Of a stretch of DNA of 64,000 bases, positions 1-64,000 are shown one piece after another. Location: positions 34,299-98,298 of the forward strand of contig JBAVOO010000037.1 in the NCBI GenBank assembly GCA_049692125.1. Direction: 5' to 3'. The notes below the pieces were generated by a model. The model had not been told where the DNA came from. It did no database searches and saw only the letters and a program-made list of their open reading frames with translations. How positions within the stretch are numbered: the first letter of the stretch is position 1; each line of letters opens with the position of its first letter. Source of the stretch: Verrucomicrobiia bacterium. Lineage in GTDB: Bacteria > Verrucomicrobiota > Verrucomicrobiia > Limisphaerales > UBA11358. Position numbers and translations under genes: made by a program.

Positions 1-676
1 AACGCAGCCGTTCGCGCAACGCGTCGAGCCGGCTCGAAATTGCCGCGCCGTCCCGCTTTGCGGGATGCGCGGGCAATTGCCACACGAGCCGTCCGTCCTT
101 CTGGAACGTGAACGCGACTTCGGGATACGCCAGCGCGGCGAGCGTGAGGTAATGCTGGATATGCGCCGCCTCGGTTTCCTCCGTGCGCAAAAACTTCCGG
201 CGCGCGGGCAGATTGAAGAAAAGCTGCCGCACTTCAACATTCGTGCCGGGCGCGCTGCCGGCGGCTTTGACTTCGACAATTTTCCCGCCGTTAACGACAA
301 TTTGTGTGCCTTCGGGCGAACCGCCGTCGCGTTCGCGCGTGGTGAGCGCGAAGCGGCTGACGCTGGCGATGCTGGGCAGGGCCTCGCCGCGAAATCCCAT
401 CGTGGCAATCGCCGCCAGGTCCTCGGCTTTCTGAATTTTGCTCGTCGCGTGGCGTTCGAGACAGAGCAGCGCGTCGTCCCGGCTCATGCCGGTGCCGTCG
501 TCGGTCACCCGGATGAGGCTGCGTCCGCCGGCCTGAATTTCCAGGGTCACGCGCGCCGCCTGCGCGTCGAGCGCGTTTTCGATGAGTTCCTTCACGACAC
601 TCGCGGGACGCTCAATCACTTCGCCGGCGGCGATTTGATTGGCGACTTGCTCGGAAAGCAGGTGGATGCGATTCAT
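1..676 (-). CDS. mutL: DNA mismatch repair protein MutL, N-terminal part (gene continues past the left window edge)
   Basis: Missing from the ORF track because no stop lies in the window. Reverse-strand translation from ATG (676-674) reads MNRIHLLSEQVANQIAAGEVIERPASVVKELIENALDAQA..VTDDGTGMSRDD..ATMGFRGEALPSIASVS, the GHKL-ATPase N-terminus of MutL. The listed + ORF 65..736 is its antisense shadow. Confidence 0.9.
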   Translation of the reverse strand, partial: MNRIHLLSEQVANQIAAGEVIERPASVVKELIENALDAQAARVTLEIQAGGRSLIRVTDDGTGMSRDDALLCLERHATSKIQKAEDLAAIATMGFRGEALPSIASVSRFALTTRERDGGSPEGTQIVVNGGKIVEVKAAGSAPGTNVEVRQLFFNLPARRKFLRTEETEAAHIQHYLTLAALAYPEVAFTFQKDGRLVWQLPAHPAKRDGAAISSRLDALRERLR

Positions 677-686
677 CGAGGGGAAA

Positions 687-762
687 ACGTGTTGCGTGTT
701 GCGTGTTGCGTCAAGCAGGTTATGAGTCGCCGGTGAATTCTTGACGGACCACGCAACACGTC
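687..762. repeat. GTGTTGC-word hairpin element between the histidine-kinase stop and the mutL start
   Basis: acgtgttgcgtgttgcgtgttgcgt (three tandem gtgttgc words, 687-711) faces the inverted accacgcaacacgt (about 748-761). On the mRNA strand the stem is followed by GTTTTCCCC just before the mutL ATG. Confidence 0.7.
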
Positions 763-766
763 TTCA

Positions 767-1933
767 TTACGGCAGCGGCAGGGCAAACGCAAACACCGCG
801 CCCCGCCCCGGTTCATTGCGCGCCCAGATGCGGCCTTTGTGGTCTTCAATGATTTTTTTGCAAATGGAGAGGCCGAGGCCGGTGCCGTGGGCTTTGCCGA
901 ACGTGGCGAAGACTTCAAACAGCTTGCCAGCGATTTCAGGCGCGATGCCGGGGCCGGTGTCCTCGATTTCGGTGACGATTTCCTTTTCGTCGCAGTGAAA
1001 GCGCAGAAAAATTGTGCCGCCGTTGAGCATCATGTCGGTGGCGTTGTGGACGAGGTTGGAGAAGACGCGGCTGAGGCGGCGCGGATTGAACGGGATGAGG
1101 ATGGCGGGCGGTTCGTTTTGCATTTCGATGCGCGCATCCTTGAGTTCCGCTTCGGCGCGGAGGTCGGCGATTAAATCGAGAACAAATGTGCGGTAACTGG
1201 CGGGTTTGGTTTCCGCGTCCGCCGGTTTGCCTTCCGTGAAGATGAGAATGTCGCCGGCCATGTCGCTGATGCGTTCGACCTGCTTGCGGATGCGGGCCTG
1301 GGCCTGGGCGCGCGCTTCCGGGCGGACGTCGGGCCGGTCAAGCGTCCCGGCGGAGAGGCTGATGATGCTGAGCGGATTTTTCAGGTCGTGGACGATGGAG
1401 CGGGCGAAATTGCCGACCACGGCCAGGCGTTCGGCCTGGACGACTTCACGGAGGTAGAGATGGTCGAATTCGCGGAGGCGGTGGCTGATGTGTTGCAACA
1501 GGCCGAACGCCAGCGCGGGCGAGCGCTGGATGAACGAAAGCATTTCGCCGCGCGGAAGGAAATAAACGTCCGTGTCCTTGACCGCGGTGGCGGTGGCCGA
1601 GCGCGGGCGATGTTCGATCATGGCCATTTCGCCGAAAATTTCCCCGGGGCCAAGTTGGGAAAAGACACACCGGGCGCCGGCGCTGACGAGACAGGAAATT
1701 TCCACCAACCCATCTTTGACGAAATAGACGCCATTGCCGGGATCGTCTTCATGGAAAATTTCACAACCGGCGGCAAAATGCCGTTCCTGGGCGATAAAAC
1801 GCAACGCCTGCAGTTCGTCGCGGCCCAGATTGCGAAACAAAGCAATGGATTCAAGCGCGGCCATCAGCGCACTGTATACCAGTTTCGGCAGGTAATTGCA
1901 CATTTTTTTGCAGCGGCGCTCTGTGAGAGGCAC
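767..1933 (-). CDS. cyclic-nucleotide-binding domain sensor histidine kinase
   Basis: 388-aa ORF. The N-terminal cNMP-binding pattern is FRNLGRDELQALRFIAQERHFAAGCEIFHEDDPGNGVYFVKDGLVEI..GPGEIFGEMAMI..RSATA. It is followed by a HisKA H-box (FARSIVHDLKNPLS) and an HATPase_c G-box (DTGPGI..FATFGKAHGTGLGLSICK). The true start is possibly the internal ATG at 1864 (MAALESIALF). Confidence 0.85.
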   Translation of the reverse strand: MPLTERRCKKMCNYLPKLVYSALMAALESIALFRNLGRDELQALRFIAQERHFAAGCEIFHEDDPGNGVYFVKDGLVEISCLVSAGARCVFSQLGPGEIFGEMAMIEHRPRSATATAVKDTDVYFLPRGEMLSFIQRSPALAFGLLQHISHRLREFDHLYLREVVQAERLAVVGNFARSIVHDLKNPLSIISLSAGTLDRPDVRPEARAQAQARIRKQVERISDMAGDILIFTEGKPADAETKPASYRTFVLDLIADLRAEAELKDARIEMQNEPPAILIPFNPRRLSRVFSNLVHNATDMMLNGGTIFLRFHCDEKEIVTEIEDTGPGIAPEIAGKLFEVFATFGKAHGTGLGLSICKKIIEDHKGRIWARNEPGRGAVFAFALPLP

Positions 1934-2322
1934 ATTCGCGAACTGCCCCCGGAACGCCGGCCTCCGGCCCGGCGGATGTTGAAATTCCAGCAGAAACGCG
2001 CCAGATCGGAGATCGGCGCTCCCCTGTGAGCGCTGGTGGAATCAATGGCGACGGTCGCAGACCGCCGCTACAGTGCAAAAGCAAACGGTAAATGGTAAAA
2101 ATTTGGCGTCGTAAAGCCAAGAAATGCTAAGAATGACAGCTTGGATGTGAATGATAACTTATTGACAAAAAGTTACAAAAACGTCACACTGAAACATTCG
2201 GGTAGCAGTACGTTTCTTCAGCGGGGTTCCCCACCCCCACCTCCTTGGCGTCTGCTGCCCGGATTTTTTTAAAGCCGCTTGACGCTTCCCGAAGCTTCTT
2301 TTAACCTTACAGGCTCCATTGC

Positions 2323-2399
2323 GGGGGCGTAGCTCAATTGGTTAGAGCGCTGCCCTGTCACGGCAGAGGTTACGGGTTCGAGCCCCGCCGCTCCCGCCA
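2323..2399 (+). tRNA. tRNA-Asp (anticodon GTC)
   Basis: Hand-folded cloverleaf: acceptor GGGGGCG/CGCTCCC, D-arm GCTC-AATTGGTTA-GAGC, anticodon arm CTGCC-CTGTCAC-GGCAG (anticodon GTC), T-arm with TTCGAGC loop, discriminator G and encoded CCA. Ends are good to about 2 nt. Confidence 0.9.
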
Positions 2400-2676
2400 G
2401 CCCCGAAGGCATTCGGGGCTGCCGCGCCGGAGCTGAAAGCGAAGGCGGGCTTCGTACGCCAGGGATCAGCGCTGCGAACTACGACTCGGCAAGCCACTAC
2501 GGAGTTTTCTTACGTCTATAACTGCCAGCAACAATCCAACGGGGCATTACCTTGGAAAGGCTCATTTTCCAGTCGGAAAAGATCGTCGTGCAAGTCCGCT
2601 TCTGTCAGCGATCCGACCTATTTGCAATTGAAATTTGAGCCGGGATCGGCAATTTCATGTGAGAAATCGCAGCCGA

Positions 2677-3021
2677 ATGAAAATACCCAACGCGCAATCA
2701 GCAACCGTGCCGGAACGGAAGGTCACGCATTATCTGCTCAATCCGGCACATCCCGCCGGCGGCAGCAAGGCGACATTTTTCCTGCGTTCTGGTTTTACAG
2801 TAGCCGAATGGCAGCGGCTGGCCGAGGCATTGCTCCGTCATGCCCGCGAAAATGAGGTGGCAGCAATGGAACAAACCGCTCATGGCTACCGTTACGTCGT
2901 GGACGGGCCGTTGACCGCACCCGACGGTTCGCGCTTGAATGTTCGCAGCGCATGGTATATTAATCTTGGTGGTGGTGGTATAGCACGTTTTGTAACCGCA
3001 CACCCGTTGCCAAAACTATGA
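2677..3021 (+). CDS. DUF6883-like protein (first gene of a two-gene module)
   Basis: From the internal ATG at 2677: MKIPNAQSATVPERKVTHYLLNPAHPAGGSKATFFLRSGFTVAEWQRLAEALLRHA..YRYVVDGPLTAPDGSRLNVRSAWYI. This matches my memory of the DUF6883 consensus (KLPNA...V...K...YLL...HP.G..KA.FF...GF....W..L...L). Its stop overlaps the next start (ATGA at 3018-3021). Confidence 0.75.
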   Translation: MKIPNAQSATVPERKVTHYLLNPAHPAGGSKATFFLRSGFTVAEWQRLAEALLRHARENEVAAMEQTAHGYRYVVDGPLTAPDGSRLNVRSAWYINLGGGGIARFVTAHPLPKL

Positions 3022-3254
3022 GCACAATCAAAGAACTGGATGCCGTAGCTCTGACGTGTGACCTGCCTGAACACAGGCTGGCGCGGGGCGACGTAGGCAC
3101 CGCCGTGCTGGTGCATGGCAACGGGGCAGCCTTTGAGGTGGAATTTGTCGGCTACGACGGCCATACCGTTGCCTTACTGACGTTGGAACGCAACCAAGTG
3201 CGTCCGCTTCAAACGAACGACATTCCCCATGCCCGTGAACTGGTTGCGGTGTGA
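3018..3254 (+). CDS. DUF4926-like protein (second gene of the module)
   Basis: 78 aa: MSTIKELDAVALTCDLPEHRLARGDVGTAVLVHGNGAAFEVEFVGYDGHTVALLTLERNQVRPL. This matches the remembered DUF4926 pattern (I.ELD.V.L..D....GL..GD.G.VV.....GAAFEVEF....G.T.A..TL). It is translationally coupled to the upstream ORF. Confidence 0.75.
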   Translation: MSTIKELDAVALTCDLPEHRLARGDVGTAVLVHGNGAAFEVEFVGYDGHTVALLTLERNQVRPLQTNDIPHARELVAV

Positions 3255-3324
3255 TTTATTGGTCAAGATTTAACGGCTCGCTCATAAACGGCAGCCCCAT
3301 CGCGTAAAGTCTCATTTCAGCGCC

Positions 3325-4911
3325 TCAAGGCACTTCCACCACCCTGACGGGCGCGTGCTTGATTCGTTTGAACAGGAAAATCAGCGGCACGCAGCCGAGC
3401 GCGAGCAGGCCGAACAGCCGGAAATTGTCCACGAACGCCCACAGGTGCGCCTGATGGTCGAGCGTGTTGTAAACCAGGCTGTAGGCCCGGCTCGTGGCGC
3501 GCACGGGATCGCCGTGCCGCACGAGCAGGGCATGCGCGGCGGCGAGCCGTTGCCTGAACACCGGGTCGGTCGGCGTCAGATGCCCGACCATCAGCGCCTG
3601 ATGCGCCTGTGCGCCGCGCGCCAGCATGGTGGTGACAAACGCGATGCCGATGCTGCCGCCGAGGTTGCGCATGAGATTGTAAAGGCCGGTCGCGTTGCCC
3701 ATTTGCGACTGGCGCAATTGACCCATCGTCGTCGTCGTCAACGGCACAAAAATAAAACTGATGGCCACGCCGTTGAGGATGCTTGGCAGGATGACGCGCG
3801 CCTGGCTCACCTGCAAAGTGATGTCGCTCAACACATAGGACGACACGGCCAGCATCGTGAATCCAAAACACAACAGCCAGCGGCTCCGGATGCGCCCCAC
3901 CAGCCGCCCGACGATGAACGTGGTGACGAACGCGCCGATGCCGCGCGGACTCATCGCGTAACCGCTTTGCAACGCCGGATAACCCATCAGCGTTTGCAAA
4001 AACAACGGCAATTCCGCCGTCGTGCCGTAAAGAATCACGCCGACGACCGTCATCAACATCACGCCGACAGCGAAATTGCGGTTGCGAAAAACCCGCAAAT
4101 CCACCAGCGGATGGTCGGCCGTGAATTCCCTCACCACGAACCCGGCCAGGGAGACGGCCGAAATTGCCACCAGCCACCGGATCCAGTTTGACCCGAACCA
4201 GTCCTCTTCCTGTCCCTTGTCGAGCGAGATTTGCAGTGTCGCCAGCCAGACGGCCAGCAGCGCGAACCCGATGAAATCAATCGTCGCCGCCTTGTTTCGT
4301 TTGATGTAGGGCGGATCTTCAACGAGCCATTCCTGCATCAACACGGCCATGATGCCGACCGGCAGGTTGATGTAAAAAATCCAGCGCCACGAGTAATTGT
4401 CCGTGATCCAGCCGCCGAGCGTCGGCCCCAGAATCGGTGCCACGATCACGCCCATGCCAAACATTGCCATGGCCGCGCCGCGTTTGGCCGGCGGGAAACT
4501 TTCCAGCAGAATCGCCTGGGCAATCGGCACCATCGCGCCGCCGCCCGCGCCCTGCAAAATGCGCGCCAGAATCAGCGTCTGCAAATTCCACGCCAGCCCG
4601 CACAACGCCGAGGCGAACGTGAACATCATCACGCACGAGAGCAGCACGCGCTTCCGGCCAAAATAATTTCCCAGCCAGCCGGTCATCGGCAAAATGATCG
4701 CGTTGGAAACGAGATAGCTCGTCAGCACCCAGGTCGCCTCGTCGGTGGTCGCCGAAAGGCTGCCGGCGATGTGCGGCAGCGCGATGTTGGCGATGGACGT
4801 GTCGAGCACCTCCATGAATACCGCCATCATCACGGCGAACGCGATGAGCCAGGGATTATGGCGCGGATGCCAGTCCTCGTGATGTGCGCCGTCGGGCATG
4901 GGAAAAATCAA
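3325..4911 (-). CDS. DHA2-family (EmrB/QacA-type, 14-TMS) MFS multidrug efflux permease
   Basis: 528 aa and very hydrophobic. N-terminal LDTSIANIALPHIAGSLSAT..EATWVLTSYLVSNAIILPMTGWLGNYFGRKR is the DHA2 signature region. It is paired with an upstream HlyD/EmrA-type adaptor. Confidence 0.9.
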   Translation of the reverse strand: MIFPMPDGAHHEDWHPRHNPWLIAFAVMMAVFMEVLDTSIANIALPHIAGSLSATTDEATWVLTSYLVSNAIILPMTGWLGNYFGRKRVLLSCVMMFTFASALCGLAWNLQTLILARILQGAGGGAMVPIAQAILLESFPPAKRGAAMAMFGMGVIVAPILGPTLGGWITDNYSWRWIFYINLPVGIMAVLMQEWLVEDPPYIKRNKAATIDFIGFALLAVWLATLQISLDKGQEEDWFGSNWIRWLVAISAVSLAGFVVREFTADHPLVDLRVFRNRNFAVGVMLMTVVGVILYGTTAELPLFLQTLMGYPALQSGYAMSPRGIGAFVTTFIVGRLVGRIRSRWLLCFGFTMLAVSSYVLSDITLQVSQARVILPSILNGVAISFIFVPLTTTTMGQLRQSQMGNATGLYNLMRNLGGSIGIAFVTTMLARGAQAHQALMVGHLTPTDPVFRQRLAAAHALLVRHGDPVRATSRAYSLVYNTLDHQAHLWAFVDNFRLFGLLALGCVPLIFLFKRIKHAPVRVVEVP

Positions 4912-5049
4912 TGACTAATGACAAAGCACGAATGACGAAAGAATTCCCAATGTCTCAATTCCGAATCCAATCGCTGAGCCTTCGTCTTCATGGGGCATTT
5001 GCGCTTCGTCATTCTTTAGTCATTATGGTTTAGTTATTTGTCATTCTTT
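4910..5049. repeat. AATGAC-word palindromic element, copy 1 (about 130 bp)
   Basis: aatgactaatgac..cgaatgacgaaagaat....gcttcgtcattctttagtcattatggtttagttatttgtcatt. The left-arm words (aatgacgaa, aatgactaa) are mirrored by the right-arm words (ttcgtcatt, ttagtcatt). It fills the spacer between the adaptor stop and the MFS start. Sibling copies lie at 6316-6441 and 31632-31759. Confidence 0.85.
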
Positions 5050-5077
5050 CCGTCCCCACGACGGTCATAGACCGCTG

Positions 5078-6307
5078 CTACATGTTCATTTTCCGTCGCA
5101 AAACGGACTGAAATCCCATCGCCGACGCGCCCGCCAGAATAATTGCGGCCAGCGCCATCGCCCAATCCGGCAGGCTGAACGAACTCACCTGAACGTCCGG
5201 GCTTACGGAAAGTCCCGGACCGATGGTGCGGCCAACGGGCAACGGCTCGTCGAAAACGATTTTCACCGGCACGCGCTGGACGACCTTTACGTAATTGCCC
5301 GTCGCGTTTTCCGGCGGCAGCAGGCTGAACCGCGCACCACTGCCAGCCTGAATGCTGTCCACGTGTGCGCGCAGCGTTTTGCCGAGCGCGTCAATCTCAA
5401 CGAGCGTCGGTTGCCCGGGTTTCATGTGCTTCAACTGCGTCTCCTTGAAATTGGCAACGACCCAGACCTCCGGAGGCACGATGGACATCAGCACCTGGCC
5501 AGTTTGCACATAATCACCCGGCTCGACCGCCTTGCGCGTCACACGCCCGTCGCTGGGCGCGAAAATTTTCGTGTAGGAAAGATCCAGTTGCGCCGATTGC
5601 ACGCTTGTTTGCGCCTGCCGGAATAGCGCGAGCGCCATGCTGACGCCGGCTTCCGTCGCGTTCAACTGCGCCCCGGCCTCGTTGATTTTCGATTCGTCCG
5701 CCGCGGCATTTTGCTGGGCGGCATTCAGGTTCGCTTCCGCTTGTTGAGCCGCAGCCTGCGCGCTGTCAAATTCCTGTTGCGAAATCGTGTTTTCCTTCCG
5801 CAATTCCTGGCTGCGCTCAAAATCCGATTTCGCTCGCGCAGCGGTGGCGGCCGCCGCGGCGGTGTCGGCCTTTGATGCTTGAGCGACGGCCCCGGCGGTC
5901 GTCACTTTTGCGCGCATCAACTCGAACCCGGCGAGCGCGAGTTTGTAGCTCGATTCCTGCGCGTCCGCCGCGGATTGCTTCTGTGCGGCGGTCATCGCGT
6001 AATCCGCCGGGTCAATTTCCACGAGCAGGTCGTTCGAGCGGACGAGTTGGTTGTCCAAAACGTGGACCGCCAGCACCTGGCCGGAAATCCTTGGCGCGAT
6101 GGAAACGACGTGACCTTCAACAAACGCGTCGTCCGTGGATTCGTGCGTCAAAAAGCCGTTGAGATAAGACAGCGCAAAACACACCAGCACGGCAAGCACA
6201 GCCGTCGCCGGCCACACCAACCAAGGTGAATTCAGTCTGGCCAATTTTGCGCCATTGCCCTTGGGCGCGGCGGACGGCGGACTGGCGGTGGATGGATTTT
6301 CGTTCAT
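5078..6307 (-). CDS. HlyD-family (EmrA-type) membrane-fusion protein
   Basis: 409 aa with one N-terminal TM. It has ESTDDAFVEGHVVSIAPRISGQVLAVHVLDNQLVRSNDLLVEIDPADY (biotinyl-lipoyl-like hairpin), a long Ala/Gln coiled coil, and a C-terminal beta-barrel region (YTKIFAPSDGRVTRK..PGDYVQTGQ). Confidence 0.9.
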   Translation of the reverse strand: MNENPSTASPPSAAPKGNGAKLARLNSPWLVWPATAVLAVLVCFALSYLNGFLTHESTDDAFVEGHVVSIAPRISGQVLAVHVLDNQLVRSNDLLVEIDPADYAMTAAQKQSAADAQESSYKLALAGFELMRAKVTTAGAVAQASKADTAAAAATAARAKSDFERSQELRKENTISQQEFDSAQAAAQQAEANLNAAQQNAAADESKINEAGAQLNATEAGVSMALALFRQAQTSVQSAQLDLSYTKIFAPSDGRVTRKAVEPGDYVQTGQVLMSIVPPEVWVVANFKETQLKHMKPGQPTLVEIDALGKTLRAHVDSIQAGSGARFSLLPPENATGNYVKVVQRVPVKIVFDEPLPVGRTIGPGLSVSPDVQVSSFSLPDWAMALAAIILAGASAMGFQSVLRRKMNM

Positions 6308-6315
6308 AACATTTG

Positions 6316-6441
6316 AAATGACTAATTCCTAAATCCTAATGACGAAAGAATGACGAAGCTCGAATGACAAATTACCAAAGCCGTTCGTCATTTGGAAATT
6401 TTGGAATTCTTTAGTCATTCGTCATTATGGTTTAGTCATTC
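6316..6441. repeat. AATGAC-word palindromic element, copy 2
   Basis: aaatgactaattcctaaatcctaatgacgaaagaatgacgaagc...gttcgtcatttgg...attctttagtcattcgtcattatggtttagtcatt. The 3' 35 nt are identical to copy 3. The element contains the stop codon of the RND gene (..N D stop = aatgactaa). Confidence 0.85.
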
Positions 6442-9400
6442 GGTGTTCGGATGTTTCGGTTTTCCCCCGCGTGCTGCTTGGCGATCAAAATATAAATCGA
6501 GGGAATCACCAGCAGCGTGAACAGCGTGCCGATGCTCATGCCGGCCACGAGGATGATGCCGATGGAGTTGCGCGCCGCCGCGCCGGCGCCGCTGACGAGC
6601 GTGAGCGGGAAGTTGCCGGCCACGGTGGCTACGCTGGTCATCAGCACGGGTCGCAGCCGCAACATGGCGGCCTCGCGCACCGCCTGGATTTTGGTCCGGC
6701 CTTGGCGCTGGAGTTCGTTGGCGAACTGCACGATCAGGATGCCATTTTTGGAAATCAATCCGACCAGCGTGATCAGTCCCACCTCGGAATAGATGTTCAT
6801 GGATGTGGTCCATCCGTTCGTCCAGAAGGGGATGTTCGGGCTGGGCATCTTCCAGAAGCAGAAAATGAGCGCGCCGAAAATCGCCAGCGGCACCGAACCG
6901 AAGATGATGATAAACGGATCGCGGAAGCTGTTGAACTGCGCGGCCAGCACCAGGATGATCAGGACGACCGCGAGCAGGAAAGCGGGAAGAAACTTGTCGC
7001 CTTCCACCCGCAGAAACCGCGAGTCGCCGGTGTAATCCAGCTTGTAGCCGCTCGGCAACATCCGCGTACACTCGGTTTCCATGAATTTCAGCGCGGTGTC
7101 CAGCGGCACAATGGCGACGCCGCTGATTTTGACGGAATTCAACTGCTGGAACCGGTTCAACGCGCGCGGCGTGGTGTGTTTTACCAGGTGCGCGAAGGTG
7201 CTGACGGGAATCAACTGGTTGCCCGGCCCTTTGACGTAGGTGTTTTGCAGTTGCTCCGCGTTCAAGCGCGCGCCGCGCTCGAGTTGCGGAATGACCTTGT
7301 AACTGCGGCCCGCCAGATCAAAACGGTTCACGTAATTGCCGCCGACCAAAGCGCCCAGGTCCGAGCCGATCGTCTGCATGTCGAGACCGAGCGTGGCGAC
7401 CTTGTCGCGGTCAATGACCAGTTCGATTTCCGGCTGGTCCACCTTCGTGTCAATCAGCGGCGGAAAGGCGAACATGCCGTTGGTGGCGCACTGCTGCTGC
7501 AACTGCTGGGCGAATTTCAAAATCTGCTCCGGGTCGGCGGTGGCCGAGACCACGAGGTTCAGCGGAAAATTTTCGCCGCCGCCGGGCAACGGCGACGGCG
7601 TTACCATGGACATGCGGATGCCGGGCAGCCGGCTCACCATCGCCTGCACTTCCGGCACGATCTGGAAGGCGGTGCGCTTCCGCTCGCCCCACGGCTTCAA
7701 CACCAGACCGCCAAATCCGCCGTCCGGCTGGGTGAGCTGGAAGACCTGCTCTCTTTCCGGCACTTTTTCAAATGAGTGTCCGGCCAAATCCGCGTAAAAC
7801 GAGGTTTGTTCGATGGTTGAGTCCGGCGGCGTTTCCACGACTCCGAAGATGACTCCCTGATCTTCCGCCGGCGCGGGTTCCTTTGCCTGCCAGGCCATTT
7901 TGAACATCGGAATGGTCAGCAAAGACAGCCCGATCCAGATCGTATAAACCATCGGTCGCCGCGCCAGCGTCCAGTCCAGCACGCGCCCGTAGAAATTTTT
8001 CAGCCGGTCGAAATCGCGGTTGATGCGTCCGACCAGTCCGTGTTCCTCGCGGTCGTGGCTCAACAGTTGCGACGCCATCACCGGCGAAAGCGTCAGCGCC
8101 ACAATGCCGGAAATGAACACCGCGCCCGCCAGCGTCAACGCGAATTCACGGAACAGCGAGCCGGTCAGCCCGCCTTGAAACGCAATCGGCGCATAAACCG
8201 CCGCCAGGGTGATGGTCATGGCGATGACGGGGCCGATCAGTTCCCGGGCGCCCAGCAACGCGGCGTCCACCGGCGTTTTGCCTTCGCGGATGTGGCGTTC
8301 GATGTTCTCGACCACCACGATGGCGTCGTCCACGACCAGCCCGACGGCCAGCACTATCGCCAGCAGCGTGAGCAGGTTCAGGGTGAACCCGAAAACCTGC
8401 ATCAGGAAGACCGCGCCGATGAGCGAGAGTGGGATGGCGACCAGCGGAATCAGCACCGAACGGAACGAGCCAAGGAAGAGAAAAATCACCACCGACACGA
8501 TGACCAGCGTGATCATCAGAGTCTTCACCACTTCGCGCAACGCGTCGGAAATATACTTGGTCGCGTCATAGGCCACGTAGGCATTGAGACCGGTGGGCAG
8601 AACCTTTTGGATGGAAGCCATTTCTTTGCGCACCCGCTTCATGACGTCGAGCGAGTTGGCGTTGGGCAGGGCCCAGACGCCCATGAACACTGCGTGTTCG
8701 CCACTGAAGCGCACTTCGGAATTGTAATCCTCCGCGCCCAGGACCACGTCGGCCACGTCACTCAATCGCACCAGCCGGTCGCCGGCTCGGCGGACCACAA
8801 GGTTTTTGAATTCCGTTACGGAGCGCAAATCCGTGTTCGCCGTCAGGTTGACCTGGACGAGCGAGCCTTTCGTCTGGCCGACGGCGGAAAGGAAATTATT
8901 CGCGGTCAGCGCCGTGCGCACCTCGTTCGGGCTGATGTTGAAGGCCGCGAGCCGGTCGGGCTTCAGCCAGATGCGCATGGCAAACGTGCGGCCGCCCAGA
9001 ATGTCCGCCTTTTGCACACCCTCCACCGCGGTCAGTCGCGGTTGCACCACGCGCACGAGGTAGTCGGTGATCTGGTTCGCCTCTAGGACGTCCGACGAAA
9101 AACTCAGGTAGGCCGACGCAAATTGCGAATCGGCGGTGGCGATGGTGAGCGTGGGAATCTCCGCTTCGGGCGGCAGATCGTTGCGCACCTGGTCCACCTT
9201 GGAACTGATTTCGCCGAGCGCCTTTTTGGAATCGTAATTCAACCGCAGATGAACGGTGATGGTGGAAAGACCCAGTTTGCTGGCGGATTCCATGTAATCA
9301 ATCCCGTCCGCTGCGGCGATGGCGCGTTCCAGCGGCTGGGTGACGAAACCGCGCACCAGATTCGCGCTGGCGCCCACGTAAACCGTCGTCACCGTGACGG

Positions 9401-9533
9401 TGGCGTTCTCGCTCAGCGGGTATTGCCGGATGTTGAGCGAACGGATTGCCTGCAGGCCCGCGATCAAGATGATCAGGCTCACCACGGTCGCCAGCACCGG
9501 CCGGCGGATGAACAGGTCGGTAAAGGACTTCAT
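6432..9533 (-). CDS. RND (AcrB/HAE1-type) efflux permease
   Basis: Long ORF 6432..9578. The family-typical N-terminus MKSFTDLFIRRPVLATVVSLIILIAGL begins at the internal ATG at 9533. The 15 upstream codons are encoded by a hairpin repeat. Size (about 1030 aa), 12 TMS and two large periplasmic loops fit RND pumps. Confidence 0.92.
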   Translation of the reverse strand: MKSFTDLFIRRPVLATVVSLIILIAGLQAIRSLNIRQYPLSENATVTVTTVYVGASANLVRGFVTQPLERAIAAADGIDYMESASKLGLSTITVHLRLNYDSKKALGEISSKVDQVRNDLPPEAEIPTLTIATADSQFASAYLSFSSDVLEANQITDYLVRVVQPRLTAVEGVQKADILGGRTFAMRIWLKPDRLAAFNISPNEVRTALTANNFLSAVGQTKGSLVQVNLTANTDLRSVTEFKNLVVRRAGDRLVRLSDVADVVLGAEDYNSEVRFSGEHAVFMGVWALPNANSLDVMKRVRKEMASIQKVLPTGLNAYVAYDATKYISDALREVVKTLMITLVIVSVVIFLFLGSFRSVLIPLVAIPLSLIGAVFLMQVFGFTLNLLTLLAIVLAVGLVVDDAIVVVENIERHIREGKTPVDAALLGARELIGPVIAMTITLAAVYAPIAFQGGLTGSLFREFALTLAGAVFISGIVALTLSPVMASQLLSHDREEHGLVGRINRDFDRLKNFYGRVLDWTLARRPMVYTIWIGLSLLTIPMFKMAWQAKEPAPAEDQGVIFGVVETPPDSTIEQTSFYADLAGHSFEKVPEREQVFQLTQPDGGFGGLVLKPWGERKRTAFQIVPEVQAMVSRLPGIRMSMVTPSPLPGGGENFPLNLVVSATADPEQILKFAQQLQQQCATNGMFAFPPLIDTKVDQPEIELVIDRDKVATLGLDMQTIGSDLGALVGGNYVNRFDLAGRSYKVIPQLERGARLNAEQLQNTYVKGPGNQLIPVSTFAHLVKHTTPRALNRFQQLNSVKISGVAIVPLDTALKFMETECTRMLPSGYKLDYTGDSRFLRVEGDKFLPAFLLAVVLIILVLAAQFNSFRDPFIIIFGSVPLAIFGALIFCFWKMPSPNIPFWTNGWTTSMNIYSEVGLITLVGLISKNGILIVQFANELQRQGRTKIQAVREAAMLRLRPVLMTSVATVAGNFPLTLVSGAGAAARNSIGIILVAGMSIGTLFTLLVIPSIYILIAKQHAGENRNIRTPND

Positions 9534-9539
9534 TTGGGA

Positions 9540-9640
9540 AGGGGAAACATCGAACACCCAACATTGAACGTCCAACATCCAATGAGTTTCAAATGCCGAA
9601 ACATTGGATGTTCGATGTTGGTTGTTGGATGTTGATTGTT
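9540..9640. repeat. GGATGTT-word hairpin element between the adaptor stop and the RND start
   Basis: The left arm aacatcgaacacccaacattgaacgtccaacatccaatg faces the right arm cattggatgttcgatgttggttgttggatgttgattg across a 17-nt loop. The 10 loop-proximal bp are perfect. Confidence 0.8.
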
Positions 9641-9647
9641 CACAAAA

Positions 9648-10778
9648 TTAACTGTTGGGCGGGTTGGGCGACATCGAAGGCTTGGGCGTGTCGGTGTTGT
9701 TTTCCTGGACGCTGGTGCCGTTGTGCAGCTTGAAGAGGCCCGCGCTCACCACGCGTTCGCCGGCCTTGAGGCCGGAGGTGACGCTGACGAAATCCCCGCG
9801 CGACCGGCCGGTGCGGACGAATTGCTGGCGGACGACCTGCCGCAGTTTTCCCCCGCCCTTCGCCGGCTGCGTCTCAATCACATAAACCGAATCGCCATAC
9901 GGCGCGCTCAAAATGGCCGTTGCCGGAACCGCCAGCACGGTTTGCTCTTCCGGGAAAATCACCTCAACGCGCACGAACATCCCTGGATGCAACTGTTTTT
10001 CGGCGTTTTCAAACGTAGCCTGCAACCGCACGCTGCGCGTCGTCGAGTCCAGGTCAGGATTGATCGCCGTCAGCGTGCCGTCGAAATGTTGGTCGGGATA
10101 AGTGTCGCTGGAAACCCGCACCGCCAGCCCGGTCTTGAGCCGGGCCAGATCCTGCTGGGGCAGGGAAAAATCGGCAAAAACCGGCGACAACGCCTGCAAT
10201 GAAACGATCGGTTTGCCCACATCCAGCAACTCGCCGAGATTGACCAGCCGGATGCCCAATTGCCCGGCGAACGGCGCACGGATGGTTTTCTTTTCAATCG
10301 TCGCCCGGATCACGTCGGCATCGCCTTGTTCCTGTTTCAAGGTCGCTTCCACGGCGTCCAGCTCGGATTGGGAGACGGTGTTGTTCGCGCGCAACTGGCG
10401 CGTGCGCTCGGCATTGAGCCGCGCCAGTTCCACCTGCGCTTCGACGGCGCGCAACTGTGCTTCCTCCGATGACGTGTCCAGCCGCACCAGCAGGTCGCCC
10501 CTGGCCGCGACTGCGCCGGATTCGAACGCGATTTCGCTCACCGTCCCCGCGATTTCGGGCGAGACGGTCACGCCCTGTGCCGCATTGATCGAGCCGACCG
10601 CCGTCAGCGTGTCCTGCCATTTTTCCTCGTGCGCCACGGCGGCGGAAATCGTTTCCGGCGGCGGAGCGAACGCCTGGCCGGCGGCGATGAGGGTGTGAAT
10701 TTGCCATGCCTTGACGCCAGCCAGCCCCAGAACGACTGCCAGCACGACGATGACCGCGGTTAAGATTTTTCGTTTCAT
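9648..10778 (-). CDS. RND efflux periplasmic adaptor (membrane-fusion protein)
   Basis: 376 aa with a signal/anchor MKRKILTAVIVVLAVVLGLAG. Also present are a lipoyl hairpin (VSPEIAGTVSEIAFESGAVAARGDLLVRLD), a coiled coil, and IRAPFAGQLGIRLVNLGE. It lies immediately upstream of the RND gene. Confidence 0.9.
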   Translation of the reverse strand: MKRKILTAVIVVLAVVLGLAGVKAWQIHTLIAAGQAFAPPPETISAAVAHEEKWQDTLTAVGSINAAQGVTVSPEIAGTVSEIAFESGAVAARGDLLVRLDTSSEEAQLRAVEAQVELARLNAERTRQLRANNTVSQSELDAVEATLKQEQGDADVIRATIEKKTIRAPFAGQLGIRLVNLGELLDVGKPIVSLQALSPVFADFSLPQQDLARLKTGLAVRVSSDTYPDQHFDGTLTAINPDLDSTTRSVRLQATFENAEKQLHPGMFVRVEVIFPEEQTVLAVPATAILSAPYGDSVYVIETQPAKGGGKLRQVVRQQFVRTGRSRGDFVSVTSGLKAGERVVSAGLFKLHNGTSVQENNTDTPKPSMSPNPPNS

Positions 10779-10815
10779 GTTTTTTGCGATGATTGGTGGC
10801 TCCCGATAAAAATAT

Positions 10816-11421
10816 TCAGCCTCGTTTTTTCTTTGCGCCCGCGCCGGTCAGGAACAGGTCCACGATGCGTTCCGCCGCCCGGCGGTTCAGGCGGTAATCC
10901 GGCATCAACAAATGCGACGCAATATAAAGGTGCGCCTGCCCGTAAAAACCATAGGCCAGATCCCGGCTGTCGAAGTGGTCGTTCAATTCGCCGGCCGCCT
11001 GGGCGCGTTTGATCAGCGAACGGATGAATTCGAGGTTGCGCTGGCAGCGGTCGAGATAACGCAGGTCCGGCGGCACTTCGCCCGGCGCGGCAAACGCGGT
11101 GGCGAACGCGATGCGCGTCAGGTCCCGGTTTTTGTGAAAGTAATCAAACAGCGCTGCAAGAATTTCAATCAGTTGTCCGCGAACGTCTGATTTGCGGGCC
11201 GCGGCCTGCTGGACGACCTGCAACCGCTCGTCGTGCGCCTCGCTGACCAGCGCCTGGAACAGACCCGCCTTGTCACGGAAATAATAATACAGCGCCGGCT
11301 TGGACACTTTCGCGTCATCCACGATTTGCTGGACGGACGTGGCCGCGTAGCCGCCGTTGGCGAAGCGCTTGAGCGCCGCCCGGAGAATCTGCCGTCTGGT
11401 TTCGGGACCATGCTTGGGCAT
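10816..11421 (-). CDS. TetR/AcrR-family transcriptional regulator
   Basis: 201 aa with an N-terminal HTH: RRQILRAALKRFANGGYAATSVQQIVDDAKVSKPALYYYFRDKAGLF. It is the first gene of the efflux operon. Confidence 0.9.
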   Translation of the reverse strand: MPKHGPETRRQILRAALKRFANGGYAATSVQQIVDDAKVSKPALYYYFRDKAGLFQALVSEAHDERLQVVQQAAARKSDVRGQLIEILAALFDYFHKNRDLTRIAFATAFAAPGEVPPDLRYLDRCQRNLEFIRSLIKRAQAAGELNDHFDSRDLAYGFYGQAHLYIASHLLMPDYRLNRRAAERIVDLFLTGAGAKKKRG

Positions 11422-11423
11422 AA

Positions 11424-11441
11424 ACCTACCGAACGGTAGGT
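11424..11441. promoter_or_regulatory. candidate TetR operator (8-2-8 perfect inverted repeat)
   Basis: ACCTACCG-aa-CGGTAGGT lies 3 nt upstream of the tetR start codon. Palindromic operators overlapping the regulator's own 5' region are typical of TetR autoregulation. No binding data exist. Confidence 0.35.
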
Positions 11442-11512
11442 ATGAAAACGGCGGTTGTCAAATAATTTTTCTCCGAAGGGTTGTTGGTGGCGGGCGGATA
11501 TCCGCATGAGCC

Positions 11513-11631
11513 TTGAACTTAAATCCGAAATCCGAACTTGCGAAATCCGAAAGAAGCCCGGATTCCGAAGGCCGAAAGAAGACCGAAGCCCGAAATCAGA
11601 AAGTCGAGGACGAGAACGAGGACGAGAACGA
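11513..11631. repeat. CCGAA-word element plus 2x gaggacgagaac direct repeat
   Basis: ttaaatccgaaatccgaacttgcgaaatccgaaagaagcccggattccgaaggccgaaagaagaccgaagcccgaaatcagaaag, then gaggacgagaac twice. It shares the words ccgaaagaagcccg and gaagaccgaa with the inverse strand of 13519-13660. Confidence 0.75.
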
Positions 11632-11652
11632 GCGCCCACGGCGGGGCGAATC

Positions 11653-13149
11653 TCAATCCGGCGAGGTTTGGGCTGCCGGCGCCTGCAATTTTGAATGACG
11701 ACACCCGTAGGTGAAATAGATGACGAAGCCGATGGCCATCCAAACAATCAGTCGCGCCCAGGTGTCCGGTGGCAGTCCATACATTAGATAGCCGCAAGAC
11801 AGGACCCCCAGCGGCGCGATCAGCCAGAATACCGGCGTGCGGAATGGCCGGGCTATTTGGGGATCCGTGAAACGCAGAACGAACACACCGGCGCAGACGA
11901 TGGCGAACGCGAGGAGCGTGCCAATGGACACGAGTTCGCCCAGCAGGCCGATGGGGAACAAACCTGCGACCAGCATGGCGATCGCGCCGGTGAGAATCTG
12001 GGCGATCCAGGGCGTGCGGAATTTGGGATGCACCGCGCTGAACACCGGCGGCAGCAATCCATCTTTCGACATCGTGTAAAAAATCCGCGGCTGGCCGAGC
12101 ATCATCACCAGGATCACGGACGAAAGGCCCGCAATCGCACCAATTTTGATGATGGGCCGCAGCCAGGCGACCGAAGGCCCCAGTGAATTGATCGCCACGG
12201 CGATCGGGGCCGGATCATTAAGCTTGGTGTAGGACACAATGCCCGTCAAAACGAGCGCCACGGCGATATAAAGCACGGTGCAGATTCCGAGCGAGCCCAG
12301 GATTCCAACCGGCATGTCGCGCTGCGGGTTTTTGGCTTCCTGCGCAGCGGTGGACACGGCATCGAAACCGATATAGGCAAAAAATATCACACCCGCACCG
12401 CGCACCACGCCACTCCAGCCAAACTCGCCGGGGCCGAGTGACGGCGGTATGAACGGATGCCAGTTGTTCCGGTTGATGTAGGCAATCCCAACGGCAATAA
12501 ACGTCAGAATCACCGACATTTTTATCGCCACGATGACGTTGTTGAACGTGGCGGATTCCTTGATGCCGAGAACGAGCAAAAACGTGATGAACCCGACGAT
12601 CAACATGGCCGGGACGTTTAGCACGGCGCCGGTGCTGACCCAGCCCTCCGTGAACAGCCGCCAGATGTTCCACCCCGCGCCGGGCGGAGTCACATGGTTG
12701 TAAGGCCCGGAAGTAAAGGCGGACGGGATGGTGATTCCAAGCTCCTGAAGAAAGGACACCACATAGCCCGACCAGCCGACCGCGACCGTGGAAGCGGCAA
12801 ACAAATACTCGAGGATCAAATCCCAGCCGATGACCCAGGCGACGAATTCGCCCAGGGTCGCGTAACCATAAGTATACGCCGACCCGGAAATGGGGATCAT
12901 GGCCGAGAATTCGGCATAACACAGCCCGGCGAACGCACAAGCCAGCCCGGCCAGCACAAACGAAAAAACGATGGCCGGTCCCGCGTATTTCGCGGCCGCC
13001 TGTCCCGTGAGGACAAAGATGCCCGCGCCGATAACGGCGCCGATTCCCAGTGCGGTCAGGTTCACCGGTCCCAACGCCCGTTTGAGGCGTTTGTCCGTCA
13101 ACACCTCGGCTTGCAGGTCGGCTACACTTCGGCGGCGAAACAAATTCAT
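11653..13149 (-). CDS. APC-superfamily amino-acid permease (cationic amino-acid transporter-like)
   Basis: 498 aa with about 12-14 TMS. The N-terminus is LKRALGPVNLTALGIGAVIGAGIFVLTGQAAAKYAGPAIVFSFVLAGLACAFAGLCYAEFSAMIPISGSAYTY, the APC signature region. Confidence 0.9.
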   Translation of the reverse strand: MNLFRRRSVADLQAEVLTDKRLKRALGPVNLTALGIGAVIGAGIFVLTGQAAAKYAGPAIVFSFVLAGLACAFAGLCYAEFSAMIPISGSAYTYGYATLGEFVAWVIGWDLILEYLFAASTVAVGWSGYVVSFLQELGITIPSAFTSGPYNHVTPPGAGWNIWRLFTEGWVSTGAVLNVPAMLIVGFITFLLVLGIKESATFNNVIVAIKMSVILTFIAVGIAYINRNNWHPFIPPSLGPGEFGWSGVVRGAGVIFFAYIGFDAVSTAAQEAKNPQRDMPVGILGSLGICTVLYIAVALVLTGIVSYTKLNDPAPIAVAINSLGPSVAWLRPIIKIGAIAGLSSVILVMMLGQPRIFYTMSKDGLLPPVFSAVHPKFRTPWIAQILTGAIAMLVAGLFPIGLLGELVSIGTLLAFAIVCAGVFVLRFTDPQIARPFRTPVFWLIAPLGVLSCGYLMYGLPPDTWARLIVWMAIGFVIYFTYGCRHSKLQAPAAQTSPD

Positions 13150-13518
13150 GCGGGGGATTTCAACTCGTTTTGAGCCTGTTTAATGAAGTGCCCGTTCCCG
13201 GAAGTCAAGCAAACGCCACCGGTTCTTCGATTAGCCATCTCTCAACCCCGCCGCCGCGTGAGATGAAACTGTTTACGCGGAACACCACACCGCCCTGGCC
13301 GGGGATTTCATGCTCGCGCCATGATGATTTCCGGAGTTGCTGCCCGGTGCCGGGCGAAGCAATGGACCGATCCGCCGACAACAGTTGCCCGGCAACCAGG
13401 CTGAGGTCGTAACGCGGTGAAGCCACGCGCGGATTGTCAAGCAGGAACGACTGCAGGAACGACTGTGCTTGTTCGGTCGCCAGCGTTGCTTTGAGTCGCT
13501 TGCTGACTCTCCGGGGAC

Positions 13519-13660
13519 AAAGCCCGAAGCTCGAAGGCCGAAACCCGGAAGAAATCCTAAAACCGAAGCCCGAAACGCGACAGCCGCTTGTGCGACAGTC
13601 TGGCCTTCGGGTTTCGGTCTTCGGGCTTCTTTCGGACCTCGGATTTCGGCCTTCGGATTT
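13519..13660. repeat. CCGAA-word long palindrome
   Basis: A perfect 12-bp outer inverted repeat cgaaggccgaaa (13532-13543) / tttcggccttcg (13644-13655). The inner arms are made of ccgaa words on the left and ttcgg words on the right. Confidence 0.8.
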
Positions 13661-13894
13661 ATGCCGCGCCAACGACTTGCATCCCGGGTTAGAGCAGTCC
13701 TGCCCGGCCGCGGCGAAATGGGCGGGGCGGTGCAGGTTCCGGTTCGTTTTCACGCCACAACCATAGCGGGCGAGGTGCGGGGAAGGTTAATTGATAAAAA
13801 GTGCGGCGGCTTTATGAAAATCAATGCGGCAAAGTCCGCAGGTAAAGAGCGGTTTAGGCGGGCAAACGCGGATAAATCAGGCCGAAATGTCCTG

Positions 13895-13922
13895 TTGACT
13901 TCGTCCGAAAGTTTGATATTTT
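13895..13922 (+). promoter_or_regulatory. possible sigma-70-type promoter for rplM-rpsI
   Basis: TTGACT (13895-13900), a 16-nt spacer, then TATTTT (13917-13922), 26 nt upstream of the rplM ATG. This is pattern match only. Confidence 0.3.
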
Positions 13923-13947
13923 TTCCGCTCCTTTGCCCAGGTTTTAG

Positions 13948-14382
13948 ATGAAAACATATTTGCCCAAAGTGAATTTGGACCAGCGGAAGTGGCACGTGAT
14001 TGACGCCGACGGCGCCGTGCTTGGCCGGCTGGCCGTGCAGGTTGCCGACATTTTACGCGGCAAAAACAAGCCCGTCTTCACGCCTCACCTCGACGCCGGC
14101 GATTTTGTCGTTGTCATCAACGCTGAAAAAGTCCGGCTCACCGGCAAGAAGGAAACGGCCAAGGAATTCATGACCTATTCCGGCTGGAAGGGCGGCGAGA
14201 AATACACCACGGTTGCCCAGGTACGCGCCCGGCATCCGGAAAAACTCATCCTGCACGCCGTCAAAGGCATGATTCCTAAAAACCGGCTCGGCAGCCAGTT
14301 GCTGACCAAGCTGAAGGTTTTTAAAGGCCCGAAACATCCGCACGCCGCCCAGAAGCCTGAACCCCTCAAAGCCGCGGCTTGA
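13948..14382 (+). CDS. rplM: 50S ribosomal protein L13
   Basis: 144 aa: MKTYLPKVNLDQRKWHVIDADGAVLGRLAVQVADILRGKNKPVFTPHLDAGDFVVVINAEKVRLTGKK. This is canonical L13. Confidence 0.97.
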   Translation: MKTYLPKVNLDQRKWHVIDADGAVLGRLAVQVADILRGKNKPVFTPHLDAGDFVVVINAEKVRLTGKKETAKEFMTYSGWKGGEKYTTVAQVRARHPEKLILHAVKGMIPKNRLGSQLLTKLKVFKGPKHPHAAQKPEPLKAAA

Positions 14383-14412
14383 TTCTCCCAACCCTCAACC
14401 CTCAACTGACCG

Positions 14413-14814
14413 ATGGCTGAAACCAAAATTCCCGAATACCTCGGCACGGGACGGCGCAAGACCGCCATCGCGCGGGTCCGGCTCGCGTCCGGCAATGGCA
14501 AAATCACTGTCAACGGACGCCAGTTTGAAAATTATTTCACGCTGGAAACGCAGCGCGTGACCGCGACGCAGCCGCTGGCCGTCACCGGCACGGCGGAAAA
14601 GTTCGACGCGCGCATCAACGTCAGCGGCGGGGGGCCGAACGGCCAGGCCGGCGCGGTGCGGCACGGCATCGCCCGCGCCTTGCTGCAATTCGACGCGAAC
14701 CTGCGGGGCGCGTTGAAAGCCGAAGGCTTGTTGACGCGCGATTCGCGCATGAAAGAGCGCAAGAAATACGGCCAGCCGGGCGCGCGCAAACGTTTCCAAT
14801 TCTCGAAACGTTGA
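14413..14814 (+). CDS. rpsI: 30S ribosomal protein S9
   Basis: 133 aa: [23 protein letters not shown]...[19 protein letters not shown]...[27 protein letters not shown]. This is canonical S9. Confidence 0.97.
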
Positions 14815-14834
14815 TCGCACTGGAAATTTCCAAG

Positions 14835-14864
14835 CCCCGCTGGTTCAATCCGGCGGGGTTTTTT
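14835..14864 (+). terminator. rho-independent terminator after rpsI
   Basis: Stem ccccgctgg / ccggcgggg (one mismatch), loop ttcaat, followed by TTTTTT. Confidence 0.8.
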
Positions 14865-14870
14865 GTTCGG

Positions 14871-14937
14871 GTGATGGAGTGTTGGAGAAATGGAGTGTTG
14901 CAAAATTCCATTGCTCCATTACTCCATTACTCCAACA
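14871..14937. repeat. GGAGT/ATGGAG-word hairpin element upstream of argC
   Basis: gatggagtgttggagaaatggagtgttgc - aaaatt - ccattgctccattactccattactccaaca. It produces the spurious N-terminal extension MECCKIPLLHYSITPTFDTI on the argC ORF. Confidence 0.7.
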
Positions 14938-14949
14938 TTTGACACAATT

Positions 14950-16011
14950 ATGAACTTAAAGAGAGTCGCCATCATCGGCGCGTCCGGTTACTCCGGCGAG
15001 GAACTCGTCCGGTTGCTGCTGAACCATCCTCACGTGGAATTGGTAGCCGCAACCTCGCGCCAAAACTCCGGGCAAACGCTCGCGCAGGTGTTCCCCAAAT
15101 TTGCAAGCCACTCGCAGGCAAAAACACTGCGTTTCACCAAGCCGAACGCCGCGCTGCTCGCGCAGCAGGCCGACGTGGTGTTTCTCGCGTTGCCGCATGG
15201 CGTCGCCGCCGAATATGCCGTGCCGTTGCTCAATGCGGGCTGCATCGTGATTGATCTCAGCGCCGATTTCCGGCTCAAGAGCGCCGAGGGTTACCGGGAA
15301 TTTTACGCGCACGACCATCCCGCGCCGGATTTGCTGGGGAAATCGGTTTATGGTTTGCCGGAAATCTACCGCGAGGAGATCAAGAAAGCGTTGCTCATTG
15401 CATCGCCGGGCTGTTACCCGACGAGCATTCTGCTGCCGGCGATGCCGTTGCTGCAAGCGGAGTTGATCAAACCGGCCGGCATCATCGCGGATTCATTGAG
15501 CGGGGTGAGCGGCGCCGGCCGCAAGGCCGAGCTGGATTACCTGTTTTGCGAATGCAACGAAAGCGTGCGGCCTTATGGCATGCCCAAGCACCGGCATTTG
15601 TCGGAAATCGAGGAACAACTTTCACTCGCCGCCGGAACCAAGGTCACCATCCAGTTCACGCCGCATTTGATCCCGGTGAACCGGGGCATTTTGACGACGC
15701 TCTATCTCACGCCGGGAAAGCCCTTTTCCAATACGGCGGAAATGAATGCGCTGAACGAAAGGATTTTGGCGTGTTACACAGAGGCTTACGGCGGCGAACC
15801 TTTCGTACACTTGCTCGAAGACAAGGCGTTGCCTGACACCAAAAACGTCGCCGGCACGAATGTCATTGAAATCGCTTGGCGGCTGGACCCACGCACGGGC
15901 CGGCTCATCGTGATGAGCGCCGAGGACAATCTGATCAAGGGCGCGAGCGGCCAGGCCATCCAGAGCATGAATCTGGTCTGCGGTTTTCCCGAAACGGCGG
16001 GATTGGTTTGA
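14950..16011 (+). CDS. argC: N-acetyl-gamma-glutamyl-phosphate reductase
   Basis: From the internal ATG at 14950: MNLKRVAIIGASGYSGEELVRLLLNHPHVEL..IASPGCYPTSILL..SGVSGAGRK..H.H..EIE. These are canonical ArgC motifs, including the active-site GCYPT. Confidence 0.95.
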   Translation: MNLKRVAIIGASGYSGEELVRLLLNHPHVELVAATSRQNSGQTLAQVFPKFASHSQAKTLRFTKPNAALLAQQADVVFLALPHGVAAEYAVPLLNAGCIVIDLSADFRLKSAEGYREFYAHDHPAPDLLGKSVYGLPEIYREEIKKALLIASPGCYPTSILLPAMPLLQAELIKPAGIIADSLSGVSGAGRKAELDYLFCECNESVRPYGMPKHRHLSEIEEQLSLAAGTKVTIQFTPHLIPVNRGILTTLYLTPGKPFSNTAEMNALNERILACYTEAYGGEPFVHLLEDKALPDTKNVAGTNVIEIAWRLDPRTGRLIVMSAEDNLIKGASGQAIQSMNLVCGFPETAGLV

Positions 16012-16020
16012 ATTGAGTTC

Positions 16021-16081
16021 GTAGGAGACGACGTAAGGAGTCTCTGACCGGACAATTGAGACTCGTGACCTCGTCTCCTAC
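16021..16081. repeat. GTAGGAGAC-type palindromic element (intergenic copy)
   Basis: Arms gtaggagacgacgtaaggagtctc (16021-16044) and gagactcgtgacctcgtctcctac (16058-16081), complementary at 21 of 24 positions, with a 13-nt loop. It belongs to the same family as the copy inside argJ (17977-18043). Confidence 0.85.
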
Positions 16082-17000
16082 AAGGAAAATAAAGTGGAAC
16101 GCGGCCGATTACGCCGCGAATTCCGGCGTGCAACAAACCTGGGCGCGCGAACTCATCGTGCAACTCCAGTTGCGCGGGGACGAGCGCATTCTCGATGTCG
16201 GCTGCGGCGACGGCAAGGTGACGGCGGAAATCGCGCGCGCCGTGCCGCGCGGTTCGGTCACCGGCGCCGATGCATCGCCGCAAATGATTGAGTTCGCGCA
16301 GAAAACCTTTTCGCCATGTGAAATTTCAAATCTGAAATTTCAAATCTGCGACGCACGAAAAATCAGTCTTGCCGCCTTGTCTTCTCCCTCTCCTCCCCAA
16401 AAGGAGGAGAGGGCCGGGGTGAGGAGGCGTTTAATTTCAAATTCAAAACCCCTCGCCCCAACCCTCTCCCCGCTTGGGCGGGGCGAGGGAGTCAAAAGCT
16501 TGCCATTCGACATTGTTTTTTCCAACGCGGCGTTGCATTGGGTGGACGATCATCGGGCATTTCTGCGGAGTGCAGCCTCGGTTTTGCGTCCCGGTGGGCG
16601 TCTCATCATTTCCTGCGGCGGCAAAGGCAACGCGCAGGATGTTTTCGTTGCGTTGCGCTCCGAGATGCGGCTCAAACGCTGGCGTGGATTTTTTCGCAAG
16701 CTGGGAAAACCATATTTTTTTTACAACCCGGCGGATTATGAAAAGTGGCTGCCACGGTTCGGCTTCAAATCGCGCGGGGTCAAACTATCGCCCAAGGGCG
16801 CGGTTTATCACGGGCGCGCCGGTTTTGCCGCGTGGCTGCGCACGACCTGGCTGCCCTACATGCAGCGCGTGCCGGAAAATTTGCGCGAGGAATTCATCGC
16901 CGCCGTCACGGATCGTTATGTGGCCAAACATCCGTTGGATGACGCCGGACAGGTTCACGTCCGGATGGTGCGGCTGGAAATTGATGCGGTGAAAAAGTAG
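16056..17000 (+). CDS. class I SAM-dependent methyltransferase (trans-aconitate methyltransferase-like) carrying an in-frame repeat insertion
   Basis: KWNAADYAANSGVQQTWARELI..RILDVGCGDGKVT (motif I) ...FDIVFSNAALHWVDDH. The start is uncertain. The only in-frame candidates (TTG 16056, GTG 16065) lie inside the upstream hairpin arm, and the family-typical MKW position reads ATA-AAG-TGG. Confidence 0.8.
   Translation: MRLVTSSPTRKIKWNAADYAANSGVQQTWARELIVQLQLRGDERILDVGCGDGKVTAEIARAVPRGSVTGADASPQMIEFAQKTFSPCEISNLKFQICDARKISLAALSSPSPPQKEERAGVRRRLISNSKPLAPTLSPLGRGEGVKSLPFDIVFSNAALHWVDDHRAFLRSAASVLRPGGRLIISCGGKGNAQDVFVALRSEMRLKRWRGFFRKLGKPYFFYNPADYEKWLPRFGFKSRGVKLSPKGAVYHGRAGFAAWLRTTWLPYMQRVPENLREEFIAAVTDRYVAKHPLDDAGQVHVRMVRLEIDAVKK
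16366..16497. repeat. double-hairpin low-complexity insertion inside the methyltransferase gene
   Basis: Hairpin A is ccctctcctcc-ccaaaa-ggaggagaggg (16386-16413). Hairpin B is cccctcgcccc-N-ggggcgaggg (16449-16489). The tandem gaaatttcaaatct x2 (about 16320-16348) is echoed by ttaatttcaaattcaaaa (about 16431-16448). It is translated as SLAALSSPSPPQKEERAGVRRRLISNSKPLAPTLSPLGRGEGVK. Confidence 0.75.
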
Positions 17001-17101
17001 CGCAGGCGTCTCGCCTGCACAGCGAGTACGTCAGCAAAAGTAATTGAATCAATACTTTCGCGCACCTGCTTCGGCGCGGTGCAGGCGGGACGCCTGCGCT
17101 A
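16998..17101. repeat. GCAGGCG double-palindrome element between the methyltransferase and argJ
   Basis: tagcgcaggcgtctcgcctgcac (16998-17020) and gtgcaggcgggacgcctgcgcta (17079-17101) are inverted copies with one mismatch. Each arm is itself a small palindrome (gcaggcg-NNN-cgcctgc). Confidence 0.85.
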
Positions 17102-17160
17102 CCATTGTCGGCTTTCGAGTTGAAAATTATTTGCGCCGCCCGCAAATTCTCCGCCGAACA

Positions 17161-18543
17161 ATGAGCAAAAATCCGTTCAAAATAATTTCAGGTTCCATCA
17201 TCGCGCCGCGGGGCTTCCTCGCCAGTGGCGTATTTTGCGACATCAAACGCCTCGGCACCGGCAAAGGTTCGCAGAAGGGCGAGAAGCGCGACCTTGCGCT
17301 CATCGTTTCCGAGGCGCCGGCGACCGTGGCGGGCATGTTCACCACCAACCAGGTTTGCGCCGCGCCGGTGAAGGTTTGTGTCGGGCGCGTGAAAAAGGGA
17401 ACCGCACAGGCCATCGTGGTCAATTCCGGCAATGCCAATGCCTGCACCGGCAAACAGGGTTTGCAGGACGCCCAGGAGATGGTTCGCTATACCGAACGCG
17501 CGTTGAACTTTCCTAAAGGCTCGGTTCTGGTCGGCTCGACCGGGCGCATCGGCGTCACACTGCCGATGGACAACGTCCGCGCGGGAATCATTGAGGCGTG
17601 CGTTGAATTGGGTTCAACGCGTGCACACGCAGCCCACGCCGTAGAAGCCATCATGACCAGCGACACGCGGCCCAAACAAATCGCGGTCGAATTCAAACTC
17701 GGCGGCAAAACCGTCCGCATCGGCGGCATGTGCAAAGGCGCGGGCATGATTCAGCCCGGCATGAGCACCACCGGTACGCGGCCTGCCGCGATGCCGCTGC
17801 ATGCGACCATGCTTTGTTTCATCACCACGGACGCAGCCATCGGGGCCAAGGTTTTACAGGCTGCATTGCAGGAAGCCGTGGCCCAGAGCTTCAATCGCAT
17901 CACCGTGGACGGCGACATGAGCACGAACGACACCGTGCTGGTGCTGGCAAATGGGCTGGCGGGAAATCCTTTAATTGTAGGAGACGAGGTAACGAGTCTC
18001 ACTTCTTCAGGAAAAATTAGAGCCTCCTCACGTCGGCTCCCACAAGATTTGGAAATTTTTCAAGCCGCTCTCAATCACGTCTGCCTCGAATTGGCCAGGA
18101 TGATTGTTCGAGATGGCGAGGGCGTGCATCGCGTCGTAACGGTGCGCGTGAACGGGGCGAAGACGGTGGCGGATGCCGATGCCGCGGCGCGCGCGGTCGC
18201 CAACAGTCCACTGGTAAAGACAAGCTGGCACGGCGGCGACCCGAATTGGGGCCGCATCATTGATGCCGTTGGTTATAGCCCGGCGACCGTGGTGGAAGAG
18301 AGAGTTGACATCGGCTACAGTGCCCCCGGCAGCAAAAAGATTTTGTGGAGCTTAAAACACGGTCAGCCGACGAAGGCAACGTTCAAACAACTTTGTGCTG
18401 CCGTCGTGCCCAAGGAATTTGATTTGCACATCAACATGAACCTCGGCAAAGCTTCCGCCGTGATTTATGCCGCCGATTTGACCGAGGAATACGTGGATTT
18501 CAACAAGGGCGATGTGGGTGATCCGGGTTCGCTAGGCGGGTAA
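17161..18543 (+). CDS. argJ: bifunctional glutamate N-acetyltransferase / amino-acid acetyltransferase
   Basis: From ATG 17161: MSKNPFKIISGSIIAPRGFLASGVFCDIKR..DLALIVSE.PATVAGMFTTNQVCAAPV...ATMLCFITTDA (autoproteolytic T site) ...DGDMSTNDTVLVLANG...DGEG..R. It contains an in-frame palindromic insert at 17977-18043. Confidence 0.93.
   Translation: MSKNPFKIISGSIIAPRGFLASGVFCDIKRLGTGKGSQKGEKRDLALIVSEAPATVAGMFTTNQVCAAPVKVCVGRVKKGTAQAIVVNSGNANACTGKQGLQDAQEMVRYTERALNFPKGSVLVGSTGRIGVTLPMDNVRAGIIEACVELGSTRAHAAHAVEAIMTSDTRPKQIAVEFKLGGKTVRIGGMCKGAGMIQPGMSTTGTRPAAMPLHATMLCFITTDAAIGAKVLQAALQEAVAQSFNRITVDGDMSTNDTVLVLANGLAGNPLIVGDEVTSLTSSGKIRASSRRLPQDLEIFQAALNHVCLELARMIVRDGEGVHRVVTVRVNGAKTVADADAAARAVANSPLVKTSWHGGDPNWGRIIDAVGYSPATVVEERVDIGYSAPGSKKILWSLKHGQPTKATFKQLCAAVVPKEFDLHINMNLGKASAVIYAADLTEEYVDFNKGDVGDPGSLGG
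17977..18043. repeat. GTAGGAGAC-type palindromic element inserted in frame in argJ
   Basis: gtaggagacgaggtaacgagtctc (17977-18000), 19 nt, then gagcctcctcacgtcggctcccac (18020-18043). The first arm differs from the 16021 copy at 2 of 24 positions and the second arm is more decayed. Confidence 0.8.
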
Positions 18544-18564
18544 GAAAAATAAAATGTAAAGCGA

Positions 18565-19662
18565 ATGCCCGCAAATCCCAAAGTCTTTATCAGCTATAGC
18601 CACGACTCGATTGAACATGGCGACAAGGTTTGGAATTTTTCAGAAAAACTACGCAACGAAGGAATAGATTGCATACTTGACCAATATGAAACTTCGCCGC
18701 CCGAAGGCTGGCCGAGATGGATGGATAAACAGATTCGTGACGCTGATTTTGTTTTGATGGTCTGCACTCAAGCTTATTACAAGCGTGTAATGGGTGAGGA
18801 GAAACCGGGGAAAGGTTTAGGAATTCGTTGGGAAGGCAATCTGATTTACCAACACATTTACAATGCTGGAAGTATAAACAATAAATTCATTCCAGTGCTC
18901 TTCAAAGACGGTAAATTTCAGCATATCCCCACGCCACTTCAAGGAGCGACTCATTACTGTGTTGATGAAGATGGAGAGCATGACCGTTTATATTGGTTTT
19001 TGCGCGGAATTGTTCCACAAAAACCAGCGTTAGGGAAATTGCGTCCGCTGCCAGCAAAAGAACGTAAAACAAATCCCGGAATGTTTCTTACAGGTTGTAT
19101 TGATGTCAGTTTGTGGGGCAAGGCAGGCTGGAGTGGAACTTTTTTCATCACGGGCGGTAATCAGCCACCGGTCTTCGGTTTTTTATTTCAGGATGCTGCC
19201 TCTGCGCTCGGGATATTTGAAGGTTGGGTTAAGCGTTTTGGAATAAAAGATGAATATAATGAAATGCGTATCACTGTAGTTGAAGGTGATATAAAGGGAG
19301 AACCTCCAGGTTATTCTGTTCTCGTCAGCGTAAATCCGCTGAATATCTACGAGCGAGCGGATGCTCAAGGCATAAACATACCAAAAGATCATGTCATGAT
19401 TATCAGCAGAGTTCATCGCATGAATCCCGCTCCCGGTTCTCGCAACCTAGAAAAATTTAAGGAAGAATATCGAAAGTTTGGCTGTTGCCGACTTGTTGCT
19501 GTAGTTATTGAAGGTGAGGCCGTCCGTGTTTTTCAAGAGCCTTCCATCATGAAACAAGAAATTGTATTTCGCCAAGCTGATGAAATTACGTCGAATGACC
19601 CGGACGCTATAGCCAAAAAGGAGTTTTATAAAGAGCCAGAAACTCCAAAACGAAAACGCTGA
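18565..19662 (+). CDS. SEFIR/TIR-like domain protein with an unassigned C-terminal domain (candidate anti-phage effector)
   Basis: 365 aa. The N-terminus is KVFISYSHDSIEHGDKVWNFSEKLRNEGIDCILDQYETSPPEGWPRWMDKQIRDADFVLMVCTQAYYKRV..GIRWEGNLIY..FIPVLF, the SEFIR/TIR fold pattern as I remember it. The C-terminal 200 aa are unrecognised. Sampled 60-nt lines are 40-48 % G+C versus 68 % in argJ. Confidence 0.8.
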   Translation: MPANPKVFISYSHDSIEHGDKVWNFSEKLRNEGIDCILDQYETSPPEGWPRWMDKQIRDADFVLMVCTQAYYKRVMGEEKPGKGLGIRWEGNLIYQHIYNAGSINNKFIPVLFKDGKFQHIPTPLQGATHYCVDEDGEHDRLYWFLRGIVPQKPALGKLRPLPAKERKTNPGMFLTGCIDVSLWGKAGWSGTFFITGGNQPPVFGFLFQDAASALGIFEGWVKRFGIKDEYNEMRITVVEGDIKGEPPGYSVLVSVNPLNIYERADAQGINIPKDHVMIISRVHRMNPAPGSRNLEKFKEEYRKFGCCRLVAVVIEGEAVRVFQEPSIMKQEIVFRQADEITSNDPDAIAKKEFYKEPETPKRKR

Positions 19663-19681
19663 ATTCGATTCAGTAAATGAC

Positions 19682-19710
19682 AAAGCCGCTGGATTGCTCC
19701 AGCGGCTTTT
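19682..19710. terminator. hairpin terminator shared by the SEFIR-like gene (+) and the convergent ilvC (-)
   Basis: aaagccgctgg-attgct-ccagcggctttt: an 11-bp perfect stem with a T-run on the + strand. Confidence 0.75.
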
Positions 19711-19728
19711 GAATTCTTTGCGCGGACT

Positions 19729-20829
19729 TTAGTTTGCCGTGCGTCCCGAGACGCCCTTGGTGCCTTTGGCGATGACCTTGTCGGATTGCTTGGGACGCAG
19801 CGCGCGAGAGGCCGCGCCAGCCTGCCACATTTCGGAATTGTGGATTTCGCCCAGTTCCTTCGCCAACTGCGCCTGGTAGTTGCGGGCGCCGCAGGCGGAG
19901 AGCACGCGGGCGCATTCCTTGCCCGATTTGACGCGCTGGTAAAGTTTCTTGAACACCGGCAGGGTGGCTTTCTTGAACCGGGGTTTCCAGTCGAGCGCGC
20001 CGCGCTGGGCGGTGGCGGAGCAGTTGGAATACATCCAGTCCATGCCATTTTCATCCACGAGCCGGATGAGGCTCTGCGTCAGTTCCTCGACGGTTTCATT
20101 GAACGCTTCGCTCGGCGAATGGCCATGGGCACGGAGCACGTCGTATTGCGCTTCCATGATGCCGGCCAGGGCGCCCATCAACACGCCGCGTTCGCCCGTG
20201 AGATCGCTGAACACCTCATGCTGGAACGTGGTCGGGAACAAATAACCCGAGCCGATGCCGATGCCGACAGCCAGGCAACGCTCCTCGGCGTGGCCGGTGG
20301 CGTCCTGCTCGACGGCGAAACTGGAATTGATGCCCGCGCCGGTGAGAAAATTGCGGCGCACGTTCAGGCCGGAACCTTTCGGGGCGACCATGATGACGTC
20401 CACGTTCTTCGGGGGAACAACTCCGGTCAATTTCTTGTAGGCGATGGAAAAGCCGTGCGAGAAATAAAGCGCGTCGCCGGCTTTGAGATTTTTCTTCACG
20501 GCCGGCCAGATCGTGCGCTGGGCGGCGTCCGAAACGAGCATCTGGATGATGGTGCCCTTTTGCACGGCTTCCTCGATGTCGAACAGCGTCTTGCCGGGCT
20601 TCCATCCGTCAGCGACGGCGCGGTCCCAGTCGCGCTTGAAGGCTTTGGCCTGGCCGACGATGACGTTGAAGCCGTTGTCGCGCAGGTTCAGTCCCTGCGC
20701 CGGGCCTTGCACGCCATAACCGATGATGGCGATGGTCTCGTTCTTGAGCACCTTGCGCGCCCGGGCCATGGGGAATTCCTTGCGCGTGATGACTTTTTCC
20801 TTTGTTCCGCCGAAATCAATAATTGCCAT
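19729..20829 (-). CDS. ilvC: ketol-acid reductoisomerase
   Basis: 366 aa: IAIIGYGVQGPAQGLNLRDNGFNVIVGQ (Rossmann GxGxxG) ...YFSHGFSIAY..VDVIMVAPKGSG..VR. This is canonical KARI. Confidence 0.95.
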   Translation of the reverse strand: MAIIDFGGTKEKVITRKEFPMARARKVLKNETIAIIGYGVQGPAQGLNLRDNGFNVIVGQAKAFKRDWDRAVADGWKPGKTLFDIEEAVQKGTIIQMLVSDAAQRTIWPAVKKNLKAGDALYFSHGFSIAYKKLTGVVPPKNVDVIMVAPKGSGLNVRRNFLTGAGINSSFAVEQDATGHAEERCLAVGIGIGSGYLFPTTFQHEVFSDLTGERGVLMGALAGIMEAQYDVLRAHGHSPSEAFNETVEELTQSLIRLVDENGMDWMYSNCSATAQRGALDWKPRFKKATLPVFKKLYQRVKSGKECARVLSACGARNYQAQLAKELGEIHNSEMWQAGAASRALRPKQSDKVIAKGTKGVSGRTAN

Positions 20830-20837
20830 AATATTTT

Positions 20838-20907
20838 TTGAGTTGAGAGTTGATGGTTGAAAGTTGAGTGCTTGCTTGACTTGAAACTGAAAACTTGATG
20901 CTTGAAA
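20838..20907. repeat. GTTGA/CTTGA direct-word low-complexity spacer between ilvN and ilvC
   Basis: ttgagttgagagttgatggttgaaagttgagtgcttgcttgacttgaaactgaaaacttgatgcttgaaac. The words are direct repeats, not a clear hairpin. Confidence 0.6.
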
Positions 20908-21381
20908 CTATTTTCTTGGCAACGCGACCTTGCCGGTGCGCGTGATTTCCTGCACGCCGAACGAATCCATCAGGCTGACGAACTTTTCCACCTTGCTTTC
21001 GCTGCCGGTGATCTCGATGGCGAGCGTCCTGGGCTGCACGTCCACGATTTTCGCGCGGAAAATGTCGGTGATTTGCATCACCTCGGCGCGGGACTTGGAA
21101 TCCACCGCCACCTTGACGAGCACCAGTTCGCGGTCCACGTATTCGCCCTCGTGGAAATCCTGGACCTTGATGACGTCCGGCAGCTTGTTGAGCTGTTTGA
21201 CGATCTGCTCCAGCGTGGCCTCGTCGCCATGGGTGACGATGGTCATGCGCGACGTATCGGGGTCCTGGGTCGGGCCGACGTTGAGCGTGTCGATGTTGTA
21301 GCCGCGGCCGCTGAACAGTCCAGCCACGCGCGTGAGCACGCCGAACTTGTTCTCGACCAAAACTGAAATTGTGTGTCGCAT
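20908..21381 (-). CDS. ilvN: acetolactate synthase small (regulatory) subunit
   Basis: 157 aa: MRHTISVLVENKFGVLTRVAGLFSGRGYNIDTLNVGPTQDPDTSRMTIV (ACT domain). This is canonical. No large-subunit gene lies upstream in this window. Confidence 0.95.
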   Translation of the reverse strand: MRHTISVLVENKFGVLTRVAGLFSGRGYNIDTLNVGPTQDPDTSRMTIVTHGDEATLEQIVKQLNKLPDVIKVQDFHEGEYVDRELVLVKVAVDSKSRAEVMQITDIFRAKIVDVQPRTLAIEITGSESKVEKFVSLMDSFGVQEITRTGKVALPRK

Positions 21382-21507
21382 AAATCCGATTGGATCGGGA
21401 AATGAAGGCTAACAATGCGCGAACGCAGGGTCAATTTGCAAATTCAACTGGATTTGCACGGCGGGATTCCAAAACCAAATCGAGCAATTAATGTTTTCCC
21501 ACTCTTT

Positions 21508-21599
21508 TCAAAAGAATGGAGGGTGTTTTTTTCTTCCGCCACCGTCGTCAGCGGGCTGTGGCCCGGGCAGATCAACGTTTCCGCCGGAGCCCATGACTG
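21508..21599 (-). pseudogene. fragment A: decayed copy of the 3' end of the MBL-fold gene (27431..28360)
   Basis: The reverse strand reads ..PAETLICPGHSPLTTVAEEKNTLHSF-stop, versus ..PAETLICPGHGPLTTVAEEKAHNPFFP-stop in the intact gene. It has an internal deletion and is then fused at ..cccatgactg to the stop region of the YfhO-like gene 21602..24064. Confidence 0.7.
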
Positions 21600-21601
21600 A
21601 T

Positions 21602-24064
21602 TCATGGCCCGGGTAATGGCGGGACTTCTATTTTAACCATCCGAATCTTGATGGCGATCAGCCAGCCGGCCAGAACGATCACCGCCAGACCGGCCAGCCA
21701 TAATCCGAGAATCAAGCTGGCCGGTTTGTAAATGAATTCCAAGGTCCCGGTCCCCGCCGGCACCATGACGCCGCGAATCGTATAGTTTGCGCGGAGAACC
21801 GGCACGGGTTTGCCGTTGTAGCAGGCTCGCCAGCCTTGGTCCCAGTTGTCAGCCAGCACGATCAAACCGGGCGTTTGCATGCGCACCTCGACCGTGATGT
21901 GTGCCGGCATTTCGCTCGTGATTTGAGCTGTGCCGCGACAGTCGGCGGGCAATTCAACCGGTGTTTCAACGAACGCGATGTTGGCGGGGTTGAATTGCGG
22001 CGATGTCAGGGCAGTCAATTCCGCTTCGTCATTGGTCATGGTTTGAACCGATTTGGGAATGAACACCCTGGGGAGCGCGTTGGAATTGACAAACACCATG
22101 TAGCCGTCTCCTTGAAATGCGGGCCGCAGGGATGAAGGCGGCACGCCGCGGAAGACGCCATAGCGCACGTTGAGCATGTCCAGGACAGGCGGAAGCCGCA
22201 GGCCGGACGGCGGCGAAAATTTTACCAGCGGTATGAAATATTGAAGTTGCGCGTGGGGAATGATGACGGAGCGCGGGTCGGCCACCCGTCTCAAAAGATT
22301 GACCATCCGAGCGGGGTCAATCGCGTCATCACCCTTGAGTTCGTTCAGGCCCGCCATAAAAGTGACGGACGCGGGCAGACCGCTGGCGACGCGGCCGGGA
22401 ATCGATTGGGCGACCTGGTCAAAAACAGGAATTTTGGGATAATAAAGCGACGGGTCGCATTGCGGGCTGCGCCCGTAGTCAAACCGGAGCAAATCCCCCA
22501 CCAGGAGGATGGCAAATGCCGGAAACAAGAAACGCGCGGATTTATGAAGCCACAGGAGCAGCCAGCCGACAAACCCAAGCGCGCAAAATTCCGCCATGAT
22601 GACGTAATGGCGGGTGAACCAGGCCTGAATCTCATTCACGTCCCGGGTGATTTGGATTGATCTCAAATGCGTTGAGTAAAACGCATTGAAATTGGATTGA
22701 TTGGCGATGGGTTCAGGCAAAATCATGCTGCGATAAATGCACCAGGCAAACAGCCCGGCGAGCAAGCCAGCCGGAAGCCAGAACCACCAGCGTCGTTGGA
22801 CCGAGCCGCACAAAAGATTTTCAAGTCCGATGGCAGTCAGGGAAAGAATTGCGAAAGAGGTCAGGAACACGAGGCGATTGTGCGACATCATGTTCAATCC
22901 CGGCAAACGCAACAGATCCACGAAACCTGGAACCGCGAGCGACCAGCTCAAACCGAAGAACGCGAGAAAAATCCAAAACGCATTGATGGCGCGATGACGC
23001 CGGCTGAAACCTGCCAGGGGAGCGACGAGTAACGCCGCCAACACGCCGGTGTAGGCGGCAGTCGCGCTTTCGGGAAGACTGGGTTCGCGTTCGATGGCAA
23101 TAAAAGTGCTGCCATTTTCCGTCGTGCCGTAGATGTCCGGCAACACGACTTGCGGCAATGCCGTCAGCCCCACGGGCGGTCGCTCTTCGGCGCCGGCGCT
23201 TCGATGGATCATGCGCGAACCGGTTTTTGCATATTCCACCAAAGGCAAAAGGTGCGGCGCGGCCAGCAAGAATCCCAGCCCCCAACCCAAGGCCAGCATC
23301 GCCAGGGCCGTCCGGAATTTCCGTTGAAACCATTGGCCCGGATGAGCGTGCCATAAGCACCACGTTGCGTAAAATCCAGAACCCAAAAGCACCTGCCCGG
23401 CAATGTCCATCTGTCCGCTGGTTAATACCAAGAAGGTTACGAGGCTCAACCCGATGGCAGTTCGGGGATTGATGCCACGCATGGTTTTATCGACCGACAG
23501 GAAAAGCCACGGAAGCCAACAAACCGCCAAGCCGGTGAAAAACCCCTGCCAAAGAACAAAAAAGGCCGTTAAAGGATAACACCACGCGCAAACGGTCGCC
23601 GGCCAAAAACTGACCGTCAATACCCTCCGACAAAAAAAATACATTCCCATGCCTGCCACCAGTGCGGCGAAGAGTTGTCCCCAAGCGAGTATGACCGGGG
23701 ATTTTATCAGGCATTCCCAAAGGAGAAAAAGTGAGTATTTCGGCCACACGAACGGAACGCCTCCATATTGATAAGGAGCCCACAAGGGAAAACGGCCCCG
23801 GTGAATTTCCGAAATCGCAAACTGCCGCGCGGGTTCAAGTCCAGCAATCAAGTCCGACAATACGATGTTGTGCGGCACAATTTTCGCCGTTTCAGGAGTC
23901 GGCGGCATATAAACACCCGGTTGGGCGAGAATATCCAGGGGCAGCAGGATTTTTTCCCCAATCAATGAAGGGCCATACAGGATTGCCTGCCCCAAAACAA
24001 TGCCGGCACTGACAACGAGCAGCTTCACAAATTTTCTTCTCACGGTTTGTTTGTTTTCGCTCAT
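21602..24064 (-). CDS. large polytopic membrane protein, YfhO-like (putative GT-C-type glycosyltransferase), paralogue 1
   Basis: 820 aa with more than 12 TMS in the N-terminal 520 aa. The extracytoplasmic C-terminal domain ends VLADNWDQGWRACYNGKPVPVLRANYTIRGVMVPAGTGTLEFIYKP plus a final TM, which is the YfhO-family tail pattern as I remember it. The functional label is tentative. Confidence 0.85.
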   Translation of the reverse strand: MSENKQTVRRKFVKLLVVSAGIVLGQAILYGPSLIGEKILLPLDILAQPGVYMPPTPETAKIVPHNIVLSDLIAGLEPARQFAISEIHRGRFPLWAPYQYGGVPFVWPKYSLFLLWECLIKSPVILAWGQLFAALVAGMGMYFFCRRVLTVSFWPATVCAWCYPLTAFFVLWQGFFTGLAVCWLPWLFLSVDKTMRGINPRTAIGLSLVTFLVLTSGQMDIAGQVLLGSGFYATWCLWHAHPGQWFQRKFRTALAMLALGWGLGFLLAAPHLLPLVEYAKTGSRMIHRSAGAEERPPVGLTALPQVVLPDIYGTTENGSTFIAIEREPSLPESATAAYTGVLAALLVAPLAGFSRRHRAINAFWIFLAFFGLSWSLAVPGFVDLLRLPGLNMMSHNRLVFLTSFAILSLTAIGLENLLCGSVQRRWWFWLPAGLLAGLFAWCIYRSMILPEPIANQSNFNAFYSTHLRSIQITRDVNEIQAWFTRHYVIMAEFCALGFVGWLLLWLHKSARFLFPAFAILLVGDLLRFDYGRSPQCDPSLYYPKIPVFDQVAQSIPGRVASGLPASVTFMAGLNELKGDDAIDPARMVNLLRRVADPRSVIIPHAQLQYFIPLVKFSPPSGLRLPPVLDMLNVRYGVFRGVPPSSLRPAFQGDGYMVFVNSNALPRVFIPKSVQTMTNDEAELTALTSPQFNPANIAFVETPVELPADCRGTAQITSEMPAHITVEVRMQTPGLIVLADNWDQGWRACYNGKPVPVLRANYTIRGVMVPAGTGTLEFIYKPASLILGLWLAGLAVIVLAGWLIAIKIRMVKIEVPPLPGP

Positions 24065-24094
24065 GGCCGGGCATTATATATGCAAAAATATCAA

Positions 24095-24173
24095 TCAAAA
24101 AACGGATGGTGCGCCTTTCCCTCCGCCACCGTCGTCAATGGGCCGTGGCCGGGGCAAATCAAGGTTTCCGCTG
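24095..24173 (-). pseudogene. fragment B: decayed copy of the MBL-fold gene 3' end
   Basis: The reverse strand reads ..LPAETLICPGHGPLTTVAEGKAHHPFF-stop. It sits just upstream of the paralogue-1 start, as the intact MBL 3' end sits upstream of paralogue 2. Confidence 0.7.
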
Positions 24174-24188
24174 GTAGCGCGGGGTCGT

Positions 24189-24578
24189 TCACTCAGGAAT
24201 CCAGATGACGGGCAGTTTCTCATCGCGGTTGCGGCGATACCAATTGAAATGGCTGTCGTCGGTGATGATTTTGAACGACGGAAACAGCTCGCTGGCGCGC
24301 ACGAGGGTCGCGTCCGCAAAGTCCATTTCCGGCGCGTATTTTTCCAGCAGCGCGGCCAGCGCGGACTTTTCCTCCTCCACGTCCAGCGCAAAACGGTAGT
24401 CGCCAATGATTTTGGCGACGATTGTGAAGTCACCGATCAAATGACTGGCTTCGGTGAATGCCGCCGCCGTCGTCCACAAACGTTCGTGGTGTTGCTTGAA
24501 GAAATTCTGCGCCCACGCGCGGCGTTTGGGCGTTTGGGCGAACGGACTGACGATAAAGCTGGTGTCAGCGAGAAACAT
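24189..24578 (-). CDS. vapC: PIN-domain toxin (VapC-like ribonuclease)
   Basis: 129 aa with acidic PIN residues at the expected spacing: FLADTSF (D5), TEASHL, DFADATLV, ITDDSHF. It overlaps the upstream antitoxin ORF by 14 nt. Confidence 0.8.
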   Translation of the reverse strand: MFLADTSFIVSPFAQTPKRRAWAQNFFKQHHERLWTTAAAFTEASHLIGDFTIVAKIIGDYRFALDVEEEKSALAALLEKYAPEMDFADATLVRASELFPSFKIITDDSHFNWYRRNRDEKLPVIWIPE

Positions 24579-24819
24579 GACGGCGGCCGATGGCGGCGCG
24601 GATTTTCTCGCGCTCGGTTTTGCCGGGCAACTCCGGCAAAGTGAACCCTGCGCGGCTCAATTCAAGGCTGGCGGGAGACGAGTTGGCGTCTGACAAGGAA
24701 GCGGCGTCCGCCACAATTTGTTGCAGGAAGGCATAAGGCGAAAGGCCGCGCCGCCGCGCCGCCTTCTGGAATCTGGCCGCCACTTCCGGCTTCACACGGG
24801 TTTGCAAAAGCATTGTCAT
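24565..24819 (-). CDS. putative VapB-type antitoxin (RHH-like)
   Basis: 84 aa. MTMLLQTRVKPEVAARFQKAARRRGLSPYAFLQQIV resembles a ribbon-helix-helix N-terminus. Its position and overlap with the PIN gene are typical of a type II TA operon. Confidence 0.7.
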   Translation of the reverse strand: MTMLLQTRVKPEVAARFQKAARRRGLSPYAFLQQIVADAASLSDANSSPASLELSRAGFTLPELPGKTEREKIRAAIGRRHVSR

Positions 24820-24871
24820 ACACCAAGTGTAATCTTCGCCTCAAGCATGTCAACGACCGTAAAATCGCCAA

Positions 24872-24942
24872 TCAAAGAACGGAGGGTGTTCCTTTTCCTC
24901 CGCGACCGTCGTCAACGGGCCGTGGCCGGGTCCCACGACTGA
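24872..24942 (-). pseudogene. fragment C: decayed copy of the MBL-fold gene 3' end
   Basis: The reverse strand reads ..SWDPGHGPLTTVAEEKEHPPFFD-stop. It has a larger internal deletion than fragment A but the same junction (cccacgactg | atttattgcccggg) onto the stop region of paralogue 2. Confidence 0.7.
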
Positions 24943-24943
24943 T

Positions 24944-27400
24944 TTATTGCCCGGGCAACAACGGGGGTTTTGTTTTGATTGCCTGGAGCCAGATGACGAG
25001 CAGCCAGCACAGCAGGACGGTCACGGCAAAACCGGCAAGCCATAATCCGAGAATCAAGCTGGCCGGTTTATAGATGAATTCGAGCGTTCCGTTTCCAGCA
25101 GGGACAACAACGCCGCGAACGGCATAGTTTGCCCGAAGAACCGGCACGGGCCGCCCCTTCCAATACGCGCGCCATCCCCGGTCCCAATTATCAGCCAGCA
25201 CCACCAATCCCGGCGTTTCCATTTGTGCCGATATCGTGATGTGGGTTGGGGTTTCGTTTTCGATTTGAGCTGTGCCGCGACACAAGGCGGGCAATTCGAC
25301 GGTCGTTTCCACCAACGCAACATCGGCTGGATTGAACTGCGGCGAAGCCAGCGTTTCCAATTCTTCACCATCGCTGGTTGCCGCCTTGACCGACTTGGGA
25401 ACAAATACGCGTGGAAGGGCGTTGGAGTTGATCAAGACCCAATAGTCGTTTCCTTGAAATGCGGGTTTGACTGATGGTGGAGGGGTGCCACGAAAAACAC
25501 CATATCGTACGTCGAGCATGTCCAGAACTGGAACCAGCTGGACCGTGCCTGCCAGAGAGAAGTATCCTTTCGGCATCAGAAATTGAGTTTTTGCGTAGGG
25601 GGCAATTTCATCCGGCATGGCCGTTGTTTTCAGCAAAGCCACCATGCGCATCGGATCAATGGAGTCATATCCTCTGATATCATTTAAACCCTGCATCATG
25701 GCCAGCGATGCGGGCAGACAATTGAAGCCGATGACGCAGCCGGGAGAGGACTGGGCAATCTGGTCCAGGACTGGAATCCCCGGATAGTAAAGCTTCGGAT
25801 CACATTGTGCGCTGCGGCCATAGCCAAACTGAAGCAAATCGCCCACCAAAAAAATTGCGAACACCGGAAACAGACGAAAACGCCCCATCCCTTGAATCCA
25901 TACCAGCAACCAGCCCAGAAACCCCAGAGCACAAAGTTCCGCCATGATCGTGTAATGACGGCTGAACCAGGCCTGGATCGGTTCCACGTCCGCGGGGACT
26001 TGAGCGTAACCCCAAAGTTCCTGGTGGAAGGCATCGAACGCGGGTTGCGTGGCGATGGGTTCGGGCAACACCAGGCAACGGTAGGCGCACCAGCCGAAAA
26101 GCGCGGCCAGCAAGGCTGCCGGCAACCAGAACCACCATCGCCGCTGGATTGAACCGTGCAAAAGGGTTTCCAGTCCGAGGGCAGTCAGGACGAGAATGGC
26201 GAAGGATGTCAGGAACACGAGACGATTGTGTGACATCATGTTCAATCCGGGCAAACGCAACAGATTAACGAAACCCGGAACATTCAGAGCCCAACTCAGA
26301 CCGAAGAACGCGAGAAAAATCCAAAACGCATTGGCGGCGCGATGACGCCGGCTGCACCATGCCAGAGGCGCGACCAGCAGGGTGGCCAATACACCAGTGT
26401 ATGCCGCCGATGCGCTCTCTGAAAGATTTGGCTCAAACGGTGTGATAAAAATGCTTCCTTTTTCATTTGTGCCGTAAATATCGGGCAATACCACTTGCGG
26501 TATTGCGGTCAGCCCCGCTGGCGGTCGTTCCTCCATGCCTTCGTTGCGATGCGCCATACGGGAACCGGTTTGTGCATATTCCAACAGGGGCAGCATATGC
26601 GGCGCCGCCAACAAAAAGCCCAGCCCCCAGCCAAGAACCAACATCGCAATTGCTGTCCTTGATTTCCGGCAAAACCACCCGCCGGGGCAGGAGTTCCACA
26701 AACACCAACCTGCATAAATTCCAGAGCCCAAAAGCACTTGTCCGGCGACATCAAGGTGGCCGCTGGTTAATGCCAAAAACGTTACGATGCTTAAGCCGAG
26801 GGCTGCCAATGGATTCGTGCCGCGTACAGTTTTATCCACACACAAGAAAATCCACGGAAGCCAATGAACCGCCAAACCTGTGGGAAAACCCTGCCAAAGA
26901 ACAAAAAAGGCCGTCAAAGGATAACACCAGGCACAAACCGTCGCCGGCCAAAAGCTGACCCGCAACGATTGCCGGCAAAAGAAATACATTCCGATGCCGG
27001 CCACCAGCGCGGCAAAGAGTTGTCCCCAAGCGAGTATGACCGGGGATTTTATCAGGCATTCCAAAAGGAGAAAAAGTGAGTATTTCGGCCACACGAACGG
27101 AACGCCTCCATATTGATAAGGAGCCCACAAGGGAAAACGGCCCCGGTGAATTTCCGAAATCGCAAATTGCCGGGCGGGTTCAAATTGATAGATCAAGTCG
27201 GACAATTCCCCGTTCTGCGGCACTCTCTTTGCCGTTTCCGGAGTTTGGGGGATATAAATTCCCGGTTGAGCGAGAATATCCAATGGCAGCAGGATTTTCT
27301 GTCCAATCAATGATGGCCCGTATAGAACCGCTTGTCCTAAAACAATACCTGCAGCGACAATGAGAAATTTCAAATTTTTTCCTGGCTGTAAATTTTTCAT
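24944..27400 (-). CDS. large polytopic membrane protein, YfhO-like, paralogue 2
   Basis: 818 aa and collinear with 21602..24064 throughout (for example FAISEIHRGRFPLWAPYQYGGVPFVWPKYSLFLL and VLADNWDRGWRAYWKGRPVPVLRANYAVRGVVVPAGNGTLEFIYKP). Confidence 0.85.
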   Translation of the reverse strand: MKNLQPGKNLKFLIVAAGIVLGQAVLYGPSLIGQKILLPLDILAQPGIYIPQTPETAKRVPQNGELSDLIYQFEPARQFAISEIHRGRFPLWAPYQYGGVPFVWPKYSLFLLLECLIKSPVILAWGQLFAALVAGIGMYFFCRQSLRVSFWPATVCAWCYPLTAFFVLWQGFPTGLAVHWLPWIFLCVDKTVRGTNPLAALGLSIVTFLALTSGHLDVAGQVLLGSGIYAGWCLWNSCPGGWFCRKSRTAIAMLVLGWGLGFLLAAPHMLPLLEYAQTGSRMAHRNEGMEERPPAGLTAIPQVVLPDIYGTNEKGSIFITPFEPNLSESASAAYTGVLATLLVAPLAWCSRRHRAANAFWIFLAFFGLSWALNVPGFVNLLRLPGLNMMSHNRLVFLTSFAILVLTALGLETLLHGSIQRRWWFWLPAALLAALFGWCAYRCLVLPEPIATQPAFDAFHQELWGYAQVPADVEPIQAWFSRHYTIMAELCALGFLGWLLVWIQGMGRFRLFPVFAIFLVGDLLQFGYGRSAQCDPKLYYPGIPVLDQIAQSSPGCVIGFNCLPASLAMMQGLNDIRGYDSIDPMRMVALLKTTAMPDEIAPYAKTQFLMPKGYFSLAGTVQLVPVLDMLDVRYGVFRGTPPPSVKPAFQGNDYWVLINSNALPRVFVPKSVKAATSDGEELETLASPQFNPADVALVETTVELPALCRGTAQIENETPTHITISAQMETPGLVVLADNWDRGWRAYWKGRPVPVLRANYAVRGVVVPAGNGTLEFIYKPASLILGLWLAGFAVTVLLCWLLVIWLQAIKTKPPLLPGQ

Positions 27401-27430
27401 TGCTCATCGCTGAAACAGCTGCCGCGGACC

Positions 27431-28360
27431 TCAAGGAAAAAACGGGTTGTGCGCCTTTTCCTCCGCCACCGTCGTCAGCGGGCCGTGGCCGGGGCAAATC
27501 AACGTCTCCGCCGGCAGGGTGAAAATTTGTTCGCGCACCTTTTGCCTCGCCAAATCCCACGACTGGTTTCCGCGCCCGATTGAGCCGGCGAAAATCGCAT
27601 CACCCACCATCGCCACGTGCGGCGCGTCGTCCGGCCACGTGCCGATGATATAGGTCACGCCATCCTCCGCGTGGCCGGGGGTTTCGCGGTTCGTGATGCG
27701 CAGGCTGCCGAGCATAATGAAATCGTTGCGCCGATTGCGGTGTTGCGGCGGGGTGCCCCGGGCATCCGTGTGCAAATGAATTTTTGGGAAGCGTTCGCGA
27801 ATCTGCTGCAGTCCCGCCACGTGGTCCTCGTGCGTGTGCGTGATGAACAGATGTTTGAGTTGAAGCTGATTTTCCTCAATCAGCTTGAAAACGGACGCGG
27901 GATCCCAGCCGGTGTCGAACAACGCGGCATCGCGCGTGACTTCGTCCCAAATCAAATAACACTGCACGGTGTTGCCGCCCCCGGTCGTGCTGATTTGCCG
28001 CAGCTCGCGCCAGAGGCTCAAATCCTTTTCGCCCGGATGCCAGCCGTTGGCAATGCCTTCGAGCCCGGCTGGATTCAGCCCGATGAGGTTCGCCAGCGCC
28101 GTGAAATCCGGTCGCTTGCCGGGTTGTCCGGTTTCTTCCAGCGCGGACAGTTCAGTTTCGGAAATTCCCGCCACGGCTGCCGCAATTGAGGCTGAAACAC
28201 CGCTCATCGCCCGTGCCTTGCGAATAATGTCACCCAGATGATCTTCAAGATTCACGCTGGAACGGTAGCGGTCAGTGCCAATGACCGCAAGCATGCGACT
28301 TGACGCCAGCGGATGGTATACTACAAGTTTGGCGGAAATCGGATCGCATGTTTCACTCAA
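27431..28360 (-). CDS. XRE-type HTH domain fused to an MBL-fold metallo-hydrolase
   Basis: 309 aa. It has an HTH-like LGDIIRKARAMSGVSASIAAAVAGISETELSALEETG, then the MBL motifs ITHTHEDHVAGL (HxHxDH), TPGHAEDG, and GDAIFAGSIGR..CPGHGP. The start is uncertain (M1 or M23). Confidence 0.85.
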   Translation of the reverse strand: MSETCDPISAKLVVYHPLASSRMLAVIGTDRYRSSVNLEDHLGDIIRKARAMSGVSASIAAAVAGISETELSALEETGQPGKRPDFTALANLIGLNPAGLEGIANGWHPGEKDLSLWRELRQISTTGGGNTVQCYLIWDEVTRDAALFDTGWDPASVFKLIEENQLQLKHLFITHTHEDHVAGLQQIRERFPKIHLHTDARGTPPQHRNRRNDFIMLGSLRITNRETPGHAEDGVTYIIGTWPDDAPHVAMVGDAIFAGSIGRGNQSWDLARQKVREQIFTLPAETLICPGHGPLTTVAEEKAHNPFFP

Positions 28361-28524
28361 AACCCAACAAAGAGACCGAACGTTATTACCTGCTGCCGGG
28401 CATGGGTGGGCAGTCGTTTCGTCGCAAACAAATATTTTTTTGGAAATGGTCCATTATCGCCGGGCTGGGGATATCGGCGATTTTGGCGGGGTTGTTGTAT
28501 TTATTGAATCGTTTTGTCTTGTGA
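28348..28524 (+). CDS. possible small single-TM membrane protein
   Basis: From the internal ATG at 28348: MFHSKPNKETERYYLLPGMGGQSFRRKQIFFWKWSIIAGLGISAILAGLLYLLNRFVL. It has one clear TM helix, lies upstream of the PPIase gene, and has no recognised homology. Confidence 0.3.
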   Translation: MFHSKPNKETERYYLLPGMGGQSFRRKQIFFWKWSIIAGLGISAILAGLLYLLNRFVL

Positions 28525-28575
28525 GCAGCGCGCTTGACCCGCCGGGGTTTGTTGTTAGCATGCGCGCAGATTTTG

Positions 28576-29535
28576 ATGAAGTTTTTCCGTTTCATTACAA
28601 TTCTGGCGGCGGCTTTTGGTTTCAACTTGCCGTTGCACGCGGAATTGGTTGATGCCATCAAGGCCGTGGTGAATGACGGGGTTGTCACGTATGCGGAAGT
28701 CGAAGAATTTGCCGCGCCGGCGGCCCAGGCGTTGCGGCGGGAATATGCCGGCCAGCCGGACATGTTCCGGCAAAAACTTGGCGACGCGCTCAGCGACGGT
28801 CAGGAGCAACTGGTCGAGCGGCAGTTGATTCTGCATGACTTTGACACGGAGGGCTACCGGCTGCCCGAGACCGTCGTGGACGAACTGGTCCAGGACCGCA
28901 TCCGCGAACGGTTCGGCGACCGCATCACGCTGATGAAGACGCTTCAGGCGCAGGGCCAGACGTTCGAAAAATTCCGCAGGGACGTGCGCGATCAATACAT
29001 CGTTTCCGCGTTGCGCGCCAAAAGCACTGCGCCGGAAAAAATCATCATCTCACCCTACAAGGTTGAAACTTACTATCTCGTCCACCAGGACGATTTCAAA
29101 GTTGAGGACGAAGTCAAATTGCGCATGATCGTGCTCAACAAAACATCCGGCGACGACACCAACACGGTGCGCCTGGCCGGCGAAATCCTTGCCCAAATCA
29201 AGGAAGGCGCGACGTTTCAGGAAATGGCCTCCGTTTATTCGCAAGATTCGCAGCGCAGCCAGGGTGGCGATCGGGGCTGGGTCGAACGCTCCTTTTTGCG
29301 CAAGGAACTCGCTGACATCGCCTTCGCGCTCAAACCCGGCCAGGTCAGCGATGTGATTGAAATGCCCGAAGCCTGCTACCTCATGCTGGTCGAACAGGCG
29401 CGCCCCGCGCACGTCAAACCGCTCAACGAAGTGCGTGATGACGTGGAGTTGACCCTCCGCACCCAGGCGCAGAAACAACTCGAACAACAGTGGATTGATC
29501 AATTGAAAAAGAAAACGTTCATCCGCCTGTTCTAA
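28576..29535 (+). CDS. SurA-like periplasmic chaperone / parvulin-type peptidyl-prolyl isomerase
   Basis: From ATG 28576, the signal peptide is MKFFRFITILAAAFGFNLPLHA. There is a SurA_N-like region and a parvulin domain (FQEMASVYSQDSQRSQGGDRGWVERSFLRKELADIAFALKPGQVSDVIE). The classical surA-pdxA gene order is present. Confidence 0.85.
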   Translation: MKFFRFITILAAAFGFNLPLHAELVDAIKAVVNDGVVTYAEVEEFAAPAAQALRREYAGQPDMFRQKLGDALSDGQEQLVERQLILHDFDTEGYRLPETVVDELVQDRIRERFGDRITLMKTLQAQGQTFEKFRRDVRDQYIVSALRAKSTAPEKIIISPYKVETYYLVHQDDFKVEDEVKLRMIVLNKTSGDDTNTVRLAGEILAQIKEGATFQEMASVYSQDSQRSQGGDRGWVERSFLRKELADIAFALKPGQVSDVIEMPEACYLMLVEQARPAHVKPLNEVRDDVELTLRTQAQKQLEQQWIDQLKKKTFIRLF

Positions 29536-29626
29536 ATTCCGCTGTGAGTTGGGAACATTTTTTCTCTCAACTCCTTGGCCCGGCGAAACGAAGCGAAGAC
29601 GGCTCAACCAACAACTCTTAACTTTA

Positions 29627-30619
29627 ATGACTGGCTGGATTGGCATCACGCTTGGCGATGTCACCGGCATCGGCCCCGAAGTCGCGCTCAAAGCCATCGC
29701 CGCCGAAACCGCCGGCGATCAAACGCGCTACCTGCTGATGGGCGACAGGGATTGCGTGCTTCACCTCAACCAGAAGCCCGGACTCAATCTGCCGCTGAAA
29801 AATTTTTCCAATTACGGCGACTCCGGCCGGTTCTTCGTCACGAATCCATTGGCCGGACCACTGCCGGAAAATTTGCCCGCCGGTTCACCCGTTGCTGCGC
29901 ACGCGGCCATTGCATCGCTGCGTGATGGCGCCGAACGCTGCCTCCGCCACGAATTGGACGCGCTCGTCACCGCGCCGGTCAACAAGGAATCCATCATCCG
30001 CGCCGGTCATAAATTTACCGGCCAGACTGAATTTCTCTCCGGACTCGCCAAGGCCAGACGCACCGCGATGATGCTGCTCGGCCAGGATGAACGCGGACGC
30101 TGGTTGCGCGTCGCGCTGGCCACGATTCACATTCCGCTCAAGACCGTCGCTGAAAAACTCACACCGGAAAAACTCGCGCTCGCCATCGAGCTGGCCGCGC
30201 AAGCCTGTCGCGATTTGGGTTTGCCTCGCGCGCGCGTCGCCGTTTGCGGTTTGAATCCCCACGCGGGCGAGGGCGGGCAATTTGGTGACGAGGAGATTAA
30301 AATCATCACGCCAACGGTTCTCGCCGCGCAAAAATGCGGACTCGACGTTGTTGGCCCGTTGAGCGGCGACACGGTTTTTCATTATGCCCTGCAGGGGGAT
30401 TTTGATGTGGTGGTCGCGATGTATCACGACCAGGGGCTTGCGCCGCTGAAAGCCGTCGCGTTTGACACCGGTGTGAACTGGACGCTGGGCCTGCCCTTCA
30501 TCCGCACGTCACCCGACCACGGCACGGCTTACGACATCGCGGGAAAAGGAATCGCCAATCCATCGAGCACGATTGCCGCCATTCGACTGGCAAAGCAACT
30601 GGCGAAAAGCCGTGCGTGA
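29627..30619 (+). CDS. pdxA: 4-hydroxythreonine-4-phosphate dehydrogenase
   Basis: From ATG 29627: MTGWIGITLGDVTGIGPEVALKA...VTAPVNKESI...FTGQTEFL...LATIHIPL..V...GLNPHAGEGG.FG.EE...VAMYHDQGLAPLK...VNWTLGLPFIRTSPDHGTAYDIAG.G.A. Confidence 0.93.
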   Translation: MTGWIGITLGDVTGIGPEVALKAIAAETAGDQTRYLLMGDRDCVLHLNQKPGLNLPLKNFSNYGDSGRFFVTNPLAGPLPENLPAGSPVAAHAAIASLRDGAERCLRHELDALVTAPVNKESIIRAGHKFTGQTEFLSGLAKARRTAMMLLGQDERGRWLRVALATIHIPLKTVAEKLTPEKLALAIELAAQACRDLGLPRARVAVCGLNPHAGEGGQFGDEEIKIITPTVLAAQKCGLDVVGPLSGDTVFHYALQGDFDVVVAMYHDQGLAPLKAVAFDTGVNWTLGLPFIRTSPDHGTAYDIAGKGIANPSSTIAAIRLAKQLAKSRA

Positions 30620-30782
30620 TTTGTGGTGGCACCCGCGTCCCGCGGGTCGTTTCGGGCGTCGCGCCCGAAACGGACGGCGGGCACAGGTTATGGGTGCTTG
30701 TGCCGATTGTCAGCCATTCGCCGTTTACCGTGGCAATTCGGCGGGACGCCGAGTTGAACCCGCCGGAGGCGGGTGCTACCGA

Positions 30783-31628
30783 TTAACCGCCAATCAACTC
30801 GCGAACTTTGGATTGAATATCGCCGCCCCGCATCAACGATTCGCCCACCAGAATGGCATTGGCGCCGCACTTCTTCAATCGTTCCACATCCCCGCGTGCA
30901 TGAATGCCGCTTTCGGCGACGAGCAAAGTAGGACAGGCATCTTGCCGGTCTCCATTTTTTAATTTAGAGACAGGCTGGAAACCTGTCCTACAGTTTAACT
31001 TCGCCGCCAGCCGTTCCGTTGTCGCCAGGTCCACCTTGAAATTTTTCAAATTGCGATTGTTCACGCCGATGAGGCTGGCGCCAATTTTCATCGCCCGGGC
31101 CAATTCCGTCTCATCATGCACTTCAACCAGCGCGGCCAGACCCGCTTCCATCGCGAGGGAATGGAATTTTTTCAATTGTTCGTCGCTCAAGATGGCCACG
31201 ACGAGCAAAATCGCGTCCGCGCCCCACTCGATGGCTTCGAGGATTTGCCGCTCATCAATCATGAAGTCCTTGCGCAGCAGCGGCAGCTTCACGGCGGCGC
31301 GGATTTGACGGAGATGATCGAGCGCCCCTTGGAAAAACCTCTCGTCGGTCAGGACCGACAAACAACTTGCGCCCGCCGCTTCGTATTCCTTCGCGATGCG
31401 AACCGGATCGAAGTCCTGGCAGATCACCCCTGCCGACGGCGACGCTTTTTTGACCTCGGCAATCAGCGCGATGTCACCGTGTCGCGGGGGCTGCAACGCC
31501 GCGACAAAGTCACGCTGTTCGTCGCGTTCGAGCAACGCGTCGCGCAAATCGCCGGCGGCCAGTGCGCGCTCCGAAAGGCGGGCGACCTCCAGCTTCTTTT
31601 GTTCAACAATGGTGTCGAGAATGGACAT
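30783..31628 (-). CDS. trpC: indole-3-glycerol-phosphate synthase
   Basis: 281 aa: MSILDTIVEQKKLEV...ALIAEVKKASPSAGVI...YE.AGASCLSVLTDE.FFQG....L.......LPLLRKDFMIDE.QI.EA...GADAILL..A.L...IGVNNRNL..F.VDL.TT..L......VAESGI. It carries an in-frame palindromic insert (30928-30991). Confidence 0.93.
   Translation of the reverse strand: MSILDTIVEQKKLEVARLSERALAAGDLRDALLERDEQRDFVAALQPPRHGDIALIAEVKKASPSAGVICQDFDPVRIAKEYEAAGASCLSVLTDERFFQGALDHLRQIRAAVKLPLLRKDFMIDERQILEAIEWGADAILLVVAILSDEQLKKFHSLAMEAGLAALVEVHDETELARAMKIGASLIGVNNRNLKNFKVDLATTERLAAKLNCRTGFQPVSKLKNGDRQDACPTLLVAESGIHARGDVERLKKCGANAILVGESLMRGGDIQSKVRELIGG
30928..30991. repeat. GTAGGACAGG-type palindromic element inserted in frame in trpC
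   Basis: gtaggacaggcatcttgccggtctc (30928-30952), a 14-nt AT-rich loop, then gagacaggctggaaacctgtcctac (30967-30991). The termini gtaggacagg / cctgtcctac are perfectly complementary. The architecture (GTAGGA...GTCTC) matches the argJ element. Confidence 0.8.
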
Positions 31629-31631
31629 GGG

Positions 31632-31759
31632 AAAATGACGAATGACTAAATCCTAATGTCTAAAGAATGACGAAGCCCTAATTCCCCCAAAGCGTGCCTG
31701 TTCGTCATTTGAGCATTTGAACATTCTTTAGTCATTCGTCATTATGGTTTAGTCATTTA
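31632..31759. repeat. AATGAC-word palindromic element, copy 3
   Basis: aaaatgacgaatgactaaatcctaatgtctaaagaatgacgaagc...gttcgtcatttgagc...attctttagtcattcgtcattatggtttagtcattta. It lies between the prfB stop and the trpC start. Confidence 0.85.
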
Positions 31760-32903
31760 CTCGTCTTCATCCTTCACTCCCTGCATCCGCTTGGTCGGGC
31801 AGCCGGCGCGGAGCCAGCCATTCACGAACGCATCCAAATCCCCGTCCATCACCGCCGGCACATTGCTCGTTTCCACGCCGGTGCGCAAATCCTTCACCAT
31901 GCGATACGGCTGGAAAACGTAGCTGCGGATCTGGTTGCCCCACGAGATGCTGCCCTTCTCACCGTAAAACCGTTCCATATCGGCCTTCTGCGCGTCCTGC
32001 CGTTGCGCGAAAATCCGCGACAGCAAAAGCCGCATTGCGGTGGCGCGGTTCTGGTGTTGCGAACGCTGGGTCTGCGAGGCGACGACGAGACCGGTTGGAA
32101 TGTGGGTGATGCGCACGGCGGTTTCGACCTTGTTCACGTTCTGGCCGCCCTTGCCACCGGAACGGAACGTATCCACCTGGAATTCATTCGGCGGGATGAC
32201 GATGTCGGTTGAGGATTCCTCGATTTCCGCAATCACGTCCACGCTGGCGAAACTCGTGTGCCGGCGTTTGTTGGCGTCGAACGGCGAGATGCGCACGAGC
32301 CGGTGCACGCCGCGTTCAGCCTTGGCAAAGCCGTAGGCGTTTTCGCCCTGGAGCAGCATCGTGATGCTCTTGAGTCCCGCGCCTTCGCCGGGCAGCGCGT
32401 CGGTGACTTCAACCTCCCAGCCGCGCGATTCGGCCCAGCGTTGATACATGCGCGACAGCATTTCCGCCCAATCCTGCGCCTCGGTGCCGCCGGCACCGGC
32501 GTTGATGCTGAGGATGCAATTCTTCCGGTCATGCGGGCCGCTGAGAAAAACCTTCAGTTCCAGCGCGTCGAGTTCCTTGGAAAATTTTGCGAGGTCGCGG
32601 GTGAGTTCCTGTTCCACCTGCGCCTGCGCTTCGGGCGGTTCGCCCTCGCCGAGTTCGAGCATGACGCGGAAATCGTCCAGTTGCTTTTCCGCCTGGAGCA
32701 GCGGCTCGATTTTGTTGCGGAGGGAATTGGCCTCGTCAATCAGCCCTTGCGCCTTTTCGCGGTTGTTCCAGAAATTGTCGGCGGCCATGAGCGAATTGAG
32801 TTCGCCCAGACGTTTTTGCGTGGCAGAAACGTCAAAGAAACCTCCGCAGATGCGTGAGTTTCCCGGCGGCGCTGGCAATGTCGGTTTTAACCGTTTCGAA
32901 CAT
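31757..32903 (-). CDS. prfB: peptide chain release factor 2 (two frames joined by a programmed +1 frameshift)
   Basis: Frame 0 runs from ATG 32903: MFETVKTDIASAAGKLTHLRRFL, then an in-frame TGA (32834-32832). The +1 frame continues DVSATQKRLGELN... to 31757 and includes the SPF and GGQ motifs (RSGGKGGQNVNKVETAVRITHIPTG). The track ORF 31757..32878 is the downstream frame only. Confidence 0.93.
32831..32846 (-). promoter_or_regulatory. RF2 autoregulatory +1 frameshift site
   Basis: The reverse strand reads CGG AGG TTT CTT TGA C: an SD-like GGAGG three nt upstream of the slippery CTT followed by TGA-C. This is the same architecture as the E. coli prfB site (AGG GGG TAT CTT TGA C). Confidence 0.9.
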
Positions 32904-32907
32904 TGGT

Positions 32908-32953
32908 GAAGAATACAGAAACCAGAAACCAGAATCCAGAACGGAAAACCAAA
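32908..32953. repeat. CCAGAA-word low-complexity spacer
   Basis: gaagaatacagaaaccagaaaccagaatccagaacggaaaaccaaag. A short sibling, cagaatccagaatccagaaggg, lies at 34215-34236 on the other side of the pilin-like gene. Confidence 0.6.
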
Positions 32954-32954
32954 G

Positions 32955-34121
32955 TCAGCCTGCGCGTTGCATTTTCCTGCGATGCGACCTTCGCCACCAT
33001 GCGAACAGCAACCAGAGCAGAAAAATCAGCCAGATCAACAAATAGAAGCCAATGATAATCCTACGCAGTGTTTTTGCGAGGCGCTGGTCAAACGTCGATG
33101 TCATCGAATCCTTCTCTTCGGGTGTGACCGTTCCCCCGGCCGGCGCGTTGGTGGAAAAAGAGTTTGGTGGATTCTTCCTGGCTGCGTCCGGCAGGCTTTG
33201 CGGCCTGGGTTGGCTGGGGGTCTTCTGGCTGAATCTGCCCTGGCTGCCGGGAGAATTGTTTGCCGGATTCTCCGGTGGAGGGATCGGGGTTGCCGATGGA
33301 GAGGCTGCTGCCGATGGAGAGGCTGCTGCTGCCGATGGAGGTGGCGGCGTTGCAACACCGGGATTGGCGGCGGAATAATTCTGGGAACCACCGGAAATAG
33401 GAACGGGAACATTGGGGCCGGGAAGGACGGAAGGCATGAATAAATCGGCTCCAGCCTGTTGCCCCCCGGCACCAACCAGCGCCGCATTGTTCCATTCCTC
33501 CACCTGACCGCCGGCGAACAAAATGTTGCCCTTGAATTGGTGCAATTCCCACGTCCACCGCAATGGATTGTCGGCTTCGATGTGCAGAATGCTGGGATTC
33601 GGCAACGAATTGGCCGTGAGATTCCGGTCGCCGGCCAGGATGGAATCCGGTTTTGAGAAATCGGCTTTCACGCCGATGAAATAACTGAGATTGCTGTTTT
33701 GAAGCGCGCCAAAATTCGTTGCGGCAAGCCGCGGGTCGGTCGGACAGGTCAGAACGGACGGCATACTCAACTCGTTGGAAAGCACCTGGAACTGGCGGAA
33801 CGAGAAATAAAACTCTCCATCCACAGCATAACCATTCTGTACGAATTCCGCCGCCCCGCCTTCATTCGTCGAAGCTGACATGGGAAACTTGCCGTCGTGA
33901 TCGTGCGTGAAAATATGAAACGCGATTCCCGCTTGATGCAGATTGTTTTCGCACCCGATGCGTTTGGCCCGCGCTTCGCTCTGATTCAGCACCGGCAGCA
34001 GCAAGGCAGCGAGGAGGCCGATGATGGCGATGACACAAAGCAATTCCACCAGTGTGAACGCACCCGCCCTGCGACTGGACCGGTTGGAATTCATGCTCAA
34101 AAAAGAATTAGCATCGGCCAT
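32955..34121 (-). CDS. prepilin-type N-terminal domain / H-X9-DG-family (DUF1559-like) protein with a Pro-rich linker and a C-terminal TM anchor
   Basis: 388 aa: RRAGAFTLVELLCVIAIIGLLAALLLPVL (class III signal-like), a core shared with the two downstream paralogues (KFPMSAS.NEGGA...LSNEL..P.VL.CP.D...AATNF...N.SYF), then a P/S/A-rich stretch and the tail IIIGFYLLIWLIFLLWLLFAWWRRSHRRK. An alternative start is ATG 34094. Confidence 0.85.
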   Translation of the reverse strand: MADANSFLSMNSNRSSRRAGAFTLVELLCVIAIIGLLAALLLPVLNQSEARAKRIGCENNLHQAGIAFHIFTHDHDGKFPMSASTNEGGAAEFVQNGYAVDGEFYFSFRQFQVLSNELSMPSVLTCPTDPRLAATNFGALQNSNLSYFIGVKADFSKPDSILAGDRNLTANSLPNPSILHIEADNPLRWTWELHQFKGNILFAGGQVEEWNNAALVGAGGQQAGADLFMPSVLPGPNVPVPISGGSQNYSAANPGVATPPPPSAAAASPSAAASPSATPIPPPENPANNSPGSQGRFSQKTPSQPRPQSLPDAARKNPPNSFSTNAPAGGTVTPEEKDSMTSTFDQRLAKTLRRIIIGFYLLIWLIFLLWLLFAWWRRSHRRKMQRAG

Positions 34122-34435
34122 GCCATGGTGGTTTCAGCTTAAAACTGTTCATGTGAAATTCCCAAGCGCGTGGATTTCACGCAATCCTGCGTGAGGTTCG
34201 CGCGTTCGGGGCCGGCAGAATCCAGAATCCAGAAGGGAAAAGACTTTTGACACGAATTTCAGGCGTTGCCGCGAATTCAACCTGAAAAATCGGGATGAGT
34301 TCCAAAGCCTCTGCTTCAACGCAGAGGACGCAAAGAACGTGGAGATTCGCGAAGAAAATCAGAAAAAAAACTCTACATCTCTCCGCGCTCTTTGCGTTAA
34401 ATCAATCCGTGTCAATTCGTGAAATCCGTGTCTGA

Positions 34436-35110
34436 TCACGGAATCAACCACCGGGTCGTGGCATTGTTCGTGGGGACGCCGATAGTGCTTGTACCAAATG
34501 CGGAATTCAAACCCCCGCTGGTGGTTTGCTGTGCCGAACCGTCGGCCATACCGATGTTGCCGCAGCCATGATGCCTGTCTTTGGTCCAGGCGATGTTGGT
34601 GACGGTCCGAAAATCCAAAATGCCGGGCTGAACAGGCTTGCCGTTCACCTGCAGGTTGTCATCACCGTCGAGAATCATTTGCGGATAAGTTTCAGCGGCG
34701 TCCAGAGTGACGAAATAGCTGATGTTGGCGTCACTGAAACCGATTGAGAAATTGGTTGCAGCTATACGGCCGGTATCTGCCGGGCAACGCAGAATTTTTG
34801 GCGAGCGGAGTTCATTGGACATGGTTTGCCACAAGACATAGGCGTTGCCGGCGCCAATTACCTCCATCGCGCCGCCGTTCGTTACGGAAACTTGCATCGG
34901 ATATTTGTCGCCGTTGTCGCCTTCCCAAAGCCGGAAAGCCATGCCGGTTTCTTTGAGGTTGCTGACGCAAGCAATCCTTTGAGCTTTCCGTTTGGCTGCC
35001 TCCAATGCCGGGAACAGGAACCCAACGAGAAAAATTACTACGACGATGATAACGAGAACTTCCGTCAGCGTCAGCGCCCGGGTCTGTTCATGGGAGAAGC
35101 GTGGTTTCAT
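34436..35110 (-). CDS. prepilin-like H-X9-DG-family protein (tandem paralogue)
   Basis: From the internal ATG at 35110: MKPRFSHEQTRALTLTEVLVIIVVVIFLVGFLFPALEAAKRKAQRIACVSNLKETGMAFRLWEGDNGDKYPMQVSVTNGGAME...HHGCGNIGMADGSAQQ (H-X9-DG). The longer track ORF (to 35482) overlaps the upstream paralogue and is rejected. Confidence 0.85.
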   Translation of the reverse strand: MKPRFSHEQTRALTLTEVLVIIVVVIFLVGFLFPALEAAKRKAQRIACVSNLKETGMAFRLWEGDNGDKYPMQVSVTNGGAMEVIGAGNAYVLWQTMSNELRSPKILRCPADTGRIAATNFSIGFSDANISYFVTLDAAETYPQMILDGDDNLQVNGKPVQPGILDFRTVTNIAWTKDRHHGCGNIGMADGSAQQTTSGGLNSAFGTSTIGVPTNNATTRWLIP

Positions 35111-35847
35111 GGCAACACAAGGCGATTGGTGGTGACGCCCGTTTGCTGAAGCGCCTTTTGCAAGCCATCCGTGGTGACTTGCTGAACTGAGCCGTCGGCC
35201 ATGCCGATATTGCCGACGAATCGATATCGTGCCGGGGTCCAAAAGTGGGAGTTGTACGCAACGTGACGCCCGGAAGTCCAGGTAATGGGAGTATTCGTTG
35301 AAAGTTCCAGCAGCCCTGATTTTACCGGAATGCCGCCGATGGCGAAGTTGTCGTCGCCGGAGTGGAACCTTTGAGGGTTGGCTTCGTTGGTGACGTCCAG
35401 ACCGACGAAATAACTGACATTCCTGTTGTTGAAGCCTTCCCCAAAATTGGCTGCAAGGATCGCTTTGATATCTTGTGGGCAAATCAGAATTTTTGGAGTG
35501 CTCAATTCATTGGACATCGCCCGAAAACAGGCAGCGACATTTCCCGTAGCAACCAATTCCATCGCACCACCATTCGTCACCGAGATTGCCATGGGATATT
35601 TGTCGTTGTTGTCTCCCTCCCACAGTCGGTAAGCAATGCCGATTTGTTTGAGATTACTGACGCAGTTAATTCTCTGTCTGCCATTATGGACGGGAACGAG
35701 GGCTGGCAAAAGTAGCACGAAGAGAACAGCCAGCATTGCAATGACCACTATCGCTTCCGTTCGCGTCAGCGCCCGGTTTCGTTGATGGGAAAAGCGCGGT
35801 TTCACGGTCGTTTGATGGAATTCATGAGCCGATGGGGGATTGAGCAT
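35107..35847 (-). CDS. prepilin-like H-X9-DG-family protein (tandem paralogue)
   Basis: ..KPRFSHQRNRALTRTEAIVVIAMLAVLFVLLLPAL..RINCVSNLKQIGIAYRLWEGDNNDKYPMAISVTNGGAME...GNIGMADGSVQQ. The start is either ATG 35847 or, by analogy with the paralogue (MKPRFSH), GTG 35805. Its stop overlaps the next start (ATGA at 35107-35110). Confidence 0.85.
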   Translation of the reverse strand: MLNPPSAHEFHQTTVKPRFSHQRNRALTRTEAIVVIAMLAVLFVLLLPALVPVHNGRQRINCVSNLKQIGIAYRLWEGDNNDKYPMAISVTNGGAMELVATGNVAACFRAMSNELSTPKILICPQDIKAILAANFGEGFNNRNVSYFVGLDVTNEANPQRFHSGDDNFAIGGIPVKSGLLELSTNTPITWTSGRHVAYNSHFWTPARYRFVGNIGMADGSVQQVTTDGLQKALQQTGVTTNRLVLP

Positions 35848-36004
35848 GGTCCATGCCGCGACAATTTCCGCTTCAAGCAGGCCAGGCGAAAGTGAAAAGG
35901 GGAAAATCTCACGCACTTTTGCGTGAAGCTCACGCATTTGGTTTCACGGCGGCACGGCAGTTTATTGTAATTGGCAGGGCGCGGTTTCATGACCGCGACC
36001 GGCG

Positions 36005-36562
36005 TTATTTGCCGGCCTTGACCAGCGACAGCGCCACGAACAGCAGAACCACAATTATAATCCCCACAATGCCGACACCAATCCAGAAATAGAGGCCACC
36101 CCGGTTGCGCTTTTTGGAAAATTCCTTGCTGGTGTCGAAACCCGGCGGGCGTCCGCCGCCCTCCAGGTCGCTCAAGCTGACGCCGCGCGGGATGACCATG
36201 GTGGCTTCCGCCTGCCGTTTGGCCGGGCCAGGAGGGGGGGCCGTGGCTGGCGCGGAGGCCGGCGCGGAAGCCGGCGTTCCGGTTTCCAGTTTCAATTCAA
36301 TCTGGCCGAGCCGCAGCGTCTGGCCGGGCTTCAAAACGCTTTCGGTGATTTGTTCGCCGTTGATGAAGGTGCCGTTCGTCGAATTGAGGTCTTTGATGAC
36401 GACATCGCCGCCGCGCAACAGCACTTCGCAATGATGGCTGGAGACGGACGGCTCGGCGATTTGGAACAGGTTGTCCTCTACGCGGCCAATCGTGGTACGA
36501 TCCACGTTCAGCTCGTATGCGCGGCCGGTCAGGCCCTGGGTCAGAATAACAAGTTTGGCCAT
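36005..36562 (-). CDS. FHA-domain protein with a C-terminal TM anchor
   Basis: 185 aa: TIGRVEDNLFQIAEPSVSSHHCEVLLRGGDVVIKDLNSTNGTFINGEQI (FHA core G-R...S..H...NST/SNG), then a Pro/Ala linker and the tail LYFWIGVGIVGIIIVVLLFVALSLV. Confidence 0.88.
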   Translation of the reverse strand: MAKLVILTQGLTGRAYELNVDRTTIGRVEDNLFQIAEPSVSSHHCEVLLRGGDVVIKDLNSTNGTFINGEQITESVLKPGQTLRLGQIELKLETGTPASAPASAPATAPPPGPAKRQAEATMVIPRGVSLSDLEGGGRPPGFDTSKEFSKKRNRGGLYFWIGVGIVGIIIVVLLFVALSLVKAGK

Positions 36563-36632
36563 GGACTTACGATAAGCCGATTATGGTCACGGCGCGTTTC
36601 AAGTCAAACCGAAATCTCGGAAAATGATTTTT

Positions 36633-37793
36633 TTAACCCCGCCGCTCAATCAACGCGCGGAATTCGGCGAACAACGGCGTCGAATCATGCGGTCCGGGCG
36701 ACGCCTCGGGATGATACTGCACGCAGAAAACCGGTTTGGTCTTGTGGCGCAGGCCCTCGACGGTTTGATCGTTCAAATTGATGCGGTTCACCGCGACGCC
36801 GGATGGCAACGATTTCGCGTCCACGGCAAAACCATGATTCTGCGCCGTGATTTCGACCCTGCCGGATTCCAGGTCCTTCACTGGCTGGTTCGCACCGCGA
36901 TGGCCAAATTTCAATTTGAAGGTTTTGCCGCCAAACGCCTGTCCGAGAATTTGATGGCCGAGACAAATCCCAAAAATCGGCACGCCGCTGTCCACGAGCG
37001 TTTTTACTTCGCGGACGATGTAATTGAGCGCCGCCGGGTCGCCGGGTCCGTTGGACAGGAAAATGCCCGCCGGTTTGTGCTTGAGCACCTCGGCGGCGGA
37101 CGCTGTCGCCGGCAAAACCTGCGTTGCAAAACCGCGCTGCCGCAGCCGGCGCAGAATATTGTATTTCAGTCCGTAATCAAAGGCGACAATGGGAATGTCC
37201 GCGGGCGGCAACGGCTCGCGCAACTGGCGCGCGTTGGCCGGTTCATTGCCGATGGCCAGTTTGAAACTCGCGCTCTGCTCATCCTTTTCATCCCAGTAAA
37301 ACGCCGCTTTGTGCGTGACTTCCCTGACGTAATCCACGCCAACGAAAACAAATTCTTTCGCCCGGCGCACGGCTTCCGGCTCCGGGATTTCTTCCGTGGA
37401 AATGAAGCCGTTCATCGCTCCCCGCACGCGGAGTTTTTTGGTCAGCGCGCGCGTGTCAAGGCCCTGAATTCCCGGAATCCGGGTTTTCTTGAGATAGTCC
37501 GCAAGTGAAGAATCCGCGCGCCAGTTGCTGACGACCGGCGAAAGTTCCCGGATGACAAAACCGGCGACGTGGGGCTGCCACGATTCCACGTCCACCTCGT
37601 TCACGCCGTAATTGCCGATGAGCGGATAGGTCATCGTGACGATTTGCCCCTTGTAGGACGGGTCGGTGAGGATTTCCTGGTAACCGGTCATCGAAGTATT
37701 AAAGCAAACCTCGCCGCAGGCCGAGGCGCGCGCGCCAAAACCTTGTCCGTGAAACACGGAACCGTCTTCCAGTGCCAGAATCGCTTTCATCAA
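36633..37793 (-). CDS. carA: carbamoyl-phosphate synthase small (glutamine amidotransferase) subunit
   Basis: 386 aa: MKAILALEDGSVFHGQGFGA...GEVCFNTSMTGYQEILTDPSYKGQIVTMTYPLIGNYG...PIFGICLGHQILG (Cys nucleophile)...NHGFAV...QYHPEASPGP. Confidence 0.95.
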   Translation of the reverse strand: MMKAILALEDGSVFHGQGFGARASACGEVCFNTSMTGYQEILTDPSYKGQIVTMTYPLIGNYGVNEVDVESWQPHVAGFVIRELSPVVSNWRADSSLADYLKKTRIPGIQGLDTRALTKKLRVRGAMNGFISTEEIPEPEAVRRAKEFVFVGVDYVREVTHKAAFYWDEKDEQSASFKLAIGNEPANARQLREPLPPADIPIVAFDYGLKYNILRRLRQRGFATQVLPATASAAEVLKHKPAGIFLSNGPGDPAALNYIVREVKTLVDSGVPIFGICLGHQILGQAFGGKTFKLKFGHRGANQPVKDLESGRVEITAQNHGFAVDAKSLPSGVAVNRINLNDQTVEGLRHKTKPVFCVQYHPEASPGPHDSTPLFAEFRALIERRG

Positions 37794-37900
37794 ATGTCAT
37801 CAGGATAGTTATTTGGAGGCTTCGTTCAAGCGCGAACCGGGCTCCGGCGGAAACTTCCGATGCATTTGTCCCATGTTGCCTTTGCAGGCGAAACCTCTCT

Positions 37901-40510
37901 TCAATGGGATTTTCTTACCTCTGAAAGCACAAGTTGGCGAATGGAGCGGCTATCTACAGGCTTCAGATCCGGCCCTTCCAGCGAATCGGTTGGGTGGTGC
38001 AGTTTTCTGCATAAAAAACTGCTCAATACGCTAAACTCGTCAACCGTGTCACGTGATGCCAGAAACTGGTTTGTGGCATCAACCAAAGCCTTTTCGTCCC
38101 GGTCGAGATAGCACACCAGCACGTGGCGGCACAAATCGGTTTCCCGCCCTCCCAGAAATGTGATTGCGTCGTGGGATTTCAAATTGAATTTTTCAATCCA
38201 CAACCAACGCAGAACCAGCCAAGAATCGTCCCGTCCGAAATACTGCAGTGCCTTTTGGTGATCGGCGTGTTGCGGATCACGCAGTGCCGGCAGTAGCGGA
38301 AGAAATTCCAATAAACGGCGTCCGCGACTTTCGGGGCCTTTCTGCGTCTCGTAACGTTCAATCAAAGCGCGGACATTTTGTTCCAGTTCGGTTGAATTGT
38401 CATGTATGGCGGCGTCCCAAATGTGCAGGCACATATCATTAAAACTGGCCGAACGGCTATCTTCCAAAACCATCTGTCTCATCCCCTCATCGTTCAAAAG
38501 GTAAGCGGTGACAAACACCATCAGCCCGAGGCGATTGGAGAAGCCAACAGGATCAATGATGTTGGTTCGCGCCTGGGTGTAGAAACGTTTGGCTGACTTG
38601 AATGCTCCGGAAACCGCATAGTTTCTAAACACGCGATCCTCCATTCCACAATCGGGATTTTTCCAATAAAGTTTTTCCATCTCCTGCCCGCGCTCCAGAT
38701 TTCCCAAGGTTTTAAACTTTCGATCGTAAACACACCGAACATAAAGGCGCGTTGGTTGCGGCAAGGTTTCGGCAAATTGATATTTCAGGTCAACGGCGTG
38801 CGGGATTTTTGCCAGTGCTTCGTTATTCAATGTTTCCAGATACTGCAATACCTCGACGGTTGCCAGCGCGCCCCCTTCAGTTTGCAGGGTGTTCATCAAG
38901 TCAGGAATTTCGCCGATGGCACCGGCATCCCACAAAACCCGTGTCTGCCATTCAAAGTCGCACGGCCGCAGCCACCAACGTTTTACGAACAAGTGTGCGG
39001 TCTCCAATTGAGACACCTTGGAGTCGAACGGTGGAGTGCTAAAACCAACTCGGTGAAAAAATCCGACGACCATCTGTAACCTTTTCAATGATTCGTCATA
39101 ATTATAAATGTTGGCATCTTGAGCTCGACGGAAGAAGGGCATGAGTCCATCCAGTTCTCCTGTGACGGTCTCGAAAATGCCTTTTGCCAGTTCTGGAACT
39201 CCCCAGAGGTAAGCAACAAACGAGTATCGACTGCCCATTTGCAATCCGTTCATTTCCCATCCGTAGTTCAATAGATCTCTGGCGGTGACGGCTGGCGTTG
39301 GAGACAAAGGGCCAACGCCCTCCGTGTGAGCCAAGCGGAGGAGAGGAGCTATCTGACGGAATCCTACGAGCGACGGGTCTTGGCCCGTTTCCAGCTTCCC
39401 GTTAATTTGCGCGGTCTTTTGAGCTTCTTGGAGAAGATTTGTATAACCATGGTAATCACATGGTGAGTCTTTGTAGGCTGAAAGCACTTTTACCCAATCG
39501 GCCCGCGCAAATACCGGCCAAGCACCTTCCAGAATGTGTCCGCCGCTGACGCTGGTTCCTGTGGCCATAAATGGAGCATAATTGTGAAAGGCGGCAGCCT
39601 GTTGTGGAGAATCAACCAGCTCGGGAAACAGATCCGCCAGCAGTCGCTTCGAGTCATTGACAGCGGCATCATAAACAAGCATCGGCATGGCCATGGCAAG
39701 ATTGGTGCAGGGAGCGGCAAATAAATAGACCTCCCGGGAAGTTGGTTTGCGTAGCCAAATATTCCAGCCAGTTTCCTGAACTGTGGCTTTTTCCAGCTTT
39801 GCTGGGCGTGATTTGTTCCAAAGCTCCACCGCCATGCGCTCACGACCAGCTTGAAACAAAATTGGCGACCAAAGATCATCCATTTTCGTTGAACTGGCCT
39901 GCTCAACAAGCGCCAGCCAAGCTGCGCTCCGTGCCAAGATCACCCAGTCCAATGTAACGCGATCAATCGTTCCCGGCAGTGTGGTGTGAGCAAGGAGCCC
40001 GGCCAGTTCCGGTTGCCAGCCGCAGTCACCACCTGGTTCGCGAGGTAGAAGCTGAAAAACTCTTGCCAGGCTTTCTTCCCTTGACCGACCCATCTTAGCT
40101 GCACCCGTCCAGAAACGTTGCCGAACTTCCTCTGCCTTCAAGGGCATTAATCCCTGCCCATCGGCCAAGCACAACTGCTTGAAGATCGAACGATAAAACT
40201 CCGGCCCCTTCTTGAGATCGTCCCCGGTATAAGTGACTGTGGCTAGTTTTACGTCTTTTCCCTTTTGATCGAGCCAATGGATTTCCCAGGAAACTGTTTG
40301 ATCGGGCTTGGTCGTCACATGGTAAGTCACCTCTGCAAAGTTGGTGCCGTGCCTATCTGCCAGCCACGCCAATACACGAGCGGCTTCAACCACATAAACC
40401 CGCTGAACGGGATCGTGATATTCCGTATCAGGGGCATAGAACTGACCAAATGCAGGACTGGCGACAAAACAACAAAAGACAAGAAGTGGGTTAAGTCTTG
40501 TGAGTTTCAT
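37901..40510 (-). CDS. large secreted protein of unknown function (orphan, lower GC)
   Basis: A continuous 879-codon ORF. The likely start is ATG 40510, giving the signal peptide MKLTRLNPLLVFCCFVASPAFGQ. No motif was recognised. Sampled 60-nt lines are 35-50 % G+C. It lies between pyrC and carA. Confidence 0.75.
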   Translation of the reverse strand: MKLTRLNPLLVFCCFVASPAFGQFYAPDTEYHDPVQRVYVVEAARVLAWLADRHGTNFAEVTYHVTTKPDQTVSWEIHWLDQKGKDVKLATVTYTGDDLKKGPEFYRSIFKQLCLADGQGLMPLKAEEVRQRFWTGAAKMGRSREESLARVFQLLPREPGGDCGWQPELAGLLAHTTLPGTIDRVTLDWVILARSAAWLALVEQASSTKMDDLWSPILFQAGRERMAVELWNKSRPAKLEKATVQETGWNIWLRKPTSREVYLFAAPCTNLAMAMPMLVYDAAVNDSKRLLADLFPELVDSPQQAAAFHNYAPFMATGTSVSGGHILEGAWPVFARADWVKVLSAYKDSPCDYHGYTNLLQEAQKTAQINGKLETGQDPSLVGFRQIAPLLRLAHTEGVGPLSPTPAVTARDLLNYGWEMNGLQMGSRYSFVAYLWGVPELAKGIFETVTGELDGLMPFFRRAQDANIYNYDESLKRLQMVVGFFHRVGFSTPPFDSKVSQLETAHLFVKRWWLRPCDFEWQTRVLWDAGAIGEIPDLMNTLQTEGGALATVEVLQYLETLNNEALAKIPHAVDLKYQFAETLPQPTRLYVRCVYDRKFKTLGNLERGQEMEKLYWKNPDCGMEDRVFRNYAVSGAFKSAKRFYTQARTNIIDPVGFSNRLGLMVFVTAYLLNDEGMRQMVLEDSRSASFNDMCLHIWDAAIHDNSTELEQNVRALIERYETQKGPESRGRRLLEFLPLLPALRDPQHADHQKALQYFGRDDSWLVLRWLWIEKFNLKSHDAITFLGGRETDLCRHVLVCYLDRDEKALVDATNQFLASRDTVDEFSVLSSFLCRKLHHPTDSLEGPDLKPVDSRSIRQLVLSEVRKSH

Positions 40511-40566
40511 GTAAGGAAAATAGTCAGCCAATAGCATCATGTTCTTTCATACATGCAGTTCTGAAG

Positions 40567-41949
40567 TTATACCGCTGCCAGTTCTGCCTGTTCAACGAAA
40601 ACTTTTTTCCCGCCGACGATGGTGGCCACCACCCGGCCCTTGAGTTTCCAGCCGAAGAACGGGCTGTTCGACGATTTGCTCGCGGTTTTGTTGCGCTCAA
40701 AAATCCATTCCCGATCCGGATCAAAGACCGTCACGTCCGCATCCGCGCCGACACCGAGCGTGCCTTTTTTCAATTTCAGCAGTCGCGCCGGATTTACCGT
40801 GTATTTCACAATCAAATCGGAGAGCGAAATGCGTTTGGCGTGAACCAGTTGCATGAGCCCCAGCGCCAGCTCGGTTTCCAAACCGACGATGCCGAACGGC
40901 GCGTAATCGAATTCCACTTCCTTTTCGTAATCGCAATGCGGCGCGTGGTCGCTGCACAAAATTTCAATCGTGCCGTCGGCCAGCCCTTCCAAAACCGCCT
41001 CGCGGTCGCGCGCGGTGCGCAACGGCGGATTCATTTTGAAATTTGTGTCGTAAGCCGGCCATTCGGGAATTTCGCCGTTTTGGAATTTCGCCAGAATTTT
41101 TCCGTCGTTGCCCCAGAATTTTTCACTTCCGGAAACAGCGGCATCGGTGAGCGTGAAATGGTGCGGACAGGCCTCGCCGGATATTGGCACGCCGCGTTTC
41201 TTCGCCTCGCGCAGCAAGGCGACGCTGCCCGCTGCGCTGAGGTGCTGGCAATGGACGCGCGCGCCGGTAAGTTCGGCGAGCAGGATGTTGCGCGCAACGA
41301 TCATTTCCTCGCCGGCCGCCGGCCAGCCGCGCAAACCGAGCGCGGTGCTCCAATATCCTTCGTGCATTACGCCATCGGTCACGAGCGAATAATCCTGGCA
41401 ATGATCCATCACCGGCAGGTCGAACATTTTTGCGTATTCCAACGCCCGACGCATCAGTTCGTTGTTCTGCACGCAATGGCCATCATCGGTGATGGCCACG
41501 ACGCCGGCGCGTTTGAGCGAGCCGATGGACGCGAGTTCTTCGCCCGCGATATTTTTTGTGATGGCGCCGGTGACGAAGACATTCACGACGCCGTGTTGGG
41601 CGGCGCGTTCGTGGATGAGCGCGACGGTTCCGGCATTGTCAATCGCGGGCGACGTGTTCGGCATGCAAACGACCGAGGTGAAGCCGCCACGCGCGGCGGC
41701 AGCGGTGCCGGTGGCGATATTTTCTTTGGCCGTCTGGCCGGGCTCGCGCAAGTGGACGTGCAAATCAATCAAGCCGGGACAAACAATGAGGCCGCTCACG
41801 TCCATCCGCTCGACTTCGCGCGGCGCTTGCTTCGCCGCATCCGCGCCGACCGCCGCGATTTTGCATTCCGAAATTAAAACATCCGCTTTGACGTCGAGTC
41901 GGTTGGCCGGATCCACGACGCGCCCGCCAGTGAGAAGCAACGCTGCCAT
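40567..41949 (-). CDS. pyrC: dihydroorotase
   Basis: From the internal ATG at 41949: MAALLLTGGRVVDPANRLDVKADVLI...GLIDLHVHLREPG....E.I.TGT.AAARGGFT.V..MPNT.P....(metal-binding HxH)...CSDHAPH. This is the cyclic amidohydrolase family. Confidence 0.92.
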   Translation of the reverse strand: MAALLLTGGRVVDPANRLDVKADVLISECKIAAVGADAAKQAPREVERMDVSGLIVCPGLIDLHVHLREPGQTAKENIATGTAAAARGGFTSVVCMPNTSPAIDNAGTVALIHERAAQHGVVNVFVTGAITKNIAGEELASIGSLKRAGVVAITDDGHCVQNNELMRRALEYAKMFDLPVMDHCQDYSLVTDGVMHEGYWSTALGLRGWPAAGEEMIVARNILLAELTGARVHCQHLSAAGSVALLREAKKRGVPISGEACPHHFTLTDAAVSGSEKFWGNDGKILAKFQNGEIPEWPAYDTNFKMNPPLRTARDREAVLEGLADGTIEILCSDHAPHCDYEKEVEFDYAPFGIVGLETELALGLMQLVHAKRISLSDLIVKYTVNPARLLKLKKGTLGVGADADVTVFDPDREWIFERNKTASKSSNSPFFGWKLKGRVVATIVGGKKVFVEQAELAAV

Positions 41950-42264
41950 GCGCGCGAGGCTACACGAGTGGAATTGACAACGCAAGCCCGGGCGTTATGC
42001 TGCCCGGCAATCGCGGGCGGCAACCTGGCGGGACAGGCGCGGGCGCGGGATTCGTTTGAGGGATGTTCGCAGACAAGTCTTTCGCGCAGGTAAAAGACAT
42101 GATGCCCAAGGTACTCGTTGAGTCTTTCCTAAAAAATTGCAAACATTAACTTGACGTGACTTCGCTTTTTCGAGCCGGGAGAATAACCAGTCTGCCTCCT
42201 ATAGTTGGGTTTTCGACTGCACGCTTATGACTGGCAAGGGCACGGCATTTTTCGTCTATAAAAA

Positions 42265-44781
42265 CTATTTGGCACCTTGATTTGCTCTGTCGAAATCGGT
42301 GTTAGCACCTTCCACATCGCCTTTGGCTTTCTTCGCATCGCCGCGATTTTTGAAGGCTAAAATAAAATCCGGTTTCAATTCGATGGCTTTGCTGTAATCC
42401 GCGATGGCACCGTCGAAGTCATTTTTCCCTTTTTTGGCAACGCCGCGAAGGTTGTAGGTGTCAGCGAAGTCTGGTTTCAATTCGATGGCTTTGGTCAAAT
42501 CAGTGATGGCGCTGTCCCAGTCCCGCTTCTTTAGCTTCGCGTAGCCGCGATTGTAATAGGCTTCAAGATTATTCGGTTTCAATTCTATGACTTTGGTGTA
42601 GTCACTGATGGCGCCATCCGAATCGCCTTTGGCTTGTCTCGCATAGCCTCGATTGTTGTAGGCAGCGACATTATCTGGTTTTAATTCGATGGCTTTGGTG
42701 AAATCCGCGATGGCACCATCCAAATCGCCTTTTGCCTGCTTCGCATTGCCACGATTGTAAAAGTTATTGGCATCATCCGGGTATAATTCGATGGCTTTGG
42801 TAAAATCCGCGATGGCACCGTCGAAATCGCCTTTGGCTTGCTTCAAATTGCCGCGATTATAATAGATTTTATACTCGTCCGGTTTCAATTCGATGGCCTT
42901 TGAGAAATCAGTAATGGCGCCATCGAAATCGCCTTTGGCGTGCCTCAAATTGCCGCGATTGTTGTAGGCTTCAGCCGTGTCGGGTTTCAATTCGATGACT
43001 TTGGTGTAATCCGCAATGGCTCCGTCCACGTCGCCTTTGGCTTCCTTCGCTTTGGCTCGATTGTCATAGGGGTTGGAATAATCCGGTTTCAATTCGATGG
43101 CTTTGGTGAAATCCGCGATGGCACCGTCCACGTCGCCTTTGGTTCTCTTTACCTCGCCCCGATTATTGTATGCTTCAGAATGATCCGGTTTCAATTCGAT
43201 GGCTTTGGTGAAATCCGCGATGGCTCCCTCCACGTCGCCTTTGGCTTGCTTCGCAACGCCGCGACCATTCAATGGCTCGGCATAACCTGATTTTAATTCA
43301 ATGGCTTTGGTGAAATCCGCAATGGCTCCCTCCACGTCGCTTTTGCCGTATTTCGCACCGCCGCGATTGTTGTAGGCTTCAGAATAATCCGGTTTCAATT
43401 CGATGGCTTTCGTGAAATCTTCAATGGCACCGCTTATTTCACCCTTGCCATATTTTGCATCGCCGCGAGCGAAGTAGGCGTCAGCATAATCCGGCTTCAT
43501 CTCGATGGCCTTGGTGAAATCAGCGATGGCACCATTCCAGTCGCCTTGAGCATATTCGGCATTGCCACGATTGTAGAAGGCTTTGGCATCATTCGGTTTC
43601 AATTCTATAACTTTTGTGTAAGCTTCAATGGCGCCGTTCACGTTGCCTTTGGTTCTCTTTACCACGCCTTGATTGAAGTATGCTTCAGAATAATCTGGTT
43701 TCAATTCGATGGCTTTTGTGAAGTCCTCGATGGCACCGTCCAAGTCACCTTTGGCTTGTTTCACAATGCCGCGATTGTTGTATGGGTCAGCAAAAGTTGG
43801 CTTTAATTTGATGGCTTCGTCGTAATCCGCGATGGCTCCGTTCCAGTCGACTTTGGCGTATTTTCCATTGCCGCGATCGCTGAAGGCCTCCGCAAAATCA
43901 GGTTTTAATTCAATGGCTTTGGTGTAATCCACGATGGCACCGTCTAAATCGCCTTTGGCTTGTTTGGCAATGCCGCGACTGTAGTAGGCTCTAGGATCAT
44001 CTGGTTTTAATTGAACAACTTTGGTGAAATCTGCAATGGCACCGTCTAAATCGCCTTTTGCTTGCATTGCAACGCCGCGATTGTTGTAGGGTCCAGCCAA
44101 ATCCGGGTTCAACGCGATGGCTCCGGAGAAATCCCGAATGGCATCGTCCAAATCGCCCGCTTCTTTCTCCGCATTACCGCGATTGTAATAGGCATCAGCA
44201 TAACCCGGTTTATGTATGATGGCTTGGGTGAAATCCGTGACGGCACCGGCCAAATCGCCTTTTGCTTGCTTCGCGCCACCGCGATTGTTGTAAGGTTCAG
44301 CCAAATCTGGTTTCAGCGCGATGGCTCTGGAGAAATCCGCAATGGCATCGCTCAAATTACCTTTGACACATTCTGCATTGCCACGATTGTTGTAGGCGGC
44401 GGCATTATCCGGTTTTAATTCGATGGCTTTGGTGAAATCCGCAATGGCACCGGCCAAATCGCCTTTTGCTTGCTTCGCACTGCCGCGATTGTTGTAGGGT
44501 TCAGCCAAATCTGGTTTCAACGCGATGGCTCTGGAGAAATCCGGGATGGCATCGCTCCAATTACCTTTGGCATATTTTGCATTTCCGCGATTGTAGTAGG
44601 CGGCAGCATTATTCGGTTTTAATTCGATGGCTTTGGTGAAATCCGCGATGGCACCGTCCAAATCACCATTATTAAATTCCGCATTGCCGTGATTCAAGTA
44701 GGCGGCAGTCTTAACGGAGCGGCTGGTGGCGCAGCCTGTTAGCGCCATCAGACAGGCGAGGAGCAGAAGTTTTATTTTCAT
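42265..44781 (-). CDS. TPR-repeat lipoprotein (about two dozen tandem 34-aa units)
   Basis: 838 aa with the lipobox MKIKLLLLACLMALTGC. It then has near-uniform units of the form AYYNRGNAK.AKGD.DGAIADFTKAIELKPD. All listed + strand ORFs here are antisense artefacts. Confidence 0.9.
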   Translation of the reverse strand: MKIKLLLLACLMALTGCATSRSVKTAAYLNHGNAEFNNGDLDGAIADFTKAIELKPNNAAAYYNRGNAKYAKGNWSDAIPDFSRAIALKPDLAEPYNNRGSAKQAKGDLAGAIADFTKAIELKPDNAAAYNNRGNAECVKGNLSDAIADFSRAIALKPDLAEPYNNRGGAKQAKGDLAGAVTDFTQAIIHKPGYADAYYNRGNAEKEAGDLDDAIRDFSGAIALNPDLAGPYNNRGVAMQAKGDLDGAIADFTKVVQLKPDDPRAYYSRGIAKQAKGDLDGAIVDYTKAIELKPDFAEAFSDRGNGKYAKVDWNGAIADYDEAIKLKPTFADPYNNRGIVKQAKGDLDGAIEDFTKAIELKPDYSEAYFNQGVVKRTKGNVNGAIEAYTKVIELKPNDAKAFYNRGNAEYAQGDWNGAIADFTKAIEMKPDYADAYFARGDAKYGKGEISGAIEDFTKAIELKPDYSEAYNNRGGAKYGKSDVEGAIADFTKAIELKSGYAEPLNGRGVAKQAKGDVEGAIADFTKAIELKPDHSEAYNNRGEVKRTKGDVDGAIADFTKAIELKPDYSNPYDNRAKAKEAKGDVDGAIADYTKVIELKPDTAEAYNNRGNLRHAKGDFDGAITDFSKAIELKPDEYKIYYNRGNLKQAKGDFDGAIADFTKAIELYPDDANNFYNRGNAKQAKGDLDGAIADFTKAIELKPDNVAAYNNRGYARQAKGDSDGAISDYTKVIELKPNNLEAYYNRGYAKLKKRDWDSAITDLTKAIELKPDFADTYNLRGVAKKGKNDFDGAIADYSKAIELKPDFILAFKNRGDAKKAKGDVEGANTDFDRANQGAK
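42300..44700. repeat. 102-bp-period tandem DNA repeat (coding, TPR units)
   Basis: Strings such as ggtttcaattcgatggctttggtgaaatccgcgatggcaccgtc recur nearly verbatim about every 102 nt across the gene. Confidence 0.85.
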
Positions 44782-44912
44782 GACAGATTTAGCGCGCCCA
44801 TTTCCGTTTGAATTCGGCGGCGGTCATGCGAGCAGATTGTGAGACGATTTTTCCCGGCGCGGCATGGCCGGACGTTATCAAAGGGAATGAGAATCGGCAA
44901 GAATCACTGACT

Positions 44913-46004
44913 TCACTTCTGCGGCGTCACGCCAAAACTCACGCGCTTGATTTGCTCCAAGCTGTGCGCTTGCTGCAAATGCGAACAGGTTTTCATCAGC
45001 AGCGCGCCGCCGTCCCTGTGGCCAAGCCAGTGCGCGACGGTCGGGATGTCCACGCCGCTTTCGATGGCGCACGTTGCGAAGTAGTGACGCAAGGAATGAT
45101 GATGGAAATTCGGCAGGCCGAGATTGCGGCAGGCCGTCTCAATGCACTTGCGCGCCGTCGCGTTTTTCACAACAAACGCATCCGGCGCAACCGCGCCGCG
45201 TTCGCGCTTTATCCGTTCCAGCAAGACGCGCAATTCATCGGAAAGCGGCATGGTGCGTTGCTCGTAATTCTTCGTGCCGCGCTCGCCGCCGGTTACCGTG
45301 AACCCGCCGCGCGCAAAGTTCACGTCACGCCAGCGGAGCGAGCGCGCCTCGTTCAATCTCATTCCCGAATACGCCAGCAGTTCCACCAAATCCGCGCCGT
45401 CTTTTCCCCTGCCCTGCGACTCCGTGCGGATTGCGGACATGATGTTTTGAAACTGTTCGCGCGTCGGCACGGTGGGCTTTCCCGGCACGATGCGGCGGCG
45501 TTTGATGCCAGTAGCCGGATTGTGGAGAATCAGCCCTTGCTCCATTGCGTATTTGAATACGGCGCGCATGATGCTCAGTTCATGGGCGAAGGTTTGCGGC
45601 GCGATTGTTTTGCCTCGTTCAGTCAGCCACGCTTCACAGTGGCACGCCGTCACGTTGCGGATGGATTGCCCGGAGACGAACGGCACAATGGCCTTCAGGC
45701 ACGTTTGGCGGTGACGAATTGTGCCTTCCTTCAGCGCGTGCCGCGTGGTTTCAAGCCAGCGGGCGGCAACCTCATCAAAAGTTACATTTGCGGCCCCGGC
45801 TGGCGCGAGCCGGTTAATATCGCGCTCCAAGTCGGCAAGGCGGCGTTTGGCGAACGCCTTGTCAGTGGTTTTGAGCGAGCGGCGAAATTGCTTGCGGCCT
45901 TTTTTGAAGAACGCATAATAAACGCCCGATGTTTTGCGGCGTCTCAAATTTTCGCCAGCGTATTGCCAGTCGCCTTTCGGGGATTCAGGCGCGTTCAAGC
46001 TCAT
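44913..46004 (-). CDS. tyrosine-recombinase-family integrase with the presumed catalytic Tyr replaced by Cys
   Basis: 363 aa. Box I is SGMRLNEARSLRWRDV and box II is HHHSLRHYFATCAIESGVDIPTVAHWLGHRDGGALLMKTCSHL. Where the family has ..KTYGHL.. the codon is TGT (44985-44987). It is adjacent and divergent to tRNA-Gly. Confidence 0.88.
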   Translation of the reverse strand: MSLNAPESPKGDWQYAGENLRRRKTSGVYYAFFKKGRKQFRRSLKTTDKAFAKRRLADLERDINRLAPAGAANVTFDEVAARWLETTRHALKEGTIRHRQTCLKAIVPFVSGQSIRNVTACHCEAWLTERGKTIAPQTFAHELSIMRAVFKYAMEQGLILHNPATGIKRRRIVPGKPTVPTREQFQNIMSAIRTESQGRGKDGADLVELLAYSGMRLNEARSLRWRDVNFARGGFTVTGGERGTKNYEQRTMPLSDELRVLLERIKRERGAVAPDAFVVKNATARKCIETACRNLGLPNFHHHSLRHYFATCAIESGVDIPTVAHWLGHRDGGALLMKTCSHLQQAHSLEQIKRVSFGVTPQK

Positions 46005-46038
46005 TACGACTTATAAAATCCGCATAAATAAAGGAAAT

Positions 46039-46112
46039 GCGGGCGTAGTTCAATGGTAGAACGGAAGCCTTCCAAGCTTCACACGTGGGTTCGATTCCCA
46101 TCGCCCGCTCCA
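46039..46112 (+). tRNA. tRNA-Gly (anticodon TCC)
   Basis: Acceptor GCGGGCG/CGCCCGC, D-arm GTTC-AATGGTA-GAAC, anticodon arm GAAGC-CTTCCAA-GCTTC (anticodon TCC), T-arm GTGGG-TTCGATT-CCCAT, discriminator T and CCA. Confidence 0.92.
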
Positions 46113-46331
46113 ATATCAAATTGGAGCAATGAAATCAATGTGCTTGTGAGTTTTTAGCGGTTTAAAAATGCATCACTGCCAACAAATCCACCGATGTTTG
46201 CGGGTGTCAGGACTCAATTTAAGGCGTTCCGATTCTCTCGGTGCGAGAATGTTTCAAAGGGAACCCGGTCACTCCAGTCTTGACTGTCTTTGCAGCAAGG
46301 ATGAACGGAGACTTCTTGCGTGCTTGTATCT

Positions 46332-47216
46332 CTATTGGGACCAACTGACGGAGAAGGCTGTACCATTATCGAGCAAGGCAGATGGCGTAGCTTGCCCGCC
46401 ACTCGGGTCAATCATGGTCAGAGGATCGTAAGGCCAGAAGCTAATGGCCTCGGGTTTCCCCCTGCTGCCAGTTGAAGTTGCATTGCACCCGGAGAAACTG
46501 ACGCTGCCAAAGTCCGCCAGTGGCAAAATCTCCTCTGACGAGGGCGCTTCCGCGACCCATTCGGCTGAGGCCCGCGCCGCCGAAGCGATAGTTGTATAGC
46601 TGGTGGGAACGGAAAAGGACACGTTTTTTGTGGTGTTCTTAATGGTGAGCTGGAAAACGCTCTCTTTCACGCTCCTTCTCCTGCCCATTTGCACGTTGCT
46701 CTGTCCCACGTACTGCACTTGCGCGCTTATCGAGTCCCCTGGATCCACCGGAAAACCCTCGATCTCGTAAGCACCACTTGGGTACATTTCAAACCAAACA
46801 TAGTTTTGCTGCCCTTCTCCCGTCCAGTCCTGCTCGGTCCCAATCTGCTCGACCGTTCCGTTGTCATAGCCATCAAGGCCTACCCAGGTGGACGAATAGG
46901 TGGTGCTCCGTTTATTGCCCGTCACGGTAGGAACCGTCCAAGTGCCTTGCACGTCGCTGAAGATATCGCTGACGCCACGCGTGTCCAGCGGCACTGCATA
47001 GCCGCTCCAGTTTCCGCTGGTGGATTCCCAAAGGCGGATACGGGGCATGCCAGCCTGCTGGTGATGCACGGCACTGAAGGAAATCCGTTTCAAAACATAG
47101 CCCGTCTGAGACAGACGGCTCGTGCTGGGTTGAACGGGTGTGGTCGGACTTGTTTGGAGTCCGACAGCCGCAGCAATAAGCGCGACCGCTACCAAGAAAC
47201 GCGTTACGCTCTTCAT
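46332..47216 (-). CDS. secreted glutamic peptidase, eqolisin family (MEROPS G1 / Pfam Peptidase_A4)
   Basis: 294 aa with a signal peptide. It is collinear with my memory of aspergilloglutamic/scytalidoglutamic peptidases: SGNWSGYAV, STWVGLDGYDNGTVEQIGTE (catalytic Gln region), NYVWFEMYPSGAYEI, SAEWVAEAP (catalytic Glu region), LADFGSVSFSGCNAT. Confidence 0.85.
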   Translation of the reverse strand: MKSVTRFLVAVALIAAAVGLQTSPTTPVQPSTSRLSQTGYVLKRISFSAVHHQQAGMPRIRLWESTSGNWSGYAVPLDTRGVSDIFSDVQGTWTVPTVTGNKRSTTYSSTWVGLDGYDNGTVEQIGTEQDWTGEGQQNYVWFEMYPSGAYEIEGFPVDPGDSISAQVQYVGQSNVQMGRRRSVKESVFQLTIKNTTKNVSFSVPTSYTTIASAARASAEWVAEAPSSEEILPLADFGSVSFSGCNATSTGSRGKPEAISFWPYDPLTMIDPSGGQATPSALLDNGTAFSVSWSQ

Positions 47217-47504
47217 AATTTCAGGATTTGGGTTCGTGGTGATTGGCGGCTAATAAATCGTAATTATCCGACATTTCCCATATGGCCTTACGCCCACGTC
47301 CATCCGGTTGATTCAGTCTCATTGACCAACATCTTATCGGTTCTGCCAGTTCCGTCAAGCCCGGCTCCGGGAGTTTTACCTCCATGATTCTGCGCCCGGA
47401 GAATTGCTTTGCGAAGATGATGGCAAATTCACGGGCGCGGCTTGCGAATGTCCATGACTGCGATTGACAGCAGAAGCAGCACGGCGGCGGCGTCAACGAT
47501 TAGC

Positions 47505-47575
47505 GGAGCGACGGGATTTTTTCGATGGCGGCGCGGAGCTTTTCGAGTTCGTGGCGAATGTAGCCGCGATGGACG
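47505..47575 (-). pseudogene. integrase 3' remnant 1 (last ~23 codons only)
   Basis: The reverse strand reads ..HRGYIRHELEKLRAAIEKIPSLR-stop. Its nucleotide sequence parallels 50392-50465 (gacgggatttttt..ggcagcgcggagcttttc.agttc.tgg..gtag.cgcgatg.acgg). Confidence 0.7.
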
Positions 47576-47593
47576 GCTTATCGCCCGGAAAAT

Positions 47594-50251
47594 TTAATCC
47601 TCATCCACGATTTTCACCGCCCATTCGGGATACGGCTTCGTGCCCATCGTCGCGCGCCAGAGAATGCGGTTGAGCACGTCTTCCGGGCATTGATCGGGCT
47701 TCTTCAATGGCAGCCGCGCAGAAACATAGGCATCCTTGCGCCTTTGCGCGTCGGAAATCTGCTTCGGCGCCGGATTCATCTCGTCCAGCGGGACGTTGTT
47801 CGTCACGGTATCGAACGCGGTGAAGTCCGGCGTGTTGGTGAAACAGTCAAACAGGGGTGTCGCCGTCGCGTCCAGCTGGTTCATCGGCGGCAGGCCGAGC
47901 ATCAATTCCATCGTGCGCAGCAGACTGGTCTGGTTGTATTGCGTGCTGATGGTCACACCGCGTTTCGTGTAGGGACTGGCGACGTAAGCGGTCGTGCGAT
48001 AACCGCTGACGTGGTCCGCGCCGGACTGCGGATCGTCTTCCACCGCAAAAATGCAGGTGTTCGTCCAAAATCGGCTGTGGCTGACGGCGTCAACAATCTG
48101 GCCCAGCGCCAAGTCGTTGTCGGCAACCTGCGCCTCGGGCGTGGGCGAGCCAAACCGCGTTCCGCTGGTGTGATCACTGGGCAGCCAGAGGATGATGAAG
48201 TCCGGCAGATTGCCCGTCTGCTCAAACTGTTTCAAATCCTTGATAAACTGCGCGGCGCGGAAAACGTCCGGCACGTCCAGGTCCCAGCCCGCTGTGTTCG
48301 TGGCCGTGAAGGGCTGGAGCGACGCGACATTCGGTCCGCAGGCGTAGGCAATGGCGTTTGAGCCGTCCATGAAATCGCGGTAGCAGGCGAGGAAATTCAG
48401 CGCGCCTTTTTGGGCGGGATTTTTCCAGGCTTTGTGTGTCCAGGTGAATTCACCATAGTCGCGCACCGTTTTGCCATGCGCCAGGGCATCATCCCAAATG
48501 CAACCTGCGGGCGACAAAGCCATCGCGTCGTCTCCCCCGAACGGATAACTCCGCGGCCAGCCGCTGGCGCCGGAGCGCTCGATATAATCGCTCGCCAGCG
48601 CGCTGTCGGCCCATTGATGGCCGTCCGCACTCACCATGCCGCAGCAATAGGTGTTGTCGAGCAGCACGAAATCGCGGACGAGCTTGTGTTCATTCGGTGT
48701 CACGCGTTTGCCAAAATTACAAAGGCCGGCGTCGCCATTGCCAGTTTTCACGTCGCCAAGAATCTGGTCGTAGGTGCGGTTTTCCTTGATGATATAAACG
48801 ACGTGCTGGAACACGCTCGGTTCGCCAACGCGTTCAGGAACGGGTTGGGCGCTCTGATTCTTGCGTGGCGGCAATTTCGCCTGCGCCAGCAACGGATAGC
48901 GTAAATCCGCCAGCGCCGTTTGCGTGAACTCCGCCAGTTTTTTGGCCGACGGCACGGCGACCAGGGAAAGCGTGTTGTAGTATTGGCCGATATTGAAAGG
49001 CCCGGTGCCCCGGTTCAGACCTTTGAGATTGGCGACATCAATTTGTTTGCGGCTGGCATCGAAGGCAATCGCGCCAGGAAACCAGCCGACGGGAATCAAT
49101 CCGAGTAATTTTGATTTGCCGGGATCAAATTGAACCACCGCGACAGCGTTCTGCGTGCCATTGCAGACAAAAAGCTTTTTGCCGGATTTGTCAAACACCA
49201 GGGCGTTCGGCTGCGCTCCAAACGGATCACCCGGATTCTGCCGGGCGAAAATCGTCTCCACGATTTTGTCCGTGCGCGTATCCATGACGTCCAACGTGTC
49301 GCTGCCCGCGTTGGCGACCACCAGGAATTTTCCGTCCGGTGACAACGCCAGCGCGCAGGTGTGCAAGCCGGTGACAATTTCCGTTTGATGGGTGCCGGCC
49401 AAATCAATCACCGAAACCGAGCCTTCGCTGGCGATGGAACGAACCGGATCCACCCGCACCCGCGTGCCCAGCCCCGCCGGGCCGGTGAGGTCATCCGCCG
49501 CCGCCCGCCGCCCGCCCCAGTTGCTGACATAAATTTTTTTGCCGGCCACGACCACGTCGAACGGCGCGACGCCGACCTCCCACAGCCGCAGGACTTTTCC
49601 CGTCGCCGCATCCAGTTCGGCAAGGCGGTTGGAAAGGTTCAGCGCGACGTAAATTTTTTTGCCGTCCGGTGAAACAGCAATGCCCGTGGGAATTTCCCCC
49701 TTGCGGCCGGGCGCATTGGCCGGCGGCAGCGCGATGGAAAACAGCGGTGAAACGAATTTGTCTTCGGCGACATCGAAGACCTTGATGTCGCCATTGACAT
49801 TGGACAAATAAATACGCGAGCCATCAGGTGAAAAGGTCAGGCCGTTGAAACTCAACTGCGCCTTTCCGTCCGGGTCCAGAATCGCCGCCGACACCGGAGC
49901 CGTTTCCTGAGCTTGATCAGACGGCAACGGAACGCGCTGCAAGATTTTTCCTGTTTGAGTCCCGATGACAATCAGTTGATGCAACTGGCCGGCCGTCACG
50001 AGCAGGCTGTGGTCGGGACTCAAAGCCAGCGCGTGCGGCCGCATGGGTGGAAGCTCGATCTGCCAGCCGGCAGGCGTGAGGATTTGGTTGACCGGCGTGA
50101 CAAACTTGTTTTGGATAAACCCACTGTGGCTGGGGCCAACGGTTTCAGCCGTTGCGTCAAAATTATCCACCGCTTCTGCCACCCGCATGGCGTTGACCAT
50201 AAAAAACGACGCGAGCAGACAAAAACAGCGGACGGCGAGCTTATGTTTCAT
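47594..50251 (-). CDS. secreted YVTN/YncE-type beta-propeller fused to a phosphoesterase-family (PLC/AcpA-like) domain
   Basis: 885 aa with a signal peptide. The N-terminal half has repeated ..SPDG..lyv.N......v.v.D.. propeller blades. The C-terminal half starts VFQHVVYIIKENRTYDQILGD, the phosphoesterase-family N-terminal motif, and contains ..FIILWLPSDHTSG.... Confidence 0.85.
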   Translation of the reverse strand: MKHKLAVRCFCLLASFFMVNAMRVAEAVDNFDATAETVGPSHSGFIQNKFVTPVNQILTPAGWQIELPPMRPHALALSPDHSLLVTAGQLHQLIVIGTQTGKILQRVPLPSDQAQETAPVSAAILDPDGKAQLSFNGLTFSPDGSRIYLSNVNGDIKVFDVAEDKFVSPLFSIALPPANAPGRKGEIPTGIAVSPDGKKIYVALNLSNRLAELDAATGKVLRLWEVGVAPFDVVVAGKKIYVSNWGGRRAAADDLTGPAGLGTRVRVDPVRSIASEGSVSVIDLAGTHQTEIVTGLHTCALALSPDGKFLVVANAGSDTLDVMDTRTDKIVETIFARQNPGDPFGAQPNALVFDKSGKKLFVCNGTQNAVAVVQFDPGKSKLLGLIPVGWFPGAIAFDASRKQIDVANLKGLNRGTGPFNIGQYYNTLSLVAVPSAKKLAEFTQTALADLRYPLLAQAKLPPRKNQSAQPVPERVGEPSVFQHVVYIIKENRTYDQILGDVKTGNGDAGLCNFGKRVTPNEHKLVRDFVLLDNTYCCGMVSADGHQWADSALASDYIERSGASGWPRSYPFGGDDAMALSPAGCIWDDALAHGKTVRDYGEFTWTHKAWKNPAQKGALNFLACYRDFMDGSNAIAYACGPNVASLQPFTATNTAGWDLDVPDVFRAAQFIKDLKQFEQTGNLPDFIILWLPSDHTSGTRFGSPTPEAQVADNDLALGQIVDAVSHSRFWTNTCIFAVEDDPQSGADHVSGYRTTAYVASPYTKRGVTISTQYNQTSLLRTMELMLGLPPMNQLDATATPLFDCFTNTPDFTAFDTVTNNVPLDEMNPAPKQISDAQRRKDAYVSARLPLKKPDQCPEDVLNRILWRATMGTKPYPEWAVKIVDED

Positions 50252-50391
50252 GCAACCGAAACACTAACGCTGCCGGGTTTGATTTCAACCGGAAATTCTG
50301 CTGCGTGCCGGTGAAGGTGAACCATTCTCCGCCTTTTTCCGGGGTCAAAGTGCGAACTGAACCCCCCGCGTGTGGCAAATTGAATTCAGCG

Positions 50392-50680
50392 AAGTGACGG
50401 GATTTTTTCCACGGCAGCGCGGAGCTTTTCAAGTTCATGGTGGGCGTAGTCGCGATGAACGGATCCGGTTTTATGGCCGGTGAGTTTCATCCGCAATTCC
50501 GGCGCAACGCCTGATTCGCCAGCGCGCTTGTGAAACTGTGCCGCAACGCATGAAACGTGCGGCGGGAAAGTTGCCGCACGCCCGCGCTTTTCGTCGCAAC
50601 ACGCCTTCGGTTTCTGATGGGTAGCGAGGGCCGGAACGACTTCGTCGGCCTTTTACATTTCGCTATCAAGGTGAACAAGT
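50392..50680 (-). pseudogene. integrase C-terminal remnant 2 (frameshifted)
   Basis: The reverse strand gives ..KSAGVRQLSRRTFHALRHSFTSALANQ. After a 1-nt frame change it continues GVAPELRMKLTGHKTGSVHRDYAHHELEKLRAAVEKIPSLR-stop (box II H-x-x-R, GH and Y present). It is a different family from the intact integrase at 44913..46004. Confidence 0.75.
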
Positions 50681-50918
50681 CTTGCGGTTAAGTGCGCAGC
50701 CGGCGAGCCTGGCGAAAACTTCAGAGGCAATGCGCGCGCAGCCGCAAGTCTTGTGAGAGGGCGGGTGATTTCAATGCGCGAAACGAGCACACGAGCGGAG
50801 ACGAAACCAAGGGTCAGTACAAGCAGCGTCTGGAATCTGTGCGTGCCCTTGGGTATGATTGTCTTGAGCTTGTGGCGGAACTGATTGATTTTGTGCCGCT
50901 TGTGAATGTCCAACGCAA

Positions 50919-50943
50919 GGTTCGATTCCCATCGCCCGCTCCA
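50919..50943 (+). repeat. direct repeat of the tRNA-Gly 3' end (att-like island boundary)
   Basis: It is a 25/25 match to 46088-46112. Weaker similarity may extend 5' (tccaacgcaa versus tccaagcttcacacgtg), suggesting a truncated tRNA remnant. Confidence 0.85.
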
Positions 50944-50955
50944 GTTTTCAAAATT

Positions 50956-51753
50956 CTAGTAAATGATGGCGCAGGCCGCGCGGTTGGGATCGGTGACTGC
51001 CCAGAGATTCAGAGGATCAACTGATTGTGGAAATTTTATAAAGCGCGCGCTGCAGTCTGCCATAACATAATTTGAGCCGCCCGAACTGCCCGCTCCCATG
51101 TTTTGACTGCTCGTCACGCCGCTGTTGTCGTGCCGTCCTTGTTCAGCAATGCCGGTAAAATCGTTGCCGCCGTTCTCCAATAAATCCATGTAGAAATCGC
51201 CAGCGTCATGTCTTTTTTCCCCGAGAACAATCGTGTCGGTTGGATAGACAATGGCGCGTTCGTTTATGCCCGAGCCATAGCTTACAATTTGGGGTTCAAG
51301 CGCCGCCCAATCGGTCGTTCCAAATCGGTCCGCAAAATAATCGTTCCAGCCGTTGATGAAATAGCTGCGCGGCGAAGCATCAGGCACATTATTCGACGGA
51401 GACGAGCCAACAGTTGCCGGCGAACTGAACAGAACAGCGATGTCGGTGGGACAAAGTAGAATGTTTAAATTTTTGCCGTAGTTGTCGTAAAGATGGTTCG
51501 GCCAGCTATCGGTTTCATTACGTGGCGGGTAGGCGCCTTGATTGTCGTCCACGTAAATTTTGGAGGCGATGCCCAACTGCCGGAGATTGTTCAGGCATGC
51601 AATGCGCCGACCGGATTCCTTCGCGCGGGCCAGGACCGGCAGCAGCATGGCGGCCAGAATCGCGATGATGGCGATGACCACCAGCAGTTCAATTAGTGTG
51701 AAAGCCAATTCCTTGCTGGCCAACTGCCGCCGCTTTGTTATTTTGCCAGCCAT
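50956..51753 (-). CDS. prepilin-type N-terminal domain / DUF1559-like protein
   Basis: From the internal ATG at 51753: [61 protein letters not shown]... The longer track ORF (to 52176) has no support and would overlap the divergent gene. Confidence 0.88.
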
Positions 51754-51819
51754 TTGGTTCGTTGGCGCGTCTGAACGGGTGATTTGACGGACGGAACGAC
51801 CGCGCCGTTCATTTTGTTT

Positions 51820-52278
51820 ATGAACAGGAAAAATTTCATTCTCATCGCCGTCGTGCTTGTGCTTGCCGGTGTCTATGTTGTTTATTTTACCGATTGGTTC
51901 AAGCCAAAGACGATTCATATTTCGCACACCGTCCGTCCCGGCAGATCCGGCAACCGTCCCGGCGAGGCGGCCGCTCCGCTGCTGGCATTCGGACTTGGCG
52001 GTGACTACGAGTTGACCGAAATCAAGGTCGTTCCGCTCGCCGCACTGCAAGCCAATCCACTCGCCCAACCCATCTGGCACTTGGTTTCCGATTCCAAATC
52101 CGTGCCGGTAAAATTTTTTATTTACGGTCAGGGCATTCGCGGCATGAAGCCTGAAGTGCCCGGCGTGCGACCCCAACCGCTCCTGTCAAACGTTACTTAC
52201 CGGCTTTTCGTCCAAGCGGGTTCGCTCAAAGGCCAGCACGATTTTCAGGCTGTCGCCAAACCGGCCAGATCCCCGTAG
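51820..52278 (+). CDS. membrane-anchored hypothetical protein
   Basis: From ATG 51820: [23 protein letters not shown] (one TM), then a 130-aa soluble part with native codon usage. No family was recognised. Confidence 0.6.
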
Positions 52279-52488
52279 CATCGGGTTAGACAGCTTCGGT
52301 TTGAGGCGGGTTACGCTCGTGCCCCGGTTTTTATTGCGGCCAGAAGACAGGAGGCCCGGTGATGAGATCGGATTTCAGAAGATTTGGATTCCCGCCGCGG
52401 GTCGCCTGGAGCAGGCGTGGTGCGACAATTACCGTGAAGCTGGAATTGTCGCTGTTATCGCGGGGATCCGTGACGATGCAGGTTGCAG

Positions 52489-52593
52489 TTATTGCAGTGC
52501 AACGCCCTGATAAAAACGGCTTGGATAAACCTTTGCGTCCGGGTCAGTAACCGTGAACAACCCGTTCGAGTCGGTCACATTAGTGCTAATGTT
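52489..52593 (-). pseudogene. orphan 3' remnant of a paralogue of the 359-aa secreted protein (C-terminal FYR-type domain only)
   Basis: The reverse strand reads NISTNVTDSNGLFTVTDPDAKVYPSRFYQGVALQ-stop, versus ..AISTNMTDSTGIFSFVDSDATNYPSRFYRGVAPAQQ-stop at the end of 54376..55455. Nucleotide similarity is clear (gataaaaacggcttggataa, gagtcggtca). There is no start and only 34 open codons. Confidence 0.6.
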
Positions 52594-54313
52594 TTAACCG
52601 GAAGAACAGGGAACCGGTCGATTTATTGAGCGACACACTGTTTATCCCGCTGTTGCTGTTCACCGGCCCGGTGTAATCGCCCCAGTTTGTCGTCGTTAAA
52701 TCCGAGTTGGTTTGCAACACAAATCCCGTCGCGGTTGACGGCCACGACACGACGACGGGGTCCAAATTGACGTCCTCCGAGGGGTCGGTGAGCAGGATGG
52801 ATAGCGTCGGTGAACCGGATGGCGCCTGCGGCCCATTCGTCACCACCGGATTGAACGTTGCGGAATTGGTTCCCGATATCCCGTCGATGGTGTAAATCCC
52901 GGTGAAGAAAAATGGCTGGCTGCCGATCTGCGAAGCGCAAGCGACGATGTTGCTTTGCTGGGTGGCGATACTGTCACTGGATGTGCCATCCGGCCACCAG
53001 GCGTTGCCGGAGCCGCAAGTGACGATTTCATTGACCAATTGGGTCGCCGAGCCGTTGGTGACATACGTATTCTGCCCGTTCGGACCATAAATGATTCCCA
53101 GATAAACGGGATCGGCGCTGCCGGTATTCAAACCCGAGTACGAGTAAGGAATGGGCGAGTAGGTCCAATCCAGCGTGTTGCTGGGATCCGTCGAGCTCAT
53201 GGTGAACGACAACTGGGCGATGGATATGAGATTCGTCCCGCCCTTGATGTCCATGCCAAACGTAAGCCGGTTGCCCAGTTCCTGGGCGAAGGCCGGGCCA
53301 AAGGCAGTGCCGGGATCAGCGACTCCCATCCACGACGGGAAACTGGTCACCATATTGTTGGTCACTGAAACCGCGTTCGTTATTTGCTGATAGAATGTCG
53401 GTGACGACGGATCACCATACGAGGAATATCCGTTCAGGATGGCGGTCACGGCATTGGAAGCCCAGGCATTCCAGCTGGGCGAGCCCCACCGGTTCGGGGC
53501 CAGGGCGGGGAAAACCGTGATGGTGATGCCTCCGCTCAATACCGGTCCGGAATTGATCACCACCGGATTGAGCGTTACGGAATTGGATCCCGACACCCCG
53601 TCAATCGTGTAGGTGCCCGTGAAATTAAAGGGCTGGTCGCTGATCTGCGAAGCGCAAGCGAGAATGTTGCTTTGTTCGCTGGCAATGTCGCCGGACGTAT
53701 CATACACCGCCCACGCATTGCCGGAACCACGACCGACGATCTCATTGACCAGTTGCGTCGCCGGATCGCTGGTGATGTAGGTGTTGATGCCGCCGGGACC
53801 GTAGATGATCCCGACATAGGATGAACTGTAATTGTAGGAACCCTCCGCGAAGGCAAAATCGAGCGTATTGCTCGGGTCGGTCGAATCAGCACTAAACGAC
53901 AATTGCGAAATGGAGATCAGATTGGTCCCACCTTTGATGTCGATGCCGAACTGGAGCCGGTTGCCCAATTCCTGGGAAAAGTTCACGCCGAAAATGTCCC
54001 CGGGATCGGCCAGACCGTCCCACGACGGGAAACCGGTCACGATGTCATTCGTCACCGAAATCACACTGGGCGCCTGTTGGTAATAGCTCGGGGACGACGG
54101 GTCGCCATATGAAGCATATCCATTGGCGATGGCGATGGTGGCGTTGGAAACCCAGGCATTCCAATTGGGCGAACCATAGACATTGGGTGCCAGGGCGGGA
54201 ATGACCGTGATGGTGATTCCCTGGGCTTGCACCGGGGAGAAACAAGGCGTCGCAAGGACGGTCAAGAAAATGCCGCCGAAAATCAAACGCATGGCTGATG
54301 TAATTGACGGCAT
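52586..54313 (-). CDS. secreted protein of unknown function with an internal tandem duplication of a ~225-aa module
   Basis: 575 aa with a signal peptide. Module 1 (aa 32-251) and module 2 (aa 262-491) both begin GITITV(I/F)PALAPN and share long identical strings (SYGDPSSP, FPSW, QELGNRL.FG.DIKGGTNLISI.QLSF, STDPSNTLD, ATQLVNEIV, ACASQI). The C-terminal domain ends SLFFRLKH. Confidence 0.85.
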   Translation of the reverse strand: MPSITSAMRLIFGGIFLTVLATPCFSPVQAQGITITVIPALAPNVYGSPNWNAWVSNATIAIANGYASYGDPSSPSYYQQAPSVISVTNDIVTGFPSWDGLADPGDIFGVNFSQELGNRLQFGIDIKGGTNLISISQLSFSADSTDPSNTLDFAFAEGSYNYSSSYVGIIYGPGGINTYITSDPATQLVNEIVGRGSGNAWAVYDTSGDIASEQSNILACASQISDQPFNFTGTYTIDGVSGSNSVTLNPVVINSGPVLSGGITITVFPALAPNRWGSPSWNAWASNAVTAILNGYSSYGDPSSPTFYQQITNAVSVTNNMVTSFPSWMGVADPGTAFGPAFAQELGNRLTFGMDIKGGTNLISIAQLSFTMSSTDPSNTLDWTYSPIPYSYSGLNTGSADPVYLGIIYGPNGQNTYVTNGSATQLVNEIVTCGSGNAWWPDGTSSDSIATQQSNIVACASQIGSQPFFFTGIYTIDGISGTNSATFNPVVTNGPQAPSGSPTLSILLTDPSEDVNLDPVVVSWPSTATGFVLQTNSDLTTTNWGDYTGPVNSNSGINSVSLNKSTGSLFFRLKH

Positions 54314-54375
54314 CGGTCGTACTGCGGTGAGCCTCTTTTACAACAGGTTTTCCGTCGTTTTGTGACTACTGGTGA

Positions 54376-55455
54376 CTACTGTTGTGCAGGTGCAACACCG
54401 CGATAAAAACGGCTTGGATAATTCGTCGCGTCTGAGTCAACAAACGAGAAGATCCCGGTGGAGTCGGTCATATTCGTACTGATGGCCGTCCAGTTTTGCA
54501 TGTCGAATGAAGCCTCGATCACATAAGTCTGGTTGGTGCTCCCGGACAGGGTAATGTCCGGACCATTCGGCGTGGCGACGATTGAAACCGTGAAGGCGTC
54601 GGGAATGTTCACCGGGAGCGGGTTGGGGACGTTGCCCGAAAAATTGAAATTGACCGGGAAATCAGCACCGGCACCTACCATGGTGACCGAGATCTGGTGT
54701 ATGCTGCCGTCAGCGTTGGTTCCGCCATCAACAAAGCTGCTCAGGTCGAAGGAGACCAGCACCGGTTGTGAGTTGTCTCCGTTGATTGAGGGAATGCTCA
54801 CCCCATACATGTACTGGCTGCCGTTCTCAAGGATCAGGTCCGAATAACCCTCGACCTCCCCTTCAAAGGTCGCAGCGCCGGTGTCGGTGTTTACCTGGTA
54901 AATATCGGTGTTCCCGCTGCCGGTATTGCTCAAATAGAGGTTACCATCGGAGTCAAAACGGATATTCTGCGGGTACGGGTCGAAGAGGTTGTAAGGATCG
55001 CCAAAACTCCCAACAAAAGTTGTTTCCCCGGTGGTGGGATCGATCGTGTAAAGGCCGTCCTGAGGAGCGCCGATAACACTCAGTCCAACCCCGAATAATA
55101 CCCCGTCGCTGGGGTCGAAAGCTATGGATTCAATACCTGCCACGCTCAGTGGCGCCTCTGGAGTGACGGCCCCGGTCGTTGGATCGAATGTCACCAAGGA
55201 TGCGCCATTATTGGCGAGACCGTACAATGTGCCATCCGGAGCGTAGGCGATGTCGTTGTAAATTGTACTGCCCAACGAGGAAATTTCGGTGAAATCGCCG
55301 TTCATCAGATTGATGATGCCGAAACCGTTGTTGCCCGTATTGAACTCAACGGCATAAACGTCGGTCTGCGCACGCGCCGACAGGACCAGGCTGCCTGCCA
55401 CCACCACACCCAACACTGCCTTTTTGATTTTGTTTAACATAGACTTTGTACTCAA
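54376..55455 (-). CDS. secreted protein of unknown function (beta-propeller-like N-terminal part, FYR-type C-terminal domain)
   Basis: 359 aa with the signal peptide ..AVLGVVVAGSLVLSARAQ. It has repeated D-G-x-L-Y/F-G-type strands. The C-terminus is LSGSTNQTYVIEASFDMQNWTAISTNMTDSTGIFSFVDSDATNYPSRFYRGV. Confidence 0.8.
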   Translation of the reverse strand: MSTKSMLNKIKKAVLGVVVAGSLVLSARAQTDVYAVEFNTGNNGFGIINLMNGDFTEISSLGSTIYNDIAYAPDGTLYGLANNGASLVTFDPTTGAVTPEAPLSVAGIESIAFDPSDGVLFGVGLSVIGAPQDGLYTIDPTTGETTFVGSFGDPYNLFDPYPQNIRFDSDGNLYLSNTGSGNTDIYQVNTDTGAATFEGEVEGYSDLILENGSQYMYGVSIPSINGDNSQPVLVSFDLSSFVDGGTNADGSIHQISVTMVGAGADFPVNFNFSGNVPNPLPVNIPDAFTVSIVATPNGPDITLSGSTNQTYVIEASFDMQNWTAISTNMTDSTGIFSFVDSDATNYPSRFYRGVAPAQQ

Positions 55456-56039
55456 TTTAACCGTTTGAGTTTTGGCCTTTAATCTTATGCTTCACCAGCC
55501 TCCCTGCTAACCACTTATTGATTTCAGATATTTCCAGTTAGCTGTCTTAGACTGATACACTGAGTGTCTCACAGCACCTCGTATGCCACCATTGTTGTGG
55601 TATGCAATCATTGTTATCCGCAGAAAACGATTCCTTCGGAACTCGTTGATGTGGAAGTAAATTCGTTAAAATCGAGGTGAATTAAACAGGGTCGGCATGG
55701 TAGAATAATAGATAACTACCTTTACGAAAACGTATTACGTACAAAATGTTATTGCAGGCCAGGCAAAATGGCCGAAAATTGCACCTTTTTGCAGGGTAAG
55801 GCGGGCAACGGCATAGTCCGACACGAAACATATGCCAGTTGTATCTTGTCGTCATGTAACATATAAAAAACCCAAATATTTGTCTAAATAATGTACAGAA
55901 CTGTCCCAACAGGTGTCTCATAGTGTTACATTATGAGATAAAATCGGTTTTACACACGACAGTCGTGGGAATTTTCTGATTTTTGTGTCTAAAAATTTTA
56001 CAGAGACGTGCGTAAGAGTCGAAAAGGGTGGCTGGAACG

Positions 56040-57014
56040 CTAACGCTGCTTTGCCAGATGACACGCAGCCCAATGGCTGGATGAAATTTCGCGCAACGGC
56101 GGAACATCCATCTTGCAGCGCGCCTCGGCAACCGGACAACGCGGATGGAACGGACAACCTGGCGGCGGATGAATCGGCGACGGCACGTCGCCCGGCAAAA
56201 CGATGCGCTTCCGCTTCGTTTCGGGATCAACCTCCGGCACGGCGGAAATCAGTGCCTGGGTGTAGGGATGTTGCGGCGTACGAATGAGTGCTTTCGCTTC
56301 GGCCGTTTCGACGATTTTGCCAAGATACATCACCATTACGCGGCGGCTGATGTGCTCAACCACCGCAAGATCGTGTGCGATGAAAAGATAGGCGATGCCG
56401 CGTTGCTGCTGCAAATCCTGGAGCAAATTGATGATCTGCGCCTGCACGGAAACATCCAGTGCGCTCACCGGTTCGTCGCAAATGATCAGTTCCGGCTCGA
56501 CCGCCAGCGCGCGGGCGATGCCGATGCGCTGTCGCTGGCCGCCGCTGAATTCGTGAGGATAACGCTGCGCGTAAATTGGGTCGAGCCCCACGTCCTGGAG
56601 CAGCTCAAGGATGCGCTTTTGCCGCGCGGACTTGCTGTCGGTCAATTGGTGAATGTCCAGCGCCTCGCCGACGATTTGCTCGACCGTCATGCGCGGGTTA
56701 AGCGAGCCGTAGGGGTCTTGGAAAATCATCTGGAATTTCCGCCGCCGCGCGCGCAATTCCGAACCGCCCATCTGCGTGATGTCCTCGCCGTTGAGCAAAA
56801 CGCTGCCTGCCGTCGGCTCGACGAGGCGCACGATGGCGCGGCCGAGCGTGGTCTTGCCGCAGCCGCTTTCACCGACCAGCCCGAGCGTTTCGCCCGGCGC
56901 GATGCTGAAGCTCACGTCGTCCACCGCCTTCACGAATTCGCGGACGCGGCTGAACATCCCATGCTTCACAGGAAAATGCACCTTCAGATTTTTGACTTCG
57001 AGTAACGCGCTCAT
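56040..57014 (-). CDS. ABC transporter ATP-binding protein, OppF/DppF type
   Basis: 324 aa: Walker [10 protein letters not shown], signature [15 protein letters not shown], Walker [13 protein letters not shown], and the C-terminal oligopeptide-ATPase extension with Cys residues ([11 protein letters not shown]). Confidence 0.92.
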
Positions 57015-57967
57015 TCCAATGTTATCTTTTCAAATTCAAGTCCCTTCAAAAGTTTTGGTAGCACCTTAACAAAATGGCGACAATGTTTGATTACAGCATC
57101 GCAAGCAGGGTCAACATCTTCATCCGTGAGATATTCCCATTGTATTTGGCTGGTTATTCCAAGCCAAGCACTGAACGATAAAGAGGAGGCCAATACTAAA
57201 CGTCCCATGTATGTTCCATTTTGACCTTGCTGTTCAAAGGAAATTTCACTTGCGATAGAATGCGAATAGTTGATTAAGCTTGCACCATGTCCAAACCAAA
57301 AATGTGTTGTTAAAATCCATCCGCAACATTTCATTTCAAATGCCAAACTTGGATCCACCTCAAGAACTCGGTCTGTTTCTACACATTCATTGCCAAAGGC
57401 ATCTTGAAACTTCTCCGCCATCCTCTTCAGGAGTTTGCGTTTGCTCATGAATTTAATTTTTTCTCCTGCACGCTTTCTTTCAGCAATTTGCTGTTCTAAG
57501 CTTGAAGGAATAGCGCTAAAGGCGGCACAAAGCCGCGACCGAAGAGCTTTTTCGTCATCCAAATAGTTTTCGCCAAAAATTTTGACCGCAGCCGAATAAA
57601 CATACTTTTGAAAGAGGTTGCGAGCTTCTGCTAACTTTCCGTCTTTTTCAAGCCATTGCACATAATGATACATTCCTTTGATTCGGAAAAAATCATCCCG
57701 TCTTGCGCGCAAAAATTCTTCTTCGGGTGAACAGCTTTCGCCCAAGGATTTGACTGCTTCGGGGTGGAATCTTTTTAGAAGGCCGTGTGCCAAAGTCAAT
57801 TGTTGGCTTTTATCGAGCTGCTGCATGACTTGATACGTCTCCCAAAACGCTCCAGTTTTGAATGTGCGGAGATTGGGGAACGATCCGTCAATTTCTTTCT
57901 GCCATTCCGAAATTGCCCAAAGATAATATCGAATTTCAAATTCATTTTTGGCTTTTTCAAATGTCAT
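57011..57967 (-). CDS. low-GC protein of unknown function wedged between the two ABC ATPase genes
   Basis: An open frame of 329 codons (track 57011..58000). ATG 57967 ([10 protein letters not shown]..) avoids overlap with oppD, while ATG 58000 would overlap its last 22 nt. Its stop overlaps the oppF start (ATGA at 57011-57014). Sampled lines are 37-42 % G+C versus 68 % in oppF. No motif was recognised. Confidence 0.7.
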
Positions 57968-57978
57968 GGCGGCATTAG

Positions 57979-59022
57979 TTAAGTTTTCCAAAACGGGCAT
58001 CTCACGAAACGTCTAGGTTCGACCTCGACCAGGTCGGGAATGCTGTTTGAACATTCCGGTTTCGCAATCGGGCAGCGGGGGGCGAAGCGGCAGCCGGGCG
58101 GGAAATTGCCGATGCGCGGGACGTTGCCGGGAATGGCCGAAAGCCGGACGGCGCCACCGCCGAGCTTCGGCACGGAATTCATCAGCGCCTTCGTGTAGGG
58201 ATGCAGCGGACGGCGCAACAGTTCCTTCGCGGGCGACAGCTCGACAATCTGTCCGGCGTACATTACAGCCACGCGGTCGGCCATGTCGCCGACAATGCCG
58301 AGGTTGTGCGTGATGAGCAGGATCGCCATGCCGAGCCGCCGCTTGAGGTCGTGTAGCAGTTCGAGAATCTGTGCCTGGATCGTCACGTCGAGCGCGGTCG
58401 TCGGTTCGTCGGCCACGAGCAATTTCGGCTCGCTCGCCAGCGCCATCGCGATCATCACGCGCTGCTGCATGCCGCCGGACATCTCGAACGGATAATTTTT
58501 TATGCGCGATTCCGGGGCCGGGATCCCGACGAGTTTGAGGAGACGAATAACCTCGTCGTCGAGAGCTTTGCGACGGGACGGAGCGCCGAGCACCGACTCG
58601 GCGTGATGGTGCGTGTCATCGGAACGCGCCGAGGCGGTGCTCGGCGTTCCAAGTTTCGGCCGGTGCAGCTTGAGCGATTCCTTGATCTGGCTGCCGACGC
58701 GAAAGACGGGATTCAACGACGCGCCCGGTTCCTGGAAAACATAACTCACAACGCCGCCGCGAATTTGGCGCAATTCACCGTTCGACATCTTCAGCACGTC
58801 ACGGCCATTCAATAAAATTTCCCCACCGACGTAATTGGCCGGTGGCGCCGGCACGAGCCGCGCGATGGAAAGTGCCGTCACAGTTTTGCCGCAGCCGCTT
58901 TCACCGACGAGACAAACTGTTTCGCCCGCCCCGATGGTCAACGACACACCGTCCACGGCGCGCAGCGCATCCGGGCCCGTGCCGAAGTCCATTTTGAGAT
59001 TTCTAATTTCGAGCAGCGGCAT
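57979..59022 (-). CDS. ABC transporter ATP-binding protein, OppD/DppD type (carries an in-frame palindromic insert)
   Basis: 347 aa: Walker [10 protein letters not shown], signature [15 protein letters not shown], Walker [13 protein letters not shown], and C-terminal [11 protein letters not shown]. There is an extra segment [25 protein letters not shown] between the Q-loop region and LLKLVGIP. Confidence 0.92.
58581..58649. repeat. double-palindrome element inserted in frame in oppD
   Basis: gagcgccgagcaccgactcggcg (58581-58603) and cgccgaggcggtgctcggcgttc (58627-58649) are inverted copies with 2 mismatches. Each arm is itself a hairpin (cgccgag-N6-ctcggcg). Confidence 0.8.
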
Positions 59023-59123
59023 GACCGCGCTTTGGATGCCAGATTTATGGGGCCGTCGAAAGTCAATTCGGGCACGGCAATTCGGCTTGATTGCCGGTTG
59101 CCACTGCCGATAGGTTCAGACGC

Positions 59124-61256
59124 ATGTATTTGAGATGTTACTGGTTCTTCGTTCTCGTCCTGGCTGCCGCCGGCTGCACCAGCGTTCCGAAACCCAAACC
59201 GATCCCGACGGGTTCGCTGGCGGCGTTTCAGAAAAAGGCGGAGGCGTTCAACGAGGTCGTCACCGTGCCGACGTTTGAAACAACGCCGGATGCCGTCGCG
59301 GCCACCGCCACAAATGTCATCGCCGCTGGCGATGCCGCGCTCGACCGCATCGGCCGGCTCAAGCCCGGCGAGGTGGATTTCACCAATACGATTCGCGCAC
59401 TCGATGACATTGGCTATTCGATTCAAACGCCCGAAAACCGGCTCGAATTGATCCAGCAAACGAGTACGAACGCCGCCGTACGCGACGCGGCGACGGACGC
59501 CATAAAAAAACTCAGCGAGTGGTCGGTCAGCATTGATTACCGCGAGGATGTTTATGCGGCCGTGAAGGCTTGCGCGAACACAAAACCGCAACTGGCCGGT
59601 GAGGACAAAAAACTTTTCGACGAGACCTTGCGTGATTATCGCCGGGCCGGTCTGGATTTGCCGAAAGACCAGCGTGATGAAGTTGAGAAATTGCGCAAAC
59701 AACTGACCGCGCTGGAAACGGATTTTGAGAACAACGTCACCAAGGCGAAACAGCCGCTTAAATTCACCCGGTCTGAACTCGAGGGCGTGCCCGAGGCGTT
59801 CCTGGCACAGGAAGGCATCAAGACCGGTCCGGATGAATACACCTTGATGGCGAACATCACGTTTCATTCCCTGATGGTGGAGGAGAACGCGAAGCGCGAG
59901 GACACCCGCAAGCGCATGATGGTCGCGCAATGCAATCTGGCGCGGGATGAGAACATTCCGCTATTGCAGAAAATCTTGGTGCTGCGCGACGAGATCGCAC
60001 AAAAGCTCGGTTATGCCAGTTACGCCAATTTCGCCACGGAAGTTCGCATGGTGAAGAATGCCGCAACCGCGATCGATTTTGAGCAAAACCTGAAAACGGG
60101 CCTGCAGCCGAAATTCGACGCGGAACTGGAGGAGTTCCGCCTGTTGAAAATCAAGGAGACCGGCGACCCGAACGCGAAAATCTACGCGTGGGACTGGCGC
60201 TATTTCGCCAATGAATTGAAGAAGACGAAGTACAACGTAGATGCCGAGCAGTTGCGGCTCTATTTCCCGTACGAACGCGTGCTGGAAGGTTTGTTCGCGA
60301 TTTATCAGCGTATTTTTGATTTGAAATTCGAGCGCGTTGAACCGCCTTACAAATGGATCGGCGACCTGCAGCTTTACACCGTGTCCGACGCGAAGACCGG
60401 CGAACCGCTCGGACTATTCTACCTCGACATGTTTCCGCGTGAGGGCAAATACAATCACTTCGCGGAGTTCGGCATCACCGAGGGAAAACTACTGCCCGAC
60501 GGAAAATACCAGCGTCCCGTCTGCGCGCTCGTCTGCAATTTCCCGCCGCCCCAGCCCGACAAACCGTCGCTCATGTCGCATGACGAGGTGGTGACGATCT
60601 TCCATGAATTCGGGCACGCGATGCACACGATTCTGACGCAGGCGAAATATTCGCGTTTTTCCGGCACCAGCGTGCCACAGGATTTTGTCGAGGCGCCCTC
60701 GCAAATGCTGGAAAACTGGCCGTGGGACAAGAAGGTTTTGGACAGCTTTGCGGCGGATTACCGCGACCCGAACAAAAAAATTCCACAGGCGGTTCTGAAT
60801 CAACTCAAAGCCTCGCGTCTGGCGACGGAAGGGACGTTCTACCGCCGGCAACTTTCGTTCGGCCTGATGGATTTGGCGTTGCACACGCAAATCCACGCGA
60901 CGAACGCGGATGACGTGCTGCCGTTGTCAAACAAGGTCCTGAGCGAAGTGTCCCTGCCGGTGCCGCCGGACACGGCGTTCGTGGCTTACTTCGGCCACAT
61001 TATCGGCTACGGCGCGGGTTATTACGGCTACGCCTGGGCGGATGCCATCGCGGCGGACATGGCGACGGTGTTTGAAAATTCGCCGGACGGCTTCTTTGAC
61101 AAGACCGCCGGCATGAAATTGCGCTGCGAGATTTATCAGGTCGGTGATTCGCGCGACATCAATGTCTCCATCGAGAAATTCCTCGGCCGGCCGCGCTCCA
61201 TTGAGCCGTTCCTGAAGAAGATTGGCGTGGAGAAAAGTGCCGCCGGCTCCAAATGA
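59124..61256 (+). CDS. M3-family zinc metallopeptidase (oligopeptidase A / Dcp-like) lipoprotein
   Basis: From the internal ATG at 59124, the lipobox is MYLRCYWFFVLVLAAAGC. Zinc motif TIFHEFGHAMH. The overall length and C-terminal GYGAGYYGY fit M3A peptidases. The 330-aa minus-strand ORF 58938..59930 is antisense noise. Confidence 0.92.
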   Translation: MYLRCYWFFVLVLAAAGCTSVPKPKPIPTGSLAAFQKKAEAFNEVVTVPTFETTPDAVAATATNVIAAGDAALDRIGRLKPGEVDFTNTIRALDDIGYSIQTPENRLELIQQTSTNAAVRDAATDAIKKLSEWSVSIDYREDVYAAVKACANTKPQLAGEDKKLFDETLRDYRRAGLDLPKDQRDEVEKLRKQLTALETDFENNVTKAKQPLKFTRSELEGVPEAFLAQEGIKTGPDEYTLMANITFHSLMVEENAKREDTRKRMMVAQCNLARDENIPLLQKILVLRDEIAQKLGYASYANFATEVRMVKNAATAIDFEQNLKTGLQPKFDAELEEFRLLKIKETGDPNAKIYAWDWRYFANELKKTKYNVDAEQLRLYFPYERVLEGLFAIYQRIFDLKFERVEPPYKWIGDLQLYTVSDAKTGEPLGLFYLDMFPREGKYNHFAEFGITEGKLLPDGKYQRPVCALVCNFPPPQPDKPSLMSHDEVVTIFHEFGHAMHTILTQAKYSRFSGTSVPQDFVEAPSQMLENWPWDKKVLDSFAADYRDPNKKIPQAVLNQLKASRLATEGTFYRRQLSFGLMDLALHTQIHATNADDVLPLSNKVLSEVSLPVPPDTAFVAYFGHIIGYGAGYYGYAWADAIAADMATVFENSPDGFFDKTAGMKLRCEIYQVGDSRDINVSIEKFLGRPRSIEPFLKKIGVEKSAAGSK

Positions 61257-62749
61257 GTTCACCGGCCAAATCCGCCGTCGAACGCTGGCCGCGCCAGATC
61301 AAATTCATTGTCGGGAACGAGGCGTGCGAACGCTTCAGCTACTACGGCATGAGAAGCATTCTCGCCGGGTATATCACCGGCGCGGTGCTCAAGGGCGGTC
61401 TCGGGCAGGACGCCGATACCTCCACGGAAATCATTCACCTGTTCGTCTTTGCGAACTATTTCATGCCGCTGTTCGGGGCGTGGCTGTCGGACAAAATCAT
61501 CGGGCGCTACCACACGATCCTCTGGGTGTCGCTGTTCTACTGCGCGGGCCACGGTGTGCTGGCGTGCAGCGATTTCGCCGGCACGGTCCACGGCAAGCTG
61601 CTGCTGCTTTACACCGGCATGGCATTGATCGCGTTCGGCTCCGGTGGCATCAAGCCGTGTGTGTCGGCGTTCGTGGGCGACCAGTTCAAGCCGGAACAGT
61701 CGCATCTGCTGCAAAAGGCCTACGGCGCATTTTATTGGGCCATCAACCTCGGCTCGTTCTTTTCGTTTCTCGTCATCCCCTGGATCAAGGACCGCCACGG
61801 CTACAGCCTCGCATTCGGTGTGCCGGGAATATTCATGGCCATCGCCACGCTCATTTTCTGGCTGGGCACGAAGCATTATGTCCGTGTTCCGCCGAGCCGG
61901 GAGACGAAAGCTGCCGGATTTTTCAAAATTCTTTGGTATGCGCTCGCGAACCGGAAAAAAACTGGTGGCGGCGCGCTGCCGCGCGCCGAGGCCGACCGGC
62001 AGGTCGGCCCTGCCGGCCGACCAAGAAATTTTTGGGACGCCGCGCAGAACCGGTTCAGCGAAAGGGAAATTGACGCGGCGAAATCCGTCCTGCCGATTGT
62101 CCTCGTCTTCGTGCTCATCACGCCCTTCTGGTCACTGTTTGACCAGAGCAATTCCACGTGGGTGTTGCAGGGTGAGAAGATGGTGCCTGTAACATTAATG
62201 CCAGGAACATTCCTCAGCCTGGACATCGGCGCGGAACAGATGCAATCCATGAACGCGCTGATCGTAATGATTCTGGTGCCGCTGTTCACTTTGGGCATTT
62301 ATCCGCACATCGGAAAATATGCGTCGCCGCTGCGGCGAATGTCCTGTGGAATGTTTTTGGCGGCAGGTTCGTATCTCGTCGTCGCCGCGCTGCAAAGGCA
62401 GATCGAAACCGGCGCGCAACTGAGCGTGCTGTGGCAGACCGTGCCGTATGTCATTTTGACCGCCGCCGAGGTTTTGGTTTCAACGACCGGACTGGAATTC
62501 GCCTTCCGCGAGGCCGCGCCGGAAATGAAAAGCATCATCATGAGTTTCTTTTTTCTGACAATCGCATTCGGCGATTTGCTGGTGGTGGCCATCACGAAAA
62601 TATTTTCTGACACGCAAAATCATGCCGCGTCGGTGAGCACGAACCGTTTTCTGCTTTACGCCGGAATGACGTTTGGGGTGGCGATTTTGTTCAGCGTCGT
62701 CGCGGCGTTTTACAAATACCGTGACCTAGCGGCGGCGCGCGGGAAATAG
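61253..62749 (+). CDS. POT/PTR2-family proton-dependent oligopeptide transporter
   Basis: 498 aa: ERFSYYGMRSILAGYI (PTR2 signature 1), FGSGGIKPCVSAFVGDQF (signature 2), 12-14 TMS. Its start overlaps the peptidase stop. Confidence 0.92.
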   Translation: MSSPAKSAVERWPRQIKFIVGNEACERFSYYGMRSILAGYITGAVLKGGLGQDADTSTEIIHLFVFANYFMPLFGAWLSDKIIGRYHTILWVSLFYCAGHGVLACSDFAGTVHGKLLLLYTGMALIAFGSGGIKPCVSAFVGDQFKPEQSHLLQKAYGAFYWAINLGSFFSFLVIPWIKDRHGYSLAFGVPGIFMAIATLIFWLGTKHYVRVPPSRETKAAGFFKILWYALANRKKTGGGALPRAEADRQVGPAGRPRNFWDAAQNRFSEREIDAAKSVLPIVLVFVLITPFWSLFDQSNSTWVLQGEKMVPVTLMPGTFLSLDIGAEQMQSMNALIVMILVPLFTLGIYPHIGKYASPLRRMSCGMFLAAGSYLVVAALQRQIETGAQLSVLWQTVPYVILTAAEVLVSTTGLEFAFREAAPEMKSIIMSFFFLTIAFGDLLVVAITKIFSDTQNHAASVSTNRFLLYAGMTFGVAILFSVVAAFYKYRDLAAARGK

Positions 62750-62751
62750 CT

Positions 62752-64000
62752 TCAGTGGCTGAAAAACTTGTGGAGTATCTCGCCGCCGTTCTGCCAGAAA
62801 ATGATCGCCACGCCCATCAATGCGCCGCCGGCCATCACGCCGGACGCCACGGGAAAGGTGAATTCCTCCGCCTTCGCCGGTGATTTTTTTGCGAACCACC
62901 AGGCGATGACCGCGCCCATGAAAAACAGCACGCCGTAATACCATTGAAAAATCCACGCGAGCCCAAAGCCGGACGCGGACGGCAGATATTTCTCCTGTTT
63001 GGGAAAAATCACCGGCAGGATGGCAAATACGATTCCCACCGCGCCGCCGATGGCGATGCTCCAGATTTTCGCCGGGGCGAGCGCTTCAAAACCTTTGCTC
63101 AAGGCCTGGGCGACGGCGGCCCAGGTCTGCGCGGAGGGCGCGGGAAATTGATCCGAGCCGATGACTTCGGGCTTGTCAACGATGAGCGTAAACGCGAGGA
63201 CGCTGACAACGGTGCCGATGAAAATGCCGGCGAACTGCGCGATAAATTGTTTGCGCGGATGCGCGCCGAGCAGGTAGCCGCTTTTCAAATCGGTCAACAA
63301 ATCGGCGGCGGAACCCGCCGCCCCGGCAGTGATATTCGCGCTCATCAGGTTCACGTTCATGTTGCCGGGATTGAGCGCGCCGAAAGTGAGCTGGGTCACC
63401 TTGCCCATCGCGCTGATGGGCGTGGTGTCGGTTTCGCCGGTAACGCGACACGCAACGAGAGCGAGGGCAAAGGACAGCACGACGGCGAAGGCGCTTTGCC
63501 AATACGGCATTCCGAAGGAGGCATGCGCCAGCAAGGCGAGCGCAACGAGCGAAATTAATTGTCCGGCGGCGAACCAGGACATCGGCGTTTCGATGGATTC
63601 CATTTCGCCGGGCGATTTTGATTTTCGCGAAAATATTTTGGCGAGATCAAGAAACGCCCGGAGCGAAACCCGCCATTGCAGAATCAAATTCAGCAGGCTG
63701 GCGGCCACCATGCACGAGACGCCCAGCCAGACCGACCATTGCACACAGTCGCGGAAACCGGAGCCGGTGATGAGGCCGGCGTGTTGCAGCGCGGGAACAA
63801 AACCCATCCAGCACACGATGCTGCCGATGAGGATGCTGACGCAAACGCGCATCCCCATGATCGCTCCAGACGCAATGAAGATTGGCTCCCAACTGAACAT
63901 CACGGTCCGGCCCACCCAGGCCGGGCCGAAGACAACGGCGTTCAATTTGGTGACGAGGGTATCGCTGGAGAAGGCGTTAAAATTAGCCGCATAATGAAAT
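62752..64000 (-). CDS. OPT-family oligopeptide transporter, C-terminal ~415 aa (5' end beyond the right window edge)
   Basis: NLMSANITAGAAGSAADLLTDLKSGYLLGAHPRKQFIAQFAGIFIG is the OPT signature region. The frame stays open upstream of the track start (63945 is an internal TTG) to position 64000 (..FHYAANFNAFSSDTLVTKLNAVVFG..). Confidence 0.88.
   Translation of the reverse strand, partial: FHYAANFNAFSSDTLVTKLNAVVFGPAWVGRTVMFSWEPIFIASGAIMGMRVCVSILIGSIVCWMGFVPALQHAGLITGSGFRDCVQWSVWLGVSCMVAASLLNLILQWRVSLRAFLDLAKIFSRKSKSPGEMESIETPMSWFAAGQLISLVALALLAHASFGMPYWQSAFAVVLSFALALVACRVTGETDTTPISAMGKVTQLTFGALNPGNMNVNLMSANITAGAAGSAADLLTDLKSGYLLGAHPRKQFIAQFAGIFIGTVVSVLAFTLIVDKPEVIGSDQFPAPSAQTWAAVAQALSKGFEALAPAKIWSIAIGGAVGIVFAILPVIFPKQEKYLPSASGFGLAWIFQWYYGVLFFMGAVIAWWFAKKSPAKAEEFTFPVASGVMAGGALMGVAIIFWQNGGEILHKFFSH

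Follow-up and report, generated by a model that had tools for sequence, protein, structure and literature searches.

The argJ gene in the window, our term for the whole stretch of 64,000 nucleotides of DNA that was analysed, from an uncultured soil Verrucomicrobiia bacterium, carries within its reading frame a pair of GTAG-type REP units in inverted orientation, a REPIN-like dimer of 67 bases at positions 17,977–18,043. The explanation that we favour, with a probability of roughly 80%, is that a RayT-linked GTAG-REP dimer entered the ArgJ linker in an ancestor of many present lineages, and that its arms have since been held constant at the level of the nucleic acid. The first-pass annotation of this DNA had described a palindromic element lying in frame in argJ, and its arms and its 19-nt spacer were found as described, inside an open reading frame of 460 codons.

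The host gene (17,161–18,543, + strand), which encodes the bifunctional glutamate N-acetyltransferase, is present as 460 codons in the ORF list, and its product matches Pfam PF01960, is a 100% match to an ArgJ-named NCBI protein of a Limisphaerales MAG, has the PDB entries 1vz6, 1vra and 3it4 among its matches, and retains an intact autoproteolytic site (..LHATML..). The same 460-residue protein is called, identically, on 16 contigs that were assembled independently, among them contigs of the MAGs GCA_052143795.1 and GCA_052146955.1, and the insert is therefore stable in nature and not an assembly artefact. The left REP unit, GTAGGAGACGAGGTAACGAGTCTC (17,977–18,000, + strand, 24 nt, translated as VGDEVTSL), is laid out as GTAG, the stem GAGACGAG, the loop GTAA and the stem CGAGTCTC; it is followed by the 19-nt spacer ACTTCTTCAGGAAAAATTA (18,001–18,019, + strand), which reads TSSGKI and part of R, and by the inverted right unit, GAGCCTCCTCACGTCGGCTCCCAC (18,020–18,043, − strand), which is translated as (R)ASSRRLP(Q). 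Read on the − strand the right unit is GTGGGAGCCGACGTGAGGAGGCTC, its GTAG tag mutated to GTGG in the source genome only, unlike the orthologues L002, L003 and L201–L204, which retain ..CTCCTAC in this unit. The predicted translation across the dimer is ..PLIVGDEVTSLTSSGKIRASSRRLPQDLE.., with ..NPLIVGDEVTSLTSSGK, ..GNPLIVGDEVTSLTSSGK and LPQDLEIFQAALNHVCLELAR as peptides predicted from it, and conservation of the frame suggests that the insert is apparently read through as ~18 additional amino acids. The two arms are complementary at 18 of 24 positions, and as single-stranded DNA the dimer has a weak overall fold (−7.4 kcal/mol, z=−0.4), within which the separate stem of every arm is preserved. 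With its poor long hairpin and its GTGG right tag, the argJ copy may no longer be mobile. The strand-loop-helix context, together with alignment gaps to the solved structures, points to a surface loop as the site of the insert, a location that would have allowed the enzyme to tolerate it; an AlphaFold model computed with 62 close homologues (input sequences all at least 79% identical) had a mean pLDDT of 41 and was unusable for structural mapping.

A better-preserved sibling reported ~2 kb upstream proved to be exactly that: a non-coding dimer at 16,021–16,081, between argC and a methyltransferase gene, with arms at 16,021–16,044 (+ strand) and 16,058–16,081 (− strand), a spacer of 13 nt and complementarity at 21 of 24 positions. 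As single-stranded DNA this copy is predicted to form a strong hairpin (−16.5 kcal/mol, z=−4.6). The 64-kb window contains only these two family dimers; allowing up to three mismatches the 24-mer occurs three times in it as against 0.00 expected (100 shuffles), so that the repeat has not arisen by chance. The sibling is also found at the orthologous argC–methyltransferase position in L075 (87 nt, differing once from the copy in the window), L002, L003 and L005, and as a remnant in L001, where half of the REPIN has been displaced by a heptamer array; it is missing from this position in L007, L033 and L044. The first-pass annotation had reasoned that the repeat interpretation would fall if orthologues carried the same segment in genomes lacking the repeat family. 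Orthologues with the conserved segment do occur, but non-coding family copies adjoin those of L002 and L003, the loci at which such copies were found, and the interpretation did not fall in the sense meant. The neighbouring methyltransferase gene of the window has a different palindromic insert of its own, of 42 residues, which six of its seven orthologues lack.

The other observation on which the repeat interpretation had been made to depend, the existence of further copies, is amply provided by a metagenome collection, in which the arm pattern GTAGSAGMCGASGTNASGAGKCTC matched at least 120 stretches; argJ was contained in none of the 120 loci listed. Among the matches listed there were 240 arms, making up 97 inverted dimers with spacers of 10–52 nt and 46 singles. 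The family unit is 24 nt long and comprises GTAG, an 8-bp stem and a GTRA tetraloop. Across the 240 arms the tag is strongly conserved (G1 in 235, T2 in 230, A3 in 227 and G4 in 238), pair 12:17 is C:G in 161, G:C in 73 and non-Watson-Crick in 6, pair 8:21 is C:G in 159, A:T in 47 and T:A in 9, and stem positions 10:19 and 11:18 nearly always hold tandem G.A/A.G mismatches; the covariation of pairs 8:21 and 12:17 supports the hairpin. A conserved W-R-A-Y-T motif stands after each unit and pyrimidines precede GTAG, with no clear target motif found beyond this pyrimidine bias; as circumstantial evidence, these flanks are compatible with the CT cleavage sites described for the E. coli enzyme (PMC8266576). 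The unit has the form that defines the GTAG-tagged REP superfamily (a stem-loop of 20–40 nt with GTAG at its 5' foot), and the dimer has that of a REPIN (inverted REPs, a short spacer, one long hairpin), the argJ copy folding weakly. Judging by these matches, and at the level of the lineage, this GTAG-REP family is abundant in Limisphaerales-like Verrucomicrobiota.

Residence within genes extends beyond argJ. By an ORF-span criterion, 22 of the 97 metagenome dimers among the matches listed lie in ORFs with at least 80 residues on either side, 48 are classed as intergenic or terminal and 11 as ambiguous, and 16 are too near a contig end to judge; by this same criterion about one quarter of the evaluable dimers listed (22/81) are in genes. 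In-gene dimers occur only in the two frames that avoid the TAG of GTAG. A Pfam check of five hosts found domains flanking the insert in all of them, namely RecN, a valyl-tRNA synthetase whose anticodon-binding domain is divided by the insert, a xanthine-dehydrogenase-like protein in which domain linkers have received two inserts, HypF, where the insert falls between domains, and an Lhr helicase with two inserts. At the genome locus L023, two tandem dimers lie within an ORF of 1286 residues.

That ArgJ normally has only a short linker at this point was confirmed. HMMER alignments pass from residue 234 to 239 of 1vz6, and from 58 to 65 of 1vra_B, at the insert site, a link of 4–6 residues. Among 80 genome loci with ArgJ orthologues (46–85% identity), the distant ones (46–75% identity) have ~54 nt between LAGN and FQ (e.g., GNGKLSAADLKTFQ and GNEALRVGTPEFEIFQ), compared with 108 nt in the argJ of the window, a net gain of 18 codons; on this comparison ~54 nt is the ancestral linker length. 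An insert with the same arms and a homologous spacer (type A) is present in L002, L003 and L201–L204, one with pair-flipped arms (type B) in L017, L205 and L206, and the insert was found in 46 of 120 close database homologues. Because it is common to many lineages the insert must be old, and not a recent landing in the source genome; the earlier statement that a repeat has landed in argJ therefore holds in that a dispersed repeat occupies a short linker with the frame kept, and fails if it is taken to mean a recent event. We considered whether types A and B could be independent insertions in opposite orientations, with the loop variants GAGGTAACGA and GACGTRAGGA as the orientation marker, and rejected this because positions 12 and 17 form a covarying pair and the two types have homologous spacers lying in the same orientation. 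On this evidence types A and B are one insertion event. A second REP insertion in argJ, at about residue 140, is found in L002, L003 and L008.

The evidence on what has kept the arms constant comes from seven type-A argJ DNAs, which differ pairwise at 33–48% of third positions. Only 3 of 16 third positions are variable in the arms, as against 341 of 426 elsewhere in the gene (Fisher p=5e-7), and 13 of 18 spacer positions vary; arm third positions that are nearly invariant beside a drifting spacer indicate a constraint on the nucleic acid, and not on the peptide. The orthologous spacers are 19, 22 and 25 nt long, and since these lengths always differ by multiples of 3 the reading frame is evidently under coding constraint, which points indirectly to translation. 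The differences between A and B arms are mainly double changes that preserve pairs 8:21 and 12:17, together with a G/C change at position 5 that is matched between the two arms, and the same matched changes are seen at the orthologous argC–methyltransferase copies of different lineages. Candidates for the conserving force are recognition by RayT, conversion from other family copies, or some other use of the hairpin or use by the host.

These observations bear directly on the rival that survives best, in which the loop is functional and host-selected, VGDEVTSL..ASSRRLL being needed by ArgJ and its likeness to the intergenic repeat being secondary. The arm peptides are indeed near-invariant in 46 orthologues (column diversity 0.03 and 0.12, versus 0.15 for the rest), as a needed loop would be; however, selection on a peptide does not predict that the synonymous third positions of the arms be conserved too, an identical stretch of nucleotides is found outside coding DNA and, in a different frame, inside unrelated proteins, and the site is taken up in close relatives by heptamer repeats or unrelated peptides and in distant ones by the short linker only. 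We regard this explanation as very improbable. Slightly poorer still are the prospects of a reading in which the insert is absent from the mature product, through intron- or intein-like removal, or in which argJ is a decaying pseudogene; nothing speaks for it directly. A search of the insert region against Rfam, introns included, gave no match, an insert of 22 residues is much too small for an intein, and the spacer variants keep to the multiples of 3 that translation imposes; as for decay, the ORF is intact, ..HATML.. and more than 200 invariant columns are preserved in 62 orthologues, and the identical protein recurs on the 16 independent contigs.

Our preferred reading of an ancestral insertion with nucleic-acid-level constraint leaves room for a varied later history at the same site. 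At least five sequence-distinct GTAG/GTGG dimers occupy one position in the linker, 3–4 residues after GN (~nine in L055), and they do so in two reading phases among relatives. In addition to types A and B there is a GTAGCCGCGAACGTGAGTTCGCGG..CCGCGCTTTCACAAGCGCGGCTAC dimer (family C) in L006, L008 and L075, a GTGGGGCGAGCGTCCCCGCGAGCC|GGCTCGTCAGGAGCCTCGCCCCAC dimer (family D) in L010, L033 and L208, dimers of the GTRGGGCGAGACTCCGTCGAGCC type, read in a different phase, in L052, L078 and L221 (with a solo arm in L058), and a GTAGCCGTCGCC-type dimer in L055, all of which follow one plan of GTAG, 8 bp and a 4-nt loop. Other close relatives have tandem heptamer repeats at the site, often of the ancestral length, such as (GTTCGGA)x4 in L001 and L009, or AACATCG or AACATTC units that yield the peptides NIEHRTSNAELR and NIQHSTFNIQH, and in L024 an array resembling the heptamers is attached to a left REP arm. 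Within the close clade, alleles that bear a REP mostly have the same flanks, GNPx[LI] and [QR]DFExFQ, irrespective of the REP family. A neighbour-joining (NJ) tree from ArgJ alone, with 198 proteins, was so star-like as to defy interpretation; in a bootstrapped NJ tree of argC and argJ together (763 columns, linker masked), different linker states are mixed within the well-supported groups (L001 heptamer, (L002 A, window A) 93) 95, (L208 D, (L075 C, (L207 heptamer, L205 B))) 92, and ((L203 A, L201 A) 100, (L008 C, L003 A) 76) 92. L075 retains the family-A copy in its intergenic position and has a family-C dimer in argJ. It is conceivable, although we offer it tentatively and would sooner bet against it, that this codon of the ArgJ linker is a landing pad at which one resident REP dimer after another gives way, in frame, to unrelated REP families and to heptamer arrays, with the in-ORF hairpins under purifying selection at the nucleotide level. 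Candidate alternatives are repeated independent insertions filtered through one permissive loop, recombination that shuttles linker alleles between lineages, and errors in the two-gene NJ tree.

A presumed mobiliser of the family was found in related contigs. On L198, family units whose GTAG faces outward stand at both the start and the stop of a gene for a protein of 201 residues, and the same outward-GTAG bracket, with units GTAGGAGACGACGTGAGGAGTCTC, surrounds such a gene in L215, L216, L219 and L220, which represent two homologues of the L198 protein taken with their flanks; the neighbourhood of the bracketed gene (oxidoreductase, RayT, lpxB, HIT) is conserved. The protein aligned with the full profile of NCBIfam NF047646, "REP-associated tyrosine transposase", with E=4.9e-10 and a score of 39.5 bits, below the curated cut-off of 80 bits, and gave no match to Pfam Y1_Tnp at E≤0.01. 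Its only PDB match, a weak one, was to TnpArep of E. coli (4ER8), in an alignment that pairs both the HUH motif (DHLHLV) and the Tyr motif (FYIAANP), and many of its 1549 homologues are named "REP element-mobilizing transposase RayT" by JGI. An HUH Y1 gene flanked by its cognate REPs, the arrangement of a REPtron, is thus demonstrated on L198, L215, L216, L219 and L220, and for the source genome it is probable by extension from these relatives. A tblastn search with an approximate E. coli RAYT query found no Y1/RayT gene in the window, with its 64 kb, or at any of the 80 genome loci with ArgJ orthologues, and matched L113 and L198 among the metagenome loci. TnpArep recognizes single-stranded REPs, needs GTAG and cleaves at CT beside the hairpin, and the E. 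coli enzyme requires a bulge or irregularity in the stem (PMC8266576). The adjacency of gene and units in relatives, taken with this literature, suggests that the argJ element was mobilised by RayT.

The remaining rival, in which the element would be an ordinary MITE, derived by deletion from a DDE-transposase IS with terminal inverted repeats, has behind it the look of inverted arms around a short variable spacer and a DDE_3 transposase near argJ in one relative (L204), but we think it the most improbable of all, as each arm forms by itself a conserved hairpin, with covarying pairs and GTAG as its 5' tag, arms often occur singly (46 of 143 loci units among the matches listed), the gene bracketed by units is RayT-like and not DDE, and the target-site duplication that the first-pass annotation had proposed to look for is absent at both window copies, 16,021–16,081 and 17,977–18,043. 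The substrates of RayT-type enzymes are single-stranded hairpins, and their action produces no duplication of the target.

Put together, the favoured account would run as follows. A single-copy RayT-like HUH tyrosine transposase, REP-bracketed in related genomes, would have mobilised a REP copy that, in a common ancestor of many present-day lineages, entered the short variable linker joining the ..VLVLANGLAGN strand of ArgJ to its FQAALNHV.. helix. The tag strand of a GTAG unit can be read through in two of the three frames, and the opposite strand in all three; as the units are open in most frames and the net gain is 18 codons, argJ would have remained open, with the element translated as a tolerated loop extension. 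Afterwards the arms would have stayed near-constant, changing mainly by compensatory pair flips, and the spacer would have drifted, the conserving force acting presumably on DNA or RNA hairpins (through RayT recognition, conversion or host use) and not on the ArgJ peptide.

The closest precedent is in the same phylum. Di Nocera, De Gregorio and Rocco (2013, BMC Genomics 14:522; PMC3733652) defined the GTAG and CGTC REP superfamilies, and found intragenic GTAG repeats to be most numerous in the verrucomicrobium Opitutus terrae, where REP dimers encode 20–30 residues in known proteins and a GTGG tag variant was reported for GTAG-20. The O. terrae elements resemble ours in belonging to the GTAG (sometimes GTGG) stem-loop superfamily and in occurring as singles and as dimers in frame; their hosts include many nucleic-acid enzymes and tRNA synthetases, some genes being hit twice, and it was argued that the inserts probably lie in flexible linkers (PMC3733652). 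The present element differs in its Limisphaerales-like order, its REP sequence and its host, argJ being absent from their list, and that study did not include an analysis of synonymous-site conservation or of turnover at one codon; different REPs at about one site were described there for recB only, in two Xanthomonas species (PMC3733652). The argJ element is accordingly a new sequence family, in a new order and host gene, within a kind known from O. terrae. The earlier suggestion that such behaviour is undescribed for this lineage is thus too broad at the level of the phylum, given the in-frame GTAG REPs of O. terrae, and narrows to Limisphaerales and to argJ, on which our literature search for in-frame REPs found nothing.

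Two more distant systems are also instructive. The REPIN-RAYT systems of Gammaproteobacteria (TnpArep 4ER8 and the Pseudomonas REPINs; PMC3116915, PMC8266576) share with ours the inverted REPs that form a larger hairpin, the single-copy HUH Y1 gene bracketed by cognate REPs, the GTAG tag, conserved stem irregularities, compensatory stem variants and persistence at orthologous loci. They are, however, described as essentially extragenic, whereas ~1/4 of the evaluable dimers here lie in ORFs, and the RayT-like protein here, known from its sequence alone, is divergent from theirs (below the NCBIfam cut-off, with a weak 4ER8 match). The Rickettsia palindromic elements (RPEs), with which the argJ insert had first been compared, are alike in being palindromic in-frame inserts whose host proteins are probably still functional (PMC3733652). 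RPE-4 and RPE-6 are CGTC-tagged repeats and RPE-1 is a longer palindromic insertion (PMC3733652), whereas the element here is GTAG-tagged, 61–67 nt long and from Verrucomicrobiota, a separation drawn from the RPE descriptions only. The likeness would thus be one of behaviour, and these descriptions argue against family membership: the comparison is apt for what the insert does, less so for what it is, a GTAG-REP dimer tied to a RayT-like transposase.

The finding extends in-frame REP decoration from one cultured verrucomicrobium to a large uncultured clade of soil and freshwater bacteria, and adds a core biosynthetic enzyme to its hosts. It is also a warning for annotation and structure prediction, since low-complexity loops of 15–30 residues in these genomes (e.g., VGDEVTSL.., VAADVRRL.., VGRASSRAG.. 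and NIQHSTFNIQH..) are repeat-derived and vary between lineages. Its main interest lies in the nucleotide-level conservation of the translated arms and in the multi-family turnover at a single argJ codon. With synonymous sites ~4x less variable in the REP arms than in the rest of the same ORF, argJ offers a natural experiment, in which REP hairpins appear to be conserved for nucleic-acid reasons despite being apparently translated. If the linker is indeed a landing pad, an essential gene would be host to long-lived, turning-over hairpins, selfish or domesticated, whose sequence would be policed by RayT recognition or conversion and not by the protein; and if serial replacement is true, the argJ linker would be a tractable locus for studying how RayT-type enzymes choose their targets.

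Repeat DNA lies in frame in the neighbour of argJ as well: the methyltransferase ORF (window ~16092–17000) carries such DNA at window positions 16316–16491, comprising a 14-nt tandem (GAAATTTCAAATCT x2; 16316–16345) and an imperfect palindrome of 108 nt (CTCCCTCTCCTCCCC..GGGGCGAGGGAG; 16384–16491), which jointly encode ~42 residues (..LSSPSPPQKEERAGVRRRLISNSKPLAPTLSPLGRGEGV..). This segment is absent from six of the seven methyltransferase orthologues and is present in that of the related locus L201. Between the methyltransferase gene and argJ we identified a second GTAG dimer (16997–17102), of a family different from that of the copy within argJ, with a complementarity of 93% between its arms, GTAGCGCAGGCGTCTCGCCTGCACAGCG / CGCGGTGCAGGCGGGACGCCTGCGCTAC; the methyltransferase gene uses the TAG of this dimer's GTAG tag as its stop codon. 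At 30928–30991 lies a dimer of yet another, third GTAG family (GTAGGACAGGCATCTTGCCGGTCTC / GAGACAGGCTGGAAACCTGTCCTAC).

ArgJ itself varies in length elsewhere. At residues ~200–215 (window ~17760–17805) the proteins of this clade have 13–20 residues more than the solved ArgJ/OAT proteins, and the extra segment, GMSTTGTRPAAMPLH, lies directly before the Thr of ..ATML at which autoproteolysis occurs and differs in length among close orthologues (e.g., ..ALSKGGLH and ..LPGGRAQALH). In addition, the protein alignment columns revealed two more sites with sporadic, repeat-like in-frame inserts among orthologues, one after residue ~112–115 (e.g., AIAANVSSRPSSSRKDRPRSDERSY and SVYDRRKLNTKDSPAVTDRRY) and the other after residue ~387–392 (e.g., AAPASAKSASARQ and AFASDASARRASR); orthologues with repeat-like inserts at these other sites are those of loci L002, L003 and L008 at ~10337–10411, and the homologues P0004, P0014, P0045, P0098 and P0115.

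Tandem repeats of 7 nt, in inverted arrays, are also dispersed over the window (AACATCG/AACATTG, AATGACG, GTGTTGC and GAAGCCC, among others), the arrays lying at 683–765, 6324–6440, 9546–9640, 13520–13629 and 31634–31743; outside the window, heptamer repeats occur in the loci L001 (8801–8945), L024 (10841–10890) and L179. The REP dimers in L001 and L024 are adjoined or half-replaced by such repeats. Repeats of the same kind are found within proteins, both in the ArgJ linker of relatives, i.e., at the site of the argJ REP dimer (peptides NIEHRTSNAELR, NIQHSTFNIQH and FGVRSSEFGV), and in an Lhr helicase (NIEHPTSNAEHRT).

Downstream, the argJ–ilvC interval of the source genome holds a gene for a 365-residue protein (18565–19662) with Pfam matches to SEFIR/TIR domains. 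The counterpart of this interval contains a MazE/PemK pair in L208 and an HTH protein with a DDE_3 transposase in L204, and is without cargo in L201 and L203; this argJ-adjacent spot looks like a small variable islet.

A second REP-associated tyrosine transposase (RAYT) gene was found on a metagenome locus (L113, 3550–4233), and its product scores above the NCBIfam cut-off (NF047646, 93.7 bits) and matches Pfam Y1_Tnp (E = 1e-9). The repeat flanking it, ..GGAGCGCGGACGCCCACGTCCGC.., is unrelated, so there are several REP/RAYT pairs in these organisms.

Follow-up and report, generated by a model that had tools for sequence, protein, structure and literature searches.

Within the window, which is the whole 64-kb stretch of DNA analysed here, the minus-strand gene trpC carries in its coding region a short palindromic element that keeps the reading frame, and related repeats lie in argJ and in spacers of the same stretch. 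The features to which the analysis refers are listed below.

30783..31628, minus strand: trpC (indole-3-glycerol-phosphate synthase), 281 aa plus stop, host of the insert, supported by the open reading frame and PF00218
30928..30991, unstranded: REPIN-like element of two inverted GTAG-headed REP hairpins and an AT-rich spacer, corresponding to TrpC residues C213-T234
30967..30991, minus strand: REP unit 1, 5' on the mRNA, GTAG-GACAGGT-TTCCA-GCCTGTC-TC, encoding (C)RTGFQPVS
30953..30966, unstranded: AT-rich spacer, 14 nt, mRNA strand TAAATTAAAAAATG, encoding KLKN
30928..30952, plus strand: REP unit 2, GTAG-GACAGGCA-TCT-TGCCgGTC-TC, its mRNA strand encoding GDRQDACPT
16021..16081, unstranded: intergenic family member of the GTAGGAGACG subtype, 61 nt, between argC and a methyltransferase gene
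16997..17102, unstranded: intergenic family member of the GTAGCGCAGGCG subtype, 106 nt
17977..18043, plus strand: decayed in-frame family member in argJ, GTAGGAGACGAGGTAACGAGTCTC ... GAGCCTCCTCACGTCGGCTCCCAC
30626..30779, unstranded: cluster of GTGG/GTAG-headed hairpins in the convergent pdxA-trpC spacer

The 281-aa product of trpC matches the Pfam IGPS profile PF00218 from end to end (residues 4-278 on profile positions 1-254, E = 1.8e-87), and the element is read through in frame as ..KLNCRTGFQPVSKLKNGDRQDACPTLLVAESGI.., as the initial annotation had proposed. In HMMER alignments with solved IGPS structures, the query is longer by about 19 residues, located between ..TTERLAAKL and LLVAESGI, a site at which approximately 150 TrpC cluster representatives from across bacteria typically hold the expected few residues (3-6, in the form P-x-x followed by 1-3 more). 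The segment is absent from the solved structures as well as from these representatives and is not a conserved part of distant TrpC proteins. The site had been assigned to the junction between the L.TT..L and VAESGI strands; the location is correct, although L.TT..L belongs to the start of helix alpha6 and not to a strand. Similarly, the roughly 19 additional residues of the supposed palindromic insert are real but a clean insertion of 64 nt is not, as comparison with relatives having an empty site shows about six codons exchanged for 25, a net lengthening by 57 nt. For this reason, the junctions of the original insertion are not recoverable, and no clean pair of empty and filled sites was seen among the relatives compared. 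A second hot spot for insertions in TrpC, after residue ~50, is occupied by other REPIN families in ten loci.

The AlphaFold (AF2) model of TrpC has a mean pLDDT of 92.3 and a pTM of 0.91, with the quality depending on a deep alignment (48 close homologues alone gave a pLDDT of 46), and reaches TM values of 0.88-0.92 against IGPS crystal structures (Foldseek). In the model, residues 202-214 form helix alpha6 and 235-239 strand beta7, while the insert (215-234) is modelled as coil with a pLDDT of 59-72 and leaves the barrel intact. In TIM barrels, the active site and the loops that lead from helices to strands are on opposite faces; the insert in the alpha6-beta7 loop is therefore predicted to be a surface addition away from catalysis, on the non-catalytic face of an otherwise intact TrpC barrel.

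The plus-strand letters of the element read GTAGGACAGGCATCTTGCCGGTCTC / CATTTTTTAATTTA / GAGACAGGCTGGAAACCTGTCCTAC, which the repeat finder describes as an inverted repeat of 25 nt / 14 nt / 25 nt with arms 80% complementary. The outermost 10 nt of both arms pair perfectly, so that the AT-rich loop of 14 nt and the perfect termini reported initially agree with the sequence. Each arm is headed by GTAG and is itself a hairpin, so that two REP units in inverted orientation give the element a REPIN-like form. The stem of unit 2 has a single mismatch (G for T), and the local hairpin of unit 1 is kept among orthologues with compensatory changes. The folding energy of the element as coding-strand RNA is -36.6 kcal/mol, compared with -15.7 +/- 3.0 for 200 dinucleotide-preserving shuffles (z = -7.0), none of which was as stable as the real element. 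Four public assemblies, independent of one another, encode the identical protein (L001-L004) and all have these letters; the element is thus not an artefact of assembly. No direct repeat indicative of a target-site duplication was found at any of 35 orthologous inserts; the flanks in the window are agttaaact before and tttgctcgt after the element, and the 3' flank differs among orthologues (TTTGCTC, GCTGCTT, GCTCGTC). A scan for promoters and terminators gave neither an intrinsic terminator (GC-rich hairpin with a T-run) nor a promoter-like site at the element, and Rfam at gathering thresholds identified two tRNAs only in the window, with no family match at the element.

The window contains four family members and the REP cluster; REP-like hairpins number 10 against 2.0 +/- 1.3 in Markov controls, and the pattern GTAGGA-N30-60-TCCTAC occurs twice (at 16021 and 30928) against an expectation of 0.00. 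The frame GTAGGA..GTCTC / GAGAC..TCCTAC is indeed common to the trpC element, the 16021 element and the decayed argJ copy, and the suggestion of at least two sequence subtypes holds, as several are present in the window and in relatives. The copy in argJ explains approximately 25 residues that are extra to solved ArgJ/OAT structures. The TAG in the GTAG head of the 16997-17102 member terminates the upstream methyltransferase open reading frame as its stop codon, and the GTAGCGCAGGCG subtype of this member also fills the trpC loop in the relatives L125, L134, L139 and L142.

Recurrence of the palindrome beyond this genome was examined by an exact scan for GTAGGACAGG-N35-65-CCTGTCCTAC with one genome per GTDB species. 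At least 120 such stretches were identified, in Verrucomicrobiota, Planctomycetota, Acidobacteriota, cyanobacteria, Armatimonadota and others. All of the matches listed are inverted pairs of GTAG-GACAGGC hairpins, the GTAG head being built into the search pattern, and several copies per metagenome-assembled genome (MAG) occur among them (for example, in SPRUCE 324). The apical sequences of the copies represent a few self-complementary alleles, namely GCATCTTGC, GCATCCTGC, GCGTCCCGC, GCGTCGCGC, GCGTCTCGC, GCTTCCAGC and GCTTCAGC, and the verrucomicrobial copies have the core of the trpC element, GTCTC / AT-rich spacer / GAGAC.

In one of the census genomes, an Armatimonadia MAG (L122), the REPIN at 615-695 directly adjoins a gene for a REP-associated tyrosine transposase (RAYT), which scores 100 bits on the NCBIfam equivalog NF047646 (cutoff 80); relatives of this RAYT carry the JGI name RayT and each is bordered by its own REP type. 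Motif and tblastn screens of the 64-kb window and 1.4 Mb of loci gave L122 as the sole match, with no RAYT in the window or the trpC loci, and a protein search seeded with the L122 RAYT retrieved Armatimonadota-type RayT proteins only and none from Verrucomicrobiota. The link to a RAYT is thus provided by one genome of another phylum, and a RAYT in the source genome may have mobilised the trpC element.

The trpC gene is one of many hosts. In-frame copies were found within Pfam domains in other Verrucomicrobiota MAGs, including those of a CopA-type ATPase, GlnRS, IspG, LeuRS (in its editing domain), PurM and KsgA, and likewise those of a U32 peptidase, a radical-SAM enzyme and a class-III aminotransferase. 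In IspG, a single site is occupied in two MAGs by unlike arm alleles. Two of the three frames of the family element are open, with VGQASRLS...ETGATPVL and RRTGFQPVS...DRQDACPT as the recurrent peptides. Among the sampled matches listed, intragenic copies (those spanned by an open reading frame with at least 90 codons on either side) account for 14 of the 23 in Verrucomicrobiota, one of the 30 in Planctomycetota and none of the 40 in Acidobacteriota, a phylum contrast that is indicative only, as it applies to these matches.

The best 120 TrpC homologues (75-92% identity), which come from Verrucomicrobiota MAGs and from peat or soil metagenomes, all carry an insert at the same loop, with differing forms. 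Insert DNA was compared from 80 related metagenome loci. The REPIN-type inserts are 49, 64 or 70 nt long, with a spacer of 14 or 20 nt in the long forms and none in the 49-nt forms; they are headed by GTAG or GTGG, occasionally by ATAG or GCAG, and their stem variants include GACAGGC, GCGCAGGC, GCACAGGC and GCACGGGC. The two arms are identical in L135, L201 and L143, and are unlike alleles in the window, L129 and L127. Other classes of loop consist of heptamers in tandem, with (GTCACTC)x4, which encodes FSSPVTRHSS, as an example, or of a hairpin of heptamer arrays, (AAGATGG)x4 ... (CCATCTT)x4, encoding MEDGRWKM..ILNSPSS, and a few relatives have an empty site (KIGSEKILVAESGI). The approximately 65 distinct insert variants are all free of stop codons and have lengths that keep the downstream frame. 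Among the closest homologues, the peptide motifs TG(F/V)xPVS and DR(Q/R)DAC(P/A)T are almost invariant. The resolution of a neighbour-joining TrpC tree, built with the loop masked, was too low for gains, losses or independent events to be read from it, and comparisons of the closest pairs were used.

The constraint on the arms was analysed at the level of nucleic acid in 18 REPIN-type inserts (the window and 17 orthologous inserts). In the alignment, 97.6% of the cells for the local REP hairpins are paired, six of the 16 local hairpin pairs vary on both sides, and none of 500 shuffles attains the covariation score; the aligned inserts share kinship, and independent events are fewer than the cell counts imply. 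The consensus of the unit is GACAGGC-N / TCN / N'-GCCTGTC, in which N:N' is GC in 12 cases, AU in three and UA in three. The helix between the arms is paired in 93.8% of the cells. At the positions that discriminate between the two structures, the local pair is formed in all 18 inserts and the inter-arm pair is not formed in 12 of them, and thus the conserved unit is the single REP hairpin. Codon-position identity among 12 GTAG-type orthologues is 0.87/0.91/0.83 in the arms and 0.86/0.91/0.60 in the rest of trpC; the latter pattern is that of purifying selection on the protein. As the relaxation at the third position is missing in the arms, the constraint or homogenisation appears to act on the nucleotides and not on the peptide, and recent homogenisation instead of selection on structure could account for the high third-position conservation.

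Comparison of near-identical genes provides insights into how the units change. Outside the loop, the identity between trpC of the window and that of L125 is 95.3%, and only six differences lie 150 nt or less from the site; the window has the 64-nt GACAGG form and L125 a 49-nt form with a left unit of the GCGCAGGCG subtype, by which the loop peptide is altered from NCRTGFQPVS to NSSAGVPPAP. The same contrast in form is seen between L127 and L134 (93.9% identical), whose right units share an identical stretch of 22 nt. By insert form, the window thus goes with L127 and L125 with L134, contrary to the similarity of the flanks. The left units of the swapped pairs differ at three compensatory pairs together, and each version is an allele common in the family genome-wide, which is better explained by replacement of a whole unit than by point mutation. 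Such replacement could occur by gene conversion with another copy as donor, recombination between strains or strand exchange mediated by a transposase. Short tracts of homologous recombination between strains could also mimic unit replacement, and the flanks are identical for only ~40-70 nt on each side.

The GTAG-tagged REP superfamily was defined by Di Nocera, De Gregorio and Rocco in 2013 (BMC Genomics 14:522, PMC3733652), who described a GTGG variant in Opitutus terrae, homodimers and heterodimers, and the use of TAG heads as stop codons. Intragenic GTAG REPs are most numerous in O. terrae, where more than half of them are dimers or groups and encode 20-30 aa (PMC3733652). The trpC element resembles these repeats in its GTAG/GTGG head, stem of 6-9 bp, short loop and inverted dimers; complementary stem residues separate the sub-families and G-T pairs are tolerated in both cases, and the stop codon at 16997 has its counterpart in their TAG heads. 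Lying in frame inside trpC, the element departs from the extragenic location of GTAG REPs and REPINs. An intragenic exception is on record for the GTAG REPs, and the location is therefore no bar to membership. Since in-frame dimers of GTAG REPs in Verrucomicrobia are likewise on record (PMC3733652), an element of this kind has already been described. The host here belongs to a different, uncultured lineage of Verrucomicrobiota, and the assignment of the GACAGGC stem is to the superfamily as a whole, in a paper that numbers 24 families. The paper does not deal with persistence and turnover of units at one orthologous intragenic site or with a contrast between phyla in the intragenic fraction. 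To our knowledge, and provisionally, the additions to the cited papers are the swapping of units with persistence at one such site, nucleotide-level conservation within a coding region, the colonisation of one loop by unrelated repeats and the phylum contrast.

REPIN-RAYT systems (Bertels and Rainey 2011, PLoS Genet 7:e1002132; bioRxiv 10.1101/2021.07.10.451892) share with the present family the two inverted REPs that form a longer hairpin, the many copies, dispersed here over the scanned GTDB genomes, and the long persistence in a lineage. In these systems, a single-copy RAYT is bordered by cognate REPs, an arrangement matched in L122, L205 and L208. REPINs are almost exclusively extragenic in this literature, unlike the verrucomicrobial copies sampled here, the majority of which are intragenic, and no RAYT lies in the window or the trpC loci. 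The classical MITEs (Correia, ERIC, Nezha) resemble the trpC element in being small, non-autonomous, hairpin-forming and occasionally intragenic; however, the trpC element has no visible target-site duplication (..aaact / tttgc..), and its arms are GTAG-headed hairpins, the signature of REPs, and not terminal inverted repeats derived from insertion sequences. Rickettsia palindromic elements (RPEs) were reportedly described by Ogata et al. in 2000. They are the classic in-frame palindromic repeats in housekeeping genes (PMC10969869). RPEs and the trpC element are alike as in-frame selfish palindromes that are found in many unrelated housekeeping genes as tolerated surface additions with which the fold of the protein is compatible. 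The likeness is in behaviour alone, as RPE-1 is ~100-150 bp long and belongs to Rickettsia, whereas the trpC element is 64 nt long (49-70 nt in relatives) and belongs to Verrucomicrobiota; the short RPE-4 and RPE-6 are members of the CGTC-tagged and not the GTAG superfamily (PMC3733652).

Taken with this background, the insert is most probably a selfish palindrome of the REPIN type, which a non-catalytic loop of TrpC tolerates and which is still evolving as a repeat. A reading in which the hairpin is kept for the host as a nucleic acid, by slowing the ribosome between alpha6 and beta7, by stabilising the transcript or as a DNA structure for the RAYT/REPIN system, is unlikely. It holds that any stable hairpin at this position suffices and that retention reflects selection and not selfish persistence, for which the raised third-position identity in the arms, the compensatory and G-U-tolerant changes in the stems and the presence of some insert in each of the best 120 homologues may be cited, as may the unrelated AAGATGG x4 / CCATCTT x4 hairpin (-40 to -45 kcal/mol) that occupies the same loop in other lineages. 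However, close relatives have tandem heptamers that are not hairpins (-9 to -25 kcal/mol) or an empty site (L166, L167, L180, L187), from which it follows that no hairpin is required for TrpC in the clade. The occurrence of the same element at unrelated positions of many unrelated genes and the negative results of the promoter, terminator and Rfam searches also argue against a host function.

That the additional loop is an adaptation of TrpC at the protein level, with an interaction or regulatory role and the palindrome as its historical trace, is very unlikely. The near invariance of the two peptide motifs among the closest homologues is in keeping with such a role, but the conservation of the arms has no codon periodicity, a swap of REP alleles between genes 95% identical alters the peptide wholesale, and the same peptides recur in unrelated enzymes while the loop is unrelated or absent in relatives; the model adds a low-confidence coil on the non-catalytic face. 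It is barely credible that the segment is left untranslated through ribosome skipping, as in T4 gene 60 or the mitochondrial 'byp' elements, or is removed from the RNA or arose in assembly. The strong hairpin and the frameshifted appearance of a few divergent cluster representatives at the site (P0123, P0126, P0128, P0129) are the points in its favour. Translational bypass inserts ('byp', T4 gene 60-like) need not keep the frame and typically carry stops, unlike the trpC inserts, every variant of which is open and preserves the frame. The frame in use avoids the TAG of GTAG and the TAA codons of the spacer, as expected under selected read-through, and the identity of the element in four assemblies stands against an artefact. 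Translational bypass, a protein-level adaptive loop and an assembly artefact were accordingly rejected on the evidence of the open frames, the allele-swapped peptides and the four identical assemblies.

On the preferred reading of a tolerated selfish repeat, the REPIN would be a non-autonomous mobile element of two REPs of ~25 nt (GTAG + GACAGGC-N-TCN-N'-GCCTGTC + TC), inverted about an AT-rich spacer, which may have entered the DNA for the alpha6-beta7 loop in an ancestor of the uncultured Verrucomicrobiota clade. The insertion would have survived since the element is stop-free in two of three frames, landed in frame and added a hydrophilic and probably disordered loop that left the enzyme working, and it is probably neutral for TrpC. 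The genome would subsequently have handled the element as a REPIN and not as protein, with hairpins kept and whole units exchanged with alleles of the genome-wide family, for which gene conversion or strand transfer by a RAYT are likely routes. A more far-reaching and rather doubtful extension is that loops of essential genes are the main habitat of REPINs in this group, with the TrpC alpha6-beta7 loop as a long-lived landing pad where units are replaced again and again through strand exchange by a transposase and hairpins are under selection as DNA or RNA. If that were true, housekeeping proteins would act as a reservoir in which the repeats are shielded against deletion, and would supply new surface loops steadily.

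The usual picture of REPs and REPINs is one of strictly extragenic repeats, and the trpC locus offers a dated series of one intragenic REPIN in more than 60 related genes. It indicates that an essential TIM-barrel enzyme is able to carry a REPIN for long periods, during which the element evolves as a repeat and not as protein, and that a single protein loop is open to repeated colonisation by different repeat families. The locus may also serve as a natural test set for the tolerance of a loop to random sequence. For annotation, the motifs DRQDACPT, RTGFQPVS and VGQASRLS in Verrucomicrobiota proteins are to be regarded as repeat-encoded.

Two different MAGs of Verrucomicrobiota also carry the trpC-type REPIN within IspG (GcpE), at the following positions of loci recovered from the GTDB REPIN scan:

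L070, 5068-5148: REPIN in IspG
L115, 2314-2391: REPIN in IspG

The insertion site is identical in the two MAGs and the arm alleles differ, the encoded peptides being RRTGFQPVS..ETGGAPVLL in one version vs RRTGVAPVS..ETGATPVLL in the other; IspG represents a second case of orthologous intragenic persistence with a change of unit. Among the matches listed for the genome loci L005-L124, the fraction of the trpC-type REPIN family lying within long ORFs contrasts sharply between the phyla, with 14 of 23 in Verrucomicrobiota, one of 30 in Planctomycetota and none of 40 in Acidobacteriota. Two contigs labelled Bifidobacteriaceae (L017 and L110) carry REPINs of verrucomicrobial style, with the GTCTC / AT-rich / GAGAC core, one of them within a 1127-aa ORF, and are possibly mis-binned.

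In close relatives of the TrpC protein, the alpha6-beta7 loop is occupied by other repeats in place of the REPIN, and a second in-frame insertion hot spot was observed N-terminal to strand beta1. The loci concerned are:

L147 (~1478-1603), L160, L174 and L181; L149-L161, L170, L176 and L178; L151/L185: non-REPIN repeats in the alpha6-beta7 loop
L141, L143, L155, L156, L163, L168, L169, L170, L172 and L176: insertions after TrpC residue ~50

One form of the loop repeat is a hairpin with heptamer arms, translated as MEDGRWKM..ILNSPSS, and others are bare tandem heptamers, such as (GTCACTC)x4, encoding FSSPVTRHSS, and (CTCAACC)x4, encoding FSTLNPQPST. The second hot spot is occupied by other REPIN families, namely GTAGCAGCCGACGTGAGGAGGCTC.., which resembles the decayed argJ copy, and clusters of GTAGCGCAGCCGTCCCGGCTGC units, the clusters reaching 35 aa with a folding energy of -76 kcal/mol.

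Among the TrpC cluster representatives from across bacteria, four with 52-67% identity (P0121, P0135, P0134 and P0178) carry unrelated inserts in the alpha6-beta7 loop, some of them long, that of P0121 comprising 40 GC-rich residues; the loop appears to be generally permissive. Six divergent representatives (P0123, P0126, P0128, P0129, P0141 and P0158) show an apparent frameshift starting at the insert, exemplified by the replacement of VAESGIHTRA by ..RRERHPHARG; errors in sequencing or in assembly at the hairpin may account for this, or the genes may be true pseudogenes.

Rfam searches of the whole window at the gathering score identified two tRNA genes only (2323-2396 and 46039-46109). Other hairpin-forming or hairpin-prone segments of the window are:

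683-765, 4917-5045, 6317-6440, 9546-9640, 13520-13655 and 31634-31757: intergenic hairpins with arms of tandem heptamer arrays
16370-16500: in-frame hairpin insert within the methyltransferase ORF 16056-17000
17749-17810: extra ArgJ residues, in argJ

The intergenic hairpins, with heptamers such as AATGACG/AATGACT.. and AACATCG/AACACCC.. in their arms, are a repeat class separate from the GTAG REPs; one of them, with a folding energy of -35 kcal/mol, lies between prfB and the trpC start. The methyltransferase insert, the third in-frame hairpin insert of the window, differs in kind, being GC-rich: it consists of CCCTCTCCTCCCCAAAAGGAGGAGAGGG plus CCCTCGCCCC..GGGGCGAGGG, is translated as ..PSPPQKEERAGVRRR..PLGRGEG.., has a folding energy of -73 kcal/mol and divides the methyltransferase domain in two, Pfam matches flanking the insert on either side. 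Compared with solved ornithine acetyltransferases, ArgJ has ~13 additional residues (STTGTRPAAMPLH) directly N-terminal to the ATML self-cleavage motif, where the DNA is hairpin-prone with no obvious REP.

Homologues of RayT, the REP-associated tyrosine transposase, are flanked by REPs on Armatimonadota-type contigs:

L205, 1900-2700; L208-L210: RayT homologues with REP flanks

Each homologue has its own REP type on either flank, in arrays of GTAGGACGATCGTCTCGATCGTCC and CCTACGGTGCGGTCTTGGAAGACCGCAGG, and this is an illustration of REP-RAYT co-variation.

Follow-up and report, generated by a model that had tools for sequence, protein, structure and literature searches.

A putative orphan immunity gene against Rhs toxins within a hypervariable slot of an opp operon in Limisphaerales

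What is a small, low-GC gene without any recognisable motif doing between the two ATPase genes of an oligopeptide transporter? The question is raised by a contig of a Limisphaerales bacterium (Verrucomicrobiota), of which a stretch of 64,000 nucleotides, called here the window, was analysed. A sequence-only reading of this stretch had described an oppD-oppF pair devoid of permease genes and split by a translationally coupled foreign ORF (called here X), and had proposed that X either encodes a new partner that assists or regulates orphan ABC ATPases or is a selfish or defence gene that takes advantage of the operon's expression. The oppD-X-oppF arrangement is real: the ORFs, their strands and the identities of the two ATPases were confirmed (Table 1). 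Both ATPases are of the Opp/Dpp type, as each combines the ABC domain with the Opp/Dpp-specific oligo_HPY domain at its C-terminus. The best NCBIfam matches of OppD are the DppD/OppD models, and OppF scored 426 bits against NF008453 (cut-off 408). In OppD, some 30 aa of low complexity are inserted at approximately residues 113-150; the orthologues of 318-320 aa lack them.

Table 1. Features of the oppD-X-oppF locus and its surroundings (positions are those of the window).
Feature	Position	Strand	Description
AT-rich non-coding stretch 3' of oppF	55456-56039	.	584 nt, GC 0.37-0.45, conserved
oppF/dppF-type ABC ATPase	56040-57014	-	324 aa, intact; ABC_tran + oligo_HPY
Right junction	57011-57014	-	ATGA: oppF ATG overlapped by X stop TGA; direct sequence reading
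X, putative orphan immunity protein, unannotated family	57011-57967	-	318 aa; putative target: Rhs-delivered Tox-REase-9-like nuclease toxins
Left junction	57968-57981	-	oppD stop TAA (57979-57981) + 11-nt spacer CTAATGCCGCC 5' of X start codon; direct sequence reading
oppD/dppD-type ABC ATPase	57979-59022	-	347 aa, intact; ABC_tran + oligo_HPY
M3 oligopeptidase	59091-61256	+	Divergent, abuts oppD; Peptidase_M3 E 8e-117
POT/PTR2 peptide transporter	61253-62749	+	Same peptide-use neighbourhood; PTR2 E 2e-89
OPT oligopeptide transporter	62752-64000	-	OPT E 9e-58; 5' part beyond window edge

The ATGA overlap of the X stop with the oppF start, previously pointed out, was borne out by reading the sequence, and both junctions give X the geometry of a translationally coupled gene. 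Two start codons had been offered for X. Both exist, but ATG 58000, located inside oppD, was dropped for ATG 57967, which is favoured by the family alignment and by how the gene is called on 11 independent contigs. From this codon the 318-aa protein has the N-terminus MTFEKAK and begins 11 nt past the oppD TAA. A spacer of the same type occurs in two related loci, L118 and L026, and also in L027, where X lies outside an opp context. The GC content of X is 0.41 versus 0.62 for oppD and 0.61 for oppF; the contrast reported earlier is therefore real, although the 68 % then given for oppF is a local value only. A low GC content is shared by the X family (mean 0.46, flanks 0.56, 56 locus rows), in keeping with the view of X as foreign to the operon. 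Scanning for promoters and terminators gave no signal above chance (shuffled expectation) that would separate oppD, X and oppF, and the geometry of the junctions suggests that the opp promoter probably drives X, which would be translated by coupling.

Regarding the transporter itself, permease and binding-protein genes, first noticed to be absent from the flanking 5 kb, are absent from the whole window: the OppA, OppB and OppC proteins from a close relative had no tblastn match anywhere in the 64 kb, which hence contain none of the adjacent OppB/C and OppA genes of an Opp/Dpp importer. In relatives, oppA-oppB-oppC lie directly 5' of oppD, a place occupied here by the M3 oligopeptidase gene, and the ATPase pair was thus orphaned by deletion of these adjacent genes. 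This divergent peptidase gene had been correctly recognised and is followed by the POT and OPT transporter genes, the latter encoding 651 aa at full length in longer contigs of the same strain (complete gene in L006). The genes oppABC are missing not only in the window but also in L107 and L026, and oppF is truncated in L118, L070 and L119. The opp locus is therefore eroding in this clade, and it does so differently in sister lineages. Comparison with relatives gave dN/dS values of 0.08-0.17 for oppD and 0.06-0.17 for oppF, and of 0.14 (versus L118) and 0.21 (versus L026) for X. All three genes are under purifying selection, and the ATPase pair therefore presumably serves permeases encoded elsewhere. 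Downstream of oppF, the AT-rich DNA is non-coding, as proposed: the ORF listing contains no convincing ORF in its 584 nt. It is 92 % identical to the corresponding stretch of L124, where the flanking synonymous divergence is 0.4-0.6, and an Rfam scan of positions 55300-59300, which include it, returned nothing credible.

The absence of any recognised motif in X held against the libraries. The window protein matched no Pfam model at E <= 0.01, no NCBIfam model and no PADLOC model at E <= 0.1, and is thus not identified as a defence or toxin-antitoxin component by PADLOC-DB or by the Pfam antitoxin models; no transposase, integrase, nuclease or recombinase motif was found with Pfam, NCBIfam or PADLOC. 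Likewise, 34 members of the X family matched no Pfam model, and no Imm family at E <= 1. A PDB sequence profile match to a sucrose-phosphate-synthase-like protein (42 residues, E 2e-4) was judged spurious. The AF2 model of X is confident (pLDDT 91, pTM 0.87), and the fold search that had been advised for the middle ORF retrieved no match with it. Members of the family are 250-330 aa long, with a bundle of helices at the N-terminus and a sheet of five strands, which is large for an immunity protein; the residues that are invariant among them are hydrophobic or aromatic, a set that does not look catalytic. At a threshold of 50 % identity the family forms 745 clusters, most of them from soil and peat Verrucomicrobiota; it is present as multiple copies per genome and includes the identical X protein on 11 contigs from several samples. 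Its confident model, low dN/dS and recurrence establish X as a real, constrained protein.

In 23 loci, clustering of the neighbours of X identified a homologous, co-directional ORF immediately 5' of X. These ORFs encode RHS_repeat proteins (Pfam E 1e-7 to 7e-81) that reach more than 2,600 aa. C-terminal to the Rhs core-end motif (RARYYxPxxGRFWTMD...DPSG) they have in common a tip of some 180 aa that contains the motifs GxxxH, FPDLxD and YEIKP, in which PDL and YEIKP are invariant. The tip matched Tox-REase-9 (PF15650) with E values of 4e-6 to 9e-3, the best score of 27.3 bits being exactly the cut-off, and a precomputed PF15650 match exists for 8 of the 11 database homologues of the tip. Its motifs agree with those published for Tox-REase-9, namely GxxxH, E, D and ELKP in linkage with RHS (PMC3482391). 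Because the AF2 model of the tip (10-sequence alignment) was unusable (pLDDT 36), its assignment as a nuclease fold relies on these motifs and on Pfam matches at or below the cut-off.

The upstream gene was recorded for 63 non-redundant full-length X genes, 55 of which are informative, too little upstream sequence being available for the other 8. It encodes a Rhs toxin domain in 20 cases, MoxR in 11, OppD in 4 and another protein in 20. The position directly 3' of a toxin domain and co-directional with it, as occupied by immunity genes, is thus found in 20 of the 55 informative contexts, the window copy following oppD instead; more than half of the X genes lie away from any toxin. Toxin stop and X are separated by 2-68 nt in 16 of 18 pairs. 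The pairwise identities of X proteins follow those of the toxin tips (Pearson 0.91, Mantel p = 2e-4, 13 non-redundant pairs), a signal that shared inheritance of adjacent genes alone can produce. Orphan tip/immunity modules and multi-immunity arrays, both known for this class of genes, occur in the X family as well: truncated toxin tips adjoin X in five loci (L044, L061, L004, L020 and L021), one of which (L004) holds an array with a SUKH/SMI1_KNR4 immunity gene, between transposases, and three X paralogues stand in tandem in L046. In addition, databases contain an in-frame fusion of toxin tip and X (P0241) and a tandem X-X fusion (P0309).

The 11 MoxR-linked genes are located between moxR and DUF58, directly after the MoxR AAA+ ATPase gene, in divergent lineages, and this fixation could reflect a second, housekeeping-type role. 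The remaining X genes lie behind a mixture of housekeeping genes unrelated to each other (PNP, HPP, PolX, DUF520, GFO/IDH/MocA, oxidoreductases) or behind an IS66 transposase; the neighbours of X are therefore not specifically ATPases.

The oppD-oppF junction was then compared between lineages whose OppD proteins are 81-93 % identical. The recurrence of the oppD-X-oppF order, which had been proposed as a check, was seen in part: X occupies the junction in the window and in L118, L026, L019 and L070, whereas further siblings carry another cargo or none. A PP2C_2 gene is present in L124, a Mrr_N-like gene in L108, a DUF4365-like gene in L107, an EVE-HNH gene in L106 and a gene for a 107-aa membrane protein in L119; the slot is empty in L105. 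Within this clade of Limisphaerales the junction is thus a hypervariable slot. With most cargos the coupling of oppF through ATGA is preserved, and four unrelated cargo types end on the same TGA. The X alleles found in the slot are not monophyletic: the L026 allele shares 83 % identity with an X linked to moxR but only 61 % with the window X. Synonymous divergence is higher in X than in its flanks (1.29 versus 0.60, and 2.2 versus 0.83-0.91), and X is intact in two lineages in which oppF is truncated (L118 and L070).

The slot also collects assorted DNA, including IS200/REP debris. A 112-aa "gene" of L105 and a 72-aa "gene" of L108 were rejected as real genes, since each consists of REP-like sequence joined to a second copy of the oppF 5' end. 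It should also be noted that a tyrosine integrase of L106, initially considered as targeting the slot, adjoins a tRNA-Arg(CCT) gene downstream of an oppF remnant, and the idea was dropped for this reason.

Taken together, the linkage of the X family to toxin tips, its co-variation with them, the orphan modules and the arrays make X most likely an immunity protein. We give a probability of roughly two in three to the reading that the window X is an orphan immunity protein against a Rhs Tox-REase-9-like toxin, run from the opp operon within a hypervariable slot. The earlier suggestion of a selfish or defence gene that uses the expression of the operon thus comes close to the evidence; assignment to a known family, which was to refute the proposal, applies only in that a known functional class fits, no library containing the family. 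As a cytoplasmic antidote, X would bind and neutralise the putative PD-(D/E)xK nuclease tip of Rhs polymorphic toxins, which soil and peat Verrucomicrobiota carry. If, as predicted from the geometry, the opp promoter drives its transcription and coupling its translation, X would be made constitutively, and the cell would resist, to its benefit, Rhs attack by its neighbours. Individual lineages hold in the slot differing X alleles or unrelated small accessory genes, mostly trimmed to keep oppF coupled. No Rhs gene was found beside X or anywhere in the 64 kb window; if a matching Rhs toxin is encoded elsewhere in the genome, X would be relocated rather than orphan.

An unlikely, though the least unlikely, alternative is a small selfish mobile unit that carries X as its passenger, or consists of X itself, and that inserts ORF-precisely between co-directional genes, with X serving the element (for example in addiction or targeting) and not immunity to a toxin. 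Solitary X copies are indeed found 7-55 nt 3' of many unrelated genes, nucleotide homology between X copies of different slots ends at the ORF ends, and imperfect inverted repeats of 38-41 nt exactly bracket X in some moxR slots; the persistently low GC content and the multiple copies per genome point in the same direction. By contrast, the hallmarks of a mobile element (recombinase, terminal repeats, attC-like sites, target-site duplication) were not found at the window locus, where no inverted or direct repeats bracket X, although the repeats at some moxR slots may point to such an element in other members of the family. X has neither a transposase, integrase or nuclease motif nor a catalytic-looking invariant set, and the L106 integrase lies at its tRNA gene and not at the slot. 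Moreover, a selfish unit leaves the toxin linkage and the co-variation unexplained, and it is compatible with an immunity function, since immunity genes are often mobile cargo. The four cargo families on the same TGA, the homology ending at ORF ends and the repeats of about 40 nt also prompted a more speculative reading, to which we give little weight: the oppD-oppF overlap and the moxR-DUF58 junction may be dedicated operon slots in which promoterless single conflict genes are swapped ORF-precisely by an undescribed mechanism. The inverted repeats at the moxR-slot copies might then delimit a vehicle that carries a passenger. If this is so, Verrucomicrobiota would be able to plug genes for immunity and defence into operons that are expressed constitutively.

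It is improbable that X is a decaying, functionless remnant of an old insertion, tolerated because oppF translation is unbroken. The erosion of the opp locus in the clade, with its oppABC losses and oppF truncations, and the debris gathered by the slot would suit such a remnant, but the X ORF is intact, encodes a confident fold and has dN/dS values of 0.14-0.21, as low as those of oppD and oppF, and the same protein recurs on 11 contigs of different samples within a conserved family of 745 clusters. Least probable of all is a widened form of the earlier partner proposal, in which X is a subunit that assists or regulates P-loop ATPases (OppD/OppF here, MoxR elsewhere) and its toxin linkage is secondary: the tight coupling of X between two ATPase genes, its purifying selection, the 11 loci in which it follows moxR and precedes DUF58, and the unusual partner that a permease-less ATPase pair makes conceivable are outweighed by the many non-ATPase genes in front of X (from PNP to the IS66 transposase), by the lack of consistent co-occurrence with transporter genes expected of an ABC accessory protein (only 5 of about 56 informative contexts adjoin oppD), by siblings with 81-93 % identical OppD and OppF but an unrelated cargo or none, by X remaining intact beside a truncated oppF, by its polyphyletic slot alleles, and by the Rhs toxin tip being its commonest and co-varying partner.

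The orphan immunity reading offers a functional hypothesis for a sizeable family of hypothetical proteins and would add an immunity family missing from the standard catalogues. It suggests that Rhs-mediated conflict is common in an abundant, largely uncultured phylum. It also calls for caution, as a gene can be tightly coupled within an operon without contributing a subunit to the machine which that operon encodes. Finally, the stop/start overlap of two conserved genes constitutes a slot repeatedly reused by small conflict genes, an unusual evolutionary pattern for which either selection for coupling alone or a mechanism may account.

Known systems share several of these features. Orphan Rhs-CT/immunity pairs have been described in Salmonella Typhimurium (PMC3967940), and Rhs effectors of Serratia have exchangeable and orphan immunity proteins (PMC10539506); such orphan immunity genes are thought to guard against non-self toxins (PMC3967940; PMC10539506). 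As in these modules, X-family genes are small and directly follow the region for a variable toxin domain, which forms the C-terminus of the Rhs protein after its conserved core-end motif; they co-vary with this domain, and accompany truncated tips or form arrays. Unlike them, the window X is far from any rhs locus, stands alone and is start/stop-coupled into a housekeeping operon, and its family is in none of Pfam, NCBIfam and PADLOC. Regarding the toxin, the tips upstream of X resemble Tox-REase-9 (PMC3482391) in matching PF15650, in their GxxxH, D and E[IL]KP motifs and in their linkage to RHS. The published immunity family for Tox-REase-9 is Imm54 (Zhang et al. 2012, PMC3482391), whereas X, large for an immunity protein, is not Imm54, the 34 members compared having no Pfam Imm match at E <= 1. 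Rapidly evolving orphan and acquired immunity genes are also known from gut Bacteroidales (PMC12247911). These share with X the absence of a cognate toxin alongside, a fast turnover of alleles, exchange between lineages and a presumed benefit in dense communities; they are directed against T6SS effectors and are grouped in dedicated clusters or on mobile elements, whereas X genes are single, lie inside conserved operons (oppD-oppF, moxR-DUF58) and have no associated recombinase. Lastly, the oppD-oppF slot resembles variable-gene hotspots in its conserved flanks, in a content that differs between close relatives and in its bias towards conflict genes (immunity, Mrr-like, EVE-HNH). It differs from them in lying inside an operon at a stop/start overlap, in holding one small gene each time, and in a cargo that in most cases takes over the ATGA overlap with the gene that follows.

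The locus is composed of three abutting genes, oppD, a low-GC ORF of 318 aa (called here X) and oppF. OppD and OppF each carry the ABC_tran and the Opp/Dpp-specific oligo_HPY domains, and their top NCBIfam models are DppD/OppD and DppF/OppF, respectively, OppF scoring 426 bits against NF008453 (cut-off, 408 bits). The oppD/X junction reads ...TGG AAA ACT TAA CTAATGCCGCC ATG ACA TTT GAA..., which places the ATG at 57967 11 nt past the oppD stop, and the X/oppF junction reads ...ACA TTG GA ATGA GCG..., the TGA of X overlapping the ATG of oppF. Since all of the at least 170 homologues begin with MTF... and the genes called on independent contigs encode 318 aa, the start of X was assigned to 57967 and the alternative ATG at 58000 was ruled out. 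The GC content of X is 0.41, compared to 0.62 for oppD and 0.61 for oppF. A divergent M3 peptidase gene, then POT and OPT transporter genes, are found on the 5' side of oppD, and AT-rich non-coding DNA lies 3' of oppF. OppA, OppB and OppC of a close relative, used as tblastn queries, gave no match across the whole 64 kb window. The sequence-only reading had described an ATPase pair split by a foreign ORF, with no ABC permease or binding-protein gene nearby, a stop/start overlap at ATGA and a GC content of X far below that of oppF; this description was accurate in every particular. It should be noted that, in OppD, a low-complexity segment of some 30 residues (residues ~113-150) is inserted into the nucleotide-binding domain; orthologues are 318-320 aa long without it and 340-394 aa long with variable versions.

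Coordinates of the oppD-X-oppF locus and of related features in the window and in loci of relatives or metagenomes (L handles)
Feature	Position	Strand	Remarks
oppD	window 57979-59022	minus	347 aa; abuts X
X	window 57011-58000 in mechanical ORF list; start taken as 57967	minus	between oppD and oppF
oppF	window 56040-57014	minus	324 aa; abuts X
ATGA overlap	window 57011-57014		X stop/oppF start
AT-rich non-coding stretch	window 55456-56039		584 nt; 3' of oppF
Tandem-duplicated protein	window 52586-54313	minus	575 aa
Membrane-protein gene between oppD and oppF	L119:6034-6357		107 aa
IS200-type insertion	L105:9044-9940		25 nt into oppF
Transposase-less remnants of this insertion	L026:6061-6345; L108:7516-7731		upstream of oppF
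oppF remnant, then tRNA-Arg(CCT) gene	L119:6354-6630; L070:1630-1907; L106:9891-10127		remnant ~110 nt
Inverted repeats around X	L067:243-283 / 1082-1122		moxR-X-DUF58
Inverted repeats around X	L071:1388-1425 / 2201-2238		moxR-X-DUF58
Inverted repeats around X	L033:815-832 / 1801-1818		moxR-X-DUF58

X belongs to a large family that is absent from annotation libraries. A word-indexed search retrieved 170 relatives (30-85% identity); almost all of them come from metagenomes of peat, soil or freshwater, and the named sources are Limisphaerales or Verrucomicrobiia. When 1.84 billion cluster representatives were searched with a profile, 745 clusters matched with E <= 1e-3, of which 470 had E <= 1e-10. 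Two forms were distinguished, a long one of ~317 aa, to which the window copy belongs, and a short one of ~260 aa lacking a helical insert of ~55 residues. The AlphaFold2 model of X is confident (pLDDT 91, pTM 0.87) and predicts a bundle of helices at the N terminus, an antiparallel sheet of five strands and, at the C terminus, a long helix. The sequence-only reading had counted the mapping of X to a known family among the outcomes that would refute it; X had no match in Pfam, NCBIfam or PADLOC, no Pfam model consistently matched 34 aligned members, Foldseek found nothing significant in PDB and BFVD, and the profile gave no credible match among PDB sequences. The invariant positions (L, W, T, Y, S, F, L, L, G) are hydrophobic or aromatic and are not a catalytic-looking set. 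Among database proteins, P0241 (647 aa) is an in-frame fusion of an Rhs toxin tip with X, P0309 (513 aa) is a tandem X-X protein, and P0089, P0100 and P0109 carry an unexplained additional N-terminal domain of ~140 aa.

The ORFs flanking X were clustered over 13 loci from genomes, 80 from metagenomes and contexts obtained by exact protein look-up. The biggest neighbour cluster (23 loci) is a same-strand ORF ending just before X, and its members are RHS-repeat proteins, some exceeding 2,600 aa (Pfam RHS_repeat, E down to 7e-81). Alignment of their last 260 residues revealed the canonical end of the Rhs core, YYxRARYYxPxxGRFWTMD ... SLHKYLYCQxxPVNxxDPSG, followed by a conserved tip of ~180 residues with G-x-A-V-H, FPDL(V/T)D and (V/I)YEIKP motifs. 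This tip matched Tox-REase-9 (PF15650) with E values of 4e-6 to 9e-3, the top score, 27.3 bits, being exactly the cut-off, and, of 11 tip homologues in the database, 8 carry a precomputed PF15650 match and one is named RHS repeat-associated protein; the predicted structure of the tip had a pLDDT of 36. Tox-REase-9 has been described as an RHS-linked toxin of the restriction-endonuclease fold with motifs GxxxH, E, D, ELKP and YxxE (Zhang et al. 2012, PMC3482391), a description that the X-linked tip fits at the sequence level.

For 63 X genes, all full-length and non-redundant, the gene immediately upstream encoded an Rhs C-terminal toxin domain in 20 cases, MoxR in 11, OppD in 4 and other products in 20, the remaining 8 having too little upstream sequence. 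Over 13 pairs, the pairwise identity of X rose and fell with that of the toxin tip next to it (Pearson 0.91; Mantel p = 2e-4). Many ORFs upstream of X are truncated tips only, of 67-260 aa, and so form the orphan toxin-tip/immunity modules that are typical of rhs loci. One locus, L004, is a small-gene array that includes a SUKH/SMI1_KNR4 immunity gene and has transposases on its flanks, and another, L046, carries three X paralogues in tandem. Taken together, the Rhs linkage, co-variation, orphan modules, arrays and fusions constitute, as far as comparative genomics can tell, the standard signature of an immunity protein. The published immunity family of Tox-REase-9 is Imm54 (PMC3482391), to which the 34 X-family members compared with Pfam do not belong.

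The second recurrent context is moxR-X-DUF58 (AAA_3 match of MoxR, E 1e-64; DUF58, 188 bits), in which X lies from a few to 55 nt off its neighbours. Solitary X genes follow purine-nucleoside-phosphorylase-type (gap of 8 nt), DUF520 (7 nt), HPP (X then preceding mutY), PolX and GFO/IDH/MocA oxidoreductase genes or an IS66 transposase gene; one precedes tgt, and single copies also occur beside a RelE/Xre pair and beside an ORF6N gene near a relaxase. Two genomes have two copies each. Mean GC is 0.46 for X genes and 0.56 for flanks (56 locus rows). Given this diversity of neighbours, the two contexts with an ATPase gene, oppD and moxR, do not point to an ATPase-specific function. In some moxR-X-DUF58 loci, imperfect inverted repeats (<=41 nt, 78-89% complementarity; one pair being GAAGGCAGAAGGATGAATGAAGAATGCAGAATGAA ... 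TTCTTCATTCTGCATTCATAATTCTGCCTTC) exactly bracket the X ORF. They may be the termini of a MITE-like unit that carries a passenger, or else may form an RNA stem spanning the two operon genes; none was found at the window copy or at other moxR-linked copies.

Relatives share the upstream synteny (GreA-like, RsmB, short-chain dehydrogenase, M50 peptidase) and differ before oppD. L105, L106 and L119 have oppA(-) oppB oppC; L108 has POT(-), a 204-aa M3 fragment(-), oppA(-), oppB and oppC; L124 has M3(-), then permease and binding-protein genes; in the window, L107 and L026, M3(-) directly abuts oppD. Since relatives retain oppABC before oppD, this comparison indicates that oppABC was lost by deletion in the window lineage. 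In other lineages a truncated oppF lies beside a tRNA-Arg(CCT) gene, and erosion of the opp locus differs lineage by lineage. In one sub-lineage only a short oppF remnant precedes the tRNA gene and oppABC-oppD is intact, one ATPase being lost and not the permeases; a tyrosine-integrase/Prim-Pol element is present at this tRNA gene in L106. Across all comparisons, dN/dS of oppD and oppF was 0.06-0.17; for the window against L107, neither of which has oppABC, the values were 0.14 and 0.12. By this measure both genes are still under purifying selection, and the pair probably works with permeases encoded elsewhere. Beyond oppF, the AT-rich stretch is 92% identical to its L124 equivalent despite a synonymous divergence of 0.4-0.6 in flanking genes and thus looks constrained; it had no Rfam match and perhaps serves the DUF6923 gene downstream of it as a regulatory leader or a non-coding RNA. 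The tandem-duplicated protein, with no match in Pfam, consists of halves of ~280 aa, each starting GITITV(I/F)PALAPN..., and its size varies among same-strain contigs (428 aa in L006, 575 aa in L007, two ORFs in L010).

Whether the oppD-X-oppF arrangement recurs in other genomes, a question raised by the sequence-only reading, was assessed from X-centred and oppD-centred contexts. X directly follows oppD in five distinct lineages: the window strain (identical on 11 contigs), L118 (85% to window X; oppF truncated), L026 (61%), L019 (37%, short form; oppC upstream of oppD) and L070 (37%, short form; oppF truncated). The window has no Rhs gene and no second X. In lineages whose OppD is 85-93% identical to that of the window, the junction holds other cargo: a PP2C_2 gene in L124-128 (28.6 bits, 24-bit cut-off), a 151-aa Mrr_N-like gene in L108-117 (E 7e-5, below cut-off), a 119-aa DUF4365-like gene in L107 (weak match), an EVE-HNH gene in L106 and the membrane-protein gene in L119-123. 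SdpI is an immunity protein in Bacillus; because the latter product is weakly SdpI/YfhL-like (E 0.003, below cut-off), this cargo may also be immunity-related. L105 has an empty junction, where the TGA of oppD overlaps the ATG of an oppF 5' remnant, and an IS200-type (Y1_Tnp) transposase with REP-like hairpins has inserted into oppF, which stays intact because its 5' end was duplicated. ORFs of 112 aa and 72 aa were rejected as spurious gene calls from this duplicated end. In L108 the ATG of the remnant is mutated to GTG.

X in all five lineages, and likewise the cargos of L108, L119 and L124, end on the TGA within the ATGA that opens oppF; left ends vary by a few oppD codons. The X alleles in this slot are not mutual closest relatives: that of L026 is 83% identical to the moxR-linked X of L032, nucleotide homology between these loci ending at the X ORF limits, and the nearest relative of the L070 X is Rhs-linked. 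Between the window and L118, dS was 0.54 for X and 0.80 for oppD, values consistent with vertical descent. By contrast, dS of X exceeded that of the flanks against L026 (1.29, oppD 0.60) and L019 (2.2, flanks 0.83-0.91), which indicates allele replacement or independent acquisition. We read the junction as one that tolerates and repeatedly takes in small foreign genes, most of them trimmed to ATGA, in our reading, by selection for translational coupling of oppF; less probably, a dedicated insertion mechanism could operate there.

From the observed anatomy, the linkage to and co-variation with the toxin tip, the variability of the slot and the constraint on the genes, we propose, with a probability of about 0.8 at the family level, that X would act in the cytoplasm by binding and blocking a Tox-REase-9-like nuclease tip of Rhs toxins. 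With less assurance, yet on balance, we favour the window copy being an orphan antidote, translated by proximity or coupling, that would protect against the toxins of neighbours; oppD, X and oppF would share a transcript, as no promoter or terminator signal between the three genes exceeded chance.

X is neither recognisable as a mobile element nor known as a component of defence, it does not qualify as an ABC accessory subunit, and it differs from Imm54 and every other library family. Its proposed function matches Rhs toxin/immunity systems and orphan immunity genes (PMC3967940, PMC10539506, PMC12247911). X represents a putative new immunity family, unusually placed: the class is familiar, the family is large and unannotated, and a reused stop/start slot within an operon is uncommon.
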